In this document: one piece after another, positions 1 through 64,000 of the stretch
Layout of the letters: each line of letters starts with the position of its first letter
How positions within the stretch are numbered: position 1 is the stretch's first letter
Origin: Terriglobia bacterium
Lineage (GTDB): Bacteria > Acidobacteriota > Terriglobia > 20CM-2-55-15
DNA length: 64,000 nt
Reading direction: 5' to 3'
NCBI GenBank assembly: GCA_963664115.2
Contig: CAXWPJ010000010.1
Coordinates: forward strand, 480,001-544,000
Position numbers and translations under genes: made by a program
Notes under the pieces: model-generated
Seen by the model: the letters and a program-made list of their open reading frames with translations, nothing else
Database searches by the model: none
What the model was told of the DNA's origin: nothing

Positions 1-90
1 CAGCGGAAAATCGAGAGGGGAGTGTACCCGTAACAGCGGAAAATCGAGAAGGGGAGTGTACCCGTAACAGCGTGGAAAACCCTCTCGATT
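1..90. repeat. Tandem 33/34-bp direct repeat with a downstream inverted partial copy
   Basis: CAGCGGAAAATCGAGA(A)GGGGAGTGTACCCGTAA at 1-33 and 34-67, partial third unit at 68-72; CCCTCTCGATT (80-90) is the reverse complement of AATCGAGAGGG (9-19). May extend left of the window. Confidence 0.85.
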
Positions 91-699
91 CACTGGCGCT
101 TGTGGAAATTATCGGCACAGGAAGTCCCAGGCGCGTCAACGAGCCGCTGGTAATGGCACTCTAGTCCCTGAACAAGCGTGATTGACGAGGAAATGATAGT
201 GCAATAAGAGCGGAAGTACCCGAAATACCCCCTCTCCGTGCGAAAAAAACCTTGAACAGATTCTTCGGAAAAGGAGGCATTTCAGATGAACGATTATACG
301 CGCAAGAACATGAGGAACCGCAAGCGGCGAATCGAACGTCGGCTTGGGGACCGGCATTGGACGGATCAGGTAGAGCCGATGTTTTCGGCGAGCAACATTC
401 AGTACGAGATGGGAGAGCGGACGCGGGGCACATCGGTTGGTGGTATCGGGACGATGCAACTGGTGGCGCGGCGGACCGGGCTGATCGAAGCCATCGACAA
501 GGGCGTGCATGTGTTGAAGCGGCACCTGCCGTATCACGAGTCGGATCACGTGCTGAACATCGCCTACAACGCCTTGAGCGGAGGAACGTGCCTGGAAGAC
601 ATCGAACTGCGGCGCAACGATGCGGTGTATCTGGATGCGCTGGGAGCGCAACGGATTCCGGATCCGACGACGGCGGGAGACTTCTGCCGGAGATTCGAG

Positions 700-2084
700 G
701 AGTTATAACCGAATCTGGTGTTTGAGGGATTGAATAAGAGTGGCGTATCTGGTTGATTTGTTGTGACAAAACTTCAAAGCAACCATAGGAGATACGCCAC
801 TGTGAGCAAGAGTAACGTGAATGGACCGGAAGGTCGAGAAACGATTGAGGATCCAGTAACAGAACTACTACGAGTTGGGGCACAGCAACTGATCCAACGC
901 GCAGTGGAAGCCGAATTGGCAGAGCTGCTATCCCAGCACGGTGGCCGGCGAACTGAGACAGGAAACGCCGGGGTGGTACGCAACGGTTATCTGCCGGAAC
1001 GCGAACTGCAGACGGGATTGGGTCCGGTAACAGTCCAAATCCCGAAGGTCCGTGCCAAGACGGGCGAAGCTGTGACGTTCCGATCGGCCCTGGTACCACC
1101 GTACATTCGGAAGACGAAGTCGCTGGAAGCAGCGGTGCCGTGGTTGTATTTGAAAGGCGTTTCCAGCGGCGAGATGGGTGAGGCCCTAAAAGTTCTTGTC
1201 GGTCCCCAGGCGCAGGGTCTGTCGGCGAGCACGGTATCGCGGTTGAAACAGGTTTGGGGCGAACAGTACCGCCTCGGATGCGAGGAGCGTTTGGATGCAG
1301 ATCGCTGGGTCTATGTCTGGGCCGACGGCATCTACAGCGGACTTCGGGCGGAACAAACCAAGTTGTGTGCATTGGTCGTGATCGGCGTGAATGAACGCGG
1401 AGAGAAGCGTTTCCTGGCGATCGAAGACGGTGTACGGGAATCGACACAGAGTTGGCGCGAGGTCTTGTTGAAGCTGAAGTCCCGTGGGATGAATGTTCCG
1501 AAGTTGGCCATCGGTGACGGTGCGATGGGGTTCTGGGCCGCACTGGAGGAAATCTATCCCGAGACACGTCAACAACGTTGCTGGATGCACAAAGTCATGA
1601 ACGTCCTCAACTGCCTGCCCAAGTCGGTCCAGGCGAAGGCGAAACAGGCCCTGCACTCGATCTGGCAGGCCGAGACGAAGGCAGACGCCGAGAAGGCATT
1701 CGACTTGTTCATTGAAACCTATGAACCGAAGTATCCGAAAGCCACACTCTGCCTGCAGAAAGACAGAGAGGAACTGCTGGCCTTTTACGACTTTCCGGCC
1801 AAGCACTGGCAGAGCATCAGAACGACGAATCCCATTGAGTCGACCTTTGCCACCATTCGACACCGAACGAAGCGATCCAGAGGTTGCCTGACACGGGATG
1901 GCATGCTGCACATGATGTTCAAACTGGGCCAGTGCGCTGAGAACAATTGGCGACGATTACGAGGATTCGATGATCTGAGCAAGGTAATCATCGGAGTGAA
2001 ATTCAACGATGGTGTCGAAGCGACACAAGTCGATCAGGCCGCCGCTTGAATCAATCTCCTAAACACCACTTTTGACAATAACTC
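700..2084 (+). mobile_element. IS256-family element, copy 1 (1385 bp)
   Basis: Imperfect IRs GAGTTATAACCGAATCTGGTGTTTGAGGGATTGA / TCAATCTCCTAAACACCACTTTTGACAATAACTC; 9-bp TSD AGATTCGAG (691-699, 2085-2093). Confidence 0.95.
763..2049 (+). CDS. IS256-family (Mutator-type DDE) transposase
   Basis: Motifs RNGY, WADGIY, IGDGAMGF, QRCWMHK, RTTNPIES; true start may be the GTG at 802. Confidence 0.95.
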   Translation: MTKLQSNHRRYATVSKSNVNGPEGRETIEDPVTELLRVGAQQLIQRAVEAELAELLSQHGGRRTETGNAGVVRNGYLPERELQTGLGPVTVQIPKVRAKTGEAVTFRSALVPPYIRKTKSLEAAVPWLYLKGVSSGEMGEALKVLVGPQAQGLSASTVSRLKQVWGEQYRLGCEERLDADRWVYVWADGIYSGLRAEQTKLCALVVIGVNERGEKRFLAIEDGVRESTQSWREVLLKLKSRGMNVPKLAIGDGAMGFWAALEEIYPETRQQRCWMHKVMNVLNCLPKSVQAKAKQALHSIWQAETKADAEKAFDLFIETYEPKYPKATLCLQKDREELLAFYDFPAKHWQSIRTTNPIESTFATIRHRTKRSRGCLTRDGMLHMMFKLGQCAENNWRRLRGFDDLSKVIIGVKFNDGVEATQVDQAAA

Positions 2085-4015
2085 AGATTCGAGGCCGACG
2101 ACGTGGAGTGTCTGATGGAGGCAACCAATCAAGTCCGGCTCGGAGTCTGGCGACAGCAACCGGCGGCGTTTTTCGAAGAAGCGGTGTTGGACGCGGACGG
2201 GACACTGGCCGAAACCACGGGGGAATGCAAGCAAGGGATGGACGTGGCCTACGACGGGACGTGGGGATATCACCCGCTGATGATCTCGCTGGCCAACACC
2301 GCCGAACCGCTGTATCTGGTCAATCGTAGCGGCAACCGGCCGTCGCATGAAGGAGCCGCGGTCCGGTTCGACCAAGCCATCGCATTGTGCCGGCATGCGG
2401 GGTTTCGCCAGATCCTGCTGCGCGGGGACACGGACTTCAGCCAGACCCGGCATCTGGACGGATGGGACGACCAGCAGGTGGGTTTCATATTCGGGATTGA
2501 CGCGATGGCGAACCTGAAGGCCCGGGCCGATGAACTGGAGCCGCGCCAGTGGAAGCGCCTGGAACGGCCCGCGAAATACGACGTGGCGACCGAACCGCGC
2601 CAACGTCCCGACAACGTGAAGGAAGAGATCGTTCGGCAGCGCGGTTTCGACAATATCCGCTTGCAGGGTGAGGATGTGGCCGAGTTTCGGTATCGACCCG
2701 GAGCCTGCGATCGGGACTACCGTGTCGTCGTGGTGCGGAAGAATCTGTCGGTGGCCAAAGGAGAGCAGGTGTTGTTTGACGACATCCGGTACTTCTTCTA
2801 CATTACCAACCGTTCGGATCCGGCCGACCAGATTGTGATGCGTGCCAATCAACGGTGCAATCAGGAGAATCTCATTGAGCAGTTGAAGAACGGCGTTCAG
2901 GCGTTGCGGATGCCGGTTGGAGATCAGACCAGCAACTGGGCCTACATGGTGATCGCGTCACTGGCCTGGACACTGAAAGCGTGGTTTGCATTGCTGCTTC
3001 CCGAAACCGGACGTTGGGGCCAAAAATATCAGGCTGAGAAGCAAACCGTGCTGCGCATGGAGTTCAAAACCTTCTTGAACGCTTTCATGCTTGTGCCGTG
3101 CCAACTCGTGCGCACCGGGCGGCGCATTCTGTTCCGGATCCTGGCCTGGAACCGGTGGTTGCCGGTCTTGTTCCGCGGGGTGGATGTGTTGCGTCAGCCT
3201 CTGCGATGTTGACCCGATCATGACTCTGAGCCCGGGCGATCGAGGTCCCGGTTTCTGTCAACCGTCCAACACCAGCGAGGCTGAACTGAAACAGATTCAA
3301 CAGAAACTCGATACCTGGAACAGGCCATCCGGGAACGGGATTCTATGCCTCGAATTCTATCGGCGCGAACTGGGCCTCGGCGGACTGGTTATGCGCTTGT
3401 TTTGGGACTAGACATAGAAGACACATCAACGCTCCCCCCCTACGTTTTCGGACAGAAGAGCTACCTTTTGCTGGAACATCTAATCGATGGCGTCGCCGAT
3501 GCTCGAAGCGATCGGGCATGGTTTATCGTCGCGCCTTACGGTTCAGGCAAATCAATTTTCGCCCTATTTGCGACACTTCTGTTGAGCCGTGGGCTGGACG
3601 ACGAATGGGTCAATGAATGTGCGAAAACGATTAGCGAAGATGCCCCGCTAGTTAGCAAAAAGATCAAAAAGGAGCTCATAGCATCGGACAGGCACTTAAT
3701 TCCAGTGCATGTTCACGGACAACGTGCTTCAGTGGAACGCGGCCTTCTAAAAGGTCTACAGTCAGCTATGATCGGAAGAACGGGCATATCCGGTTGGGCC
3801 CGTCCCAAAACGAAGTCCGAAGTTAAGCGTCTGTTGGCAACACACTCCCCTACCAGTGGGGATGTTATAGCTGCCTACCAGCAAGCGCTCGAAGACGCTG
3901 GGCGATCCCACACCGGGCTGACCCTCGTAGTTGACGAATTCGGTAAGCACTTAGAGGCCGCGATCTTATCACCACAGAACTCGGACATCTACGTGTTGCA
4001 AGGGCTGGTAGTGTC

Positions 4016-4894
4016 TCAGTTTGAAATTCGTTTTTTGTACGGGCCGCGTTTCTTCTGTTTCGGAGTATGCGCATCGATAAGGCCGATGATCCAGTCCATG
4101 TCGTGCAACTCGTCGCTAACGCCCGCCGCCATAGCTGGGGACACCCTCAGCGTCTTGTGAATCCGGCAGAAGTTGTAGTGGACGAAGTACAGCGCAAGCA
4201 TGTGTGCGTGGTTCTCAAGTTTCTTAGAGAATGCATTCGTAAGGCGCGTGAACCTTCGCATCGACATTCGCATCGTGAGGTTCTGCCTTTCGACATATGA
4301 CGTGCTGATGTGCTGCGGGTCAGGGTCTCCGACGATCGGTTTTGGGATCGCACCCTGACACCGAGCTGGGCTATAGCGCGTCTCAGATTCAAGTGGCGGT
4401 CCATAGAGCTTGATAAGCTGGCTGTAGTCTACGTCGCCACCGAACGCGTCCTCGACCGCCGCTAGGTACAACGCAAGCCCATCAGAGGTAAGCTGTACAC
4501 GTCCGGCCAGGCGATCCGCTAGGTCGGAAACGAACATGTAGGCCGATTCGGGATCGCGTGAACCCACAAGCCACGATACGATCAACTTGGAATCGGCATC
4601 CAGGCCTGTCCATGTCCAAGTATCACCCGCCCCAACTGGAGCTTTCTCCGCGTGTTGAACATTCTTCTGTTTTGCGTATGTGAAGGCCCAGATCTCATCT
4701 ACTTGGACCCGGCGCGAGCGAAGGCCGCGTACAGTCTCATCGTGGTAGGCGGCACATGCCTTTCCAGCATCAACTAGGAGTTTGGAGATCGTGTTTATTG
4801 ATACGTCGGTGATCCGCGAAATGGAGCGCATAGAAGACCCTTCGACCAACATGTGAAGGATTTGCGCTCTCTTGGCTGTGGGTAGCTTGTTCAC
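4016..4894 (-). CDS. IS1-family DDE transposase
   Basis: N-terminal HTH (LVEGSSMRSISRITDVSINTI), VQVDEIW, LTSDG, TSYVERQNLTMRMSMRRFTRLTNAFSKK; stop codon lies inside the IR; GTG start inferred. Confidence 0.85.
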   Translation of the reverse strand: MNKLPTAKRAQILHMLVEGSSMRSISRITDVSINTISKLLVDAGKACAAYHDETVRGLRSRRVQVDEIWAFTYAKQKNVQHAEKAPVGAGDTWTWTGLDADSKLIVSWLVGSRDPESAYMFVSDLADRLAGRVQLTSDGLALYLAAVEDAFGGDVDYSQLIKLYGPPLESETRYSPARCQGAIPKPIVGDPDPQHISTSYVERQNLTMRMSMRRFTRLTNAFSKKLENHAHMLALYFVHYNFCRIHKTLRVSPAMAAGVSDELHDMDWIIGLIDAHTPKQKKRGPYKKRISN

Positions 4895-4975
4895 AATCAG
4901 AAGGATACCAAGACCCTGCTGATTTGTCAAGCATTATGTCATTTTGAATAAGTGATCTCCACCGCTCCCGTTGTG

Positions 4976-6360
4976 GAGTTATAACCGAATCTGGTGTTTG
5001 AGGGATTGAATAAGAGCGGCGTATCTGGTTGATTTGTTGTGACAAAACTTCAAAGCAACCATAGGAGATACGCCACTGTGAGCAAGAGTAACGTGAATGG
5101 ACCGGAAGGTCGAGAAACGATTGAGGATCCAGTAACAGAACTACTACGAGTTGGGGCACAGCAACTGATCCAACGCGCAGTGGAAGCCGAATTGGCAGAG
5201 CTGCTATCCCAGCACGGTGGCCGGCGAACTGAGACAGGAAACGCCGGGGTGGTACGCAACGGTTATCTGCCGGAACGCGAACTGCAGACGGGATTGGGTC
5301 CGGTAACAGTCCAAATCCCGAAGGTCCGTGCCAAGACGGGCGAAGCTGTGACGTTCCGATCGGCCCTGGTACCACCGTACATTCGGAAGACGAAGTCGCT
5401 GGAAGCAGCGGTGCCGTGGTTGTATTTGAAAGGCGTTTCCAGCGGCGAGATGGGTGAGGCCCTAAAAGTTCTTGTCGGTCCCCAGGCGCAGGGTCTGTCG
5501 GCGAGCACGGTATCGCGGTTGAAACAGGTTTGGGGCGAACAGTACCGCCTCGGATGCGAGGAGCGTTTGGATGCAGATCGCTGGGTCTATGTCTGGGCCG
5601 ACGGCATCTACAGCGGACTTCGGGCGGAACAAACCAAGTTGTGTGCATTGGTCGTGATCGGCGTGAATGAACGCGGAGAGAAGCGTTTCCTGGCGATCGA
5701 AGACGGTGTACGGGAATCGACACAGAGTTGGCGCGAGGTCTTGTTGAAGCTGAAGTCCCGTGGGATGAATGTTCCGAAGTTGGCCATCGGTGACGGTGCG
5801 ATGGGGTTCTGGGCCGCACTGGAGGAAATCTATCCCGAGACACGTCAACAACGTTGCTGGATGCACAAAGTCATGAACGTCCTCAACTGCCTGCCCAAGT
5901 CGGTCCAGGCGAAGGCGAAACAGGCCCTGCACTCGATCTGGCAGGCCGAGACGAAGGCAGACGCCGAGAAGGCATTCGACTTGTTCATTGAAACCTATGA
6001 ACCGAAGTATCCGAAAGCCACACTCTGCCTGCAGAAAGACAGAGAGGAACTGCTGGCCTTTTACGACTTTCCGGCCAAGCACTGGCAGAGCATCAGAACG
6101 ACGAATCCCATTGAGTCGACCTTTGCCACCATTCGACACCGAACGAAGCGATCCAGAGGTTGCCTGACACGGGATGGCATGCTGCACATGATGTTCAAAC
6201 TGGGCCAGTGCGCTGAGAACAATTGGCGACGATTACGAGGATTCGATGATCTGAGCAAGGTAATCATCGGAGTGAAATTCAACGATGGTGTCGAAGCGAC
6301 ACAAGTCGATCAGGCCGCCGCTTGAATCAATCTCCTAAACACCACTTTTGACAATAACTC
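4976..6360 (+). mobile_element. IS256-family element, copy 2
   Basis: Same 1385-bp element; TSD TCCCGTTGTG (10 bp; 4966-4975, 6361-6370). Confidence 0.95.
5039..6325 (+). CDS. IS256-family transposase
   Basis: Protein identical to 763-2049. Confidence 0.95.
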   Translation: MTKLQSNHRRYATVSKSNVNGPEGRETIEDPVTELLRVGAQQLIQRAVEAELAELLSQHGGRRTETGNAGVVRNGYLPERELQTGLGPVTVQIPKVRAKTGEAVTFRSALVPPYIRKTKSLEAAVPWLYLKGVSSGEMGEALKVLVGPQAQGLSASTVSRLKQVWGEQYRLGCEERLDADRWVYVWADGIYSGLRAEQTKLCALVVIGVNERGEKRFLAIEDGVRESTQSWREVLLKLKSRGMNVPKLAIGDGAMGFWAALEEIYPETRQQRCWMHKVMNVLNCLPKSVQAKAKQALHSIWQAETKADAEKAFDLFIETYEPKYPKATLCLQKDREELLAFYDFPAKHWQSIRTTNPIESTFATIRHRTKRSRGCLTRDGMLHMMFKLGQCAENNWRRLRGFDDLSKVIIGVKFNDGVEATQVDQAAA

Positions 6361-6775
6361 TCCCGTTGTGCCATTGTAGCTCATCCGGAAATTCCGGAGG
6401 AACGTCCTACCTAGCAACGCTGAATGGACTTGGCCTCCTTTCCTCAGGTCAACACCTGCGAACATGCCATATATGGTGAATTGAATCGCAGGAACGTGAA
6501 CCTGTGCCATGTAGACATTAGCCATGCTCGGCCCGCTGATTCCAGCGATCTGTTTTTTATCGACTATAGGCAGGCCTAAAGATGCCGCGATCAGGTTATC
6601 TATGCAGGACTCAGTTGCGCCAGTGTCGACCAGTGCATGGACGCCAGCAATGCCAGGCTTAGGTTTGGGATGTGATTTGTTAGGTTTCCAAGCAGAGTCA
6701 AATCCAATATCAACTGAGACGGTCGGCCCAATTTGAACCAACAATCGTTGCTCTCCAAAACCACATTCTATCTTC

Positions 6776-7012
6776 TTAGGCAAAGCGGTACATTACAGAT
6801 GCTGGGAGGGTGATCTCGCTTACACCAATCATTCGGATAAGGTATGGCCCATGACCAAAATTCCGAACGGCGTCTTCCGCTGCAGCATCAAACGACGGGT
6901 ACGTCCCGATCAGTTGCCCCCCGTGGACGACTACCCATTCACCCATGTGGTCCGCTTCGAGATCGGCGCGCATCTCTTCGTACGCTTGAATCTCTGCGTC
7001 TAATTCAGACAT
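6776..7012 (-). CDS. DUF5678-like small protein
   Basis: 78 aa, GEWVVVHGGQLIGTYPSFDAA pattern; overlaps the protease start. Confidence 0.7.
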   Translation of the reverse strand: MSELDAEIQAYEEMRADLEADHMGEWVVVHGGQLIGTYPSFDAAAEDAVRNFGHGPYLIRMIGVSEITLPASVMYRFA

Positions 7013-7041
7013 ATGGCCTCCAAGCTAGGTGCCGAAAATTT

Positions 7042-7278
7042 TTATTCTTGGGAGTTCTTATCCCATCGCGCCGCTGCACCAACACGTGCGATTTCTTGTC
7101 GACGTTTCTCAGGAAGTGCTTTGGCACGGGCCTTCCCGCCGATATTGCCTCCAGCAGCGCGTGCAGCCACGCGCTTTTCGATCCGACCCTCAATCTCTCC
7201 GGTGGCGATCTTGGCGACCGTCACGGCACACCCGACCACGTCGGCTGGCCTTTTTTGCCCCTGTGGTCCTCGTGGCAT
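7042..7278 (-). CDS. Small basic protein of a type found in IS1/IS1595-like elements
   Basis: KRPADV...AKIATGE...GGNIGGKARAKAL...RRQEIAR..AAARW; RBS GGAGG upstream. Confidence 0.7.
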   Translation of the reverse strand: MPRGPQGQKRPADVVGCAVTVAKIATGEIEGRIEKRVAARAAGGNIGGKARAKALPEKRRQEIARVGAAARWDKNSQE

Positions 7279-7920
7279 TTGCTCACCTCCAACAAATCAG
7301 GGATCGGCAGGATAACATGGTTGGACAGATCAGGTCCACCTACGACCGAGTGTATCAAATTATATAGACGGATCAGGTCATTTTTGGGATGCATGGGATT
7401 TCAAACTGAGACACTACCCAAGGGCTAGCCGAACTCGCAGCACGATCGACCCCCACCCAGTTCCACTTTTGGCTTCTCGCACACCAAAGCATGGACCAGT
7501 ACGCCACCGGTTTGCCGACACACCAAAAGCAGGAATGGGCAAAGATCCAAGGCCGATTCAGAGAATATGATTTCACGGCAGATCCGACAGCTTCATACCG
7601 CTCCGTTGTCGAATGTATTGATCGAGCAAAAGATCCAGAACTTGATATACCTATTCGGAAGATAGCCAACAAGCAGAGAAGCCAGTCGGCTTCGTACCCG
7701 GCGTTCGGAAAATCCGGGGACAAAAGTTACTGGGAAGCTCTGTTTTATGACACCTATCCATTGCATCCGGTAACTTTGTTCGTGCTCCCACGCCTAGCGA
7801 GCAAAGCCGGACAAAATGAGCGCACCATTTACAGTTTTCTCTGCTCCCACGAACCTAATGGCTTACCCGAATTTCTGTCCACGCGCCGTTGGAACCGACG
7901 CCAAGCGCCATACCTGACAG

Positions 7921-9410
7921 TGTAGCCCGTCAGAGCATTTCGTACGAAATACCCTAAAAAACTAAGAGACACTTTTCTAATCAGAACGATCTGAAGGAGG
8001 ATCGAATGAGTGAGAAAGTGTCGGCAGAGAATCGGGTACGAGAGATTCGTCGAAAGACGCGCAAGAAGTACTCGTCTGAGGAGAAAGTGCGGATCGTGTT
8101 GGAAGGGTTGCGAGGCGAAGAGAGCATCGCAGAACTGTGCCGACGCGAAGGGATTCCGTCAAATCTGTATTACCGGTGGAGCAAGGACTTCCTGGAGGCG
8201 GGGAAGAAACGGCTGGCTGGGGACACGAAGCGGGAAGCGACATCGAGCGAAGTCACCGAGTTGCGGCAGGAAAACGATCAGTTGAAGCAGGTCGTGGCCG
8301 AAATACTGCTAAAGAATCGTTTTCTGAAAAAAACGTTGAACGTAACGGACTCCGAGAGCATCGATATATGAGGCAATCGGGATCTGAGAAGCTGGAGACG
8401 ATCCGAGTGGTGGAAGACTCGGAGTTGTCGGTGACAGCGACCCTCCGGGAGCTGGGCGTCCCCCGCAGCACGTTCTACGGTTGGTATCGACGATACAAAG
8501 AGCGTGGCGCAGCCGGCTTGTTAGATCGGCATTCCGGCCCCGGCTTCTGCTGGAACCGGATTCCGGGACCGGTGCGGGAACAGGTGGTCGAAACCGCGTT
8601 GAACCACCCGGAAGCCTCACCGCGGGAACTGGCCTGGCAGATCACCGACACCCAGGACTACTTCATCTCCGAATCCAGCGTGTATCGGATTCTGAAGAGA
8701 TGCGACCTGATCACCAGTCCCGCATACATCGTGATGACGGCCAGCGATCACTTCCAGCAGCCAACCCGGCGTGTGAACGAACTCTGGCAAACTGATTTCA
8801 CTTACTTCAGGGTCGTCGGTTGGGGTTGGTACTACCTGTCGACCGTGCTGGACGATTACTCTCGCTACATCATCGCCTGGAAGCTCTTTCAAACCATGGC
8901 CGCATCTGACGTTCAGGACACGCTGGACGTTGCACTACAGGCGACAGATGTCGGACAAGTACAAGTCCGGCACCGACCGCGATTGTTGAGCGACAACGGC
9001 CCCTGCTACGTATCGCACGAACTCAAAGACTATTTACAACGTCGTGGTATGGAACACACCCGGGGTGCGCCCTATCACCCGATGACACAGGGCAAGATCG
9101 AACGCTATCACCGTTCGATGAAGAACGTGGTCAAGTTGGAACACTACTATTATCCGTGGGAACTTGAGCAGGCGATCGCGCAATGGGTCGAACACTACAA
9201 CCACCATCGGTATCACGAATCTCTGAACAACGTGACACCGGCTGACGTGTTCTTCGGGAGGGATCAGCAGATCCTTGCACGTCGTGACCAGATCAAAAGA
9301 AAAACGCTGGCTCGACGCAAAATCGAGAACCTTAGGATTGGAGTGGTATAACTTCAAAACCGTCTCTTAGCTAAATGGTCTTTTTGTCCGAATTATTCTG
9401 ACGACGTACA
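7921..9410 (+). mobile_element. IS3-family insertion sequence
   Basis: TGT...ACA termini, imperfect IRs (TGTAGCCCGTCAGAGCATTTCGTAC / GTCCGAATTATTCTGACGACGTACA); no TSD visible. Confidence 0.85.
8006..9351 (+). CDS. IS3-family transposase OrfA (8006-8371) / OrfB, probably joined by a -1 frameshift
   Basis: OrfA HTH KYSSEEKVRIVLEGLRGEESIAELCRREGI; A7 run at 8327-8333; OrfB WQTDFT, LSDNG, GKIERYHRSMK (DDE). Confidence 0.85.
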
Positions 9411-9699
9411 CTAATACTCGATCCTCGAAGGGCCATTGCTCAGGAGTGCCGCTCAAGTGGGACAGAATCTCTTTCCCGTTAGCACGGGCTAGACCCATCG
9501 TCTTTGGAAGGCACGAGTCGAAATATCCATGTTCGAATACAAGCTTTGATTCAATCTTCGTTTTGATCCTTGCTTCTTGCAAGGTGGAAGCCTGGGCTTC
9601 TAACTTTTGATTCATACGACGAGACATGCTCACCATTATGCCACTGTCAGGGTCACGTGTACCATGGGCTAAAATAGGGCTGGGCATGCTCAAAATCAT
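9411..9699 (-). pseudogene. Hypothetical protein, 3' end truncated by IS3
   Basis: ORF 9367-9699 runs into the IS3 right end; no recognisable motif. Confidence 0.3.
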
Positions 9700-9869
9700 T
9701 CCAAACGTGGTGGCCCGTGTGCCGGTGCCCTGATTTGGTTCTCGACGCCTGAGAAATCCTGTTCTCGGACCTTGAGAATTTCAGGAAACGCTAGCCAGAA
9801 CTCGGCCCCGCGTTACCCCGGAAGGAAAAGCCCGAGATCATCCCCAATCTAACTTATTGATTAAATTGA

Positions 9870-9914
9870 TGAGCCCTGAAGGAATCGAACCTTCGACCTA
9901 CTGATTACGAGTCA
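9870..9914 (-). other. 3' half of a tRNA gene (att-site-like scar)
   Basis: TGACTCGTAATCAGTAGGTCGAAGGTTCGATTCCTTCAGGGCTCA: anticodon loop, T-arm GGTTCGATTCC and 3' acceptor strand present; D-arm and 5' acceptor strand absent. Confidence 0.8.
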
Positions 9915-10038
9915 CGCGCCTTTTGGACGCCCAATCGCTCCAAATTCACGGCTAGTTTGCCTCCCCATCGTAAACTAGAGCTGCCCCCTTTCCCCCCGAC
10001 GCCCTTTTCCGGCGACCGCCCTTCCCTCTCATCTATTA

Positions 10039-10818
10039 ATGATCAATGTACCGTTGACTCTTTTCCCCAGCGCCCCCCACCACATCGTCCCCAGAGGCCG
10101 CTCCCACGAGCCCATCTTCTGGGACGACACCGATTACCGCTGCTTCCTCCGCATCATGCGCACGGCGTCTGAGGAAAGCGGTCTTAAAATATGGACATAT
10201 GCATTAATGCGAAACCACGTCCACATGATCGCGGTGCCCGAAGATCGCGCATCTATTTCCCGGGCGATGGCCAAGGCCCTTCCCGAATACGCGGAATCGT
10301 TTCGGCAGCGGCACCAGATTACGGAAGATCTGTGGCACCGGCGGTGCCACTCCGTGGCGGTCCAGACACGCTACTTGTGGAAGGCGATCCGTTACGTCGA
10401 GCGCAATCCCGTCCGGGCCGGGATCGTCGGACGCGCGGAGGACTATCGCTGGTCGAGCGCGGCCTATCATTGTGGGCTTCGGGATTCGGATCCCCTTGTC
10501 AGTAGCGTGTCTCCATTAAAAGGCTCGGTGGGCGACTGGTCCGCCTGGCTTGCGGAGCCGGATTGCGATCCTCGGTTGGTCTATCTGCGGCGGAAGAATT
10601 GGGAGTCGCAAGAGGAGGGCAAACCGGAAGTCATCGGGTTTCTGGAACGTGAGCTTGATCGACGGATATTGTGGAAGGAGAAAACGTATTGGAGGCTGGA
10701 ATCCGTGTTATCGGAGAGCGCCTCTAACCTAAAAATCCCTCACGGCAGACCCCCCTGTCGAATCTCACGTCGAACCGCCCGGAACACTTCCTCAAACTCC
10801 GGCAGCTGTGCCATCTGA
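10039..10818 (+). CDS. REP-associated tyrosine transposase (RAYT / Y1 HUH), copy 1
   Basis: HHIVPRG, YALMRNHVHMI (HUH), YVERNPVRAG, YRWSS. Confidence 0.8.
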   Translation: MINVPLTLFPSAPHHIVPRGRSHEPIFWDDTDYRCFLRIMRTASEESGLKIWTYALMRNHVHMIAVPEDRASISRAMAKALPEYAESFRQRHQITEDLWHRRCHSVAVQTRYLWKAIRYVERNPVRAGIVGRAEDYRWSSAAYHCGLRDSDPLVSSVSPLKGSVGDWSAWLAEPDCDPRLVYLRRKNWESQEEGKPEVIGFLERELDRRILWKEKTYWRLESVLSESASNLKIPHGRPPCRISRRTARNTSSNSGSCAI

Positions 10819-11569
10819 TAGGCAAGTCTCTTGGACCACAAAGCATCCAGTCGCGCCTCTTTTTGAAGAATCTCTTCTGCTAGACCTTCGAAGGGTTTTC
10901 CACAAAAGCTCAGCTTCTCACCGATCGCGTCGATCAATTCTGCTAAGTGAACTCCCTCCTGTGTCGTGAGATACCACAAGTCATAAAGGTCTCGAGGCTC
11001 ATTCCTCGCTCGATCGGCAAGTGCGATCACTTTCTCGGTTGCGATTTCATTCAAGGAATAAACGCGCAGCAGCTCTCCCTCAGGAAGGTCGCTGAACTCA
11101 TCGTAGCCGCTGAGCACGGGTCGGTCCTCCAGAGGGAACGTGATTGCCTCCCGAATCGTTATGTCCACCTTTAGGTATTTTTAGAAGGTAGCGGCCCCTC
11201 GTATCGCAAATAGAATGTGTGGCTGTTGGGGTGTTCGAGACGATCCTTCCTGTCGAAAGCGAAGGTGATACCGGATTCTTCTCGAACCGCCTCGTATACA
11301 GGTTCCAATCGACTTAGTAGATCCTCAAAACTGACAGGCTCGATGAGCGTGAACTCGAGATCTTCGGAGAAGCGGTAGTCGCCAAAGTAGCAACGTTTGA
11401 GAGCTGTCCCTCCCTTGAAAGCCAAGATTTCTCGAAGGTTCGATTCTGCGAGGGCTGTAAGAAACCAAGCCAGGCAATAGTCACGTTCCAGAACATCTTC
11501 GCGAATCCGATACCCGCCGGCTGCAGCGAGGCGGTTCGATAGGAGTGAGATGTTTCTCTGAGGGATCAT
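10740..11569 (-). pseudogene. AbiEii-type nucleotidyltransferase toxin, frameshifted near 11172
   Basis: LERDY, FKGGTALKRCYF, RFSEDL in 11171-11569; EKVIAL, EPRDLYDLW in 10740-11168 in a different frame. Confidence 0.85.
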
Positions 11570-12439
11570 CTATGTCGTGCGCACGCTCTCAAGTTCTTCG
11601 CTCGTTATGTTCAATTGGAGCCGCCATCGCTTCAGATGTTTCCCGTCTTTAGGCAAGAGCGGATCCAATGGGACGTAGGTCGGGGTCAACGTTTCGCGAA
11701 GCCTGGCCAGGTCTTCCTCCGGCGCGAGTCCATACAGCTCCAGCAGGTATCCGAGCCGACGTGTGACGGCTCCGACCTTCATTCGTAGAGCGTATGCGAC
11801 GAGTTTGTCGCTCTTCATATCGTGGTGACGCATCCACAACCCTTTGGCCACCTCGGTCACACCGCCGCAATACTTTGGATGACGCAGGCCGTCGATGACC
11901 GTTCGCTCCAAATCGCTGACATGTACTGGCTCTTGCTTGGTGGCCCAGTGCCTGGTCGTCCCAAAGAAGTGGTCATGCTTAATCAGGACGAATCGGAATT
12001 GAGTTCCATGCACAAGCTGATTCCGAAGCCGTTTTGTCGCGGATGCAAAGACGACGAACTGCGGCTGGGTCACCATGCGATGTATTTCAATGGCTGTCCC
12101 GTATGAGAGGAAACACTGGGCATTACCCGCTAAACTCTGCGCGATCAGGTAGGGGTTTCCACCATATTGCGTGGTGCTACCGAGTTCGGGCGGTACAACT
12201 ATAAATAGACCGCCCTTCAACCGCGACACAAGACCCCGCCGGATCGCCTTGTTCAGCAAGCTGCTGGCGAGCGCCGGTGTCAGACCGGTGATCTGCTCGG
12301 CATCTCTTAATGTGAATATGGTTTGGGACCGATCGTTGATGGCCCCCAGCAGTCGAGCGGTCTGAGGGCCCACGGTCTTTAAGGACTGATTACTGTTTAT
12401 GCTCAAGAAACGTCCCCTCAGGCGATTAATTGCACACAC
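11570..12439 (-). CDS. AbiEi-type type IV TA antitoxin / transcriptional regulator
   Basis: RLKGGLFIVVP, LSYGTA, VSDLERTVIDGL, RRLGYLLE; directly upstream of AbiEii; start uncertain. Confidence 0.85.
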   Translation of the reverse strand: MCAINRLRGRFLSINSNQSLKTVGPQTARLLGAINDRSQTIFTLRDAEQITGLTPALASSLLNKAIRRGLVSRLKGGLFIVVPPELGSTTQYGGNPYLIAQSLAGNAQCFLSYGTAIEIHRMVTQPQFVVFASATKRLRNQLVHGTQFRFVLIKHDHFFGTTRHWATKQEPVHVSDLERTVIDGLRHPKYCGGVTEVAKGLWMRHHDMKSDKLVAYALRMKVGAVTRRLGYLLELYGLAPEEDLARLRETLTPTYVPLDPLLPKDGKHLKRWRLQLNITSEELESVRTT

Positions 12440-12460
12440 AATATAACTTAGAGTTATATT
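12440..12460. promoter_or_regulatory. Palindromic operator upstream of abiEi
   Basis: AATATAACT-TAG-AGTTATATT (9-3-9 perfect inverted repeat); AbiEi proteins autoregulate through such repeats. Confidence 0.55.
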
Positions 12461-12648
12461 TCATATCAATAATCTAGCTCATCAGGCTAGTTTCTGATCA
12501 TAAACCATAACTAAGCACTGTCTATTCCTGCCTGGGGGTAGTCAGTGCAGATTCCTCCCCCACCCCCTCCGCCCCCATCGTAAACTAGAGCTACCCCCTT
12601 TCCCCCCGACGCCCTTTTCGGGCGACCGCCCTTCCCTCTCATCTATTA

Positions 12649-13317
12649 ATGATCAATGTACCGTTGACTCTTTTCCCCAGCGCCCCCCACCACATCGTCC
12701 CCAGAGGCCGCTCCCACGAGCCCGTCTTCTGGGACGACACCGATTACCGCTGCTTCCTCCGCATCATGCACACGGCATCTCGGGAAGCGGGTCTGGAAAT
12801 ATGGACCTACGCTCTCATGCGAAACCACGTCCATATGATCGCGGTCCCAGAAGATCGCGAGTCTATTTCCCGGGCGATGGCCAAGGCCCTTCCCGAATAC
12901 GCGGAATCGTTCCGGCAGCGGCACCAGATTTCGGAAGATCTGTGGCACCGGCGGTGCCACTCCGTGGCGGTCCAGACACGCTACTTGTGGAAGGCGGTCC
13001 GTTACGTGGAGCGCAATCCCGTCCGGGCCGGAATCGTCCGACGCGCGGAGGACTATCGCTGGTCGAGCGCGGCCTATCATTGTGGGCATCGGGATTCGGA
13101 TGCTCTTCTCAGTAGCATGTCTCCCTTAAAAGGCTCGGTGGGCGACTGGTCCGCCTAGCTTCAGGAACCGGATTGCGATCCGCGGTTGGCGTATCTGAGG
13201 CGGAAGAATCGGGAGTCGCAAGAGGAGGGAAAACCAGAAGTCATCGGGTTTCTGGAACGCGACTTGGATCGGCGGATATCAGGTTGGGAAAAACGGCGGG
13301 GGCGGGGGAAGAAATAG
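12649..13317 (+). pseudogene. RAYT transposase, copy 2, nonsense mutation
   Basis: Near-identical to copy 1 including about 75 bp of upstream pyrimidine-rich leader; TGG>TAG at 13156-13158; frame continues to TAG at 13315-13317. Confidence 0.85.
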
Positions 13318-13553
13318 GTTTGGGAGACACGAAGATCGGTTTATTTGCGTGTGCTGACGAGGGGGGGGGCACTTTGTTCTGAACCCGTCCATCCCTACCC
13401 TTCGGTCCGGGCGCGATTTACGCGTTTAACTGTTTCGAGTTGACGCCTCGGCTGCGTACAGGGGAGATTGTCCCGTGTTTGAGCGTCCAGCGTATAACGC
13501 CGGAACTTCGATACTTGACGATCTCAATGCGAATAGGGAAATGAGTCCCCTAT

Positions 13554-13742
13554 GTGAGCATGCCACGTAAAGTAAACACCGCTGATTTCTTTCGAACACA
13601 TCCGGTCTTCTCGCTGGATGAAGCCACGCGGGGAGTCTACGCGGTCGTTCCGCCGGGCGTCGATGTCGAGATGTTTCGGTCCGATCTCGTTCTGGTCGCC
13701 GCCGTTACGACTTTCCCGGCTGCGATTTCATTCAAAGATTAA
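13554..13742 (+). pseudogene. Internally deleted fragment of a second AbiEi-like regulator
   Basis: DFFRTHPVFSLDEA...RGVYAVVPPG resembles AbiEi N-termini; only 62 aa. Confidence 0.45.
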
Positions 13743-13813
13743 ACGCATCACACGCCGCGGCGCTGGGCCTCGGCATTGGATTCACTGCATTGTCAGGCGT
13801 TCGTTTTTCCGAC

Positions 13814-14044
13814 CTAAGAAGGGCGATTCTGTTTGGTGAGACGCACAAAGGTGCGGAGCGCTTCGTTGACTGCTCGAGCATCGGGAAAGATGTCTGCTAC
13901 GTCCGGATCCAGCAATATGACGTTGGTGCCCTCAGCGTACCGCGCTCGGGTAACTCCGCGATCCGCTTTGGAAAAATCATACTCTTCCCGCATCGTGTCT
14001 TCGTCTCTCTGACCCGTCCCGGGTGAGGATCTATTCTTCTTCAT
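13814..14044 (-). CDS. BrnA-like antitoxin
   Basis: MREEYDFS...ILLDPDVADIFPDARAVNEALR; preceded by a BrnT C-terminal remnant. Confidence 0.75.
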   Translation of the reverse strand: MKKNRSSPGTGQRDEDTMREEYDFSKADRGVTRARYAEGTNVILLDPDVADIFPDARAVNEALRTFVRLTKQNRPS

Positions 14045-14235
14045 AGCTGTTTCGTTCAGAACGCGTCGCCCGACGGGCACTGATGATTCGAGTGCGTTCT
14101 TCGATTTCGGCGTAGCAGACCCGTACCCGATAATGATCTGACAGTCCGAGTACGATGAGCAGAATCATCGGCGATGTAGTCCCGGATGGATTCGATATCG
14201 CGGATGGTGTGAGGAGACCAGACCAGTGGGATCAC
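14031..14235 (-). pseudogene. Deletion chimera: ParE/RelE toxin N-terminus joined out of frame to BrnT toxin C-terminus
   Basis: MIPLVWSPHTIRDIESIRDYIADDS then, in another frame, IVLGLSDHYRVRVCYAEIEERTRIISARRATRSERNSYEEE*. Confidence 0.7.
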
Positions 14236-14414
14236 AGACCGAGGCGCTGTTTGACTTCCTCGTGTGAAACACCGTTCCCGGCATCGAGTTCCGCCAGACC
14301 GGAGTCGATTTTCGCCAGGAAGACCAGTCGTTCGATCGCGTCGTCGAACGTCGCATCCGAAGGCAGGTCTTGGAGTGATTCAAGGATTCGGTCTCTTGTC
14401 GTCGGAGAGGACAT
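14232..14414 (-). CDS. Small antitoxin of a ParE/RelE-type module
   Basis: LQDLPSDATFDDAIERL...GLAELDAGNGVSHEEVKQRL; overlaps the toxin start (GTGA). Confidence 0.75.
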   Translation of the reverse strand: MSSPTTRDRILESLQDLPSDATFDDAIERLVFLAKIDSGLAELDAGNGVSHEEVKQRLGL

Positions 14415-14454
14415 AGCGATAATTATACTCCTCCCGATCCGGCTTCCTCGCTAA

Positions 14455-14652
14455 AGAGATCTGTGGCGCACTGTTCGTCCTGGCTTCAGGAACCGGATTG
14501 CGATCCTCGGTTGGTCTATCTGCGGCGGAAGAATCGGGAGTCGCAAGAGGGGGGAGAACCGGAGGTCATCGGGTTTTTGGAACGGGACATCGATCGACGG
14601 ATATCAGGTTGGGAGAAACGGCGCGATCGGGGGAAGAAATAGATTCGGGAGA
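14455..14652 (+). pseudogene. RAYT transposase, copy 3 (3' remnant)
   Basis: 14479-14652 aligns by eye with 13154-13327 (AWLQEPDCDPRLVYLRRKNRESQE...). Confidence 0.8.
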
Positions 14653-14847
14653 TGGGAAGGATTTCAGGCGGATAAATCGATGTCACCCGCTGTTGGGTCA
14701 CGAAACTTCAGTCGAACTACATAACCGGACACATACTCCGCTGCAATCACGTGATATTTCATTGCGTTTACTGCAGAGGCGGAATCTTTGAACCTGGACA
14801 GTTCGGGTATGCGATCAGGACAGGACTGTTCTGGATTTCGAACAACT

Positions 14848-14889
14848 GCCCAACCGATTGTGGCCGCCGTGTGGTGCAGCCACTTGGGC
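14848..14889 (-). other. Degenerate attC-like site
   Basis: Just after the DUF4926 stop: GCCCAAGTGGCTGCACCACACGGCGGCC...GGTTGGGC; a matching GTTGGGC core lies upstream of the DUF6883 gene (15519-15525). Confidence 0.45.
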
Positions 14890-14895
14890 GGTCTC

Positions 14896-15129
14896 TCAAG
14901 CTGAGCGGTCGAGCGGCCGGACAGCTATCAGGTCCCCATCAGCAACGGGCCGCACATCGCTTTCCCGGAGAGTGACCAGCGCTTCAGTCTTCCCGGCGGC
15001 GCTGACGAACTCGACTTCGACTCCATCTGGTTCATAGACTTGTACGACTGCGCCTAGATCGCCCTTCTGGAGCTGCTGATCAGGAAGGTCGCGGTTGAGC
15101 ACGACCGTATCGAGGAGTTTGAATCTCAT
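14896..15129 (-). CDS. DUF4926 domain protein
   Basis: LLDTVVLNRDLP..L.KGDLGAVVQVY...VEVEFV. Confidence 0.8.
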   Translation of the reverse strand: MRFKLLDTVVLNRDLPDQQLQKGDLGAVVQVYEPDGVEVEFVSAAGKTEALVTLRESDVRPVADGDLIAVRPLDRSA

Positions 15130-15467
15130 GACCTTGGCCTCGGATAAGCTGTTACGAACCGCGGGAAATCCTCGTCGTTCAGGACGATCCAGACTGTGAC
15201 CACAATGACTGCGTCCCCGGTCGGTCCGCTCAGCGTACCACGCACCTCATATTTCTGACCATAGGGATTGACCTCGGTTGCAACCGCTTCGTATCCGGTC
15301 GCATGTTGCTGTAGGTCTTCAGCCAACAAGTCCCACGCTTCGGCGGAATAACCGAGATCGTTAAACACACGCGCCTTGAACCTGCCGACCGGATGCGACT
15401 CAGAAAGCAGGTAATCGCGAATCTTGGCACTGTCTACAACGGAGCGTTCAGCACCAGGCAACTTCAC
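15126..15467 (-). CDS. DUF6883-like protein (putative toxin partner of DUF4926)
   Basis: KIRDYLLSESHPVGRFKARVF..LGY, YGQKYEV, TVWI, PRFVTAYP. Confidence 0.75.
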   Translation of the reverse strand: MKLPGAERSVVDSAKIRDYLLSESHPVGRFKARVFNDLGYSAEAWDLLAEDLQQHATGYEAVATEVNPYGQKYEVRGTLSGPTGDAVIVVTVWIVLNDEDFPRFVTAYPRPRS

Positions 15468-15621
15468 GCCGTCATTCTCAATTGTGTCTCCCGTTCCAGG
15501 TCAGGTTGCGGGCGATCCGCCCAACTACGAGTGTCTGGAACTCGGTATCACTCATGCTATCTGCGAGAAATCGCAGCCAATCCACAGGGACAGGAAAGCG
15601 ATACCCCCTGGCTCAGCCGTG

Positions 15622-15963
15622 TCAGGAAGCGAAACCGATCTGCTGGCAGGGTTCACCGGGCTTCCGAGGACTGATCGCTATCGTCACCTTCCGGTCCAGA
15701 CGCTTCAAAAAGTCGAATAGCTTGTCCGTCGTAAAGCGATCAAAATGTGCGTTCATAAGGTGCGACACTTCGGGCTGCGATATTCCCAAGAGTTGGGCCA
15801 TCTCGCGCTGCTTCAGATTCTTTTCTTTAAGAATTTCGTTAACCACGAAACCGATCTGTGCCCGTGTGAACAGCTCATCGGCGTCGGGGAGACCCAAGTC
15901 GGCGAATACGTTGCCGGATCCTTCCTCGTACTCTATTCCCTTAAACTTCTTTTTCTTCACCAT
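15622..15963 (-). CDS. HigA-like XRE/HTH antitoxin
   Basis: GSGNVFADLGLPDA, LKQREMAQLLGISQPEVSHL. Confidence 0.85.
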   Translation of the reverse strand: MVKKKKFKGIEYEEGSGNVFADLGLPDADELFTRAQIGFVVNEILKEKNLKQREMAQLLGISQPEVSHLMNAHFDRFTTDKLFDFLKRLDRKVTIAISPRKPGEPCQQIGFAS

Positions 15964-16010
15964 GTGCCAGTACCTTTGCCTGTTTGTATCGGCGCTTGAT
16001 CAACTCGAGA
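15941..16010 (-). pseudogene. C-terminal remnant of a Gp49/RelE-like (HigB) toxin
   Basis: ELIKRRYKQAKVLAHGEEEKV* overlapping the antitoxin start; compare DLIKRRLAVAE in 18724-19074. Confidence 0.55.
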
Positions 16011-16463
16011 ACCGATGGCTGGCGATCGGAAATGAGCTCCTTCAATTCTATATGAAACTTCATATAACCACAACCGTGCGCCTCGCTGCGCACCGGAGGG
16101 TTGTGGCAATATCGGAACCGTATGACTCGGTCGTAACCGTCTCATTCAGCTGACGCTTGACGCATCAAAGATCGTCAAATAAGGGGAAAACGCGACCTCG
16201 ATTTCGCGAATTCACTCGGTTTCCCGGCAGCTGTCGTTGGTCGAGTTTCCGAGGCTTCTCATGAGCCCGGGCTCGACCTTTAAAGGTGCCTTGGGCGAGT
16301 TGTCCGCGTGATTGGTCGAAGCGAGGGAGATCCTCCGTTGACCTACCTGGCACGAGAGGATCGGGACCCGCGATATTGGGAGGGAACAGGGGAGGGCGCG
16401 ATTATCGGGGTGTTGGAAGGGATCTGGGCGACGGATATCGCGTTGGGACGGCGGGAATACTCC

Positions 16464-16898
16464 CTACGCCTGTGCCACCAGCTCCATCCCGTTGTCCTCA
16501 CACCATTCTCTCAATGCGGCTTCGGTTCGCTGGCCCACGTGCGCGTGCCAGTCGTCCAGCAATCCCTTGGACCGAAGTAAGCCATTGAAGCGCGCGTAGG
16601 CACCTTTGTGACGAAAGATGTCTTTGACTTTCCGAAGGTGTTCTGGAAGTTTCCAGGATGTGAACCCGATGGCCAGGCGGCCACCGAGTTCGAGGATACT
16701 CTTGTCGGGCACTGCGACGTAACGATCCGATGTTCTCACGTCGTCGGGATACTCGCCCTCTCCGAATGCGTCCGAGACACAGAATACTTCACCGGTATCT
16801 AGTGAAACATATGCGCTGGAATCGAGTTCCGCTCCCGAACTCACGAAGTCCAAAGCAAGTTCAAGAGCTTTGAGATCAACCTTCACTATGCGTTTCAA
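16464..16898 (-). CDS. UPF0158-like protein
   Basis: YVSLDTGEV, RHKGAYARFNGLL, LREWCEDNG. Confidence 0.7.
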   Translation of the reverse strand: MKRIVKVDLKALELALDFVSSGAELDSSAYVSLDTGEVFCVSDAFGEGEYPDDVRTSDRYVAVPDKSILELGGRLAIGFTSWKLPEHLRKVKDIFRHKGAYARFNGLLRSKGLLDDWHAHVGQRTEAALREWCEDNGMELVAQA

Positions 16899-17427
16899 TC
16901 CTTCCCCCAGCGGTCTCGGGCGACCACTTTTCCCTCAGCAAGCGTAGGGCGGTTTCGTTTGGAAAAATCATCCCCTCGAAGCCGCGCTTTAACTGGTACG
17001 GGGCCTCCCCAAGCTTGCTCTCGGCCATTCGAAGATCGATAGCGTCCCATCCGTCGGATGGGAGACAGAAAGGTACTGACTTGGCGAAATTGACCATCTG
17101 AGCGGTGACGGACCGGTCCCGGGTCCGTCCGACGTGCACCGTATGCATGGTTGCTGTCTCTGAATCGATCAGACCCCCATCCACATCCATTTGCCGCAAT
17201 CGGTCGGCGACCATTCCCGGAAAACGGTCCGGCAGGGTTTTAACTGCTTTCGCGAAAGAGAACATGATCAGGAGCGACTTCGCACTCACGAAAAGCAATA
17301 AGGGGTGCCGATCAACGACGATGCGATTGACATACCAATCGCCCAGAGCGTTGTCCGACACTGCACCATCGACTGCGGATTCGGGCAAGCTTTTGAGGAC
17401 CCTCTGAGTCGCTCTCAATAACACCAT
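16876..17427 (-). CDS. DUF6933-like hypothetical protein
   Basis: LRATQRVLK, LGDWYVN, LLLFVSAKSLL, TRDRSV. Confidence 0.6.
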   Translation of the reverse strand: MVLLRATQRVLKSLPESAVDGAVSDNALGDWYVNRIVVDRHPLLLFVSAKSLLIMFSFAKAVKTLPDRFPGMVADRLRQMDVDGGLIDSETATMHTVHVGRTRDRSVTAQMVNFAKSVPFCLPSDGWDAIDLRMAESKLGEAPYQLKRGFEGMIFPNETALRLLREKWSPETAGGRIETHSEG

Positions 17428-17538
17428 GTGTTTTTCCCGTGTGTGTTGCCAAACGGGCGGTAGGTGGTTATTTGAGGGGATCTGGAAACAGACCCAAGGA
17501 CAGGAAAAGCGTAGCGATTGCCAGGTCTTCTGTCCTCG

Positions 17539-17823
17539 CTAATCCATGCCCCCGTTAGGCCTCCAGTTACTGACCAAGGGGAACTTATCCGGATGGTCAA
17601 TGGACTCGACCCCAAGGTCGATGTCAAGATCGGGCCAGTAAAGATGATGCGGTTGCGGCAGTTGGACATTGAGAAGTTGACCGATCGGGGCATCGCGAAA
17701 CCAGGGAAACGTCTCAAATGGCAGAAACACCTCACGGTCATCAATCAGCATCCAAAACCCGTGCTTCGAAACGTTGGTAACCTCAACCGGGGAAGTGTTT
17801 GTTCCAGACTGTGTAGATTTCAT
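17539..17823 (-). CDS. DUF2442 protein
   Basis: EVTNVSKHGFW, LPFETFPWFRDA, LYWPDLDIDL. Confidence 0.85.
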   Translation of the reverse strand: MKSTQSGTNTSPVEVTNVSKHGFWMLIDDREVFLPFETFPWFRDAPIGQLLNVQLPQPHHLYWPDLDIDLGVESIDHPDKFPLVSNWRPNGGMD

Positions 17824-18022
17824 CCTTGTGTTCCTCGACAAGTTGAAGCGCCTTCTTGAGACTTCGCTGACTCAACCCATAGTTTTGAAACAGCTCAATT
17901 TTCGGTTCGAGCCAGAATTTTGCTTCTCCGTCGGCCCCTTGAACGTGAATGTGTCTGCGCTTTTCCTCACGGGAGAAGAAGTAGAATCGCAACCCGCCTT
18001 TACGAAAGACCGTCGGACTCAT
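17783..18022 (-). CDS. DUF4160 protein (TA-like pair with DUF2442)
   Basis: MSPTVFR..GLRFYFFSREE..HIHV...EAKFWLEP. Confidence 0.85.
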   Translation of the reverse strand: MSPTVFRKGGLRFYFFSREEKRRHIHVQGADGEAKFWLEPKIELFQNYGLSQRSLKKALQLVEEHKDEIYTVWNKHFPG

Positions 18023-18261
18023 ACTGGTATGCTACACCCGTGATGGGCAGCTCTTGATCTTCGGAAGGAGAGAGTCGTTGCAACATCCATATATTACACA
18101 TGTAAGCATTCACATTTTTCGTGAATTCTTACATTCACAAGCTACTAACAGATCGACACGCACCCGTGGGAAAACCCTCACCGACCCTCTTCCAGAGCTT
18201 CAGTCCGAATCGAGTTGAGTTGGTCAGGCCGGTCGAGTCTGCTGGTCACATCGGTCGCTTA

Positions 18262-18357
18262 TCAGGAAAAGATCCCGGTCTCCTGCCAGGGTTCACCGGG
18301 CCTGCGAGGACTGATCTCTATCGTCACCTTCCGGTCCAGATGCTTGAGAAAATCGAG
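18262..18357 (-). pseudogene. C-terminal remnant of an HTH antitoxin paralogous to 15622-15963
   Basis: DFLKHLDRKVTIEISPRRPGEPWQETGIFS* versus DFLKRLDRKVTIAISPRKPGEPCQQIGFAS*. Confidence 0.75.
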
Positions 18358-18374
18358 GGACCTGTTTCCTGAAT

Positions 18375-18710
18375 TCAGGGCACGAGGACTGACATCGCCC
18401 CCTGCTTTTTCCTCTTCGCGGCTGGCCGGACGGTAATCTCCACATCCTGACCGAGCGCGGTAAGAAACTCCATCAGTCGCCCGACGGAAAAATTACCCGA
18501 ACGGTTGCGCATCAATGTCGAAACGTGGGGCTGCCGGATCCCGAGGATGCGGCCGGCCTCCGCCTGTGTCAGGCCCCGCTCCTTGATGATTCTGTAGATT
18601 TCCAGTGTCAGCTCGGCTTTGATCTGTTCCTGTTCCGGATTGGACAAGCCGAGATCGGCAAATACATTGCCGCTACCTTCACGAGCCACGACCGGACGCT
18701 TCGTCCCCAT
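18375..18710 (-). CDS. HigA-like XRE/HTH antitoxin
   Basis: GSGNVFADLGL, LTQAEAGRILGIRQPHVSTL, FSVGRLMEFL. Confidence 0.85.
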   Translation of the reverse strand: MGTKRPVVAREGSGNVFADLGLSNPEQEQIKAELTLEIYRIIKERGLTQAEAGRILGIRQPHVSTLMRNRSGNFSVGRLMEFLTALGQDVEITVRPAAKRKKQGAMSVLVP

Positions 18711-18723
18711 GTCAGATCTCCAT

Positions 18724-19074
18724 CTATTGCTGTTGTCGCTCAGCCACTGCCAAGCGTCGTTTGATCAGATCAATATCGCTCGGAGAAGTCGCGAAGCCTT
18801 TCCTGGATTTCTTTTGAAAGGCGTGGAGCACGCAGATGATCCCAGACAATCTCACCGTGTAGACAGCCCGAAAAGTGTTCGTGGCGAAACGTTCGACGAT
18901 TTCCATGACGCGCGTGCCAACAAATCCTCTGAGTGGTTTCGCTGAGGGATCGGTGTCACCATTTTGTGCCGCGTATAGAGCGTGGCCGATGCCGCGTCGA
19001 ACCGCTTGCGGGAACTTCCGGACTGTTTCCCTCGTCGATCCCATCCAGACGACAGGTTTCAGATCCCTCTTCAT
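18724..19074 (-). CDS. Gp49/RelE-like (HigB) toxin
   Basis: KPVVWMGST, AKPLRGF, TFRAVYTV, VLHAFQKKS; toxin-first order. Confidence 0.85.
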   Translation of the reverse strand: MKRDLKPVVWMGSTRETVRKFPQAVRRGIGHALYAAQNGDTDPSAKPLRGFVGTRVMEIVERFATNTFRAVYTVRLSGIICVLHAFQKKSRKGFATSPSDIDLIKRRLAVAERQQQ

Positions 19075-19438
19075 TATACAGTTATACGTATATATGTCTA
19101 CATTGGCCCGGGCGCTTGGTATCGCTCTGCAATAGGGCGTCCGTTCCGATACTTGAACCGCTCAGGTGAGCGGGCAGGCGGGAGCGAAACCAAGTTCATG
19201 TGGTTTAGCGAATAAGAAATCTCTTCGAACTCGACTTTGACGGATTTATATCGTGAGGAAAGCAAGGGCGGGGGATTTTATGTTGTGCAGGCATAGCCAG
19301 CACCTACAGGAAGAAGGCCGGATGTTGGATATTGGATGTTGAAAAACGCTCGCTCGATAAGCCCACTCCATCCTTGCCACCCCTCCCCGTCTGTTCTACT
19401 GTGTCCGCCAGTGATATAAGGAAGCTATCGAGGTAAGC

Positions 19439-19879
19439 ATGATGTTGAGAGAAGGGATACGAGCGACCTTAATACTGGCGATAGTCGGCTCTTTGATTGT
19501 TCCTGTCGCCGCCCAGAACCCAACACAATTTGAAGGACGGCTGACGCCGGTTCCCGTCGACGGTGTGACACGCGACCTCATCACGGGAATTGGCTCCATG
19601 TCGGCAGTCCTGGAAGGGACGCGGTTGACGATTACGGGATCGTTTGAAGGCCTCAGAGAGGCTGCGACCGAGGCCAATCTCCATCGGGGCCTGGCGACGG
19701 GCGTCCGGGGGACGGCGTTTTTTGAGTTGACAGTTTCACCGACGACATCCGGGGACGTTTCCGGAACGCTCGACCTGAATCCGGATCAAATAGAAAGCCT
19801 CCATGACGGCAGGCTCTACGTGCAGATTCACAGCGAAATAGCGCCCGAGGGCAACCTCTGGGGCTGGCTCTTGCAGTAG
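19439..19879 (+). CDS. Secreted CHRD-domain protein
   Basis: Signal peptide; [28 protein letters not shown]. Confidence 0.8.
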
Positions 19880-19890
19880 GAGGAACAACG

Positions 19891-22005
19891 ATGTTGGCTC
19901 AAGTTGATTTCAAAAGACGCTTGCTGTTGGGAGTCGCCCTCATCACTGTGCTCGTAGTCGGTGGCTGGAATCGTCCCGAGGCCGAAGCCCAGACCGTGTA
20001 CAGTCCGGCGCAGGCCGCGGCCGGCCAGACGGCCTACGGGGCCGAGTGTGCGATGTGCCATCAGAACGATCTCTCCGGTGCGGGCGGGGCACCTGCCCTG
20101 GCGGGAACCGACTTCGTCAACCTATGGCGCACCGAAAGCGTGGACGCATTCGTTCGGGCCACCCGGGCCTTGATGCCACCGAACAATCCGGGGGGACTCT
20201 CAGAACAGACCTATCTGAACATCACGGCGTTCATCCTGCAGGCCAACGGTGCCGTTTCTGGGAACCAGCCCCTCATCGCGGCGGTGAGCGCCGAGATCGG
20301 TGCGCTGGCCACGGGGATTGCGCCCGCAGGCTTGTTTGAAGGCGCGGCTCCGGTTGAAGCGGCCGAAGAACCTCAGGGGGTCACCGTCGCCGGAGTGGTG
20401 GAAAACTATGTCCCGGTGACCTCAGCGATGCTGGCCAATCCCGACCCCGCCGACTGGCTGATGATTCGGGGCAACTATCAGGCCTGGAACCACAGCCCCC
20501 TGACCGAGATCACGCGTGAAAACGTTGGCGACCTGCGGCTCCAGTGGGTGTGGTCTATGGAAGACGGTGTGAACCAGTCGGCCCCCATCGTCCACGACGG
20601 CGTCCTTTACTTTAACAGCCCCGGCAACGTCATCCGGGCCATGAACGCCACCGACGGCGAGCTCATCTGGGAGAGCCGTTTGGGTGGACCCAGCGACAGA
20701 ATGCGCGGCATAGCCATCACCGACGACAAGATCATCTACGCCCGACCCGACACTATGCTGACGGCGCTGGACGCGCGCAACGGTGCAATCGTCTGGGAAA
20801 CCCTCATGGGTGAAGGTTTCAGAAGCACCAGCGGGCCAATAGTCATCGGGGACACGATCGTCGCAGGGCTGGGCGGTTGCGGGACCTATAGAGAAGAGAA
20901 GTGCTACATCAGCGGCTATGACGCCACCGACGGACGGCAGATCTGGAAGTTCAATACGGTGGCCCAGGAAGGCGAACCCGGTGGAGACACCTGGGGAGGG
21001 CTGGATAACCTGCTCAGGGCCGGTGCGGAAACCTGGATCACGGGCAGCTATGATCCCGAGCTCAACAGGACCTATTGGGGTGTGGCCCAACCCAAGCCCT
21101 GGGTCCCCGCAACCCGTGGAAACAGCACTCGTGATGACGCTCTGTATTCGAGCACGACCCTGGCATTGAACCCCGATACCGGTGAGCTGGACTGGTACTT
21201 CCAGCATGCACCGGGCGAGGCGCTGGATCTGGACGAAGTCTTCGAGCGAGTTCTTGTGGATGCGGGCGGGCGGAAGCTCGTGTTCTCGATCGGGAAGCAC
21301 GGCATTTTGTGGAAGGTGGATCGCGAGTCCGGCGAGTATCTGGATCACACCGAAACCGTCTTCCAGAACGTCTTCGACAGCATTGATCCCGACACCGGGC
21401 GACCCCAGTATCGAATCGACATCGTCGAAGGGGAAACCGGCCAGTGGATCCAGGGTTGTCCATCGACGGAAGGCGGCCACAACTGGCAGGCGATGAGCTA
21501 CCACCCGGGAACCGAGCGTCTGATCATCCCCCTGAGTCAGAGTTGCCTCGAGATACGCGGCCGTCAGATCGCACTCGAAGCCGGCAGCGGTGGCAATGCC
21601 GCCGACAGGAAATGGTATGAGATGCCCGGGACGAACGGGAACGTGGGCAAACTGGCCGCATACGACGTGAACACGATGGAAGAAGTCTGGTCGTATGAGC
21701 AGCGGGCACCCTTCCTTACGTCCGTTGTCTCGACGGCCAGCAACATCCTGTTTGCCGGTGATCTGGATAGAAAGTTCCGGGCCTTCGACGTGGAGAACGG
21801 CGACATCCTCTGGGAGACGCGGCTGGGAACGTCCGTGCAGGGTTTCCCGCTGACGTTTGCCGTGGATGGGAAACAATACGTGGCGGTGATGACGGGGCTG
21901 GGCGGTGGCAGTCCGAGAGTGGTGCCGGGCCTGATCACCCGTGAGATCCAGCATCCCGCCAATGGAAACGCCCTCTGGGTTTTTGCCCTGCCGGATGGAA
22001 ATTAG
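19891..22005 (+). CDS. PQQ-dependent dehydrogenase with N-terminal cytochrome c domain
   Basis: Signal peptide, CAMCH haem motif, WLMIRGNY, repeated G..xW propeller motifs, [20 protein letters not shown]. Confidence 0.9.
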
Positions 22006-23078
22006 GATTACGGACTCGTGCATGACCGCCCCATGCTAAGAGTGGCAGCAGTGTGTGGGCGCTGACTCGTGGTCGGCGAAGGTCATGGTAGAAGAGGCCA
22101 ACGGAACGGAGGGGGGCGCGATGTCGGATACCATAGCGAAAGTAATTCAGGCAGTCCTGGTCGTTGTCATTCTGGGTGCACTTGGATTGGTTTGGTCGCA
22201 GGTCCAATCGGTCCGTACACATGTTGAAGAAGTGCCCGCTATCAAGCAATGGGTAGGATACGTCGATCCAATTTCTAACACGACCTCGCCAGCGGATAGA
22301 ATCGCCGCACTTGAAGCCTCGCTCTCGACCACGAGTCAGGAACTGTTAGAAGCTCAAGTCTTGCTGGAGCAGCTCTTCGGCCGCGTCATTGGAGAAGCAA
22401 CCCGCCAGATCCCCGACAACCTGGGGCCAAGTACCGATGTCGCTTTGTTCATCAATCTTACGGGTGATGCGAGCCGTTTTACCAACGAACAGGAACTCAC
22501 CGTTACAAACGTCGTTAGGCAGCTTAGTCAAACCATTCCGGTTTTAGGTGCCTATCGCTTCGAGCAGGGATACGCAGATGCGGAAATCATACTCACGATA
22601 GAAGCATCGCGACTGTTGGGTTGGGAGCTGAACGCAATGCGAATGGACGTAGCAGTTGAGCGAGTCGCTGACTGAACCCTGCGACATATAATCAACGACT
22701 CGGGTGGTCGACGCCTACCCAAGAGCGGAGGCAGGCTACCCGTCGTCCTGACTTTTAACCTCAGAACGTAGAAATTTGCGGAGACGGCTTGCGACTTCCG
22801 GGGGCACCTCCTGTTTGCCGGTGATCTGGATAGAAAGTTCCGGGCCTTCGACGTGGAGAACGGCGACATCCTCTGGGAGACGCGGCTGGGAACGTCCGTG
22901 CAGGGTTTCCCGCTGACGTTTGCCGTGGATGGGAAACAATACGTGGCGGTGATGACGGGGCTGGGCGGTGGCAGTCCGAGAGTGGTGCCGGGCCTGATCA
23001 CCCGTGAGATCCAGCATCCCGCCAATGGAAACGCCCTCTGGGTTTTTGCCCTGCCGGATGGAAATTAGGATTACGGAC
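21746..23078 (+). repeat. 270-bp identical direct repeat (21746-22015 and 22809-23078) flanking a 793-bp insert
   Basis: The 3' end of the PQQ dehydrogenase gene plus 10 bp is repeated at offset 1063; no mismatch seen. Confidence 0.95.
22121..22675 (+). CDS. Hypothetical membrane-anchored protein inside the repeat-flanked insert
   Basis: RBS GGAGG; N-terminal TM (VIQAVLVVVILGALGLVW), coiled-coil-like segment. Confidence 0.6.
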   Translation: MSDTIAKVIQAVLVVVILGALGLVWSQVQSVRTHVEEVPAIKQWVGYVDPISNTTSPADRIAALEASLSTTSQELLEAQVLLEQLFGRVIGEATRQIPDNLGPSTDVALFINLTGDASRFTNEQELTVTNVVRQLSQTIPVLGAYRFEQGYADAEIILTIEASRLLGWELNAMRMDVAVERVAD

Positions 23079-23454
23079 CGAGCGTTTCAGCTGCGGGCAT
23101 TTATTAGCATGAGACCCACCCTCGGGTGGACTGTCCCCCGATAACTGCCCGCATACGCACGCCCTCTTTTTGACCCCGAGCACGCGCAATTTCTGCGCCT
23201 ACAGGAACACCCTCCCCCGGCCGATATTAATAACTATCCGAACAGATAGTCAGATCCTGGATCTCACCTTCATATGGCGAGTCGTCGACGTCACGGCCTG
23301 CGCCAACGGGATTCAATCGAACATGATTTCATTTGCTTTCCGAGGGCTCTGACCGAAGCAAGCGGTGGTCGAAGCAGCCTCGGTAGGAATCGCTACCAAT
23401 GACGCGCGGTTTGAACCCTTTCGCCAGGGTTAAGGGACCGCAAATCCTTGAGTT

Positions 23455-23471
23455 TTGGTATACGGAATGCT
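23455..23471 (+). promoter_or_regulatory. sigma54-type -24/-12 promoter of microprotein 1
   Basis: TTGGTATACGGAATGCT; GG(23457-8)-N10-GC(23469-70). Confidence 0.55.
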
Positions 23472-23502
23472 CCTTATTAGTAAGGAGTGACAGGAGATGG
23501 AC

Positions 23503-23634
23503 ATGATGTTGCAAACAATCATTCTTGTTACCGCAGCTACGATTTCCCTTGTAGCCGGCCTGGCTCTGGTCGGTGACGCTTTCAGGCGCATGTGTCACAA
23601 GACAGGGAAAGCCGATCACGTCATAACCTTTTAG
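23503..23634 (+). CDS. 43-aa single-TM microprotein 1
   Basis: MMLQTIILVTAATISLVAGLALVGDAFRRMCHKTGKADHVITF; RBS AGGAG; paralog downstream. Confidence 0.7.
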   Translation: MMLQTIILVTAATISLVAGLALVGDAFRRMCHKTGKADHVITF

Positions 23635-23696
23635 GTAATTGGGGTCAGAGCCCTATTTACCCAATTTCCCTCTGAAAACATCCCCACGCCTGCAGT

Positions 23697-23713
23697 TTGG
23701 AGCCCGGATTGCA
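23697..23713 (+). promoter_or_regulatory. sigma54-type -24/-12 promoter of microprotein 2
   Basis: TTGGAGCCCGGATTGCA; GG(23699-700)-N10-GC(23711-2). Confidence 0.6.
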
Positions 23714-23744
23714 CTCATTTAGGTGCGAGTAACTGGAGGTGGGT

Positions 23745-23876
23745 GTGACTTTCCAAACAATCATCTTGATTGTCGTCGCAGCGATACCGCTTGTAGCCGG
23801 GCTGGTGCTGGTAGCTGACGCCGTAAGGCGCCTGTTTCACAGGAAACGGAATACGCATCACGCCTTACACATTTGA
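23745..23876 (+). CDS. 43-aa single-TM microprotein 2
   Basis: GTG start, RBS GGAGG; MTFQTIILIVVAAIPLVAGLVLVADAVRRLFHRKRNTHHALHI; 21/43 identical to microprotein 1 without gaps. Confidence 0.7.
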   Translation: MTFQTIILIVVAAIPLVAGLVLVADAVRRLFHRKRNTHHALHI

Positions 23877-23958
23877 AGAGAGTCGGTGTGTTGATGTGCC
23901 ACAAAGGCAAGATCGGCCGCTTGCGCCTGTCTCGGCATGCCATCGATTCAAATCTGGC

Positions 23959-24284
23959 TAGCAGCCCGTGGCAGAAGTATCGAGGGCCGCGCGCGGGGGT
24001 CTTCGGGTTGCGGGCGCGAAGTGAGGAGCGGGCACCGAGGTTTGAAACCGAGGCCGCTGGCGCCGTTTTTACATCGTGACCGACGAGTGACAAAGCCTGC
24101 GGCCCGGACCCCCCTGCGCCCAAAGGGTTACGGCGAAACGGGGCTGTCTTCGTTGTCGCCGACTCCTCCCAATGAATGAGCATTGTCTCGTCGTCGTGAC
24201 GTCGCGTCGACGCCAAGGCGTCTCCTAGAATCCAGCCCCGTTTGGCCGTAACGCGGCCCTCGAGACCTCTGCCACGGGCTGCTA
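23959..24284. mobile_element. MITE-like non-autonomous element (about 326 bp)
   Basis: About 33-bp terminal IRs TAGCAGCCCGTGGCAGAAGTATCGAGGGCCGCG / CGCGGCCCTCGAGACCTCTGCCACGGGCTGCTA, TA at both ends, internal IR GTTACGGCGAAACGGGGCTG / CAGCCCCGTTTGGCCGTAAC. Confidence 0.75.
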
Positions 24285-24863
24285 TAGCCCCACCTGCCAG
24301 GATCTGATCGCTTCGATGGGGTGGATCAGCATCACGATATTTAGCAACAGCCCGTCGCGGATCCAGACAGCCAGCGCGATCTCTGTGGCCGCGAACAGGA
24401 TGATGGACCGCCGCCAGCCCATATAGGTTGCCAGCAGGAAGCCCCCCGTACAGACCGCGATGTCGGAAACGGAGTTCAGGACCGTATCGCCGGTGTAACC
24501 CAGCGCGATCGTCGCCTCCCGGTAGCGGTTGATGACAAAGCTGGTGTTTTCGACAACTTCCCAGACCGACTCCATCAGGACGGCAAGACCCACCCGGAAC
24601 TCCGCAGACATTCGCCCGGCCACGGCCGTTAAAACCCAGAAGAATCCCAGGCCATGAAGCAAGTGGGTCAAGGAGTAAGGATCGAAGAAATGCTGCGAAT
24701 TGTGGGCGCTGTTGATGTCACCGGCCCAGAGGTAGACCTCGCCGCAGGAGCACAGCCACAGGCGGCCCAGACTGCGGAGACCGATCACGGTGAAAACGAG
24801 GATGAGGACCATCGCTGCGGCTAGCAATTGTCTACGTTGGACGGACGTGAAATCCGCGGGCAT
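24282..24863 (-). CDS. DUF2585 family membrane protein
   Basis: GRLWLCSCG, HNSQHFFDPYSLTHLLHG, WEVVENT, GDTVLNS, IRDGLLLNIVML. Confidence 0.85.
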   Translation of the reverse strand: MPADFTSVQRRQLLAAAMVLILVFTVIGLRSLGRLWLCSCGEVYLWAGDINSAHNSQHFFDPYSLTHLLHGLGFFWVLTAVAGRMSAEFRVGLAVLMESVWEVVENTSFVINRYREATIALGYTGDTVLNSVSDIAVCTGGFLLATYMGWRRSIILFAATEIALAVWIRDGLLLNIVMLIHPIEAIRSWQVGL

Positions 24864-24902
24864 ATCTGCGAACTAGTTTAGCCTGATCGATCCTGTTTTG
24901 CG

Positions 24903-25685
24903 GTGATCCGACGCGCGGGGTATCGTAGGAGTGTGATTGAAGACGGAGTGATTGAAGATAGCACCCCGATATGGCCCCAGCGGCCAGCGCTTTTTCTGGA
25001 TCTTGACGGAACTGTGCTGGACTTTGCAGACGCACCCGGGGGCGTCGTGGTTTCAGAAAGAGTCCGCGACTTGCTGGGTCGGCTGCATGCGGTTACCGGC
25101 GGGGCGATCGCCTTCGTCAGCGGCCGGACCATGGACGACCTCGATCACCTCCTCGCACCACATAAGTTTGCTGTGGCCGCGGTTCATGGCCTGGAACTCA
25201 GGGACGGTGAAGGTCGCATCACGCGTGCGGAAGTAGACAGCGAGCGACTGGCAGAAATCGAACAAAGCCTAGATCGTTTCGTCCGGCAGAACCCGGAGAC
25301 CTTGCTGGAACACAAGGGAGCGAGCCTCGCACTCCATTACCGAAAGCGACCGGAGCTGGAAGAGGCCGTGATCGCTCTCGTCGAAGAAACACTGGCCGCA
25401 CTGGGTTCGAATCTGCAGGTGCTGCGAGGCAACAAGGTGATCGAGATCAAACCGGAAGGCGGCGACAAGGGCAGCGCTATTGCCCGCTTCATGAAAGACC
25501 CGCCGTTTAACGATCGAACACCAGTTTTTATCGGCGACGATGCCACCGACGAGGACGGTTTTCGGACGGTCAACGCACTCGGAGGCGTGTCGGTCAAGGT
25601 GAACTCCGGTGAATCCGCAGCCGCAACGCGACTGCCCGATGTGGATGCTGTGTTGCACTGGCTTGAGGCATTGCTGTCGTCATGA
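24903..25685 (+). CDS. otsB: Trehalose-6-phosphate phosphatase
   Basis: HAD motifs FLDLDGT, VSGR, LHYR, IGDDATDEDGF; start may be a downstream GTG. Confidence 0.9.
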   Translation: MIRRAGYRRSVIEDGVIEDSTPIWPQRPALFLDLDGTVLDFADAPGGVVVSERVRDLLGRLHAVTGGAIAFVSGRTMDDLDHLLAPHKFAVAAVHGLELRDGEGRITRAEVDSERLAEIEQSLDRFVRQNPETLLEHKGASLALHYRKRPELEEAVIALVEETLAALGSNLQVLRGNKVIEIKPEGGDKGSAIARFMKDPPFNDRTPVFIGDDATDEDGFRTVNALGGVSVKVNSGESAAATRLPDVDAVLHWLEALLSS

Positions 25686-27478
25686 GTAGCCTGGAACTGG
25701 GTGTCATCGGGAACTGCCAGATCGCTGTATTGGTGGACCCGCGTGGGCGTTATGTCTGGGGCAGCTTTCCACGCATCGACAGCGATCCCTTCTTCTGCTC
25801 CCTATTGAAGTCAGAGTCGAACGACGCGGCCGATCAAAGCGGCTTCTTCGCCATCGATCTGGTGGACTTCCAAAGCTCCGAGCAAAGCTATGTCGACAAT
25901 ACGGCCATCCTGAACACCACCTTGACCGACAGCTCGGGCGGCAAGGTTCGGATCACCGACTACGCACCCCGCTATCAAAAGTTCGGGCGGAGCTTTCACC
26001 CCATCATGGTCGTACGCCACATCACGCCGGTTGCGGGCGCGCCTGCATTAAGAATCCGCTTGAGACCCGCCGCCGACTACGGGGCCCGCACACCCGACGT
26101 CGCCCATGGCAGCAACCATGTTCGCTTCAGCAACGGTCACTTCACGTTGCGGCTGACGACGAACGCGCCGCTGGCCGCTGTGCTCGAAGAGCGGGTCATC
26201 GTGCTCGAAAAATCCATCACCCTTATGCTCGGCCCCGATGAATCCCTCACCGAGAGTCCCCACAATATTGACCGCGCAATGTATGGGGAAACGAAGACGT
26301 ACTGGGAAAACTGGACGCGTGCCTTGTCGATTCCCTTCGAGTGGCAGGAGGAAGTCATCCGGGCCGCCATCACGTTGAAGCTCTGCACCTATGAAGATAC
26401 CGGCGCAGTCCTGGCGGCACTGACGACTTCCATACCGGAAGCACCCGATAGCGGCCGCAACTGGGACTACCGCTACTGCTGGCTGAGGGACAGCTACTAC
26501 ACCGTCCAGGCCCTCAATAGCCTTGGTGCGACCAAGACGATGCAGCAGTTCCTGGCCTACATTTTCAATCTCGTCGCCGAACACGCGGCAACAAAACGTC
26601 TGCAACCCGTGTACGGCATTTCCGGCGAGCCGGCACTGACGGAATCCACAGTCGAGAGTCTCGAAGGCTATCGCGGAATGGGTCCGGTCCGTGTGGGTAA
26701 CGACGCGTACAGACAGCAGCAGAATGACGTCTACGGTGCGACCGTCCTGGCATCGACGCAGAGTTTCTTTGATCGCCGGCTGGTCGAGGGCGGAGGCCAA
26801 CGCGAGTTCGAGCGACTCGAATCCCTGGGCCTCCGGGCCGCGGAGGCATTCGATCAACCCGACGCCGGCCCCTGGGAATTTCGCGGCCACAACGATGTGC
26901 ATACCTACTCCAGCGTCATGTGCTGGGCGGCGTGCGATCGTTTGTCACGTATCGGGGCCCATCTCCACTTGCCCGACCGCGCCGAATACTGGAAAGACCA
27001 GGCGAACAGCATCAGGGAAACAATCATTGCCCGCGCATGGAGTGAAGAAAAGAACAGCTTCGTGGCGACCTTCGGGGGCGATCAACTCGATGCGAGCCTC
27101 CTGACGCTTCCTGATCTGGGTTTCATCGCTCCCGATGACCCGAAGTTTCTAGCGACCTTGGCGGCCATCGAGAGCGAGCTGCGGCGGGGACCCTATGTTT
27201 TTCGCTACACCAACTCCGATGATTTCGGCAGGCCTCAAACGGCATTCAACATCTGCACGTTCTGGTACATCAATGCCCTGGCTGCTGTGGGACGGGATGC
27301 TGAAGCACGGGTGTTGTTCCAGAACATGCTCGATCGTCGTAACGCGCTGGGACTGCTTTCGGAAGATCTGGATCCGGAGAGCGGTGAGCTGTGGGGTAAC
27401 TTTCCACAGACCTACAGCATGGTGGGCGTCATAACGGCGGCAATGCGCCTCAGCCAGACATGGGAGCAGGCATTGTGA
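25682..27478 (+). CDS. Glycoside hydrolase family 15 (trehalase/glucoamylase-like)
   Basis: TTSIPE...RNWDYRYCWLRD, PVRVGNDA, GLLSED, GNFPQTYS. Confidence 0.9.
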   Translation: MSSLELGVIGNCQIAVLVDPRGRYVWGSFPRIDSDPFFCSLLKSESNDAADQSGFFAIDLVDFQSSEQSYVDNTAILNTTLTDSSGGKVRITDYAPRYQKFGRSFHPIMVVRHITPVAGAPALRIRLRPAADYGARTPDVAHGSNHVRFSNGHFTLRLTTNAPLAAVLEERVIVLEKSITLMLGPDESLTESPHNIDRAMYGETKTYWENWTRALSIPFEWQEEVIRAAITLKLCTYEDTGAVLAALTTSIPEAPDSGRNWDYRYCWLRDSYYTVQALNSLGATKTMQQFLAYIFNLVAEHAATKRLQPVYGISGEPALTESTVESLEGYRGMGPVRVGNDAYRQQQNDVYGATVLASTQSFFDRRLVEGGGQREFERLESLGLRAAEAFDQPDAGPWEFRGHNDVHTYSSVMCWAACDRLSRIGAHLHLPDRAEYWKDQANSIRETIIARAWSEEKNSFVATFGGDQLDASLLTLPDLGFIAPDDPKFLATLAAIESELRRGPYVFRYTNSDDFGRPQTAFNICTFWYINALAAVGRDAEARVLFQNMLDRRNALGLLSEDLDPESGELWGNFPQTYSMVGVITAAMRLSQTWEQAL

Positions 27479-28842
27479 CGCGACTCGTTGCCGTGTCGAA
27501 CCGCGTCGTGGCGCCGAAACGCGGCAAGACTTCGGGTGGTCTGGCTGTAGCCCTCTGGTCCGCCTTGCAGGATCACGGCGGCCTCTGGTTTGGCTGGAGC
27601 GGTGAGACGACACTCGAGGAGCCCGCTGACCCGAAGGTGTCGAAGTTCGGCAACGTTCGTTTTGTCACGACGGATCTGAACAAAGAGGATTTCGAAGACT
27701 ATTACAACGGTTTCGGCAACGACACCTTGTGGCCTCTGCTCCATTTCATGCTCGGCTACCTCAAGTACGACCGTGTCCAATACGATGCCTATTGCCGGGT
27801 GAACGCGTTTTTCGCCACCAAGCTCGTTGACTTCCTCACACCCGATGACGTCATCTGGGTCCACGACTATCATTTGATACCGCTCGGGGCCGAACTGCGG
27901 CAGCGGGGTGTCACCCAGCCCATCGGATTCTTTCTGCATGTCCCGTTCCCGAACTTCGACGTGATCCATGCCCTGCCCTGCTACAGGGAGATCCTCGAAG
28001 CTCTGGCCCGCTACGACGTTGTCGGCTTTCAGACCGACAGAGATCTCTCGTCGTTCCAGGACTGCCTCACGCAAGCCGAGATCGGCGGTACGCTCTTACC
28101 CGACGGTCGGATCACAGCATTCGGGCGCACCTTTCGTGCCGCAGTATTTCCTATCAGTATCGATGTGGATGCATGCGGGTCGCTGGCTTCTCAGAACATG
28201 GAGCACTCACAGGTACGGCGCCTGGCGAAAAGCGTCGGCGATAGACGTGTGATCATCGGCGTCGATCGACTCGACTACAGCAAGGGGCTCGAACTGCGTT
28301 TTCGAGCTTTCGAAAATTTGCTGATGAACCATCCGGAAATGCGGGGGCGCGTTTCGCTGCTGCAGATTGCGCCGCCGACGCGGGTGGGCGTGAGGACCTA
28401 CGATAGAATTCGCGAAAGACTCGAACAGGCATCGGGCAACATCAACGGCCGATTTGCCGACATCGACTGGGTTCCGATTCGGTATCTAAATAGACTCTAC
28501 GAACGCCCTGTCCTGATGTCGCTATTTCGGCTGGCGGGCGTCGGGCTCGTGACCTCGATTCGCGACGGCATGAATCTCGTTGCCAAAGAATATGTCGCCA
28601 CCCAGGATCCCGAAGATCCGGGCATGCTCGTCCTATCGACGCTGGCGGGCGCCGCCAGGGAACTGACCGCAGCCGTCCTGGTCAATCCTTACGATCAGGA
28701 CGGGGTCGCCGAAGGTATTCGCAAAGCGATCGAGATGAGGATCGAAGAGCGGCAGGAACGTTATGCCGATATGATTGCCGTGTTACGCAAGAACGACATC
28801 CACACCTGGCGAAGGAACTTCGTTACGGCACTGACGGAATAG
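27475..28842 (+). CDS. otsA: Trehalose-6-phosphate synthase
   Basis: [43 protein letters not shown]. Confidence 0.95.
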
Positions 28843-29016
28843 AGCCCGGTTTCAGACCCCCATACACGATCTGCCGGCAGAAGGTGGCAGGAGTCTGGGG
28901 GGCCGCGCGCAGGGTTCTCCTATCAGCCCAAAACGCTTGACGAAATGGCAATAGCAAGCGACACTTAGGGCGCAATTTTCCTGGCTGAAGTTCGTGAACA
29001 CTGAGAGGTTTTTAAC

Positions 29017-29409
29017 ATGAGGAAGTTCGCTGTTGTGATCGGTTTCTTACTGGTCGTCGCGATCTCGGCGCCCGCCCACCACTCGGCTGCGACGGAGTTC
29101 GACATGAACGATCCGGTCAGCGTGGAAGGCGTCGTGAGCAAAGTCGAGTGGAGAAATCCTCACATCTGGTTTTACGTCGATGTGACGGGAGACAACGGTG
29201 AAGTGACCACCTGGGGGTTCACCGGAAGCCCTCCGGGCATGCTGGCCAGGAGAGGGATCACCCGGGATGTCTTGAAAGACGGTGCTGAGGTCAAGGTCAG
29301 CGGCTTCCGGGCCCGGGACGGTTCACCCAACGCGGTCGGCCGAAATGTGACCTTTGCCGACGGCACCAGTGTCTTCGCGGGAACCCCCGGAGAATTTCCC
29401 GAGAGGTAG
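29017..29409 (+). CDS. DUF6152 family secreted protein
   Basis: Signal peptide ending APA|HHS; EWRNPH. Confidence 0.8.
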   Translation: MRKFAVVIGFLLVVAISAPAHHSAATEFDMNDPVSVEGVVSKVEWRNPHIWFYVDVTGDNGEVTTWGFTGSPPGMLARRGITRDVLKDGAEVKVSGFRARDGSPNAVGRNVTFADGTSVFAGTPGEFPER

Positions 29410-29680
29410 CGGTCGGTCCAGGGAGGGTTCACGGATCGAGCCGTGATGGCTCTAGGGTCTTGCCAGCCGCCCCCTCAACCATGCGCCACCCTGTCAGGAG
29501 CGATGCGCAACCGGACAGAGGCAGGAGCAGTGTGCCCGACAATTCACACCGGGCAGTGAATGAACCTGCCTGTTGCCTTCTGGAAGGTCCGAGAATCCAA
29601 CACCATCACCACGGACACTGTCGTACTGAGGAAAAATATTGAGATTAGAATGGGTGAGAATTCATAAGGGAGAGTCAGCC

Positions 29681-30466
29681 ATGAAGAAACATTTCGAATT
29701 GTCGTTGGTCGCTGCGGCAGCCATTCTGCTTGCCCTGGCCCCGGCTTCGGCTGATGCGCAGGGAATACCGCGCACCGCGGATGGCACACCCGACTTCACG
29801 GGGGTATGGGCGGGTCCGGGGTTTGCACACACCGGGGGTCCGCTTGACCGCCCGACGGTCTCGCGATACACCACGGAGAACTTTGCTCCTTTGCAGCCCG
29901 GGGCGGAGTCCATCTTGTACCGGGAGTACACCGGAAACATCCGCATCGATGATCCCACGGCGTATTGCTTGCCGAACGGACTTCCAAGGCAGATTCCTTC
30001 CCCCTACGCACAACAATGGATTCAGACGCCCACTCAACTGGTGATTCTCTACGAATACATGCACTTCTTTCGGGTCATCCCGTTCGGGGAGCCCAACAGG
30101 CCGCACGCCGCCGATGCGGAGCCGACCTACATGGGAAACTCGATCGCCTGGTGGGAGGATGACACGCTGGTGATCGACACAACCCATCTTCAGGAATGGG
30201 TGCTCGACGCCTACCATCCGCCTGACGGTGGCTCACGCTGGCACAGTGACCAACTGCACGTGGTCGAACGGCTAGCATTTACATCCCCCACGGAAGTGAC
30301 CTATGACGTGACGATCGATGACCCTGTGATTTTCACCGAACCCTGGGTCCAGCCCTGGCAGATGGAACTGAAACCGACCTGGGACGGCCTCTTTGAAATG
30401 ATTTGTGAGGATAACAATCGATGTCGTGGCGGGGAATGCACGGCTTCCGACGTGCAGGTGGATTGA
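29681..30466 (+). CDS. Conserved secreted hypothetical protein (DUF6152 partner)
   Basis: Signal peptide; PDFTGVW, DPTAYCLPNGLPR, MGNSIAWWEDDTLVIDT, FEMICEDNN. Confidence 0.75.
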   Translation: MKKHFELSLVAAAAILLALAPASADAQGIPRTADGTPDFTGVWAGPGFAHTGGPLDRPTVSRYTTENFAPLQPGAESILYREYTGNIRIDDPTAYCLPNGLPRQIPSPYAQQWIQTPTQLVILYEYMHFFRVIPFGEPNRPHAADAEPTYMGNSIAWWEDDTLVIDTTHLQEWVLDAYHPPDGGSRWHSDQLHVVERLAFTSPTEVTYDVTIDDPVIFTEPWVQPWQMELKPTWDGLFEMICEDNNRCRGGECTASDVQVD

Positions 30467-30489
30467 AAGGTTCTTATCAGAGGTATCCG

Positions 30490-30885
30490 ATGAATACGAA
30501 GCGATTAAAACCTTTACTGTTCGGGATCGGGCTGTTGGTCGTTTCTGGCACGACAATCGCCCACCACGGAACCAACATTTCCTACGACCAGACCACGACG
30601 GTCACCTTGACAGGCGTGGTGACCGAATTTCGCCTGGCGAATCCACACAGCCAGCTCTATTTCGACGTAACGGACGAGACCGGCACCCTCATCCACTGGG
30701 CCGGTGAACTCAACAGCCCCGGCATTCTAAGAAGGATTGGCTGGACCCCTGATGTGATGGAGCCGGGAGACGAGGTCACGCTGAGCCTCCACCCGTCGAA
30801 AGCGGGCACACCGGTGGGGGTTGTCGAGAGAGACGAACCTATGATCGTTAATGGCGCACAACTTTTGGGAACTGGAGATCAATAA
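30490..30885 (+). CDS. DUF6152 family secreted protein
   Basis: TIA|HHG; LANPH. Confidence 0.8.
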   Translation: MNTKRLKPLLFGIGLLVVSGTTIAHHGTNISYDQTTTVTLTGVVTEFRLANPHSQLYFDVTDETGTLIHWAGELNSPGILRRIGWTPDVMEPGDEVTLSLHPSKAGTPVGVVERDEPMIVNGAQLLGTGDQ

Positions 30886-30913
30886 GATTCTCAAAACGAC
30901 AGGAGTTTCAAGA

Positions 30914-31657
30914 ATGCAAAATCGTTGCATGAGGTTTGCCGCCGTTGTACTGGCGATGGTGGTTTGCTCGTCTCTCGCAGCCGCTCAGACCGCCAGGCGA
31001 AATCTGAACGGCGTGTGGACCCGGACAACCCGGGTGCTGACCATGAGCGAAGAGACGCCTGCTTTCGCCCCTTGGGGGCAGGAACGCTTCGACGCGGCCC
31101 GGCCCGGATACGGACCCCGAGCGGTACCTCCGGGCGTGGGCAACGACCCCATGGGCACGTGTGACCCTCTGGGCATGCCCCGCAATCTCTTTCTTGAAGT
31201 TTCGATTTATCCAATGGAGTTCCTCGAAACCCCGGATCGAGTCCTGCAGTTCTTTGAATGGGCGCATGTGTGGCGGGAGATCTGGACGGACGGAAGAGAA
31301 CTCCCGGAGAATCCCTTCCCCCGATGGATGGGATACTCCGTCGGCCGGTGGGAGGGCGACACCTTCATCGTGGACTCCATCGGTTTTGACGAGCGTACCT
31401 GGCTCGATCATTTTGGAAATCCGGTGAGCGACGATATGCGCCTGGAAGAACGCTACCGGCGTGTCGATGAGGAAACCCTGGAGCTTGTGATCACCATCAA
31501 TGCCCCGAAGGCCTACCGGACACCCTGGGTCAGCGAAACGAAGGTCATGCGCATGGCTCCCGAAGGCAGGGAGATCGAGGAATTGTTCTGCGTCCCGACC
31601 GAGGAGCAGGCGTTTAACAGGGGAATCCGGGATCCCGCCGCCGGGGTGATCCCTTAA
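30914..31657 (+). CDS. Conserved secreted hypothetical protein (DUF6152 partner)
   Basis: LNGVW, DPMGTCDPLGMPR, MGYSVGRWEGDTFIVDS, EELFC. Confidence 0.75.
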   Translation: MQNRCMRFAAVVLAMVVCSSLAAAQTARRNLNGVWTRTTRVLTMSEETPAFAPWGQERFDAARPGYGPRAVPPGVGNDPMGTCDPLGMPRNLFLEVSIYPMEFLETPDRVLQFFEWAHVWREIWTDGRELPENPFPRWMGYSVGRWEGDTFIVDSIGFDERTWLDHFGNPVSDDMRLEERYRRVDEETLELVITINAPKAYRTPWVSETKVMRMAPEGREIEELFCVPTEEQAFNRGIRDPAAGVIP

Positions 31658-31776
31658 GCGAAGATGCTCCCTAGCCGTTGATTCGGGCCATGCGTTCGGG
31701 TTAAAAACGGACGCAGCCTTTAACCCGATCTACTAACCGGATCATTACACTGCCACAGGCTGAGGCCTCTATCTGC

Positions 31777-32736
31777 TCAGTCCTGGGCGGTGAGAGAACT
31801 GTACAGGTCCTCGATAAAACTTTCCGTCGCTCCCAGTCCGGATGTCGCGCCGTACATGGGTTCATATTCCCGTGTCGGAGCGGCCGCCTTCACCTGCTCC
31901 AGCGTCATACCCTGGCTGATCATGTCCTGAACGCGGTAGCGAAGGAGGACGGACATGTCGCGGTACTTGATGACGTCTTCCCGATCGCACAGTCGGCCGT
32001 GCCCCGGAACCACGTACGTGCGGCTCTCCCCGTTCAAGGGATTAGAGAGCGCGATTATCCTGTCCAACCCGGCGATCATCCCCTGAACGCGGCCGCCTCC
32101 ATCGAAATCGACAACCGGATAGCGGGTGATCGCGAAGACGTCACCGCCGCTGATCACGTTGGAGCCTTTGAAAAACACGATGCTGTCGCCGGTGGAATGC
32201 GCGGCCGGGATGTGAATGATGTCGATGTCTTCGCCGTTGAATTGAATCGTCATCTGGTCCGTGTACGTTTCCGTCGGCCAGAAACCCTCGCCCACGATGA
32301 AACGGTCATTCGGGGTACCGGAGGGTTCGGAGCTCATCACCTTGATTACGTTTTCGTGCCCCACGATTGTCGCGCCGCTCGGGGTGGCCAGAGCTTCGTT
32401 TCCACCGGCGTGATCCCCATGGACGTGGGTGTTGATGATGTAGCGAATGGGCTTGTCTGAGAGTTCCCGAATCGCCGCCATGATCTTGGGGGCCATGGGC
32501 GCAAACTGCGTGTCCACAACCAGGACGCCGTCATCGCCAATCTGTACGGTGACGTTTCCACCCGCACCGACCATCATGTAGACATTGCCCTGCACGTGTT
32601 TCACCTGAACCTCAACCGCGTCGAAGCGGCCCTGGGCGTAGGCGGGATTCAACTCCCCTGAGCCTACCAGCAACCCGACGATGACAAGCGCGACGGCAAA
32701 CAGTGGCCCGATGACCGGTTGGAGTTTTACTTTCAT
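31777..32736 (-). CDS. Secreted metallo-beta-lactamase-fold hydrolase
   Basis: INTHVHGDHAGGN, AHSTGD, VVPGHG. Confidence 0.85.
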   Translation of the reverse strand: MKVKLQPVIGPLFAVALVIVGLLVGSGELNPAYAQGRFDAVEVQVKHVQGNVYMMVGAGGNVTVQIGDDGVLVVDTQFAPMAPKIMAAIRELSDKPIRYIINTHVHGDHAGGNEALATPSGATIVGHENVIKVMSSEPSGTPNDRFIVGEGFWPTETYTDQMTIQFNGEDIDIIHIPAAHSTGDSIVFFKGSNVISGGDVFAITRYPVVDFDGGGRVQGMIAGLDRIIALSNPLNGESRTYVVPGHGRLCDREDVIKYRDMSVLLRYRVQDMISQGMTLEQVKAAAPTREYEPMYGATSGLGATESFIEDLYSSLTAQD

Positions 32737-32890
32737 AACACTCGCTCCTTTTAGATTAGCTCTTAAGTAATTCCGGATTTGCGGTCCGACTCGGAATGCC
32801 ACGACGAACCTGGACGCGATCAGAACACTAGCGCACCCCACCCATCCAGGCTGCCAGCAGGAATCCTCCTCCGCAGTCGGCACCCGGCAG

Positions 32891-34411
32891 CTAGAGCGCT
32901 GCGCCCAGCAGCTCCTGCGACCGGTCGGTAACCACCTGCTGCAGGTTGTTCCCGTGACTGTCGATCGTCACGACGACCGGGAAGTTCTCAACTTCCAGTT
33001 CCCACACGGCTTCGGGGCTACCAAATTCTTCGAGGCGGACGCTCAGAACGCGTTGGATACACTGCGCATAAATCTGAGCCGCGCCTCCAATCGCGTGCAG
33101 GTAGACGGCGCCGTGCTCCTGGCAGGCTCTCTGAGTTTTCCCTCCCATGCCGCCTTTTCCGATCACAGCCTTGATGGCAAACTTCTTGATAATGTCCGCC
33201 TGGTACGGTTCTTCACGAATAGACGTCGTAGGACCTGCGGCTACGACCTTGTATTCGCCGTCTTTCTCGAGCACAACCGGACCGCAATGGTAAATGACGC
33301 CGTCTCGAATGACATCGAGTTCCCCACCTTCATGGAGATACTTGTGCACCGCGTCCCGCCCCGTAAACACAACCCCGCTGAGCAAAACGACATCGCCAAC
33401 GTTCAGGCTGCGGACATCGGCTTCGCTGAGCGGCGTCTGCAGACGGACGACTTCGCCTTCGGGCAGCGTCAGATCCGGCGTCGGCTCTTCCCCCTGGAAC
33501 TCGTGGTCGGCGGTGTAGAGCCACTCTTTCACACGACCTTCAACATCCAACACCACGCCGCGCCTCCTGTAGGCCCAGCACATGTAAGCGATCGTGACGA
33601 AGTACGATGCGGGCAGGCGGTTTATCTTGCCCACCTTGCAGCAGCCCACGGTGAACTTTCCAGCGAAACCCATGGGCCCGATGTCGAGAGTGTTGGCCTC
33701 TTTCATGATCCGCGATTCAAGGTCGGCGAGAACCGGTTCCGGACTGCTGTCCTCGATGGACCGCAACAACTGATGCTTCGCAAATTCATAGCCTGAGGCC
33801 CGGTCACCCCCGATGGCCACACCCAGAAAGCCCGGGCCGCAGCCTTTCCCCTGAGCTCTCCAGACCGCGTCAAGAATGCAGGCGCGCACGCCCTCCAGGT
33901 CCCGGTTGACCCGACGGCCCTGAATCTCCCCGGGCAGGCTGTACTGGGCGCTCATGTTCTCGCATCCACCACCCTTAAGGATCAGGCGGATATCGATGTC
34001 GGCATCGCGCGTCTGCTCCCAGTGAAAGACCGGACTCCCGGGACCGAGGTTGTCGCCGCTGTTCTTGCCGTCCACGCTGTCCACGGAGTTTTGCCGGAGG
34101 TAACCCTTCGATGTCGCCTCCTGTACCGCTTCGCAGCAGAGATCCGCGAGTTCGAGCTGATCCACACCCACCGGAGTCTTGATATAGAAATTGATCGTCC
34201 CGGTATCCTGGCAGATCGGCAGGGACTTCGCCTTCGCCAGCCCGATGTTCTGCGCCACCAGTTCCAATGCAAAGTCGGCCTTGGACCCGGAGGCCTCAAG
34301 CTTGCGCTGGAGGTCGATCACGTTCTGAATGTCCGGAGGTAAAAAGGCGGAAGTACGACGTAAGAGTTCAAGGATGCTTTCGCGGAACGTTGCTCTGTTC
34401 ATGGGGTTCAT
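32891..34411 (-). CDS. Class I Fe-S fumarate hydratase (fused alpha/beta) or related hydro-lyase
   Basis: PICQDTG, LRQN, KGGGCEN, GRDAVH, AGPTTSIR, IGKGGMG. Confidence 0.85.
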   Translation of the reverse strand: MNPMNRATFRESILELLRRTSAFLPPDIQNVIDLQRKLEASGSKADFALELVAQNIGLAKAKSLPICQDTGTINFYIKTPVGVDQLELADLCCEAVQEATSKGYLRQNSVDSVDGKNSGDNLGPGSPVFHWEQTRDADIDIRLILKGGGCENMSAQYSLPGEIQGRRVNRDLEGVRACILDAVWRAQGKGCGPGFLGVAIGGDRASGYEFAKHQLLRSIEDSSPEPVLADLESRIMKEANTLDIGPMGFAGKFTVGCCKVGKINRLPASYFVTIAYMCWAYRRRGVVLDVEGRVKEWLYTADHEFQGEEPTPDLTLPEGEVVRLQTPLSEADVRSLNVGDVVLLSGVVFTGRDAVHKYLHEGGELDVIRDGVIYHCGPVVLEKDGEYKVVAAGPTTSIREEPYQADIIKKFAIKAVIGKGGMGGKTQRACQEHGAVYLHAIGGAAQIYAQCIQRVLSVRLEEFGSPEAVWELEVENFPVVVTIDSHGNNLQQVVTDRSQELLGAAL

Positions 34412-34809
34412 TTTAGCAGTTTCGGGACCTTGATTGTTATGGGGGCGGTGGGGGAACCGACTTGAAGATGAATCGCTGCGGTACTTGATTTGAACGGTTC
34501 GCCTGTGGATGGGGATGCGCTCGGTCGTTCAATCGGCCATCCTGGCCGAACGACCGGCGACCCTCTCCATCTTCCTGATGGAGAGGCGTATTGGGGAATA
34601 AGAGTGGGAATGACGGAATGTTGATCCCCCTCTTAAACAAAACCCACACCGGTCCCCCGGTGCGGGTGGACAACGAGGCAGCAGCCGAGGCGTCTGTGAC
34701 AGATGAGCGTCCCTCTGTCAGGACAAGCAACCAATCAACCCAAGCATTGCCTTCTCTTGTCCAACCTTAACTACCGCTCACTTAAAAACTCTCTCCGATC
34801 AACCCCCGA

Positions 34810-36192
34810 CTACTCCCCTGTCGATGGCGCCTCCAGCCTATCCAGTACATGCTCCTGCACCCATTTGGGATCCCACCATTCGATAGGATTCACCGGCACC
34901 CCGTGCAGAAAGAGACCGAAGTGGAGATGGTCGCCGCCGGCCAGGCCCGTGGCGCCGCTGCGTCCCAGTACGGCCTGCTTCCCAACCATCTGACCCACTT
35001 CCACATCGAGTGAACTCATGTGCGCATAGAGCGACACGAGGCCGGCGCCGTGGTCGATCAGGACGGTGTTGCCATAGATGCCGAAGTAGTCCGCCATGAG
35101 AACCCGTCCGGCGTTGGCCGCTTCGATCGGATAACGTTGGACAACGGAGAGGTCGAAACCGACATGATCCTGCTGGTCCACAACCTCGCCCGCATACATG
35201 TAGGTGCGGCGGTCGGCGAAAAAAGATTCCACCTGAGAATTGCTGAGCTGGGTAAACGCTCCGTCCCAGAGGAACTCTCCCGGAGATTGCAAGGATAATT
35301 CCGCAATCGCTTCGTGGTTCTCCTGACGCAGGCGGCTGTTGATCTCGACGTAGGTGTCGATCAGGTTCCCCTGGTCCTGGATTTCCGGAGTTCGGCTGAC
35401 GATTTCAGGAACAACCTTTCGGAGAAAGCTCTCCGTCAGGACGATTTCACGGTTACGGAACTCCCGCGCCGCCAGACGGTGGCTCACGTCCGATAGCGCC
35501 TCGTTCCCGGCCGCGTCGCGGGCAACGAGTTGGACAGCTGTGTCGCCGGGAAGGTCGTAGGCAAACGCGAAGAGGGCGAAGCGGAGATCCGGATCCGAGG
35601 GATCGGGTGCGAATCCCGGGAAGAAATGCGGGCCCACCTGGACGCCCGACATCACCGCGTCCTCGGACACACGATAGACAAGGGAATCTGATCCACCCTG
35701 ATTCATGTAGATCAGACCGGAAATGGTTTCCAGTCGCGGCGGATAAAGGTCGAAACGGAACTCACGCGTCAGCTCGATTCGATTGCCTGCCAAGAAGCTA
35801 CGGTAGGAGTGATCACTTGCGGTAATGGCAAGGCTGGCGGGCCCGTCCTGGACCGTGTAGTTATCGGCGATCAGTGTCCCCAGGTCATATGTCCGGACGG
35901 GCGTGGTCCCGCGACCGGGGAAGGATTCATCCGCCAGGACAATCTCCGTGTTGCCCTGCGTAAAGACGACGCTCACCTGTTTGAGGCCGGTTCCGAGGTC
36001 TTCGACTGTGAGCTCGAAGGCCGCCCCAGCCGCAAGCGCTTCGAAGTCACGGTCGAAAGCGATACTCGGGTTCTGGCCCTCCAGTCGCCGGTAGCCCAAG
36101 CCCACAAGCGACACGAACACCAGGACAGCGACAATCGCCAATCGCACCCACATTGTTTCTCGCGACATCGGACGCTCGGTGTATCTGATCAT
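34810..36192 (-). CDS. M23 family metallopeptidase
   Basis: HVGFDL, YGNTVLIDHG, LYAHMS, GDHLHF; N-terminal TM. Confidence 0.9.
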   Translation of the reverse strand: MIRYTERPMSRETMWVRLAIVAVLVFVSLVGLGYRRLEGQNPSIAFDRDFEALAAGAAFELTVEDLGTGLKQVSVVFTQGNTEIVLADESFPGRGTTPVRTYDLGTLIADNYTVQDGPASLAITASDHSYRSFLAGNRIELTREFRFDLYPPRLETISGLIYMNQGGSDSLVYRVSEDAVMSGVQVGPHFFPGFAPDPSDPDLRFALFAFAYDLPGDTAVQLVARDAAGNEALSDVSHRLAAREFRNREIVLTESFLRKVVPEIVSRTPEIQDQGNLIDTYVEINSRLRQENHEAIAELSLQSPGEFLWDGAFTQLSNSQVESFFADRRTYMYAGEVVDQQDHVGFDLSVVQRYPIEAANAGRVLMADYFGIYGNTVLIDHGAGLVSLYAHMSSLDVEVGQMVGKQAVLGRSGATGLAGGDHLHFGLFLHGVPVNPIEWWDPKWVQEHVLDRLEAPSTGE

Positions 36193-36494
36193 TCCTGATT
36201 CCTACCAGAGGGAGGGCTCGGTTCTGGTCCCTCTGCCAGACACCGTCTCGCCATAGGATCTGCACCGGCTCCCCCGGTGGGTGTAGCGCATACTGCGACG
36301 CACATTCCAGATGAAGGGCCTCTCCAGAAAAATTGCGATGCTCTCCACGACTTTTTCTCACTGCTCGGGGACTCAGCCCCAGCCTAAAGGTCGTCCTAAG
36401 CCAATCGAAATTGAGCATCTGTCACAGTTTTTACAATTGCTCAGTCGTGCGGAGAGTCTAATTGTATAGATCACATGAAAGAGAGGTGAACGCA

Positions 36495-37385
36495 ATGCAT
36501 ATCAGAAACCTGACCGTCCTATTGATAACCCTGGTGTGGGTCCTGCCTGTCGGGGCTGAACCCACACCTGCCGCACCCCAACAGGCGGGGGCAGAAACAA
36601 GCGCGGTTCCATCGGAATTATTCGCCCCGGTTGGCACGTTATTGACCGTCCGGACACGGGAGCCACTTTCCAGCAACACCAACGACAGTGGGGACGGATT
36701 TCTAGCCGTTCTGAGTCAACCTTTGGTTGTCGACGGTTGGGTCGTGGCACGGGCGGGGCAGACGGTTATGGGTCGCATCGTCCGCGCGACTGAAGCCGGA
36801 CGGACCCGCGGCACCTCGGAACTGGGCATCGAACTGGGCGAATTGCTGCTCGTTGATGGCCAGCAAGTACCCGTTCGAACTCAACTGATCCGCAGCGAGG
36901 GATCGACGTCCGCTGATCGGGATGTTGGCGCGATCGCCGCAGGAACGGGACTTGGAACGATTATCGGCGGTGCAGCCTCCGGCGGGCGGGGGGCGGCTAT
37001 TGGCGCTGTCGCCGGTGCGGCCGCATCAGTGATCGGCGTCTTGTCCACTCGGGGACGGGCGACCGAGGTTCCACCGGAAACGGAGTTGAGCTTCCGCCTG
37101 GATGCCCCCCTGACGATATCGACCGAGCGCAGCGCCCACGCTTTTCTGGCTGTGACGGCCGATGACTACAACGCGGCCCCAACGCTTCAGCTTCCGACGT
37201 CTGATCGCCGCGATCTTCGTGATCGTGGCAATCGTGGCGAAAGAAACCGTCGAGGATCGTATCGATCTAGCGTGTTCTTTGGCTACCCGGCCTATTACTC
37301 AATCTGGCCACGAAACTACGGTGTCCGTGGATGGCGGGGACACGCTGTTCCTCGCGGCCACTTCAGAAGATTCGGTCGGCGCTAG
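36495..37385 (+). CDS. Secreted hypothetical protein with glycine-zipper segment
   Basis: Signal peptide; GTGLGTIIGGAASGGRGAAIGAVAG; Arg/Tyr-rich tail; overlaps the convergent gene by 23 bp. Confidence 0.65.
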   Translation: MHIRNLTVLLITLVWVLPVGAEPTPAAPQQAGAETSAVPSELFAPVGTLLTVRTREPLSSNTNDSGDGFLAVLSQPLVVDGWVVARAGQTVMGRIVRATEAGRTRGTSELGIELGELLLVDGQQVPVRTQLIRSEGSTSADRDVGAIAAGTGLGTIIGGAASGGRGAAIGAVAGAAASVIGVLSTRGRATEVPPETELSFRLDAPLTISTERSAHAFLAVTADDYNAAPTLQLPTSDRRDLRDRGNRGERNRRGSYRSSVFFGYPAYYSIWPRNYGVRGWRGHAVPRGHFRRFGRR

Positions 37386-38025
37386 GGAACGGCTCGCGTT
37401 CGAAGAGCACGTCCGCCTGGAGCAGAGTGCCGTCCCCCGCGTGTGACAAGTCGAATACGTCGATCGGCCGATAGCCGATGGATGCCATGTAGTCGAACAC
37501 ATCGACGATGAGCGGCGCCCCAAGGTTGTAGGCGGCGATGGACGTCTCCAGCAGGATGAGCCGGGGCGTGAATGTCTCAAGAAAGTTTCGGGCACCCTTG
37601 AGAATGTCCACTTCCGATCCCTGGGTATCCAGCTTCACCAGACCGTGCTCTTTCCAGTTTCCGGAAAAATCGATCCTCTTCATGAGCCGGTCGATTGTTG
37701 TCATCTCCTTTTTCAAAACGATGTTGGAATCACGGTAGAACCCGCTGTTTTCCCGATAGACGGAAGACCCCGTCGTAAACCCATCCTTTTCATCGACAGT
37801 GTAGAAGTCGCATACTCTCGGCCCGTCGCCCAGAAGGATATAAAAGGCCTTGGGATTGTGTGGCTTCTGGCGCTCATCGGCTTCGAACTGCCATATCTTG
37901 ATTCCGGGCCAGAGCTGATCGATAAGCGCCGAGAACTCGCCACGATACGCCCCAATGTCGAGCGCCCTCTCGAGCCGGAGACCACTGGAAATGTGAAAGC
38001 GAAATCGGTTTTCGAAGTTTTGCAT
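37363..38025 (-). CDS. FkbM family methyltransferase
   Basis: LDIGAYRGEF, VKLDTQGSEVDILKGA. Confidence 0.85.
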   Translation of the reverse strand: MQNFENRFRFHISSGLRLERALDIGAYRGEFSALIDQLWPGIKIWQFEADERQKPHNPKAFYILLGDGPRVCDFYTVDEKDGFTTGSSVYRENSGFYRDSNIVLKKEMTTIDRLMKRIDFSGNWKEHGLVKLDTQGSEVDILKGARNFLETFTPRLILLETSIAAYNLGAPLIVDVFDYMASIGYRPIDVFDLSHAGDGTLLQADVLFEREPFPSADRIF

Positions 38026-38058
38026 CGATTCTTTAGAACGCCGAGTAAACCTGAAGGT

Positions 38059-38769
38059 CTAGCGGTACTCAGTGCCGGCGACGCGATCGACATCGTCCCG
38101 GATCATCTGTTCGTGATAATAGCCGATTACGGCGTCTACCGACGGTCCGAGATAGTCGTCATTGACGATGTGGAGATTCAACTGCGATCTCCAGAAAAAA
38201 CTCATATCGAGGTTGGATGGCGTCGCATGGTTCCCGATCTGATCGAAGAAAGGGTCAATCTCAACGAACGGTATTTTCGGAAATCCCCAGAGTACGCCGC
38301 CCCGGATTGTGAAGACCCAGCGGTGATGAATATAGCCGCGGTAGGAAATACCCGAGGCCATTACCTTCTCAAAGCGTGCCATCTCCGCGAACTTGCTCGG
38401 GACGGCGACGTAGCCGGATTCCGAGATGGCGGACAGTTTCTGGCAAACAAGCAGGGGGTTGGAAAGGTCCTCCAAGGTGTGGGCACAGATGCTGAAGTTG
38501 AACTTGCCGTGTTCGGCAACGTGGTCTTCGACGACCTTCCAGTCATTGTCGCGGGAGATATTGACCTTGAAATAATGGATCTGGGAATCCGACCCGGAGA
38601 GGGGTGGATTGATATCGACAATGGCGTTGGCGACACCTCCGCTCCAACCAACAACCGTCCCGCCAACGTCAATGACTGAATAAGCCGGACGAACTTTGCG
38701 TTTTTGTGCAATACGTTCGAGCACAGAAGTCCGGTCACCGTTGCTGACGATCGGGACAACGCCCCTCAT
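38059..38769 (-). CDS. Class I SAM-dependent methyltransferase-like protein
   Basis: VIDVGG, FNFSICAHTLEDL, GYVAVPS, HHRW. Confidence 0.7.
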   Translation of the reverse strand: MRGVVPIVSNGDRTSVLERIAQKRKVRPAYSVIDVGGTVVGWSGGVANAIVDINPPLSGSDSQIHYFKVNISRDNDWKVVEDHVAEHGKFNFSICAHTLEDLSNPLLVCQKLSAISESGYVAVPSKFAEMARFEKVMASGISYRGYIHHRWVFTIRGGVLWGFPKIPFVEIDPFFDQIGNHATPSNLDMSFFWRSQLNLHIVNDDYLGPSVDAVIGYYHEQMIRDDVDRVAGTEYR

Positions 38770-39046
38770 GTTCTTTCCCTCTCCATCCCTCTCCATTCCT
38801 CTCAATGCTGAAATCTTCCTATACCCGATCCGATACTGTCACCGAAGAGTGGCGATGTTCCCACAACCCCACGCCACGGTCAATCGTCCCAAGCGGTGGA
38901 AGCACTGTTCTTCCTTTGCGTAACGGACACAGCCATAGAGCCCCGATCCCGGAAGCGAACGCTTCGAAAACTCGCAGCTTCGGAGTTTGTTTTCGCAAGC
39001 AATTGAGGATTCGTTTTGGAGCTTTTCTTCGGTGAAGTAAGCGCCC

Positions 39047-40540
39047 TCAAACGCGTGCCTTTCGCGCGCGGTAGGCGTTCGCGAGGGGAACGGCGAGCAG
39101 TGCGATGAGTGCTAACAAGAGCAACGTTGCGGAAATGCCTCGGGTCAAGAATATGGACGGGTCGCCCTGCGAGATCGCCAGCGCCCGCCGGAATTGTTGT
39201 TCCGCCATCGGCCCGAGGATCATGCCGATGATGGCGGGAGCTACGGGGATGTCGACGCGGCGCATGATGAAGCCGATCAGGCCGATGGCGTACATGAGGC
39301 CGACATCGAAAGCAGAGTTATTCAGGCTGTAGGTCCCGAGCGTCGCAAAGACGAGAATGCCCCCGTACAAAAGGGGTGCCGGAATTTTGAGCAGCCGTGC
39401 CCAGAGCGGCGCCAGGGGAAGGTTCAGGACCACGAGCATCGTGTTGCCTATGTAGAGGCTGGCAATCAGTCCCCAGACCAGCTCGGGATTGGTAGTGAAG
39501 ATCAAAGGTCCCGGCTGGAGGTTGAATTGCTGAAAAGCCGCCAGCATGATCGCTGCGGTCGAAGACGTCGGCAGTCCGAGCGTCAGCAAGGGCACGAGCA
39601 CACCCGCAGCCGCGGCGTTGTTCGCAGCCTCGGGGCCGGCCACCCCCTCGATCGCGCCGTGACCGAATTCCTCCGGGTGCTTCGAGAGTCGCCGTTCGAG
39701 TGAATAGGACAGAAAGGTCGGGATCTCCGCGCCTCCCGTGGGCAGACAGCCGATGGGAAAACCCAGCAGCGTGCCCCTCAGCCATGGTTTCCAGGAACGC
39801 TTAAGGTCTTCGCGTGACATCCACGTCCAACCTCGAACCTGTATCAATGCGTCTCGCGCACGTGGCTGGGACGCGAGAAACAGAGTCTCTCCGACGGCAA
39901 AAAGGCCGACCGCAACAACGACGACGTGGATACCGTCGAGCAATTGTGGAAATCCCAGCGTATAGCGCGCCTGCCCTGTCTGCAGATCGATACCCACGAG
40001 ACCCAGAGCGAGACCGAAGAACAGACTCACCAGTCCTCGCGACGGGGTTTTTCCCAGCATCGAGGAAATCGTGGTGAAGCCGAGGACGATGAGCGCGAAG
40101 TATTCCGCCGGACCAAAGTTCAGCGCGAATCTTGCCATTGCTGGGGCAGCGAAAGTCAGCCCAAGAGTAGCAATCGTGCCGGCAACGAAGGAACCGAGCG
40201 CTGCCGTAGCGAGCGCCGCCGATGCGCGCCCCGCGCGGGCCATTTTGTTGCCTTCAAGTGCCGTGACGATGCTGCCGCTCTCGCCCGGCGTATTCAGCAG
40301 GATCGACGTCGTTGATCCGCCGTACATCGCTCCGTAGTAGATGCCTGCGAACATGATGAAGGCCGCGACCGCTTCGAGCCCGTAGGTCACCGGCAGCAGC
40401 AGTGCAACGGTCAGCGCCGGACCGATGCCGGGAAGGATTCCCACCATGGTGCCGATCAGAACGCCCACGAAAGCCCAAAGGAGATTCGCCGGCTCGAGGG
40501 CGACCCCAAAGCCATCAGCGAGCAGTTGTAGAGATTCCAT
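39047..40540 (-). CDS. tctA: Tripartite tricarboxylate transporter permease
   Basis: [35 protein letters not shown]. Confidence 0.95.
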
Positions 40541-41029
40541 TCAGAACAACCCGTTGAGGGCGCCCTGTGGCAATTGGAGACCCAGGCCCCGCGTGAAAGC
40601 GAGGTAGACGGTAAGGGAAAGCAGCAACGCGACGGCCCCGTCCCGCCATGGACGCCGGCTCTGGAAGGCACGCGCGACGAGCCAGAACAAGAGCACGGCG
40701 GTCAGGACAAACCCCAGGCTCTCGAGAAAAATCACGCTCAAGACGAGCGCGAGCGTCAAGATGCCCACCTCGGGCCAACTCGTGGTGAGGTGAGGGTCGT
40801 CTGCGAAAGGCCGCCCTCGTTTCAGGGCTTCCCTTGCCAGAAAGCTTCCGGAAACGACCAGGCCGATGGCGATGAGATATGGGAAAAAACGCGGGCCGAT
40901 GCGGTCGTAGCCCGACCCGAAATTAATTGTGAGGCTGCCGACAAGGACAAACACTCCGAGTCCGACAGCGACGATCGCGACGACGACCTCTACCCGGTCT
41001 GGACCTTGCTTGCTTGGGTCGGAAAGCAC
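40541..41029 (-). CDS. tctB: Tripartite tricarboxylate transporter small subunit
   Basis: IGPRFFP, four TMs, LGLQLPQG; between tctC and tctA. Confidence 0.85.
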   Translation of the reverse strand: MLSDPSKQGPDRVEVVVAIVAVGLGVFVLVGSLTINFGSGYDRIGPRFFPYLIAIGLVVSGSFLAREALKRGRPFADDPHLTTSWPEVGILTLALVLSVIFLESLGFVLTAVLLFWLVARAFQSRRPWRDGAVALLLSLTVYLAFTRGLGLQLPQGALNGLF

Positions 41030-41045
41030 GAGAAGGAAGTTTCAA

Positions 41046-42056
41046 TCAGTTGAGAAGACCGATGGATTCGAGGACTGCCACGGCGCGTGCGTCCTCCTGT
41101 ATCAGAAATTCTTCGTATTCCACGCCTGTCAGATAGAGATCGATCCAGTTGTTTTGCGCGAGCGCTGTCTTCCATTCATTGGAAGCATGCATTCTATCCA
41201 TTAGCGCAACGAGATCCGCCCGCTGCCCATCCGTGATGCCCGGGGGCGCTGCCACCGCACGCCAGTTTGCCATCGCGACGTCGAGGCCCTGTTCCCTGAA
41301 CGTCGGAATATCCACGCCTCTCACCCGCTCTTCGCTTGAGATCGCCAGAGGCCGCAACTGCCGGGCCTCGATGAACGGGACCAGCTCCGCGTAACCATTC
41401 ATGCCGGCCGCCACGTGGCCACCCAGAAGCGAGGCGAGAGCCTCACCGCCGCCTGAATGCGGCAAGTAGTTGATCAAGTTGACATCGATGCCCGCTTCAC
41501 GCGCGAGCAGTCCCGTCAACATGTGGTCGGTCCCCCCCGCCGAGCCTCCGGCGATTGCGAGAGCGCCCGGATCGAGTTTCCAGGCCGCTACAAAATCATC
41601 GAGCGTCTGATGGGGCGAGTCTGCGGGAACCACCAGGAGATCGTATTCCCCGAGCAGTCGGGCGATGGGAGTCACCTGCTCGAGCGTCACAGGGGAGTCA
41701 TTGGTCAGGATGGCCCCCATCATGATGAGGCCCGTCACCATTAACAGGTTCGGGTCACCCGCATTTCGGTTCACAACCCGGGCGAGGCCGATCACGCCTC
41801 CCGCACCGGGAACGTTCGTCACCTGCGGCGTGGCCGCCAGATCGGTATCGCGCAGTACCTGCGCCATGACACGAGCCGTCTGGTCCCACCCACCTCCGGG
41901 CGCCGCCGGCGCGACTAAGGTCAGGGTGTTCGAGGCCGGGGCGGAGTCGCCGCAACCCGCCAGGCCGATCAGGATGAAAGCCCCAAGGAGAACGCTCGGT
42001 GCACGAGTCACGATGTGTTTCCAACGGTATGTCGAAGAGTATGTCGAAAACTTCAT
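41046..42056 (-). CDS. tctC: Tripartite tricarboxylate transporter substrate-binding protein
   Basis: PAAPGGGWDQTAR, NVPGAGG, GGSAGGTDH; lipobox LAGC. Confidence 0.9.
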   Translation of the reverse strand: MKFSTYSSTYRWKHIVTRAPSVLLGAFILIGLAGCGDSAPASNTLTLVAPAAPGGGWDQTARVMAQVLRDTDLAATPQVTNVPGAGGVIGLARVVNRNAGDPNLLMVTGLIMMGAILTNDSPVTLEQVTPIARLLGEYDLLVVPADSPHQTLDDFVAAWKLDPGALAIAGGSAGGTDHMLTGLLAREAGIDVNLINYLPHSGGGEALASLLGGHVAAGMNGYAELVPFIEARQLRPLAISSEERVRGVDIPTFREQGLDVAMANWRAVAAPPGITDGQRADLVALMDRMHASNEWKTALAQNNWIDLYLTGVEYEEFLIQEDARAVAVLESIGLLN

Positions 42057-43213
42057 AACTCTCCCTCCTGCCGGGCAGACTCTTGGGCAGACTCTTGGGC
42101 AGAAATGATGAGGGCTCCAAATCGGTAGATCCCGTGTACGAACTTGCCGTAAGGCATCGTCAGGAACAGCCCCATCACGACTCCCAAATGCACGGTTAGA
42201 GTAACACCCATCATGGCCGTCTCGCGCAACAACAGGAGCAACAGACCGGTCAGGCTCGTCAGGAACAACAGCACGAGAAAAGCGACGTCCATCCGACTCC
42301 CCAACGGGTCAGCCGGTTCGGGATCACGGATGGATTTGAGTCGGAGCAAACCGACAGGACCGACGAGGAGTCCCACGCCTCCCAGAGAACCGAGAATCAC
42401 GGGCATGCTGAGGAAATCATAGGGGGCTTCCCAACCGAGCAGGTTGTGGTAGATCGCGGCAATCGTCGTCGACGCCAGGCAGAGACAGAATCCGTAGAAG
42501 GTCAGGTGATGGAACCTGCGCCTCGTGGAAGATGCCCGCTCATCCGGATAGGCACAGCCGTCACCACCCCCACCCGCAACACCCGCACCTCCACCGAGAT
42601 AGCGCAAGCTGAAGCTATCTGAAAGAGCGCGTCTGATTGCGGGGACGTCAAGCCACGTCCCCGCGTCTTGCCCCGACTCACGCCAGAAGTTACGAAACCC
42701 CATCGCGAAAGCGAGAAGCACGAACACTCCAACGAAGCTGAATGCCGAAACCATCACGCCGTGAGGGATGACTTGATAGAACGAGCCCGCTTCAACCGGG
42801 TGAGGGGCGAACACCGTCGAAGCATCCGCAAATGCGAGTATTCCCAACAAGAACAGAACCGGACTCAGAAAAAGACTCAGCACAAGTGCCGGACCCGTTT
42901 TCCCAAGTAGTCCGACAAGAAACCCGGGCCAGGCATACTGGCTGTAGGATTCCCGCCTCAAGCTGGCGAGAGTCTGGGGAACATTCAGATTGAATTCGTG
43001 AGGCGGCGCGTACTGGCAGGAGTAGTAACACTCGCGACAATCGTGACAGAGGTTCGCGAGGTAGCCAAGATCCTGCCCGGTGAACGTCAGCCGCCGCTCG
43101 AGGGCCGGAAAGACGGCGCAAAACCCCTCGCAGTAGCGGCAGGCGTTGCAGATGCTCATCGCGCGCCCGCCTTCCTTGACAAGATCCAGGAGTGAGGAAT
43201 CAGTTGAGGACAC
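42053..43213 (-). CDS. tcuB: Tricarballylate utilization Fe-S membrane protein
   Basis: ICNACRYCEGFCAVFP, LANLCHDCRECYYSCQYAPPHEF, PYGKFVH. Confidence 0.9.
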   Translation of the reverse strand: MSSTDSSLLDLVKEGGRAMSICNACRYCEGFCAVFPALERRLTFTGQDLGYLANLCHDCRECYYSCQYAPPHEFNLNVPQTLASLRRESYSQYAWPGFLVGLLGKTGPALVLSLFLSPVLFLLGILAFADASTVFAPHPVEAGSFYQVIPHGVMVSAFSFVGVFVLLAFAMGFRNFWRESGQDAGTWLDVPAIRRALSDSFSLRYLGGGAGVAGGGGDGCAYPDERASSTRRRFHHLTFYGFCLCLASTTIAAIYHNLLGWEAPYDFLSMPVILGSLGGVGLLVGPVGLLRLKSIRDPEPADPLGSRMDVAFLVLLFLTSLTGLLLLLLRETAMMGVTLTVHLGVVMGLFLTMPYGKFVHGIYRFGALIISAQESAQESARQEGEL

Positions 43214-44594
43214 TGCGCGCTGCCTCCTCTCCGGCGATACGTCCGAACACCGTCCCGATCGTCATCCCGATACCCGCCAGATACCCCTTACCCAGAATGT
43301 TGCCGGCCATGGTCTCACCGGCAGCGAAAACATTGTCCGTAGCCACGTTGTTGTTCATCACCACCTGAGCCCTCTCGTTCACCGCTACACCACGATATGT
43401 GAACGTGATTCCCGGTCGCAGGGGATAGGCGAAATACGGAGGCGTGTCCAGAGGGCGGGCCCAGTGGCTCTTCGGGGGCCCCAACCCTTCCGTGCGGCAA
43501 TCGTCGAGCACCGCATGGTCGAAGGTGCCCGCCCGGACGGCGGCGTTGAACTCCCCAACCGTACGCTCGAGCGGTCCGGAGGCTATGGAAAGTTGACCGG
43601 CAAGCTCCGGCAGGGTCGCCGCTTCGATCGGCGGATAGACCGGCGGCAAAAACAAGCCCATCGATTTGCGATCGATGATCGAATAGGCGATTTGATCGGG
43701 CTGGTCCGCGATCAGCAGTCCCCAGATCGCATAGCGTTTCGGCCAGAAGTCCTCGCCTTCGTCATAGAAACGAACACCCTCCTGATTGACGACGATCCCC
43801 AAAGACACGGAATCGACCCGGGTCACAATGCCCCCGTCGAAACGCGGGGCACGCGCATCGACGGCGATCGCATGACACTGGGTCGGATCCCCAACGCTCA
43901 TTGCATTGCACTCTTCGAGGCTACGCAGGACCGTCCCGGTGTTGAACGGCGTCCCCCGAATTACGAAGTTGTCCGCCCTCTCACCCCAGACTTCTTTGAG
44001 CCATTCGAGATTCGCCTGAAAACCTCCAGAGGCGGCAATGAGCGCGCCCGCCCGAACCTGGCGAGAAATCCCATCGCACCGGACTGTGGCCGATCGAAAC
44101 CGTCCATCCCGGATGTCCAGCCCCCGGACCTCGGTTTCATATTCGATGTCGACGCCCATGCCTTCGGCCCTTCGGTAATACGCGTTCAGAAGCGCTTTGC
44201 CTCCCCCGAGGAAGAACGCGTTCGTGCGGGAGAGGTGGAGCGTCCCGGCAAGCGCCGGCTGAAATCGCACTCCCTGCTCTATCATCCATTCGCAACAGGT
44301 GGCCGACCCTTCGAGCGTGATGCGAGCGAGCGTCTCGTTCGTTTCTCCTCCCGTCACCTGGAGCAAATCGTCCCAGTACTCGGAGAAGGAATAGGCGTCT
44401 GTCAAAACGTCCGTGGGTTGGGCGTGCACGCAGCGGAGGTTTCGCGTGTGGCGGCTGTTACCACCACGCAGTCCTCGCGGCGCCACTTCGAGCAGCAGCA
44501 CGCTTGCCCCGGCGCGTCGCGCACTGATTGCCGCGCAGAGCGCGGCATTGCCGCCGCCAACCACCAGCACGTCATGGGCGGATTCCCTTTTCAT
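43200..44594 (-). CDS. tcuA: FAD-dependent tricarballylate dehydrogenase
   Basis: VVGGGNAALCAA, RGGNSRHTRN, LSRTNAFFLGGGK, WPKRYAIWG; adjacent to tcuB. Confidence 0.9.
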   Translation of the reverse strand: MKRESAHDVLVVGGGNAALCAAISARRAGASVLLLEVAPRGLRGGNSRHTRNLRCVHAQPTDVLTDAYSFSEYWDDLLQVTGGETNETLARITLEGSATCCEWMIEQGVRFQPALAGTLHLSRTNAFFLGGGKALLNAYYRRAEGMGVDIEYETEVRGLDIRDGRFRSATVRCDGISRQVRAGALIAASGGFQANLEWLKEVWGERADNFVIRGTPFNTGTVLRSLEECNAMSVGDPTQCHAIAVDARAPRFDGGIVTRVDSVSLGIVVNQEGVRFYDEGEDFWPKRYAIWGLLIADQPDQIAYSIIDRKSMGLFLPPVYPPIEAATLPELAGQLSIASGPLERTVGEFNAAVRAGTFDHAVLDDCRTEGLGPPKSHWARPLDTPPYFAYPLRPGITFTYRGVAVNERAQVVMNNNVATDNVFAAGETMAGNILGKGYLAGIGMTIGTVFGRIAGEEAARSVLN

Positions 44595-44836
44595 CAGGAA
44601 GATTGACCTCTTTCAAGAATCGTGATTGCCTGCTCGATGCAGTTTTCGCGCACAAGACGTCCAAGGGAAAAGGCGTGTGTTTCGTGCCAAACTGACAAGG
44701 TCACCGCACGTCCCCTCAGGTTCGGGTCCTGTGGTATTGGAACACCTGCTTCGGCATTGGCAGGTTTCAGCCTTATCCAAGGAGAGCTTTGGGATAATCC
44801 GCACAGTGCTATCAGCCTGTAGCTCTGCTCGCCCGA

Positions 44837-45763
44837 CTAGTGCTGGCGGATAAACTCGAGTACGGCCCGGTTAAATATCTCCGGCTGCTCCCAGTAAGTG
44901 GAGTGTCCCGCATCGGGCACAACCATGGACTCGGAATTTCTGATTCGGGTTGTGTAAAAGCGCTGCAGCGGAGGCGGCGCGGACAAGTCTGCACCCCCTG
45001 AGATCAGCAGGGTCGGGATCTCGATCCCCTCGAGAAGAGAGAACGTCAGGCGATTCCGCAACGGTTGAGTATCTAGTATCGGCCCCTCCGGCCTGCTCCT
45101 GCTTTCGAACTCCATCCAGCGGCGAGTGCCCTCCGGGTTGGCCGCCCGGTACACAGGCCCTAACTCCCGGAACCAGCGAGGCAAGTCGGGGTACTGGGGA
45201 GGCCGGAGACCGCTGACCAATTCCAGATACTCTTCATCCTCCACCCTACCGACGTTGTTGGCGATCACAAGGCTCCGGAGCCGCTCGGGAAACGATACCG
45301 CATAGTCCATAGCGACAGATCCACCAGCTGCCGTAGCCACCAGGTGAAAGCGGTCCACCCCCAGGTAGTCCATCAGGTTTTGCAGGTCGTCGGCGGCTGT
45401 GCCGGGCTGCACCCCCGAGGGATCAACCTCAGAACGGCCCCATCCCCGCCGATCGTAAGCGATGAAGCGGTATCCAGCTGCGGTGAATGTTGGAATTTGG
45501 TGCTCCCAGACCTCGCTGCTGCCGGATGCTGCGTGCAGGAACACCGCGGGGACTCCACTGCCGCCGGAGTCCTTGAACCAAATGCGGACTCCGGGAAGCT
45601 CCGCGTACGCCTCGCGGGCTGCGGCCGCCCCCGGCGCTTGAGGGGGCGCCTGTGCTGACGATGCAGAGGTCGTAAAGACCCCGGTGCCGGTGATTGCAAG
45701 AACTGACACACCGATCAGCAAATAGAGCCGGTGAATCTTGTCCTCAATACGCGGTCGGGCCAT
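44837..45763 (-). CDS. Alpha/beta hydrolase with atypical nucleophile elbow
   Basis: VFLHA, YDRRGWGRS, HLVATAAGG in place of GxSxG, DAGHS. Confidence 0.8.
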   Translation of the reverse strand: MARPRIEDKIHRLYLLIGVSVLAITGTGVFTTSASSAQAPPQAPGAAAAREAYAELPGVRIWFKDSGGSGVPAVFLHAASGSSEVWEHQIPTFTAAGYRFIAYDRRGWGRSEVDPSGVQPGTAADDLQNLMDYLGVDRFHLVATAAGGSVAMDYAVSFPERLRSLVIANNVGRVEDEEYLELVSGLRPPQYPDLPRWFRELGPVYRAANPEGTRRWMEFESRSRPEGPILDTQPLRNRLTFSLLEGIEIPTLLISGGADLSAPPPLQRFYTTRIRNSESMVVPDAGHSTYWEQPEIFNRAVLEFIRQH

Positions 45764-45962
45764 GCGCCAAGAATACTACGAGCAGAACCGCCACTCCATG
45801 CTTAAAGACATCTTAGGTGAGCCCCGCAGTCTGCGCCCTCGGGCAGAGGAGTTGTTCAAACTCTGATAGAAATGAGGCGTCCTTTAGTTCTGAGAACGTC
45901 AAGGTCGACAACAGTTCGTCCGCCGCTCGAATGTTTCGATAGACTACCGACAGGAGGATCGC

Positions 45963-48209
45963 ATGAGCTCGACCAAAGACACGGCCGTTCCACAAATGGA
46001 ATTTCGGGAGAACGGTCCGATCAAGGTTTCCTCTCTGGATAACCTGACAGGCCCCGACGGCGAAAAGATTCCCTCAAAGAAAGTGATCGCTCTCTGCCGC
46101 TGCGGCCGTTCGAAGAACAAACCCTTCTGCGACGGCACGCACAAGACCTCTGGATTTTCGGACCAGAAAACCAGCGATGGGAAATGGGACGAGCGGGTCA
46201 ACTACGTCGGCAAGAAGATCGCGATACATGACAACCGGGCCGTTTGTTCCCACGCCGGGGTCTGCACGGCCAGGCTGCCCGCCGTCTGGCGCATGAAGGA
46301 GGAACCATGGATTGAGCCCGACGGCGCGGCGGTCGATGCAATCATCGAAGCCATCCAGGCCTGCCCTTCGGGCGCCCTCAGTTACACCATCGACGACGTC
46401 GAGCATCGCGATCAGGATAGAGAGCCCGCCGTCCAGGCTACGAAAGACGGCCCGTTCGCAGTTCAGGATCGGGTAGCCATCGAAAGTGTCGCTCAGGGAG
46501 AAGGGGCATCCGAGGAACATTTCGCGCTATGCCGCTGTGGAGAGTCTAAGAACAAACCTTTTTGCGACGGCACCCACTGGCCGGTCCATTTCAAGAGCGA
46601 CAACAGCGTCAAGGTGGCCGACCTGGCGGATATGAAAGACGATGCACTGCTGCATGTCCAGGTCGAAGGCACCGACCTCGTGGTGATCAAGACCGGGGGA
46701 ACCGCTTCGGTACTTGACGGCAAATGCCGCCACCAGGGCGCTCTGATGTCTGACGGCGCGGTTGACGGGGAAGACCTTGTCTGCGGGCTCCATGGTTGGA
46801 CATACAACTCGGTTACTGGCATCAACGCCGACGGGAGTGGAACCGATCTCAAGAACTTCCGGTCATGGATCGAACGCGACACCGTGGTATTCATCGATGC
46901 GGACGAAATCACGGCCTGGAAGAAGGGAAGCTCAGAGTCGACGCCAGCCGCAGCTGCCAAAGCGGCCTCGCCGGGGAGCACTCCCGAAGAGCCCTTCAAC
47001 GCATATATCCAGGAATTGGCCGAACACGGTCTCGACCAGGTGGGCACCCATGGTCGATTCGCCGCCATGGGCGTTCCGCGTTACGAGCTTCCAGGCTGGG
47101 ACGACCTTCAGTTCGTGACGGCGCAGTTACACACGCTGCCCCAACTCGACGATGTGCCTGTGGGGACCGAACTGGTCATCGGCCCGAGGGCGCGAAAGCC
47201 GCTGCGCCTTGAAATCCCGATCTTTGTTTCGGACATGAGCTTTGGTGCGCTGTCGGAAGAAGCCAAGATCGCGCTGGCATCCGGCGCCGAGATGGCCGGC
47301 ACAGGAATCTGCTCGGGCGAAGGTGGGATGCTCCCGGAAGAACAAGCTGCGAACAGCCGGTATTTCTATGAGTTGGCTTCCGCTCGATTCGGCTTCAGCT
47401 TCGAACAACTCGCTAAAGTTCAGGCGTTTCATTTCAAGGGCGGACAGGGCGCCAAGACCGGAACCGGCGGACATTTACCGGGAGTCAAGGTATCTAAAAA
47501 AATAGCGGCCGTTCGCGGACTCGAAGAGGGACAGGCCGCAGTCTCACCCGCTCGTTTTCCCGACTGGAACAGCGTGGACGACTTTCGAAAGTTTGCCGAC
47601 GAGGTCCGCCAACGCACGGGAGGCATTCCGATTGGATTCAAGCTCTCAGCGCAGCACATCGAAAAAGACATCGAGTCGGCCATTGCCGCGGGCGCCGACT
47701 ACATCATCCTCGACGGCCGCGGCGGTGGAACCGGCGCCGCGCCTCTTCTCTTTCGGGACAATATTTCCGTGCCCACGCTGCCTGCGCTGGCGCGTGCCCG
47801 GAAGTACCTGAACGAATCGGGCCACAGCGACGTCACTCTGATCGCAACCGGCGGCCTGCGTACGCCCGCTGATTTCTCCAAAGCTCTGGCTCTCGGCGCC
47901 GACGGCATCGCGATCGCCAACTCCGCGATCCAGGCCATAGGTTGCGTGGCCACACGCGCGTGTCACACCAACAACTGCCCGACCGGTATCGCGACCCAGA
48001 AGGAACACCTCAGAGCCCGGCTCAAACCGGAGGTGGGCGCAGAAAAACTGAATCGTTTCCTCAGAGCGGCAGTCGGGTTGATGGCTGTCATGGCCCGGGC
48101 CTGCGGCCACACCCACCTGAACCAGTTTTCTGCCCACGACCTGACGACATGGAAACGTGATGTGGCCTACCTGACGGGCGTGAAATACGGCGGCGTCACG
48201 CCGCTCTAG
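45963..48209 (+). CDS. CDGSH / Fe-S / CDGSH / Rieske / FMN-binding glutamate-synthase-like fusion protein
   Basis: Two CRCGxSKNKPFCDGTH motifs, CSHAGVC...CPSGAL, CRHQG...CGLHG, MSFGALS, GQGAKTG, DGRGGGTGA, C..TRACHTNNCPTGIATQ. Confidence 0.85.
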   Translation: MSSTKDTAVPQMEFRENGPIKVSSLDNLTGPDGEKIPSKKVIALCRCGRSKNKPFCDGTHKTSGFSDQKTSDGKWDERVNYVGKKIAIHDNRAVCSHAGVCTARLPAVWRMKEEPWIEPDGAAVDAIIEAIQACPSGALSYTIDDVEHRDQDREPAVQATKDGPFAVQDRVAIESVAQGEGASEEHFALCRCGESKNKPFCDGTHWPVHFKSDNSVKVADLADMKDDALLHVQVEGTDLVVIKTGGTASVLDGKCRHQGALMSDGAVDGEDLVCGLHGWTYNSVTGINADGSGTDLKNFRSWIERDTVVFIDADEITAWKKGSSESTPAAAAKAASPGSTPEEPFNAYIQELAEHGLDQVGTHGRFAAMGVPRYELPGWDDLQFVTAQLHTLPQLDDVPVGTELVIGPRARKPLRLEIPIFVSDMSFGALSEEAKIALASGAEMAGTGICSGEGGMLPEEQAANSRYFYELASARFGFSFEQLAKVQAFHFKGGQGAKTGTGGHLPGVKVSKKIAAVRGLEEGQAAVSPARFPDWNSVDDFRKFADEVRQRTGGIPIGFKLSAQHIEKDIESAIAAGADYIILDGRGGGTGAAPLLFRDNISVPTLPALARARKYLNESGHSDVTLIATGGLRTPADFSKALALGADGIAIANSAIQAIGCVATRACHTNNCPTGIATQKEHLRARLKPEVGAEKLNRFLRAAVGLMAVMARACGHTHLNQFSAHDLTTWKRDVAYLTGVKYGGVTPL

Positions 48210-48429
48210 CCCACCCATCGCTACGGACGACTGAGGTCGACTGTTCGATTGTTTCTTCTGCAGGTGCGAAGGGACGAAGAAATTGACAACGCTCATTGGT
48301 TTGTTAAACTGGCGTGACTATCCACTTCAAGAACAGAACGACGTGTGAACCGGCACTGCATTTCGGCGCAATTCACACTGCCCCCACACGAGTTTGAGAG
48401 TGGCGCTTGAATCTTTTACAGGAGAGACC

Positions 48430-49326
48430 ATGGATTTCCTTTATCACGCCAGAATCACAGGTCCTTTATGTTTGCTGGTGATCGTTTTGGCCTCTATGCC
48501 GGCCTTTGGCCAAACCACGGATTTTTCCGGGGACTGGGCCGAGAGGAGTCACGAAGACAACTGGGGCCGGAGGGGTGGTCCTTGCCCTTCGCCTCAGTGT
48601 GGCGGTCCGGCACTCGGCGATTACCTCGGATTTGCGCTCACCGACGCAGGCCGGATGAGGGCCGATACGGCTGACGTTGCGGACTGGGAACTACCGGAAT
48701 TCCAATGCCGGCCGCACCCTGTCCCCTATGTGTGGCGTGCTGCAGGGGGCGTACGGATCGACAAGGAAATCGATCCCGTTACGCGGGAACTCGTCGCCTA
48801 CCACGTCAACTGGGTCCGGTCGTTGGACCGGACGATTTACATGGATGGCCGCCCGCATCCTCCGGAATACGCGGCACATACTTGGGAGGGTTTCTCCACA
48901 GGACGGTGGGACGGAAACACCCTGGTGGTTACGACGACTCACCTCAAAGAAAGTTATTTGAGACGCAACGGCGTGAAGTCCACGGATCAGGTCAAGGTCA
49001 CCGAATATCTGACGCGGCACGGGAACATTCTTACGGTCGTCGCGATGATAGAGGACCCCGTGTATCTGGAAGAACCCTACATCTTTTCCGTCAGTTACGT
49101 CCGGGATCTGCACACGAGCTTGACCTACTATCCCTGCACCATCGTGGAAAGCGTAGACATCACTCCCGTCGTGCCGCACTTCTTGCCGGGTGAGAACCCG
49201 AATCTGACGGACTGGACGGCTCAATTCGGGATACCCATAGAGGCTGCGAGAGGGTACCGCAAAGCGTTGTACCCGGAATATCAACTCGAAATAAACAACT
49301 CGCCGTCCGGCCCCGACACGAATTGA
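48430..49326 (+). CDS. Conserved secreted hypothetical protein (DUF6152 partner family)
   Basis: DFSGDW, QCRPH, RTIYMDGRPHP, WEGFSTGRWDGNTLVVTT, EDPVYLEEP. Confidence 0.75.
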   Translation: MDFLYHARITGPLCLLVIVLASMPAFGQTTDFSGDWAERSHEDNWGRRGGPCPSPQCGGPALGDYLGFALTDAGRMRADTADVADWELPEFQCRPHPVPYVWRAAGGVRIDKEIDPVTRELVAYHVNWVRSLDRTIYMDGRPHPPEYAAHTWEGFSTGRWDGNTLVVTTTHLKESYLRRNGVKSTDQVKVTEYLTRHGNILTVVAMIEDPVYLEEPYIFSVSYVRDLHTSLTYYPCTIVESVDITPVVPHFLPGENPNLTDWTAQFGIPIEAARGYRKALYPEYQLEINNSPSGPDTN

Positions 49327-49345
49327 TGAAACTCCGGGAGCATGT

Positions 49346-50455
49346 ATGACAAGAAACGTTCTTAAGCGGGCGATGGTCGGGTGGGTGATACTCGCCACTG
49401 CGGCTCTCGCTGGAATTGGGCAGACCTGGGCCCAGGGAACCGAAGATTCCAACAGCCCGGCGATCAGCGTGCTGCCGGTTCGCGGCAACGTCTATATGCT
49501 CGTTGGAGGCGGGGGCAACGTCACCGTGTCCGCGGGTCGGGACGGCGCCCTGGTGGTCGACACCGGGTCCGCACGAATGGCGAATCAGCTTGTGGCAACC
49601 ATTCAACAGATTGTCAACGCCGTCAACACTTCACCTGTGCCCGCCTCAGCCTGTGTCGGGTCCGATTGTGGGGGGGTCTTCAGTGCCTATGGTTGGTCCA
49701 GCCCCGGGTTCAATGGGGCGACGATCTCACGGGCCCCAGCCAAGCCTATCCGCTATATCATCAACACCAGCATGGCCTCCGACCATACGGGTGGTAATGA
49801 GGCGGTGAGTGCGGCCGGCACCACGTTCACCGGCGGTAACGTTGCGGGAACGATAGAAGATTCTGGAGACGGCGCAGCGATACTCGCCCATGACAACGTG
49901 TTCTGGAAAATGAGCGAGGTTCCGAATTCGAACGACGCGTTGCCGACCGAAACCTATCTGAACCCGTCATACAAACTCACCCAGTTCTTTAATGGTGAGG
50001 GCGTACAGCTGTTTCATCTGCCCGCGGCGAGCACCGACGGCGATACGATGGTCTGGTTTCGATATTCCGATGTGATCAGCACCGGTGACGTCTTTTCTAC
50101 CGTGAGCTATCCGGTAATCGACGTTGAAAACGGCGGGACCATTCAAGGGATAGTTGACGGACTCAATCGCATTCTAGACGTGGCGTATGCGGAGTTCAGA
50201 TCGCAGGGTGGCACCATGATCATTCCAGGTCATGGGCGGCTCAGCGACGTGGCCGATGTGGCCAACTACCGCAACATGATGTCTATCATCCGCGACCGTG
50301 TTCAGAACATGATCCAGAAAGGTATGACCCTCGAGGAAGTGAAAGCGGGCAATCCCACCCTGGACTACGATGGGCGCTACGGTTCCGATACGGGCGCTTG
50401 GACAACCGATATGTTTCTAGAGGCGGTATATCGAAGCCTTACCCCGTCCCAGTAG
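49346..50455 (+). CDS. Secreted MBL-fold protein with degenerate metal motif
   Basis: Paralog of 31777-32736; INTSMASDHTGGN, ASTDGD, IIPGHG. Confidence 0.8.
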   Translation: MTRNVLKRAMVGWVILATAALAGIGQTWAQGTEDSNSPAISVLPVRGNVYMLVGGGGNVTVSAGRDGALVVDTGSARMANQLVATIQQIVNAVNTSPVPASACVGSDCGGVFSAYGWSSPGFNGATISRAPAKPIRYIINTSMASDHTGGNEAVSAAGTTFTGGNVAGTIEDSGDGAAILAHDNVFWKMSEVPNSNDALPTETYLNPSYKLTQFFNGEGVQLFHLPAASTDGDTMVWFRYSDVISTGDVFSTVSYPVIDVENGGTIQGIVDGLNRILDVAYAEFRSQGGTMIIPGHGRLSDVADVANYRNMMSIIRDRVQNMIQKGMTLEEVKAGNPTLDYDGRYGSDTGAWTTDMFLEAVYRSLTPSQ

Positions 50456-50502
50456 CGTTGGGTGAACGCGAAACGATCGACCTTTGTTTGGGAGGAAGCG
50501 TC

Positions 50503-50898
50503 ATGAAAAGCAGCTTGACCGGGTTCCTGATCGCAATGTTTCTCTGCGGAACCACCGCCTACGCCCACCACTCCCTTTCGGCCACCTACGATCAGGCGAA
50601 GGAAATAACGATCGAGGGAAGATTGGTCCGGTTCATGTTCCGTAATCCACATGCCTTCGTTCACATCGAAGCGCCGGATGCGGATGGACAGATGCAGCGA
50701 TGGGCCGTGGAGTGGGGCGGCGCCACGCAGCTCAGCGGCCAGGGCATTACGCGAAGCACGTTTAAAGTCGGAGATGAGGTCATCGTCTCGGGGAATCCTT
50801 CGCGCACTGCCACCGACTACAGAGTAAAAATGAATACCCTCTACCGAACGGAAGACGGATTCGGCTGGGGAACACGTCCGGGTGAAGTCGTCGACTGA
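50503..50898 (+). CDS. DUF6152 family secreted protein
   Basis: AYA|HHS; FRNPH. Confidence 0.8.
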   Translation: MKSSLTGFLIAMFLCGTTAYAHHSLSATYDQAKEITIEGRLVRFMFRNPHAFVHIEAPDADGQMQRWAVEWGGATQLSGQGITRSTFKVGDEVIVSGNPSRTATDYRVKMNTLYRTEDGFGWGTRPGEVVD

Positions 50899-50963
50899 TT
50901 TAAGCCGACTGATTTAAAAGGTTCAATAGCTCGCTCCAGCATCTAACGGACAACAGGTGCCCA

Positions 50964-51752
50964 ATGAATAAAAGACCGTCGAGACGCACTTCGGCACTGG
51001 CCATTGCGGCCTGCCTCCTGTTAACCGGACCTGTGGAGAGCGCGGCCCAGAATCGTGGAGTTGGGGGCCCTAGAGGCGGCCCCGGCGGCGGGTTCGAGAC
51101 AGCTCGAGAAGGCGCACCGATTGATCTGACTGGAACCTGGGTGTCCGTGGTCACCGAAGACTGGAGGGTCCGCATGGTAACGCCCCCCAAAGGTTATTAT
51201 GAATCCCTTCCCCTGACCGCCGAAGGGCTTCGCATAGCCGATGCCTGGGATCCGGCCCAGGACCGAGCTGCGGGTAATGGTTGCAAGGCTTATGGCGGGG
51301 CGGCCATTATGCGGGCGCCCGGGCGGTTGCGCATCAGCTGGGAAGACGCAAACACCCTGCGGATCGACACGGATGCGGGTATGCAGACGCGGATCTTCCA
51401 TTTCGGACAATCCCGGGCGCCGGCAGGTGAACGGACTTTGCAGGGACACTCCGTCGCGGAGTGGGAATACGCAAATACAGGTCAGGGAGAACCGCCAAAA
51501 GGCAATCTGAAAGTGGTGACCACGCAAATGCAAGAGGGGTATCTGCGTAAGAATGGAGTGCCCTACAGTGAAGACGCACTCGTTACGGAATACTACGACC
51601 TGATCACCGCTCCCGATGGCGAGCAATGGGTTGTGGTGCTAACCGAGGTCGTAGACCCGGTATATCTGCGCGCACCTTTCATCACGAGCACCCAGTTCAA
51701 GCATCTTCCTGATGACTCGGGGTGGAATCCCACGCCCTGCTCTGACAGATAA
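50964..51752 (+). CDS. Conserved secreted hypothetical protein (DUF6152 partner family)
   Basis: PIDLTGTWVSVVTEDW, CKAYG, QGHSVAEW, GYLRKNGVPYS, terminal PTPC. Confidence 0.75.
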   Translation: MNKRPSRRTSALAIAACLLLTGPVESAAQNRGVGGPRGGPGGGFETAREGAPIDLTGTWVSVVTEDWRVRMVTPPKGYYESLPLTAEGLRIADAWDPAQDRAAGNGCKAYGGAAIMRAPGRLRISWEDANTLRIDTDAGMQTRIFHFGQSRAPAGERTLQGHSVAEWEYANTGQGEPPKGNLKVVTTQMQEGYLRKNGVPYSEDALVTEYYDLITAPDGEQWVVVLTEVVDPVYLRAPFITSTQFKHLPDDSGWNPTPCSDR

Positions 51753-51758
51753 ACAAAC

Positions 51759-51965
51759 TTGGCGGCGACCCGCACACCGACAACGTCGCGTTTCGCGTTC
51801 GGCCGTCCCGTCTTGGCCAGCGACATGTTCGAACACTCCTATCACGTGGACTACGGTGCGAGAGCCGGAGAATACGTCGATGCTTTCCTGCGGAACGTGA
51901 GCTGGGACGGGTGCAACCGCGGATTTGAAACCGCCGATAACGCGTACGGCGCGCTCAGGGCTTAA
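51759..51965 (+). pseudogene. C-terminal fragment of an Fe/Mn superoxide dismutase
   Basis: PVLASDMFEHSYHVDYG...YVDAFLRNVSW matches DxWEHxYY; N-terminal domain missing. Confidence 0.75.
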
Positions 51966-51968
51966 CCG

Positions 51969-52979
51969 TTAGTCGTTGAAGAAGATTTTTTCAAAGAGGT
52001 GGGTTCGGCGGACTTGGACCTGTCCTCCGTCTTCGGGTATCAGGAAGGCTGCAGCGATATCGTGTCTTTCGGCCCAGGCGAGACCTTCGTCCGCACCCAT
52101 GACGTAGAGCGCAGTCGAGAGGATGTCGGCAACCAATGCCCGTGGGTGCCAGACCGTGACGGCAAACTTTCTCTTGAGCGCGTGTCCGGTTTTTGGATCC
52201 AGAATATGGCCGATGCGCGCCTCACCTGTCCCGATATCCCGTTCCGATCCACCACTGGTAGCCAGTGAGCCTTCCCTGAGCGCTATCCCCAGCACGGCCT
52301 GGGTCCGGTCGAGCGGGTGCGCCAGGGCGAGGCTCCAGGATTCTTCATTCGGAGGCGTGCCATGAACCATGATCTGCCCTCCCAGATCGATCATCCAGGC
52401 ATCGATGCCCGCAGCTCTGGAATAGTCCAGCACGCGATCCAGGGCATCGCCTTTGCCGAACGCGCCCACCTCGATCAGGATGGGTCGATTCCTGACCACG
52501 ACACAATTTTCGGCATCTAAATCGAGATATTCGAAGCCAGCGTTTTCGAGTCCAAGCTGCAGTTCCTCCGTCGTTGGGCGATGTCCCCCGCGGTGGAGCC
52601 CCCAGGCCTCTACGAGAGTTCCAATTGCGGGATCGAAGGCACCATCCGTCCGATGGGCCCACGCCCGGAGTTCATCGAAGAGACGGCATAGCGCAGGCTT
52701 GAGAGGGAAGCCCGCTCCAACGGGCTGACGGTTGAGGCGACTGATGGCGCTGTCGGGCCGCCAGGTACTGAGTTCTGCTTCGCTGTCTTCAAGAGTACGA
52801 ATAAAACTCTCAATCCGATTCAAGCCCGTCTGGCGATCCGGGGCGTAGGTTTGTAAGGAAGCTCGGGTTCCCATCAAATAGACATCGCGGCGGACATCTA
52901 TAGGAAAGACCGCACTCTGGGCAAAGCACTCAAGAATGAGAGTGAGATAGATGGCTGGGATCAGGAGCGGGAACTTCAC
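51969..52979 (-). CDS. apbE: FAD:protein FMN transferase
   Basis: LMGT, TDGAFDPAIG, GAFGKG, LATSGGSER, HILDPKTG, ADILSTAL. Confidence 0.9.
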   Translation of the reverse strand: MKFPLLIPAIYLTLILECFAQSAVFPIDVRRDVYLMGTRASLQTYAPDRQTGLNRIESFIRTLEDSEAELSTWRPDSAISRLNRQPVGAGFPLKPALCRLFDELRAWAHRTDGAFDPAIGTLVEAWGLHRGGHRPTTEELQLGLENAGFEYLDLDAENCVVVRNRPILIEVGAFGKGDALDRVLDYSRAAGIDAWMIDLGGQIMVHGTPPNEESWSLALAHPLDRTQAVLGIALREGSLATSGGSERDIGTGEARIGHILDPKTGHALKRKFAVTVWHPRALVADILSTALYVMGADEGLAWAERHDIAAAFLIPEDGGQVQVRRTHLFEKIFFND

Positions 52980-53461
52980 GCGACCTGTTTTCGGGCAAAG
53001 ACTTCGGACCGGTCCTTCAACCGCGACCTTTTCGATTTTATGAACAAGCGATAGCTGACCACCTGATGCGTGGCATAGGTAATGACAAAAACTGATGACG
53101 ACACCAGATGCATGCCAAGCGTAATATTCGCCAGCAACGGGGCCGTCACAACCTGAAGCATGTATCCGGAAGCGATCATCACCGGCAGCGTCACCATTGA
53201 AAGAAGACCCGAACTACGATTGGAACTCGTGCCGCTTCGAAGCTTCTTCTGAATGTGTGACTGAATCATGAGTCCGACGACGAACACCAGTACGGGCGCC
53301 ACCAGAACGTGCAGGCTCAGCATGGCCGGTTGCCATGGATGATTGATGATGCTGAACGGATCGTCGGTCGCCATAGCGTACTTCATCCAGAAATAGGCCA
53401 GACCGCTGAGCATCACCAGAAGCGTAGATATGTGGGATAACCAGATCTCCCAGGGTTTCAT
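52976..53461 (-). CDS. Four-TM membrane protein with intramembrane His residues (possible cytochrome b)
   Basis: Hydrophobic helices with LSH, LHV, SHI, MHL, THQ. Confidence 0.6.
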   Translation of the reverse strand: MKPWEIWLSHISTLLVMLSGLAYFWMKYAMATDDPFSIINHPWQPAMLSLHVLVAPVLVFVVGLMIQSHIQKKLRSGTSSNRSSGLLSMVTLPVMIASGYMLQVVTAPLLANITLGMHLVSSSVFVITYATHQVVSYRLFIKSKRSRLKDRSEVFARKQVA

Positions 53462-53477
53462 CGTATTTACCTCAGAT

Positions 53478-54023
53478 CTATTCGTCTAAAACACTATTGA
53501 TAGCTAAGACTCGACGCACAGCCGCTGTCGTCGCTCGTGCCGTCAACGTGGCGCCCGCAATTGGGCGGATCGCGCGATTCAAATTCAAATCCGGATTCAA
53601 GGTCTGTCCTTCGTATTGGGCCAACCAGGCCTCCGGAGCCATGTACTGAGGAGGCTCCAGAAAAGCGGTGACTTCAATCCTCACAACCAGCCCCTCCGGA
53701 TCGAGACTGATCAGCAGACTTTCGTTCTTGGTCCTTACCACGTGTGTGTCCACATACGCAGTGCCCACCAGGTTTCCGTCGTCGGTCGCGATATATCGGG
53801 CAATCAACAAAGACGGGACATCCACTCCGGACTGCGCCCCGGCCGCGCTGCGCTGGTCTTCCGTTAAAAAGACTCGCTCAGCCCGAATCTCCGCACCCGG
53901 AAAGACCTGTGCCAGGGCTTCTTCCCGTGTCGTCTGCGCCCCCGCAATCGCAATACCGGTAGACACAAAGGTCAACACCAGCACTAAGCGAAGAAGATTA
54001 AAAGCTGTATCCAAGCGCGACAT
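53478..54023 (-). CDS. Extracytoplasmic FMN-binding protein
   Basis: Signal peptide; WLAQYEG, IAGATLT flavinylation-like motif; same operon as apbE. Confidence 0.8.
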   Translation of the reverse strand: MSRLDTAFNLLRLVLVLTFVSTGIAIAGAQTTREEALAQVFPGAEIRAERVFLTEDQRSAAGAQSGVDVPSLLIARYIATDDGNLVGTAYVDTHVVRTKNESLLISLDPEGLVVRIEVTAFLEPPQYMAPEAWLAQYEGQTLNPDLNLNRAIRPIAGATLTARATTAAVRRVLAINSVLDE

Positions 54024-55308
54024 TTAACTGATTGACTCCGCTCTCACCCTCGTTGACGACCCACTGGTAGTCCGCTTTCACGACGACGTTCTGAATGGGT
54101 GCAAACGCGAGGCCCAGTGTGTGAAACACGCGATCCATCGTCGCGTCTTTTGAGAACCCTTGAGCCACACTATCCTGCGTGTCCAGGGCTTCGAATCGGT
54201 AAAACGGCGTGAGGGCAATGTCCGGCCGAACCTGAGAAAGAAGGTTGTAACCGACCTCGATATAACCCCCTTCCTGCACTTCGCCGACAGCAGCCTCACC
54301 TTCAAGCGATCGAGCGCGGTTCAACAGGTCGACGTTGTTCAGGGCAGAGCGGGCATAGAGAGCTCGAAAATTGAATCCCCGGATTTGCGCCTGCCCGTGA
54401 AGCTCAGTAATCGCGGTGCGAAGGGCAAACCCTCGCCCATCAACGGTGAACTGTCCCTGGCTCGAATCTCCGACGTAAAAAGATCCGCCCACCAAAACGC
54501 CCGGCGTTGGCGTCATATCCAGACGTCCGACAAAAGCCGGATCTGTGAACCGCGCCTTCGAACCCTTCTGCCGACCACCACGCAAGCCGTTCGAACTGAA
54601 GCCGCTTGCATCGAGCCCGTTCACGACGTACGCCCTGTAGCTGAACTTTCCAGCCGTACCGACCACTCCAAAGCCGTTCTCTCTCCACGTGGACGGCAAG
54701 AGCCGGCTTTCCGTCTCGGGGCGCCGGGCACTAAAAAACGTGTTGGGTTCATGAAATTCGTTGGTCAATCCCATAGGAACCAGCAACAGACCCCCGCGCA
54801 AGGTAAGAGCGGGGTGAGCCAGATAATCGACGTAGGCAAACTCGACTCCGATTTCGTTCGCGTGCTCGACTTCGATTTCGGAATTGAATAGAAACTTCTC
54901 ATTGAAGCGGTAACCGAAATAAACGACGGCCCTCAGAAAATCCAGCTGCGTCCCTTTTTTTACGGGGGTGCCGCTCTCGTCCTGACCCGCGAAATTCTCA
55001 TAAAGCATTTCGCCATAGCCGGCGATCGAAACACCCTGGTCTTGCCGATATACGGATGCGGCCGCAGGTCCGAGTCCAAGTTGTCTGGCCTCGTCAGTTG
55101 TGATTTCAATTTCGACTTCGCTACTGCGTAGTCGCTCCAGTTCCTCCGCCAGTACATCGATCTGGCGACGCAACTCGTCAAGGTCGGCTTCGATCTGCTC
55201 AGATGACCTTCCACCGGCCTGCACAGGCGAAGCTGGAGCTGAGATCACGCTCGACACGAGGCCAAGAACGATCGCTCCAACGATTCTCCCTATCGCTTTC
55301 CTTCTCAT
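53998..55308 (-). CDS. Outer-membrane porin-like beta-barrel
   Basis: Signal peptide, coiled coil, IAGYGE, FNSEIEVEH, NEFHEP, C-terminal LGYSF. Confidence 0.75.
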   Translation of the reverse strand: MRRKAIGRIVGAIVLGLVSSVISAPASPVQAGGRSSEQIEADLDELRRQIDVLAEELERLRSSEVEIEITTDEARQLGLGPAAASVYRQDQGVSIAGYGEMLYENFAGQDESGTPVKKGTQLDFLRAVVYFGYRFNEKFLFNSEIEVEHANEIGVEFAYVDYLAHPALTLRGGLLLVPMGLTNEFHEPNTFFSARRPETESRLLPSTWRENGFGVVGTAGKFSYRAYVVNGLDASGFSSNGLRGGRQKGSKARFTDPAFVGRLDMTPTPGVLVGGSFYVGDSSQGQFTVDGRGFALRTAITELHGQAQIRGFNFRALYARSALNNVDLLNRARSLEGEAAVGEVQEGGYIEVGYNLLSQVRPDIALTPFYRFEALDTQDSVAQGFSKDATMDRVFHTLGLAFAPIQNVVVKADYQWVVNEGESGVNQLNVALGYSF

Positions 55309-55537
55309 CTGTCCTTACCTCATCTCAGCGCTGCGATCGAACCCAGTGGCAGGACAGTTGACGCATCCTAACGACGGAACTTATACTGCAGTCGGCGTTT
55401 AGCAACGAAGTTAAAGTTTTGCGCCAGGGATGCGCCGGGGATCATCCGGCGCGTCCCACTCTACCTCTCGGAATTACCTGCAATTTCTCAACTACAAAGG
55501 CTCGCCCGCCCATCTAAGACTCCACGATCTTATTGCA

Positions 55538-55556
55538 ATTGAAAATCATTTTCAAT
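55538..55556. promoter_or_regulatory. Fur-box-like operator
   Basis: Perfect 9-1-9 palindrome ATTGAAAAT-C-ATTTTCAAT about 230 bp upstream of the porin gene. Confidence 0.7.
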
Positions 55557-55821
55557 ACCGAGATTGATTTTCACTGCCTGACAGACCCCTTGTCAAGCCA
55601 TTCTTCCCAGCTCCCCGTCCTGGGACCGGCCAATGGTCTAGACACACAATAGGAGGCTCAAAACCAATAAAGCAGGAAGAAACAAAGAACCCACGGGCTC
55701 CTTTCTGCGGGAGCTCCTGCCCCCGTATGCGGCCTTGACGATTTCGATTGGGTACCTACGAACGGATTGAATGGCCGACAAGACCCCCTGAGGCAGGGAC
55801 AAATCAGGGCTCTGATAAGCA

Positions 55822-55849
55822 TTGACAGGAGCCCCCGGACTCATATACT
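55822..55849 (+). promoter_or_regulatory. sigma70-type promoter of the RRM gene
   Basis: TTGACA-N16-TATACT, implying a 5' UTR of about 130 nt. Confidence 0.55.
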
Positions 55850-55988
55850 GATCATTCGAGTAACTGATACTAACGCCTGTTTAGGAGCCCCGTGCCTCTG
55901 TTCGGAAAGTAGTTGCATTGTGCAGTGGACCATAGCCTTTCCCGCAAAAGCCCTGGAAGTTCCCTACAGCTAACATCAAGGAAAACGA

Positions 55989-56309
55989 ATGACAAAGAAA
56001 CTGTACGTTGGAAACCTGCCCTTCCAGACCACGGAAGATGACCTCTCTGACATGTTCGCTGCGGTTGGATCCGTGGAATCGGTTCGGATCATTACCGACC
56101 GCGATACCGGACGGTCACGAGGCTTCGGCTTTATTGAAATGGGTGACGAAGACGCCGACAAGGCGATCAATGAATTTAACGGCAAGGACATGGAAGGCCG
56201 ACCCTTGACCGTTAATGAAGCGCGCCCGCAGGCAGACCGGGGTGGCGGTCGCGGTGGTGGCGGTGGCGGTGGCTACGGCCGGGGCGGCGGCGGCGGCGGC
56301 CGATACTAA
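55989..56309 (+). CDS. RRM RNA-binding protein with Gly-rich tail
   Basis: RNP2 LYVGNL, RNP1 RGFGFIEM. Confidence 0.95.
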   Translation: MTKKLYVGNLPFQTTEDDLSDMFAAVGSVESVRIITDRDTGRSRGFGFIEMGDEDADKAINEFNGKDMEGRPLTVNEARPQADRGGGRGGGGGGGYGRGGGGGGRY

Positions 56310-56319
56310 AGACGAATCC

Positions 56320-56359
56320 GCAAAAAGGCACGGTGGTTGAACCCCCCGTGCCTTTTTGC
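56320..56359 (+). terminator. Rho-independent terminator
   Basis: GCAAAAAGGCACGG...CCGTGCCTTTTTGC hairpin with U-tract. Confidence 0.85.
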
Positions 56360-56472
56360 ATTTATGGACAGGTCATCGATATATCGCACTCTCTTTGTTC
56401 ACCCCGCCTGAATTTTTTCCGTAACAAAAAGTACTTTCCGATTTCAGATATCCGTATACTTTTTGAAGCTTC

Positions 56473-56814
56473 ATGTTTCGGCGTTACACCAACCAGACCA
56501 TAGCGATTCTGCTGCTACCTCTCCTGCTGGGATTCAGTTTCCAGTGGGCTCTGGAGGTGTTCCATCCGATCGAGGAAGGAATCGCCCCCTCACATCAGCA
56601 CGACGGCAGCGGTAACGTCGTCCATGCGACACATGATCGTTCCGCGGGACATGCGCCTCATGCATGTCCGCATTCGGGCGCTTTCGCGCAGATCGGGCTT
56701 TTGGCCTCCAATTTCTCCGATAGTCAGCTGTGGGCGACGGCCCCGTTGTTTCCTGACACGCCCCTCGTCCGATACGCTTCCAACGTTTTCCAGCGGGGCC
56801 CTCCCAGAGCCTGA
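56473..56814 (+). CDS. His-rich leader protein with C-terminal RGPP (DUF2946-like)
   Basis: Hydrophobic N-terminus, HQHD..HATHD..HAPHACPH, QRGPPRA; directly upstream of a TonB-dependent receptor. Confidence 0.65.
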   Translation: MFRRYTNQTIAILLLPLLLGFSFQWALEVFHPIEEGIAPSHQHDGSGNVVHATHDRSAGHAPHACPHSGAFAQIGLLASNFSDSQLWATAPLFPDTPLVRYASNVFQRGPPRA

Positions 56815-56880
56815 CACATCCAATCCGTTTCCGAAAAATCTGATTGTCGAGTCGTGGATGATGTCTCTGCGGAGGATTCC

Positions 56881-59109
56881 GTGAAGCGTTCGTGCTTTCT
56901 ATTAACTATTACCAGTTGCTTGTTGATCGCCGTGTCCGGGCCGAGTTGGGCACAGGCACCCGGGGCCGTCGAAGGCCGTGTCCTCCTGCCGAACAATGAC
57001 CTGGTTCACAGGGCGACCGTTTTGCTGGTGGAACTCGGGCTGACCGTCGAAACGGACGAAATCGGTCGCTACCGATTCGAGAACGTACCCGAAGGGATGT
57101 ACGAGGTCCTCGCCTACCAGTCGATTCTCGACTCCGAATCACACTTCGTCGCAGTCGTCCGAGGAGCGACGTCCACCCTTGACATCGAGCTGCGACTGTC
57201 GTCGCTGCGTCAGGAAATTACAGTGACGGCACAGGGCCGCTCGGAGTCGACGTTTCAAGCCATCCCGTCGGTCACGACACTGGACTCGTTCGATCTGTCC
57301 GAATCGATGGCGACGTCTATTGGTGAAATCCTGGATGGCCAACCCGGCGTCGCGAAACGAAGCTTTGGAGCCGGAAACGCACGGCCCGTGGTGCGAGGCT
57401 TCGATGGAGACCGTGTCCTCGTAATGCAGGACGGGATGCGCATCGGTTCTCTGGCCTCGCAGTCGGGAGATCACGGGGAACCCATCGATGCGGGGAGCAT
57501 GGAGCGCATCGAAGTCGTCAAGGGACCCGCGACACTGCTGTATGGGAGCAACGCCGTCGGCGGTGTGGTCAATGCGATCAGCACACATGAAGGCTTTCTG
57601 GAACAACCCTATGAAGGTCTGCGCGGTCAGATCTCTTCGTCCGCCGGCTCGGCAAACGGGCAAGCAGGCGGCAGCTTCACGTCCGAATACGGCTTTGGCG
57701 AATGGTTGCTGTGGTTGGGCGGCGGGGGACAACGCAGTGGGGACTACCAGACGCCGATCGGCGTGATCGCCAATTCGAAGAGCCGGGTCAGCAACGGATC
57801 CTTCGGGCTCGGCTGGTTCGGAGAAAAGGCATTTGCCAGTGTCGGATATCAGGGGAACGACGGTCGCTACGGCATTCCCTTCGCCAACACATTTGAAGGC
57901 GGAGGCGAGAGCGAAAAGATTGTGGATGCCGTCAAGGTCGCCTTCCGGCAGCACGCTGTCCGGCTGACGACAGGGCTCAAAAACCTCGGATCTGTCGTCG
58001 ACAGCTTCAAACTGTCCCTGAACTACTCCGATTGGAACCACGACGAGCTGGAAATTTTTGATGATGGTGTGCAGGAAGTCAGCACGACCTTCGAAAACCA
58101 ACAGTACGTCTATAAAGGCGTGTTCACCCAGAAAACGAACGGCCGTCTTTCAGGCAGCTTCGGTGTGTGGGGCCTCGACCGTAACTTCGAGACCCGGGGC
58201 GCGGAAACTCTTTCTCCGCCTGTAGACCAGAACGCTTTTGCCGTCTTCGGACTTGAGGAGCTAAGTTTCGAAGGCCTTCGTCTGCAATTGGGGGGACGCG
58301 TCGAACACAACCGATACGCACCAGACCCCGATTCGAGTTTGGGGAAGCTTGATTTTACAGGTGTCTCGGCGGGTGTGGGGGCGCGCTTCGACCTGTGGGA
58401 AGGCGGCGCCTTTGTCGTCAACTACACGGATTCATCCCGAGCACCTGCGATGGAAGAACTCTACAATTTTGGCCCTCATGTCGGGAACCTAACATTCGAA
58501 ATCGGTAACCGCACACTGGGAAGCGAACGTTCTCACGGTCTCGATTTTGCGCTCCGGCACCAGAGAGCCCGTGTGCAGGGTGAAATTAATTTCTTCTATT
58601 ACGATATTAGTGACTTTGTCTTTCTGGCTCCGACCGGCGCAACGATTGACGGTCTCATCGAGGCCGCATACGCGCAAGGAGACGCGCGATATTCAGGCAC
58701 GGAGATGACGCTCGATGTGAACGTCCACGAGAATCTCTGGATAAACCTGGCCCTCGACGCAGTTGACACCGAGTTAAGAAGGACTTCTGAGCCACTTCCA
58801 CGAATCCCCCCACTCAGGGGAAAGATTGGTCTGGATATTCGATATGGCGGTTTGAGCGTCAAACCCGAACTCGTCCTGGCGGACCGGAGGGACGAGGTTT
58901 TCAGCACCGAAACGGAAACCCCCGGTTACGGCCTCCTGAACCTGAGTGCCTCCTACACAATCCCGCAAGCCCATCTCTCACACCACCTGGCCTTCAGCCT
59001 CTTCAACGCCACCGACACGCTGTATCGCAATCACCTCAGCTTCATCAAGGACCTGGCTCCTGAGATCGGGCGCGGCGTGCGCCTCTCGTATTCGGTGAAG
59101 TATTTCTGA
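56881..59109 (+). CDS. TonB-dependent receptor (ZnuD-like metal uptake)
   Basis: Signal peptide, RPVVRGFDGDRV, DHG, IEVVKGPATLLYGSNAVGGVVN, RAPAMEELY, C-terminal Phe. Confidence 0.9.
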   Translation: MKRSCFLLTITSCLLIAVSGPSWAQAPGAVEGRVLLPNNDLVHRATVLLVELGLTVETDEIGRYRFENVPEGMYEVLAYQSILDSESHFVAVVRGATSTLDIELRLSSLRQEITVTAQGRSESTFQAIPSVTTLDSFDLSESMATSIGEILDGQPGVAKRSFGAGNARPVVRGFDGDRVLVMQDGMRIGSLASQSGDHGEPIDAGSMERIEVVKGPATLLYGSNAVGGVVNAISTHEGFLEQPYEGLRGQISSSAGSANGQAGGSFTSEYGFGEWLLWLGGGGQRSGDYQTPIGVIANSKSRVSNGSFGLGWFGEKAFASVGYQGNDGRYGIPFANTFEGGGESEKIVDAVKVAFRQHAVRLTTGLKNLGSVVDSFKLSLNYSDWNHDELEIFDDGVQEVSTTFENQQYVYKGVFTQKTNGRLSGSFGVWGLDRNFETRGAETLSPPVDQNAFAVFGLEELSFEGLRLQLGGRVEHNRYAPDPDSSLGKLDFTGVSAGVGARFDLWEGGAFVVNYTDSSRAPAMEELYNFGPHVGNLTFEIGNRTLGSERSHGLDFALRHQRARVQGEINFFYYDISDFVFLAPTGATIDGLIEAAYAQGDARYSGTEMTLDVNVHENLWINLALDAVDTELRRTSEPLPRIPPLRGKIGLDIRYGGLSVKPELVLADRRDEVFSTETETPGYGLLNLSASYTIPQAHLSHHLAFSLFNATDTLYRNHLSFIKDLAPEIGRGVRLSYSVKYF

Positions 59110-59122
59110 AAAGGATGGAGTG

Positions 59123-60853
59123 CTATCGTTCCAAAGCCTCTGCCACAGCCTGCCGCAGTTGATCCAGCCCATGGGCCAGGTCTCCTCCGATATGGACGCG
59201 AAGGACGCGCCGCCCCCGCTGCTCTAAAACTTCCATATCACCGAGGGCCTGGGCGGCCTTTACGATTCCGAACGAATAACTCCGTCCGGGAACGGGAAGG
59301 TCCATTGGGTCATCACATGTGATTTGCAGAAAGACGCCCGTCGCGGGACCGCCCTTGTGCAGTTGACCCGTCGAATGGAGAAACCGGGGGCCGAAACCGA
59401 GACAGGTTGCCACACACGTTCGATCTCTCACAAGGTTACGAATTTGCTGAAGGTGGAACAGGTTCGTTGCGTTCATCGCGACGTACGCTAGGATCGCGAA
59501 GTAGTCGCCTGTATTGAGACCCGCCAGATACGCCCCCAGGTAGCCACTTAGGGAAGGTCTTGGGGTCACCTCCTGGAAAACGCGAGCGACGGTATCGGAA
59601 TCTGAGAAGAGGCTGATTTCCGCCGTTTCGAAAAAGGGTTCGGACTCGTCAAGCGCTCCTGTCTGCTCGAATTCGGCAGTCATTTTTCGGGAAGCCACCT
59701 TACTCGCATCGACGTCGGGTTGATCGAATGGATTGACCTTGAGCAGCGATCCAGCGACAGCGGTCGCCATTTCCCAACGGAAAAACTCCTGGCCGATCGC
59801 GTAGGGACCATCGAGTTCAATCCGCACGACAGGCTGACCGGCCTGTTCAATACGGTCAATCGCGCTATCTTCGGAGGTGCTTCCTTCGGAACTGAGCTTT
59901 AGATAGACAAACACACGGTCGTCACCGTAAACCTCGGGTGGACCGAGTGATTCTTGATCGACCGGAACAATTCCCTTCCCGTCTTTTCCCGTGGACTCAG
60001 CCACCAGTTGCTCAAGCCATGCGCCTAAGCTGCCAATGGCAGGGGAAGCAGCGATCGTTAACTTGTTCCGACCCGCCCCCGCCAACTGTCCCAGGGCGAT
60101 GCCCAACATTACTCCCGGGTTTTTGGAAACAGGGACGTCGGCTCCGCATTGATCAACCATTTGCTTCGTGACATCGAGAAGTCGTGCGACGTCGAGCCCC
60201 ATCAGTGCGGCTGGCACCAATCCGAAATCTGAAAGAGCCGAAAACCGGCCGCCGACGTCTGGTTGACCTAAGAACACCCGTCGCAGGTCGCGTTGGCGGG
60301 CAAGGCTTTCGAGCGAAGAACCTGGATCGGTGATCGCGACGAACCGCCGACCGGTTTCAGCCGGAGGGAAGATGCTGGCCATGTGATCAAAGAAATATTC
60401 GAAGAGTATGGAAGATTCCAGCGTCGTACCAGACTTACTGGAAACGATGAACAGGGTTCGCCGCAGATCAACGGCATCTTCGGCGGCACGGACCTGGGCC
60501 GGAACCGTCGAATCCAGCACGCGAAGTGCTGGATGAGACGGGCCGCACTCAAAGGTCGATCGCAGGACCTCTGGACACAAACTCGACCCACCCATTCCCA
60601 GTAACAGGGCATGGGTAAATTGTCCTTGGCGGACATCGGCGGAAATCTGCGAGAAGGTGCTTTGTCTCTCGAGCTGGGTCGTGACCACGTCGAGCCAACC
60701 CAGCCGCTGGTCCTCGTCCGACCCGGTCCACAGCGACGGGTCGCGGCCCCAGATCCGCTGAACCTTATCCTCCCCAATCCACTCCTCAACCGTCGCTTCC
60801 ACGGCCCGGGCAATCTGGGGGGGGAGACTGAAGGATTGAGAGTTTACCCGCAT
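59123..60853 (-). CDS. pgi: Glucose-6-phosphate isomerase (type found in Tal-Pgi fusions)
   Basis: GMGGSSL, SSKSGTTLE, ITDPGS, GGRFSALS, EQLVAESTGK, NPFDQP, GPRFLHSTGQLHKGG. Confidence 0.85.
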   Translation of the reverse strand: MRVNSQSFSLPPQIARAVEATVEEWIGEDKVQRIWGRDPSLWTGSDEDQRLGWLDVVTTQLERQSTFSQISADVRQGQFTHALLLGMGGSSLCPEVLRSTFECGPSHPALRVLDSTVPAQVRAAEDAVDLRRTLFIVSSKSGTTLESSILFEYFFDHMASIFPPAETGRRFVAITDPGSSLESLARQRDLRRVFLGQPDVGGRFSALSDFGLVPAALMGLDVARLLDVTKQMVDQCGADVPVSKNPGVMLGIALGQLAGAGRNKLTIAASPAIGSLGAWLEQLVAESTGKDGKGIVPVDQESLGPPEVYGDDRVFVYLKLSSEGSTSEDSAIDRIEQAGQPVVRIELDGPYAIGQEFFRWEMATAVAGSLLKVNPFDQPDVDASKVASRKMTAEFEQTGALDESEPFFETAEISLFSDSDTVARVFQEVTPRPSLSGYLGAYLAGLNTGDYFAILAYVAMNATNLFHLQQIRNLVRDRTCVATCLGFGPRFLHSTGQLHKGGPATGVFLQITCDDPMDLPVPGRSYSFGIVKAAQALGDMEVLEQRGRRVLRVHIGGDLAHGLDQLRQAVAEALER

Positions 60854-60981
60854 CGCTGGGAACAGATCATACTCGTACCTTGTCGGCGACACCACTGGCC
60901 TTGGGCTGTCGTCGTCGACACGCACTCCCGCCGGCGCACCACTGTCAAGGACAGTGTCAAGTTCTTTAGATTGAGGGATTC

Positions 60982-61182
60982 TCAGTTACGCGCGGGCTGC
61001 GGTCGGTGCAATCGCTTGTGTTCCAACAACAGGTGCAGTCGCCTTCGGTGAGAAGGGTTTGCGTCCTCGAAATCGGCACCGCAGACGTTGCAACGGTACC
61101 AGCGAATCCGGAAGGTCGTCGACTCACTATCTGCCAGGGCAACTTCTTCGAGCTCTGGTCTCATGGTTTTCTGGATGCTCAT
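60982..61182 (-). CDS. Small putative zinc-finger protein
   Basis: YRCNVCGADF...RLHLLLEH. Confidence 0.45.
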   Translation of the reverse strand: MSIQKTMRPELEEVALADSESTTFRIRWYRCNVCGADFEDANPSHRRRLHLLLEHKRLHRPQPARN

Positions 61183-61814
61183 CCGATATGGGGATCCGTA
61201 CCTCGATATAAGGTCAGATCCTCAACTCCTCCCGGCGACGTATTCTCATCAGGCGGACTTTATACAACCAAGCGCCCCTGTTACAAGTCTAACCGCATCG
61301 CCGAGCCCCCATTGTAAGACACGTCACCCACTTTCACCAATTAGAAACAGGGGGTACCCTCACGTTTTTTTACCTCAGGCGCCAGATCGCGACCTCAGTT
61401 CTTAAGACAGCCACCTTGTAAGTGGTTGACAAATAGATCTCAAATCTACCACCGGATCTGACCAGGGCCTCAATCACACTGGAGATTTCCTCCCCTTCCC
61501 GGGCCTCGATTGCAAAATCCTGGAATCCCACCGGACTTCCGGCCCGCGCCCCGAAGACACAGCCTGCCCCTACCAGGCTGTGGGGGCAGGCTGGGGAAGA
61601 GGGCGAATCGCCCTCTCACCGGAAATACCCTAATTGCGTATGTTAGAATGTGCCGGCAGATTCGGAATAGCCAACACGCCCGGCCTGAGATCCGTAGACG
61701 GAACCGTCGCCTCACCTTGGACCGATCCGAGCCGCCTGGCCCCGTTTCTCGTTAGCATCCGAAAGACGCTCGGTGCCCGAATGACGCTTAATTCGGAATC
61801 GCGGCTGAGCGAAA

Positions 61815-63199
61815 GAGTTATAACCGAATCTGGTGTTTGAGGGATTGAATAAGAGCGGCGTATCTGGTTGATTTGTTGTGACAAAACTTCAAAGCAACCA
61901 TAGGAGATACGCCACTGTGAGCAAGAGTAACGTGAATGGACCGGAAGGTCGAGAAACGATTGAGGATCCAGTAACAGAACTACTACGAGTTGGGGCACAG
62001 CAACTGATCCAACGCGCAGTGGAAGCCGAATTGGCAGAGCTGCTATCCCAGCACGGTGGCCGGCGAACTGAGACAGGAAACGCCGGGGTGGTACGCAACG
62101 GTTATCTGCCGGAACGCGAACTGCAGACGGGATTGGGTCCGGTAACAGTCCAAATCCCGAAGGTCCGTGCCAAGACGGGCGAAGCTGTGACGTTCCGATC
62201 GGCCCTGGTACCACCGTACATTCGGAAGACGAAGTCGCTGGAAGCAGCGGTGCCGTGGTTGTATTTGAAAGGCGTTTCCAGCGGCGAGATGGGTGAGGCC
62301 CTAAAAGTTCTTGTCGGTCCCCAGGCGCAGGGTCTGTCGGCGAGCACGGTATCGCGGTTGAAACAGGTTTGGGGCGAACAGTACCGCCTCGGATGCGAGG
62401 AGCGTTTGGATGCAGATCGCTGGGTCTATGTCTGGGCCGACGGCATCTACAGCGGACTTCGGGCGGAACAAACCAAGTTGTGTGCATTGGTCGTGATCGG
62501 CGTGAATGAACGCGGAGAGAAGCGTTTCCTGGCGATCGAAGACGGTGTACGGGAATCGACACAGAGTTGGCGCGAGGTCTTGTTGAAGCTGAAGTCCCGT
62601 GGGATGAATGTTCCGAAGTTGGCCATCGGTGACGGTGCGATGGGGTTCTGGGCCGCACTGGAGGAAATCTATCCCGAGACACGTCAACAACGTTGCTGGA
62701 TGCACAAAGTCATGAACGTCCTCAACTGCCTGCCCAAGTCGGTCCAGGCGAAGGCGAAACAGGCCCTGCACTCGATCTGGCAGGCCGAGACGAAGGCAGA
62801 CGCCGAGAAGGCATTCGACTTGTTCATTGAAACCTATGAACCGAAGTATCCGAAAGCCACACTCTGCCTGCAGAAAGACAGAGAGGAACTGCTGGCCTTT
62901 TACGACTTTCCGGCCAAGCACTGGCAGAGCATCAGAACGACGAATCCCATTGAGTCGACCTTTGCCACCATTCGACACCGAACGAAGCGATCCAGAGGTT
63001 GCCTGACACGGGATGGCATGCTGCACATGATGTTCAAACTGGGCCAGTGCGCTGAGAACAATTGGCGACGATTACGAGGATTCGATGATCTGAGCAAGGT
63101 AATCATCGGAGTGAAATTCAACGATGGTGTCGAAGCGACACAAGTCGATCAGGCCGCCGCTTGAATCAATCTCCTAAACACCACTTTTGACAATAACTC
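61815..63199 (+). mobile_element. IS256-family element, copy 3
   Basis: Same 1385-bp element; 9-bp TSD TGAGCGAAA (61806-61814, 63200-63208). Confidence 0.95.
61878..63164 (+). CDS. IS256-family transposase
   Basis: Protein identical to copies 1 and 2. Confidence 0.95.
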   Translation: MTKLQSNHRRYATVSKSNVNGPEGRETIEDPVTELLRVGAQQLIQRAVEAELAELLSQHGGRRTETGNAGVVRNGYLPERELQTGLGPVTVQIPKVRAKTGEAVTFRSALVPPYIRKTKSLEAAVPWLYLKGVSSGEMGEALKVLVGPQAQGLSASTVSRLKQVWGEQYRLGCEERLDADRWVYVWADGIYSGLRAEQTKLCALVVIGVNERGEKRFLAIEDGVRESTQSWREVLLKLKSRGMNVPKLAIGDGAMGFWAALEEIYPETRQQRCWMHKVMNVLNCLPKSVQAKAKQALHSIWQAETKADAEKAFDLFIETYEPKYPKATLCLQKDREELLAFYDFPAKHWQSIRTTNPIESTFATIRHRTKRSRGCLTRDGMLHMMFKLGQCAENNWRRLRGFDDLSKVIIGVKFNDGVEATQVDQAAA

Positions 63200-63289
63200 T
63201 GAGCGAAAAGCGCTGATAAATAATACTTTACCGGTCTGACTGTGCAGCACCGTCGGCCCTACCTAAGACTTTCAGAGTCGGGAGGACCC

Positions 63290-64000
63290 ATGAATAAACC
63301 GACAGCCGAGCCGAGCCGATATCTTGCCTATACCAGCAAGAATATCGACACGATTCCACAATTCAAGGCCCTGACTTCGGAACAGCGCACGGCTATCAGC
63401 GCGGTTTCCAGAGTGCTCCCGTTCCGGGTGAATAACTATGTCATTGACGAACTCATTAACTGGGATGACATACCCCGCGACCCGATATTCCAGCTGACCT
63501 TTCCGCAGGAAGGCATGCTTTCTGGGGAAGACTTCGACTGCATTCGAGGTCTGATCGACGAAGAAGCGCCGGAAGCGCACATCGACCAGGCTGTACATCA
63601 AATAAGGCTCGGACTCAATCCGCACCCGGCGGGCCAGATGGACATGAACGTCCCCGTCCTGAACGGAGAACCCCAGGCGGGAATGCAGCACAAGTACAGG
63701 GAAACCGTCCTCTTCTTCCCCAGTCAGGGCCAGACCTGCCACGCCTATTGTACGTACTGCTTCCGGTGGGCACAGTTCGTCGGCATGGAGGAATTCAAGT
63801 TCAGCAACAACGAGGTGACTGCGCTGGTGCGATACCTCGAACAACACTCCGAGGTTCGGGATGTGTTGATCACCGGCGGCGACCCGATGATCATGCGAAC
63901 AAACATCCTTCGGAGCTACATCGAGCCACTCCTCAAGATTGAATCGCTCCGCAGCATTCGGATTGGTACGAAGGCATTGGCGTGGTGGCCGTTCCGTTTC
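63290..64000 (+). CDS. KamA-family radical SAM protein (lysine 2,3-aminomutase-like); runs off the window
   Basis: RBS GGAGG; VLPFRVNNYV, HKYRETVLFFP, CHAYCTYCFR (CxxxCxxC), LITGGDP, IRIGTK. Confidence 0.85.
   Translation, partial: MNKPTAEPSRYLAYTSKNIDTIPQFKALTSEQRTAISAVSRVLPFRVNNYVIDELINWDDIPRDPIFQLTFPQEGMLSGEDFDCIRGLIDEEAPEAHIDQAVHQIRLGLNPHPAGQMDMNVPVLNGEPQAGMQHKYRETVLFFPSQGQTCHAYCTYCFRWAQFVGMEEFKFSNNEVTALVRYLEQHSEVRDVLITGGDPMIMRTNILRSYIEPLLKIESLRSIRIGTKALAWWPFRF

What the first reader, a model, noticed from the sequence alone, without database searches (positions are those of the whole stretch)
23455..23876. Twin 43-aa membrane microproteins, each with an identically spaced sigma54-type promoter
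Seen: two ORFs below the track's size cut-off, both 43 aa, 21/43 identical without gaps (QTIIL...LVAGLxLVxDAxRRxxH), with one hydrophobic helix and a basic His-containing tail. Each has an RBS and a TTGG-N10-GC motif ending exactly 33 bp before the start codon, although the surrounding DNA has diverged. A hairpin CTCCTTA-TTAG-TAAGGAG precedes the first. Inference: a conserved family of sigma54-controlled small membrane proteins (regulators of a membrane complex, or type I toxin-like) that standard annotation would miss.
Basis: partly seen in the sequence, partly recalled or inferred. Interest (0 to 1): 0.72.

Follow-up and report, generated by a model that had tools for sequence, protein, structure and literature searches.

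The report
Orphaned sigma54-driven membrane microprotein twins
Two side-by-side copies of a tiny conserved gene encode a predicted membrane peptide of a family not found in the libraries searched; in related bacteria it sits in a likely stress-response gene set with a likely dedicated activator, and this genome keeps the peptide and its predicted promoter although no copy of that activator or of the main partner genes was found in it.

Summary
In detail: two 43-codon ORFs (20/43 identical, 21 with the initiator Met), each with a GG-N10-GC motif 32 nt before the start. The equal spacing is not independent evidence: the ORFs are a 242-bp-offset tandem repeat that includes the promoter. Relatives carry the real evidence. 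Homologues occur in 14 of 35 genomes of the family and in none of 400 sampled from the wider phylum; 17 of 24 have a sigma54 motif upstream versus 44 of 1472 control genes; rpoN is present; dN/dS between species is 0.41-0.55. In other genera the gene heads a cassette: GAF-type sigma54 activator, STAS protein, this peptide, a second membrane peptide and an outer-membrane barrel. A four-box TTCGCGAA element lies about 50 bp before cassette promoters and also before thioredoxin, RND efflux and oxidoreductase genes. Activator, element, STAS, second peptide and barrel were not found in this genome. Best reading: a sigma54-induced envelope-stress accessory microprotein, kept as an orphan. No expression data, no partner shown. 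A type I toxin is not supported.

The parts
23456..23471 (+). sigma54-type -24/-12 motif of copy 1 (GG 23457-58, GC 23469-70); weak version, 8 of 12 consensus matches
   Evidence: the orthologous site in G002 scores 17.0 bits against 10.6 here
23470..23487 (+). inverted repeat CTCCTTA-TTAG-TAAGGAG; straddles the predicted transcription start (about 23482), so it could form only in DNA or in read-through RNA; role unexplained
   Evidence: a G-U-containing version folds in G002, a different fold in copy 2
23482..23496 (+). two Shine-Dalgarno-like runs (23482-87 before the ATG at 23497; 23492-96 before the ATG at 23503)
   Evidence: sequence
23503..23634 (+). copy 1 of microprotein 'A', 43 aa (45 from 23497), predicted single transmembrane helix and basic tail
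23636..23668 (.). one arm of a dispersed palindromic repeat (REP/REPIN-like, label recalled), at the junction between the copies
   Evidence: 34 hits in the genome, many of those printed as inverted pairs; also in the four congeners
23698..23713 (+). sigma54-type -24/-12 motif of copy 2; 9 of 12 consensus matches, among the top 14 sites of the genome
23735..23739 (+). Shine-Dalgarno GGAGG of copy 2
   Evidence: sequence
23745..23876 (+). copy 2 of microprotein 'A', 43 aa (45 from 23739)
23858..23900 (+). possible decayed 5' end of partner gene 'B', which overlaps or follows the stop of A in other genera; marginal
   Evidence: shuffle p 0.057 here, 0.033 in G002, 0.113 in G001, 0.44 behind copy 1
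23959..24284 (.). MITE-like element with 33-nt terminal inverted repeats, downstream of copy 2; not part of the unit

Best explanation
The two ORFs are conserved paralogues, likely made by tandem duplication of a promoter-plus-gene unit, that encode a predicted single-pass inner-membrane microprotein, likely switched on by sigma54 under envelope or chemical stress and likely acting as a small accessory that tunes a membrane protein rather than as a toxin. Shown: the frames, the family, its narrow range, the promoter motif, rpoN, and the gene context. In other genera of the family the gene (A) sits in a cassette: GAF-AAA sigma54 activator, STAS protein, A, a second single-pass peptide (B), an outer-membrane beta-barrel, often a 60-aa acidic protein (D) and an RND pump. 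STAS, A and the barrel each have their own -24/-12 motif; B mostly has none. Inferred: the activator binds a four-box TTCGCGAA element about 50 bp before its promoters; the same element precedes thioredoxin, efflux, oxidoreductase and small Cys-rich genes, which points to a detoxification or redox and envelope response. The helix would insert N-out with the invariant Gly, Leu and Asp and the Arg run at the cytoplasmic face, forming a contact for a partner. In the window's genus the activator, element, STAS, B and barrel were not found, while A and its motif persist under weak purifying selection, so A is likely driven here by another activator and likely serves a partner outside the cassette.
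For: Family: 58 proteins at E<=0.01 among 6457 candidates; 15 of 35 family genomes at E<=0.02, 14 credible after dropping G011. Invariant G19, L22, D25 in 63 sequences. Motif >=8/12 in 17 of 24 members against 44 of 1472 long-ORF controls; >=10/12 in 11 of 24 against 4 of 1472. rpoN E 1.4e-55. The matrix trained on other genera also ranks sites before ORFs that look like pilin, flagellar and nitrate-reduction genes near the top of this genome (those labels are my reading of the N-termini). dN/dS 0.41-0.55 between species, bootstrap pN<pS 0.946-0.994; pN<pS in 103 of 105 family pairs. Neutral simulation: all four congeneric copies open and hydrophobic in 1.4% or 0.03% of runs, motif kept in 4.5% or 0.2%. 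One helix, residues 2-36, pLDDT 84. Cassette domains. Motif before STAS 6 of 8, A 9 of 11, B 2 of 11, barrel 12 of 12, D 1 of 7 in 16 loci. Four-box element: 12 of 15 sites score 27-51 bits left-one-out; found in 5 of 5 cassette-bearing genomes tested and 0 of 5 genomes of the window's genus, reversed control 0. Genes behind it. Precedents: AcrZ, KdpF (PMC12648545, passages), PspB/PspC (PMC5596341, passages).
Against: No RNA, ribosome or peptide data. No partner is identified; the accessory role rests on anatomy and company only. dN/dS is two to five times that of neighbouring genes (0.10-0.22) and 0.70 between the twins, with bootstrap only 0.83. An open frame alone is not significant (28% or 11% of neutral runs), and the simulation starts from present-day sequences and ignores indels. 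7 of 24 members lack a motif at >=8/12. A was not found in 2 of 5 congeneric genomes, one with an insertion sequence at the site. No shared element was found upstream of A promoters, and the element scores at most 2.0 bits near A in G000, G001 and G002, so what activates the window's promoters is unknown. The cassette's RND pumps have no close orthologue here (best 25%). The genomes are kin, so counts across them overstate.
Confidence: 0.55

Rival explanations
1. A acts alone on the membrane, lowering potential or growth like a stress-induced depolarising peptide (YohP-like) or a type I toxin (TisB/Hok-like), with sigma54's tight off state replacing an antitoxin RNA.
For: Size, one helix and charged tail fit such peptides (PMC12648545 passages; PMC12719787 abstract). 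A persists and is duplicated without its cassette partners. Up to 4 matches per genome in genus g7.
Against: No antisense sigma70-like promoter in 10 of 11 loci tested, including all four congeneric copies; predicted leaders are 17-30 nt, with little room for translational locking. No Rfam match at gathering score, no PADLOC match, no phage match. In the cassette it is the first gene of an operon with B.
Confidence: 0.2
2. In this genus the twins are relics: the cassette was lost, the promoters have no activator, and the genes are decaying slowly.
For: Activator clade, element, STAS, B and barrel not found. Copy 1's motif is weakened. dN/dS 0.70 between the twins. Not found in G003 and G004.
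Against: Three species keep frame, hydrophobicity and motif over synonymous distances of 0.34-0.89, while the B region behind them is not readable as B. G001's motif (20.6 bits) outscores every site in this genome. Relatives at 91% and 83% identity to the two copies share a longest-contig length, which suggests a preserved pair (not fetched).
Confidence: 0.15
3. A is a cis-acting leader or translational coupler for gene B, and its peptide does not matter much.
For: B starts 14 nt before to 10 nt after A's stop in the ten loci that hold both, and mostly has no promoter of its own.
Against: Conserved positions are membrane-helix features, not regulatory codon runs. A occurs without B in the window's genus and in several g7 loci, and B occurs without a detected A in G024 and G012.
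Confidence: 0.07
4. The ORFs and motifs are chance features of a duplicated intergenic stretch.
For: GG-N10-GC alone is very common (56,191 positions in the genome), and the duplication explains the spacing.
Against: Family-wide conservation, selection and motif enrichment.
Confidence: 0.03

Closest known systems
Phage shock protein system (PspF, PspA, PspB, PspC; PMC5596341, passages read)
   Same: A sigma54 activator beside small inner-membrane proteins in an envelope-stress setting.
   Different: No sequence match of A or B to Psp families; the activator has a GAF domain; a STAS protein and a beta-barrel are present and no PspA was seen in the loci annotated; several genes carry their own promoter.
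Small accessory membrane proteins AcrZ and KdpF (PMC12648545, passages read)
   Same: Under 50 aa, one helix; RND pumps lie in or beside several cassettes.
   Different: No profile match; the window's genome lacks close orthologues of those pumps; AcrZ is not known to me as sigma54-controlled (recalled).
Type I toxins (TisB, Hok/Gef, Ibs; PMC12648545, passages) and YohP (PMC12719787, abstract only)
   Same: Short hydrophobic peptide with one helix and a charged tail.
   Different: No antisense promoter or known RNA found, short leaders, operonic position, no profile match.
PF28111 Trnsprt_adja_ssu (putative transporter small subunit)
   Same: 39-42 aa; appears among feature look-alikes (0.80 and 0.84).
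   Different: Scores are under the tool's 0.9 lead level; no member of 63 matched a family of that name in NCBIfam or the Pfam copy held, which may not hold this model.
GAF-type enhancer-binding proteins (FhlA, NorR, AcoR)
   Same: GAF plus sigma54 AAA+ architecture (FhlA best NCBIfam match for one C-terminal piece, far below cut-off). An AcoR site containing TTCGCGAA is reported in PMC12648084 (passages).
   Different: The reported AcoR site has a single box; here four boxes at offsets about 0, 12, 20, 32. The cassette activators form their own long-branched clade.

Membership tests
sigma54-dependent promoter | GG at -24 and GC at -12 with exact spacing and consensus flanks (consensus recalled) | tested here: met
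   copy 2 strong, copy 1 weak
sigma54-dependent promoter | rpoN and enhancer-binding proteins in the genome | tested here: met
   rpoN; 16 activator-like frames, 11 with G[AS]FTGA
sigma54-dependent promoter | an activator binding site near the promoter | tested here: inconclusive
   four-box element near A in cassette loci, none near A in G000, G001, G002; no other shared motif
sigma54-dependent promoter | transcription start about 12 nt after the GC, dependent on rpoN | not testable with these tools
   no RNA holder listed
type I toxin-antitoxin system | small hydrophobic single-helix protein | tested here: met
type I toxin-antitoxin system | antisense or paired antitoxin RNA | tested here: inconclusive
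   no sigma70-like antisense promoter in 10 of 11 loci, none in the window scan, no Rfam family; these scans can miss real RNAs
type I toxin-antitoxin system | homology to a known toxin family | tested here: not met
   best related hit Hol_Tox in 1 of 63 members at E 0.039
type I toxin-antitoxin system | toxicity on overexpression | not testable with these tools
   bench test
Psp system (PspB/PspC) | homology to PspB or PspC, with PspA and PspF in the locus | tested here: not met
AcrZ-type RND accessory | homology to AcrZ | tested here: not met
AcrZ-type RND accessory | binds an RND transporter | not tested

The most novel reading that the evidence does not exclude
A, B, the STAS protein and the GAF activator form an undescribed membrane-sensing sigma54 circuit, a functional counterpart of the Psp response built from unrelated parts, with its own four-box enhancer; the window's genus dismantled the circuit but kept, rewired and duplicated the microprotein, which marks it as the effector that matters.
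Probability: 0.15. Interest if true: 0.72.

Novelty: new variant of a known kind. Interest (0 to 1): 0.45.

Why it matters
It adds a small-protein family and a predicted sigma54 regulon, with activator, enhancer and targets, in a bacterial family probably within Acidobacteriota (inferred from record titles), where the library searches found no description. The enhancer, promoter and activator can be rebuilt as a reporter in a laboratory strain, so the circuit is testable without culturing the host. The orphan state is a natural experiment on how a sigma54 promoter survives loss of its activator. The reach is limited: one family, no function shown.

Tried and rejected
Complex prediction of A with B (G045 pair, with alignments): no verdict, score 0.02 against a mark of 0.32; not evidence either way. 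Expression: no RNA holder listed; the one possibly-RNA run laid (X1) covered only the repeat element. Contigs of three DNA-type runs (X5, X6, X7) cover both ORFs with no listed difference inside them, too close to inform selection. A and B as paralogues: hhalign probability 2.7%, rejected. D as a known antitoxin fold (a recalled resemblance): no Pfam match in 9 of 9 at E<=5. Pfam, NCBIfam, PDB, PADLOC, phage records: nothing above cut-off. Metagenome scan with the narrow alignment: 1 locus, judged spurious, scan incomplete. DUF2585 search in genome contigs returned 43 distant loci that I did not examine for A. Shared dyads, 7-mers or an IHF-like site upstream of A promoters: none above shuffles. 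The nearest GAF activator in this genome (C2:877474) lies behind nitrate-assimilation-like genes and outside the cassette clade. Rows dropped: of 29 loci, five were left out of the promoter count (G010c truncated duplicate; G044a, G011, G012, G175 judged false hits); P0013 and P0015 of 14 are repetitive non-members; 3 of 15 enhancer sites scored low left-one-out (12.8, 1.8, -13.6). The frame comparison (0 of 15 stops in the coding frame, 5-15 in others) is circular for the coding frame and was not used.

Full report
Observation. Both ORFs exist at 23503-23634 and 23745-23876, 43 aa, 20 of 43 identical (21 with the initiator Met), each 32 nt behind a TTGG-N10-GC motif. In-frame starts two codons earlier give 45 aa, and databases hold both forms. 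The copies are offset by 242 bp and are alike from the motif to the stop (11/16, 18/32, 90/129) but not outside (16/70, 11/40). The pair is therefore one repeated promoter-plus-gene unit, and the equal spacing is inherited. No third copy was found in the genome by tblastn or profile. One arm of a dispersed palindromic repeat sits at the junction.

Is it a gene? Single copies with frame and motif lie beside the same DUF2585 gene in G002 and G001. G003 has an insertion sequence at that place and G004 gave no credible match. Iterated profiles found matches in 15 of 35 family genomes, 14 credible, in 1 of 372 class genomes outside the family, a hit that I judged false, and in 0 of 400 phylum genomes. 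These are samples, and a 43-position profile has limited reach. The protein search gave 58 relatives among 6457 candidates, named at most 'hypothetical protein'. Across 63 sequences G19, L22 and D25 are invariant and L16 and R29 nearly so. dN/dS is 0.41-0.55 between species and 0.70 between the twins, against 0.10-0.22 for two neighbours; pN<pS in 103 of 105 family pairs. In a neutral simulation an open frame alone is unremarkable (28% or 11%), but frame plus hydrophobicity is rare (1.4% or 0.03%). AlphaFold gives one helix, residues 2-36. A tree joins copy 1 with G002 at moderate support (90/85), so copy 2 may predate that split.

Is it a sigma54 promoter? rpoN is present. With a recalled consensus, 17 of 24 members reach 8 of 12 matches within 75 nt, against 44 of 1472 long-ORF controls; 7 do not (five further loci were dropped). 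Nine members have the motif 28-32 nt before the start, and some have the start only 12-16 nt behind it, which would be nearly leaderless. On a matrix from 33 sites of other genera, copy 2 ranks among the top 14 positions of the genome and copy 1 among the top 481. If +1 lies 12 nt after the GC (recalled convention), it falls at about 23482, inside the hairpin, so the hairpin cannot form in that transcript.

Context in relatives. In genera g7, g5 and g6, A is often followed at once by B (45-81 aa, one helix) and then by an outer-membrane beta-barrel, and is often preceded by a GAF-AAA activator and a STAS protein; an acidic 60-aa protein D, RND pumps or a CHAD protein follow. In 16 loci a motif precedes STAS 6 of 8, A 9 of 11, B 2 of 11, barrel 12 of 12 and D 1 of 7. 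So 'each small gene has its own sigma54 motif' is a habit of this regulon. A four-box TTCGCGAA element lies 48-52 bp before most barrel and several other promoters. It usually lies inside B's 3' half, 210-280 bp downstream of A's start, so part of B's apparent protein conservation may be DNA constraint (inference). A pattern search found it in G046, G043, G045, G010 and G018 and in none of G000-G004, with no control matches. Further sites precede thioredoxin, an efflux adaptor, a short-chain oxidoreductase, D and small Cys-rich ORFs. That the cassette activator binds this element is inferred from co-occurrence. A second subfamily of A lies back to back with D, without the element, near amidase-like and glycosyltransferase genes. 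Three loci of another family have activator, STAS and barrel in the same order, two of them with a different small hydrophobic ORF in between.

The window's genus. B, barrel, STAS and the element were not found in G000 or its four congeners (95-98% complete). None of 16 activator-like frames of G000 falls in the cassette clade (100/100 support), and congeners' best matches are 46-52% against 83% in G046. D survives elsewhere in G000 with a strong motif. A faint trace of B's start may follow copy 2 (p 0.057). The cassette's RND pumps have no close orthologue here.

Mechanism. I commit to a sigma54-induced accessory microprotein of an envelope or detoxification response (0.55). The gene and promoter parts are well supported (about 0.9); the accessory role is inferred from anatomy, company and precedent. 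Rivals: a self-acting depolarising or toxic peptide (0.2), a decaying relic (0.15), a cis-acting leader (0.07), chance (0.03). No expression data were available.

Known systems and literature. No family, structure, defence or phage match passed a cut-off; atlas look-alikes stayed under 0.9. Paper searches for this family or regulon found no description: (0 papers; 2; 0; 1; 6; 3), with background searches; the library lacks most subscription papers and I read no supplements, where lists of small proteins could bear on novelty. Read as passages: PMC3162934 (sigma54 linked to the cell exterior), PMC5596341, PMC7175178, PMC12648084, PMC5874634 (a primer only), PMC12648545. Abstract and outline only: PMC12719787. 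All others: search listing only. The labels REP/REPIN, MITE, and the sigma54 consensus are recalled. The scan held no look-alike of this sequence; word searches returned other sigma54 units on other DNA. The lineage is probably Acidobacteriota, class Terriglobia, inferred from titles of records with related barrels.

Verdict. A real, undescribed microprotein family in a predicted sigma54 regulon, seen here as a duplicated orphan: new variant of a known kind, interest 0.45.

Noticed in passing
window 21743-22015 and 22806-23078: Exact 273-nt direct repeat of the 3' end of the PQQ dehydrogenase gene, flanking a 206-aa ORF (22055-22675) with an N-terminal hydrophobic stretch and no family; looks like an integration or duplication scar.
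   Followed up: no
window 23959-24284: MITE-like element with 33-nt terminal inverted repeats; 51 hits in the genome, 5 of 200 nt or more; a similar sequence seems to split DUF2585 in G002.
   Followed up: partly
window 23636-23668: Single arm of a genus-wide palindromic repeat that elsewhere often occurs as inverted pairs 40-60 nt apart.
   Followed up: partly
G000:C12:259049-259348 (-); L248: 75-aa acidic protein of unnamed family D with a strong sigma54 motif, upstream of amidase-like, glycosyltransferase, DUF4922 and SpoIID genes; D was found in 21 of 35 family genomes by the first profile, up to 6 copies, many ending in Ala-His-Ala or Gly-His-Ala.
   Followed up: partly
L125:3800-3840, L127:3674-3714, L124:10670-10710 and others: Four-box TTCGCGAA element embedded in the coding sequence of gene B, a likely enhancer about 50 bp before the barrel promoter.
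   Followed up: yes
L155:616, L156:676, L127 (G043), L128 (G019): Family members whose start codon lies 12-16 nt after the sigma54 GC, i.e. predicted leaderless or nearly leaderless sigma54 transcripts.
   Followed up: no
G000:C9:869596 (-): Strong sigma54-like site (16.9 bits) 14 nt before an ORF that reads like lpxC (label from recall).
   Followed up: no
G000:C9:1190504 (-): sigma54-like site 29 nt before a 52-aa ORF that looks like a small helix-turn-helix protein.
   Followed up: no
L261:1640-1834, L253:5151-5348: 65-66 aa Cys-rich ORFs without Pfam match behind the four-box element and a sigma54 motif.
   Followed up: no
window 24903-28842: Trehalose cluster (phosphatase, GH15 hydrolase, synthase) next to DUF2585, kept in G001 and G002; no sigma54 motif was listed in front of it.
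   Followed up: no
genome-wide, G000: A dispersed repeat whose translation reads the same short peptide gave many identical weak tblastn hits on most contigs; not characterised.
   Followed up: no
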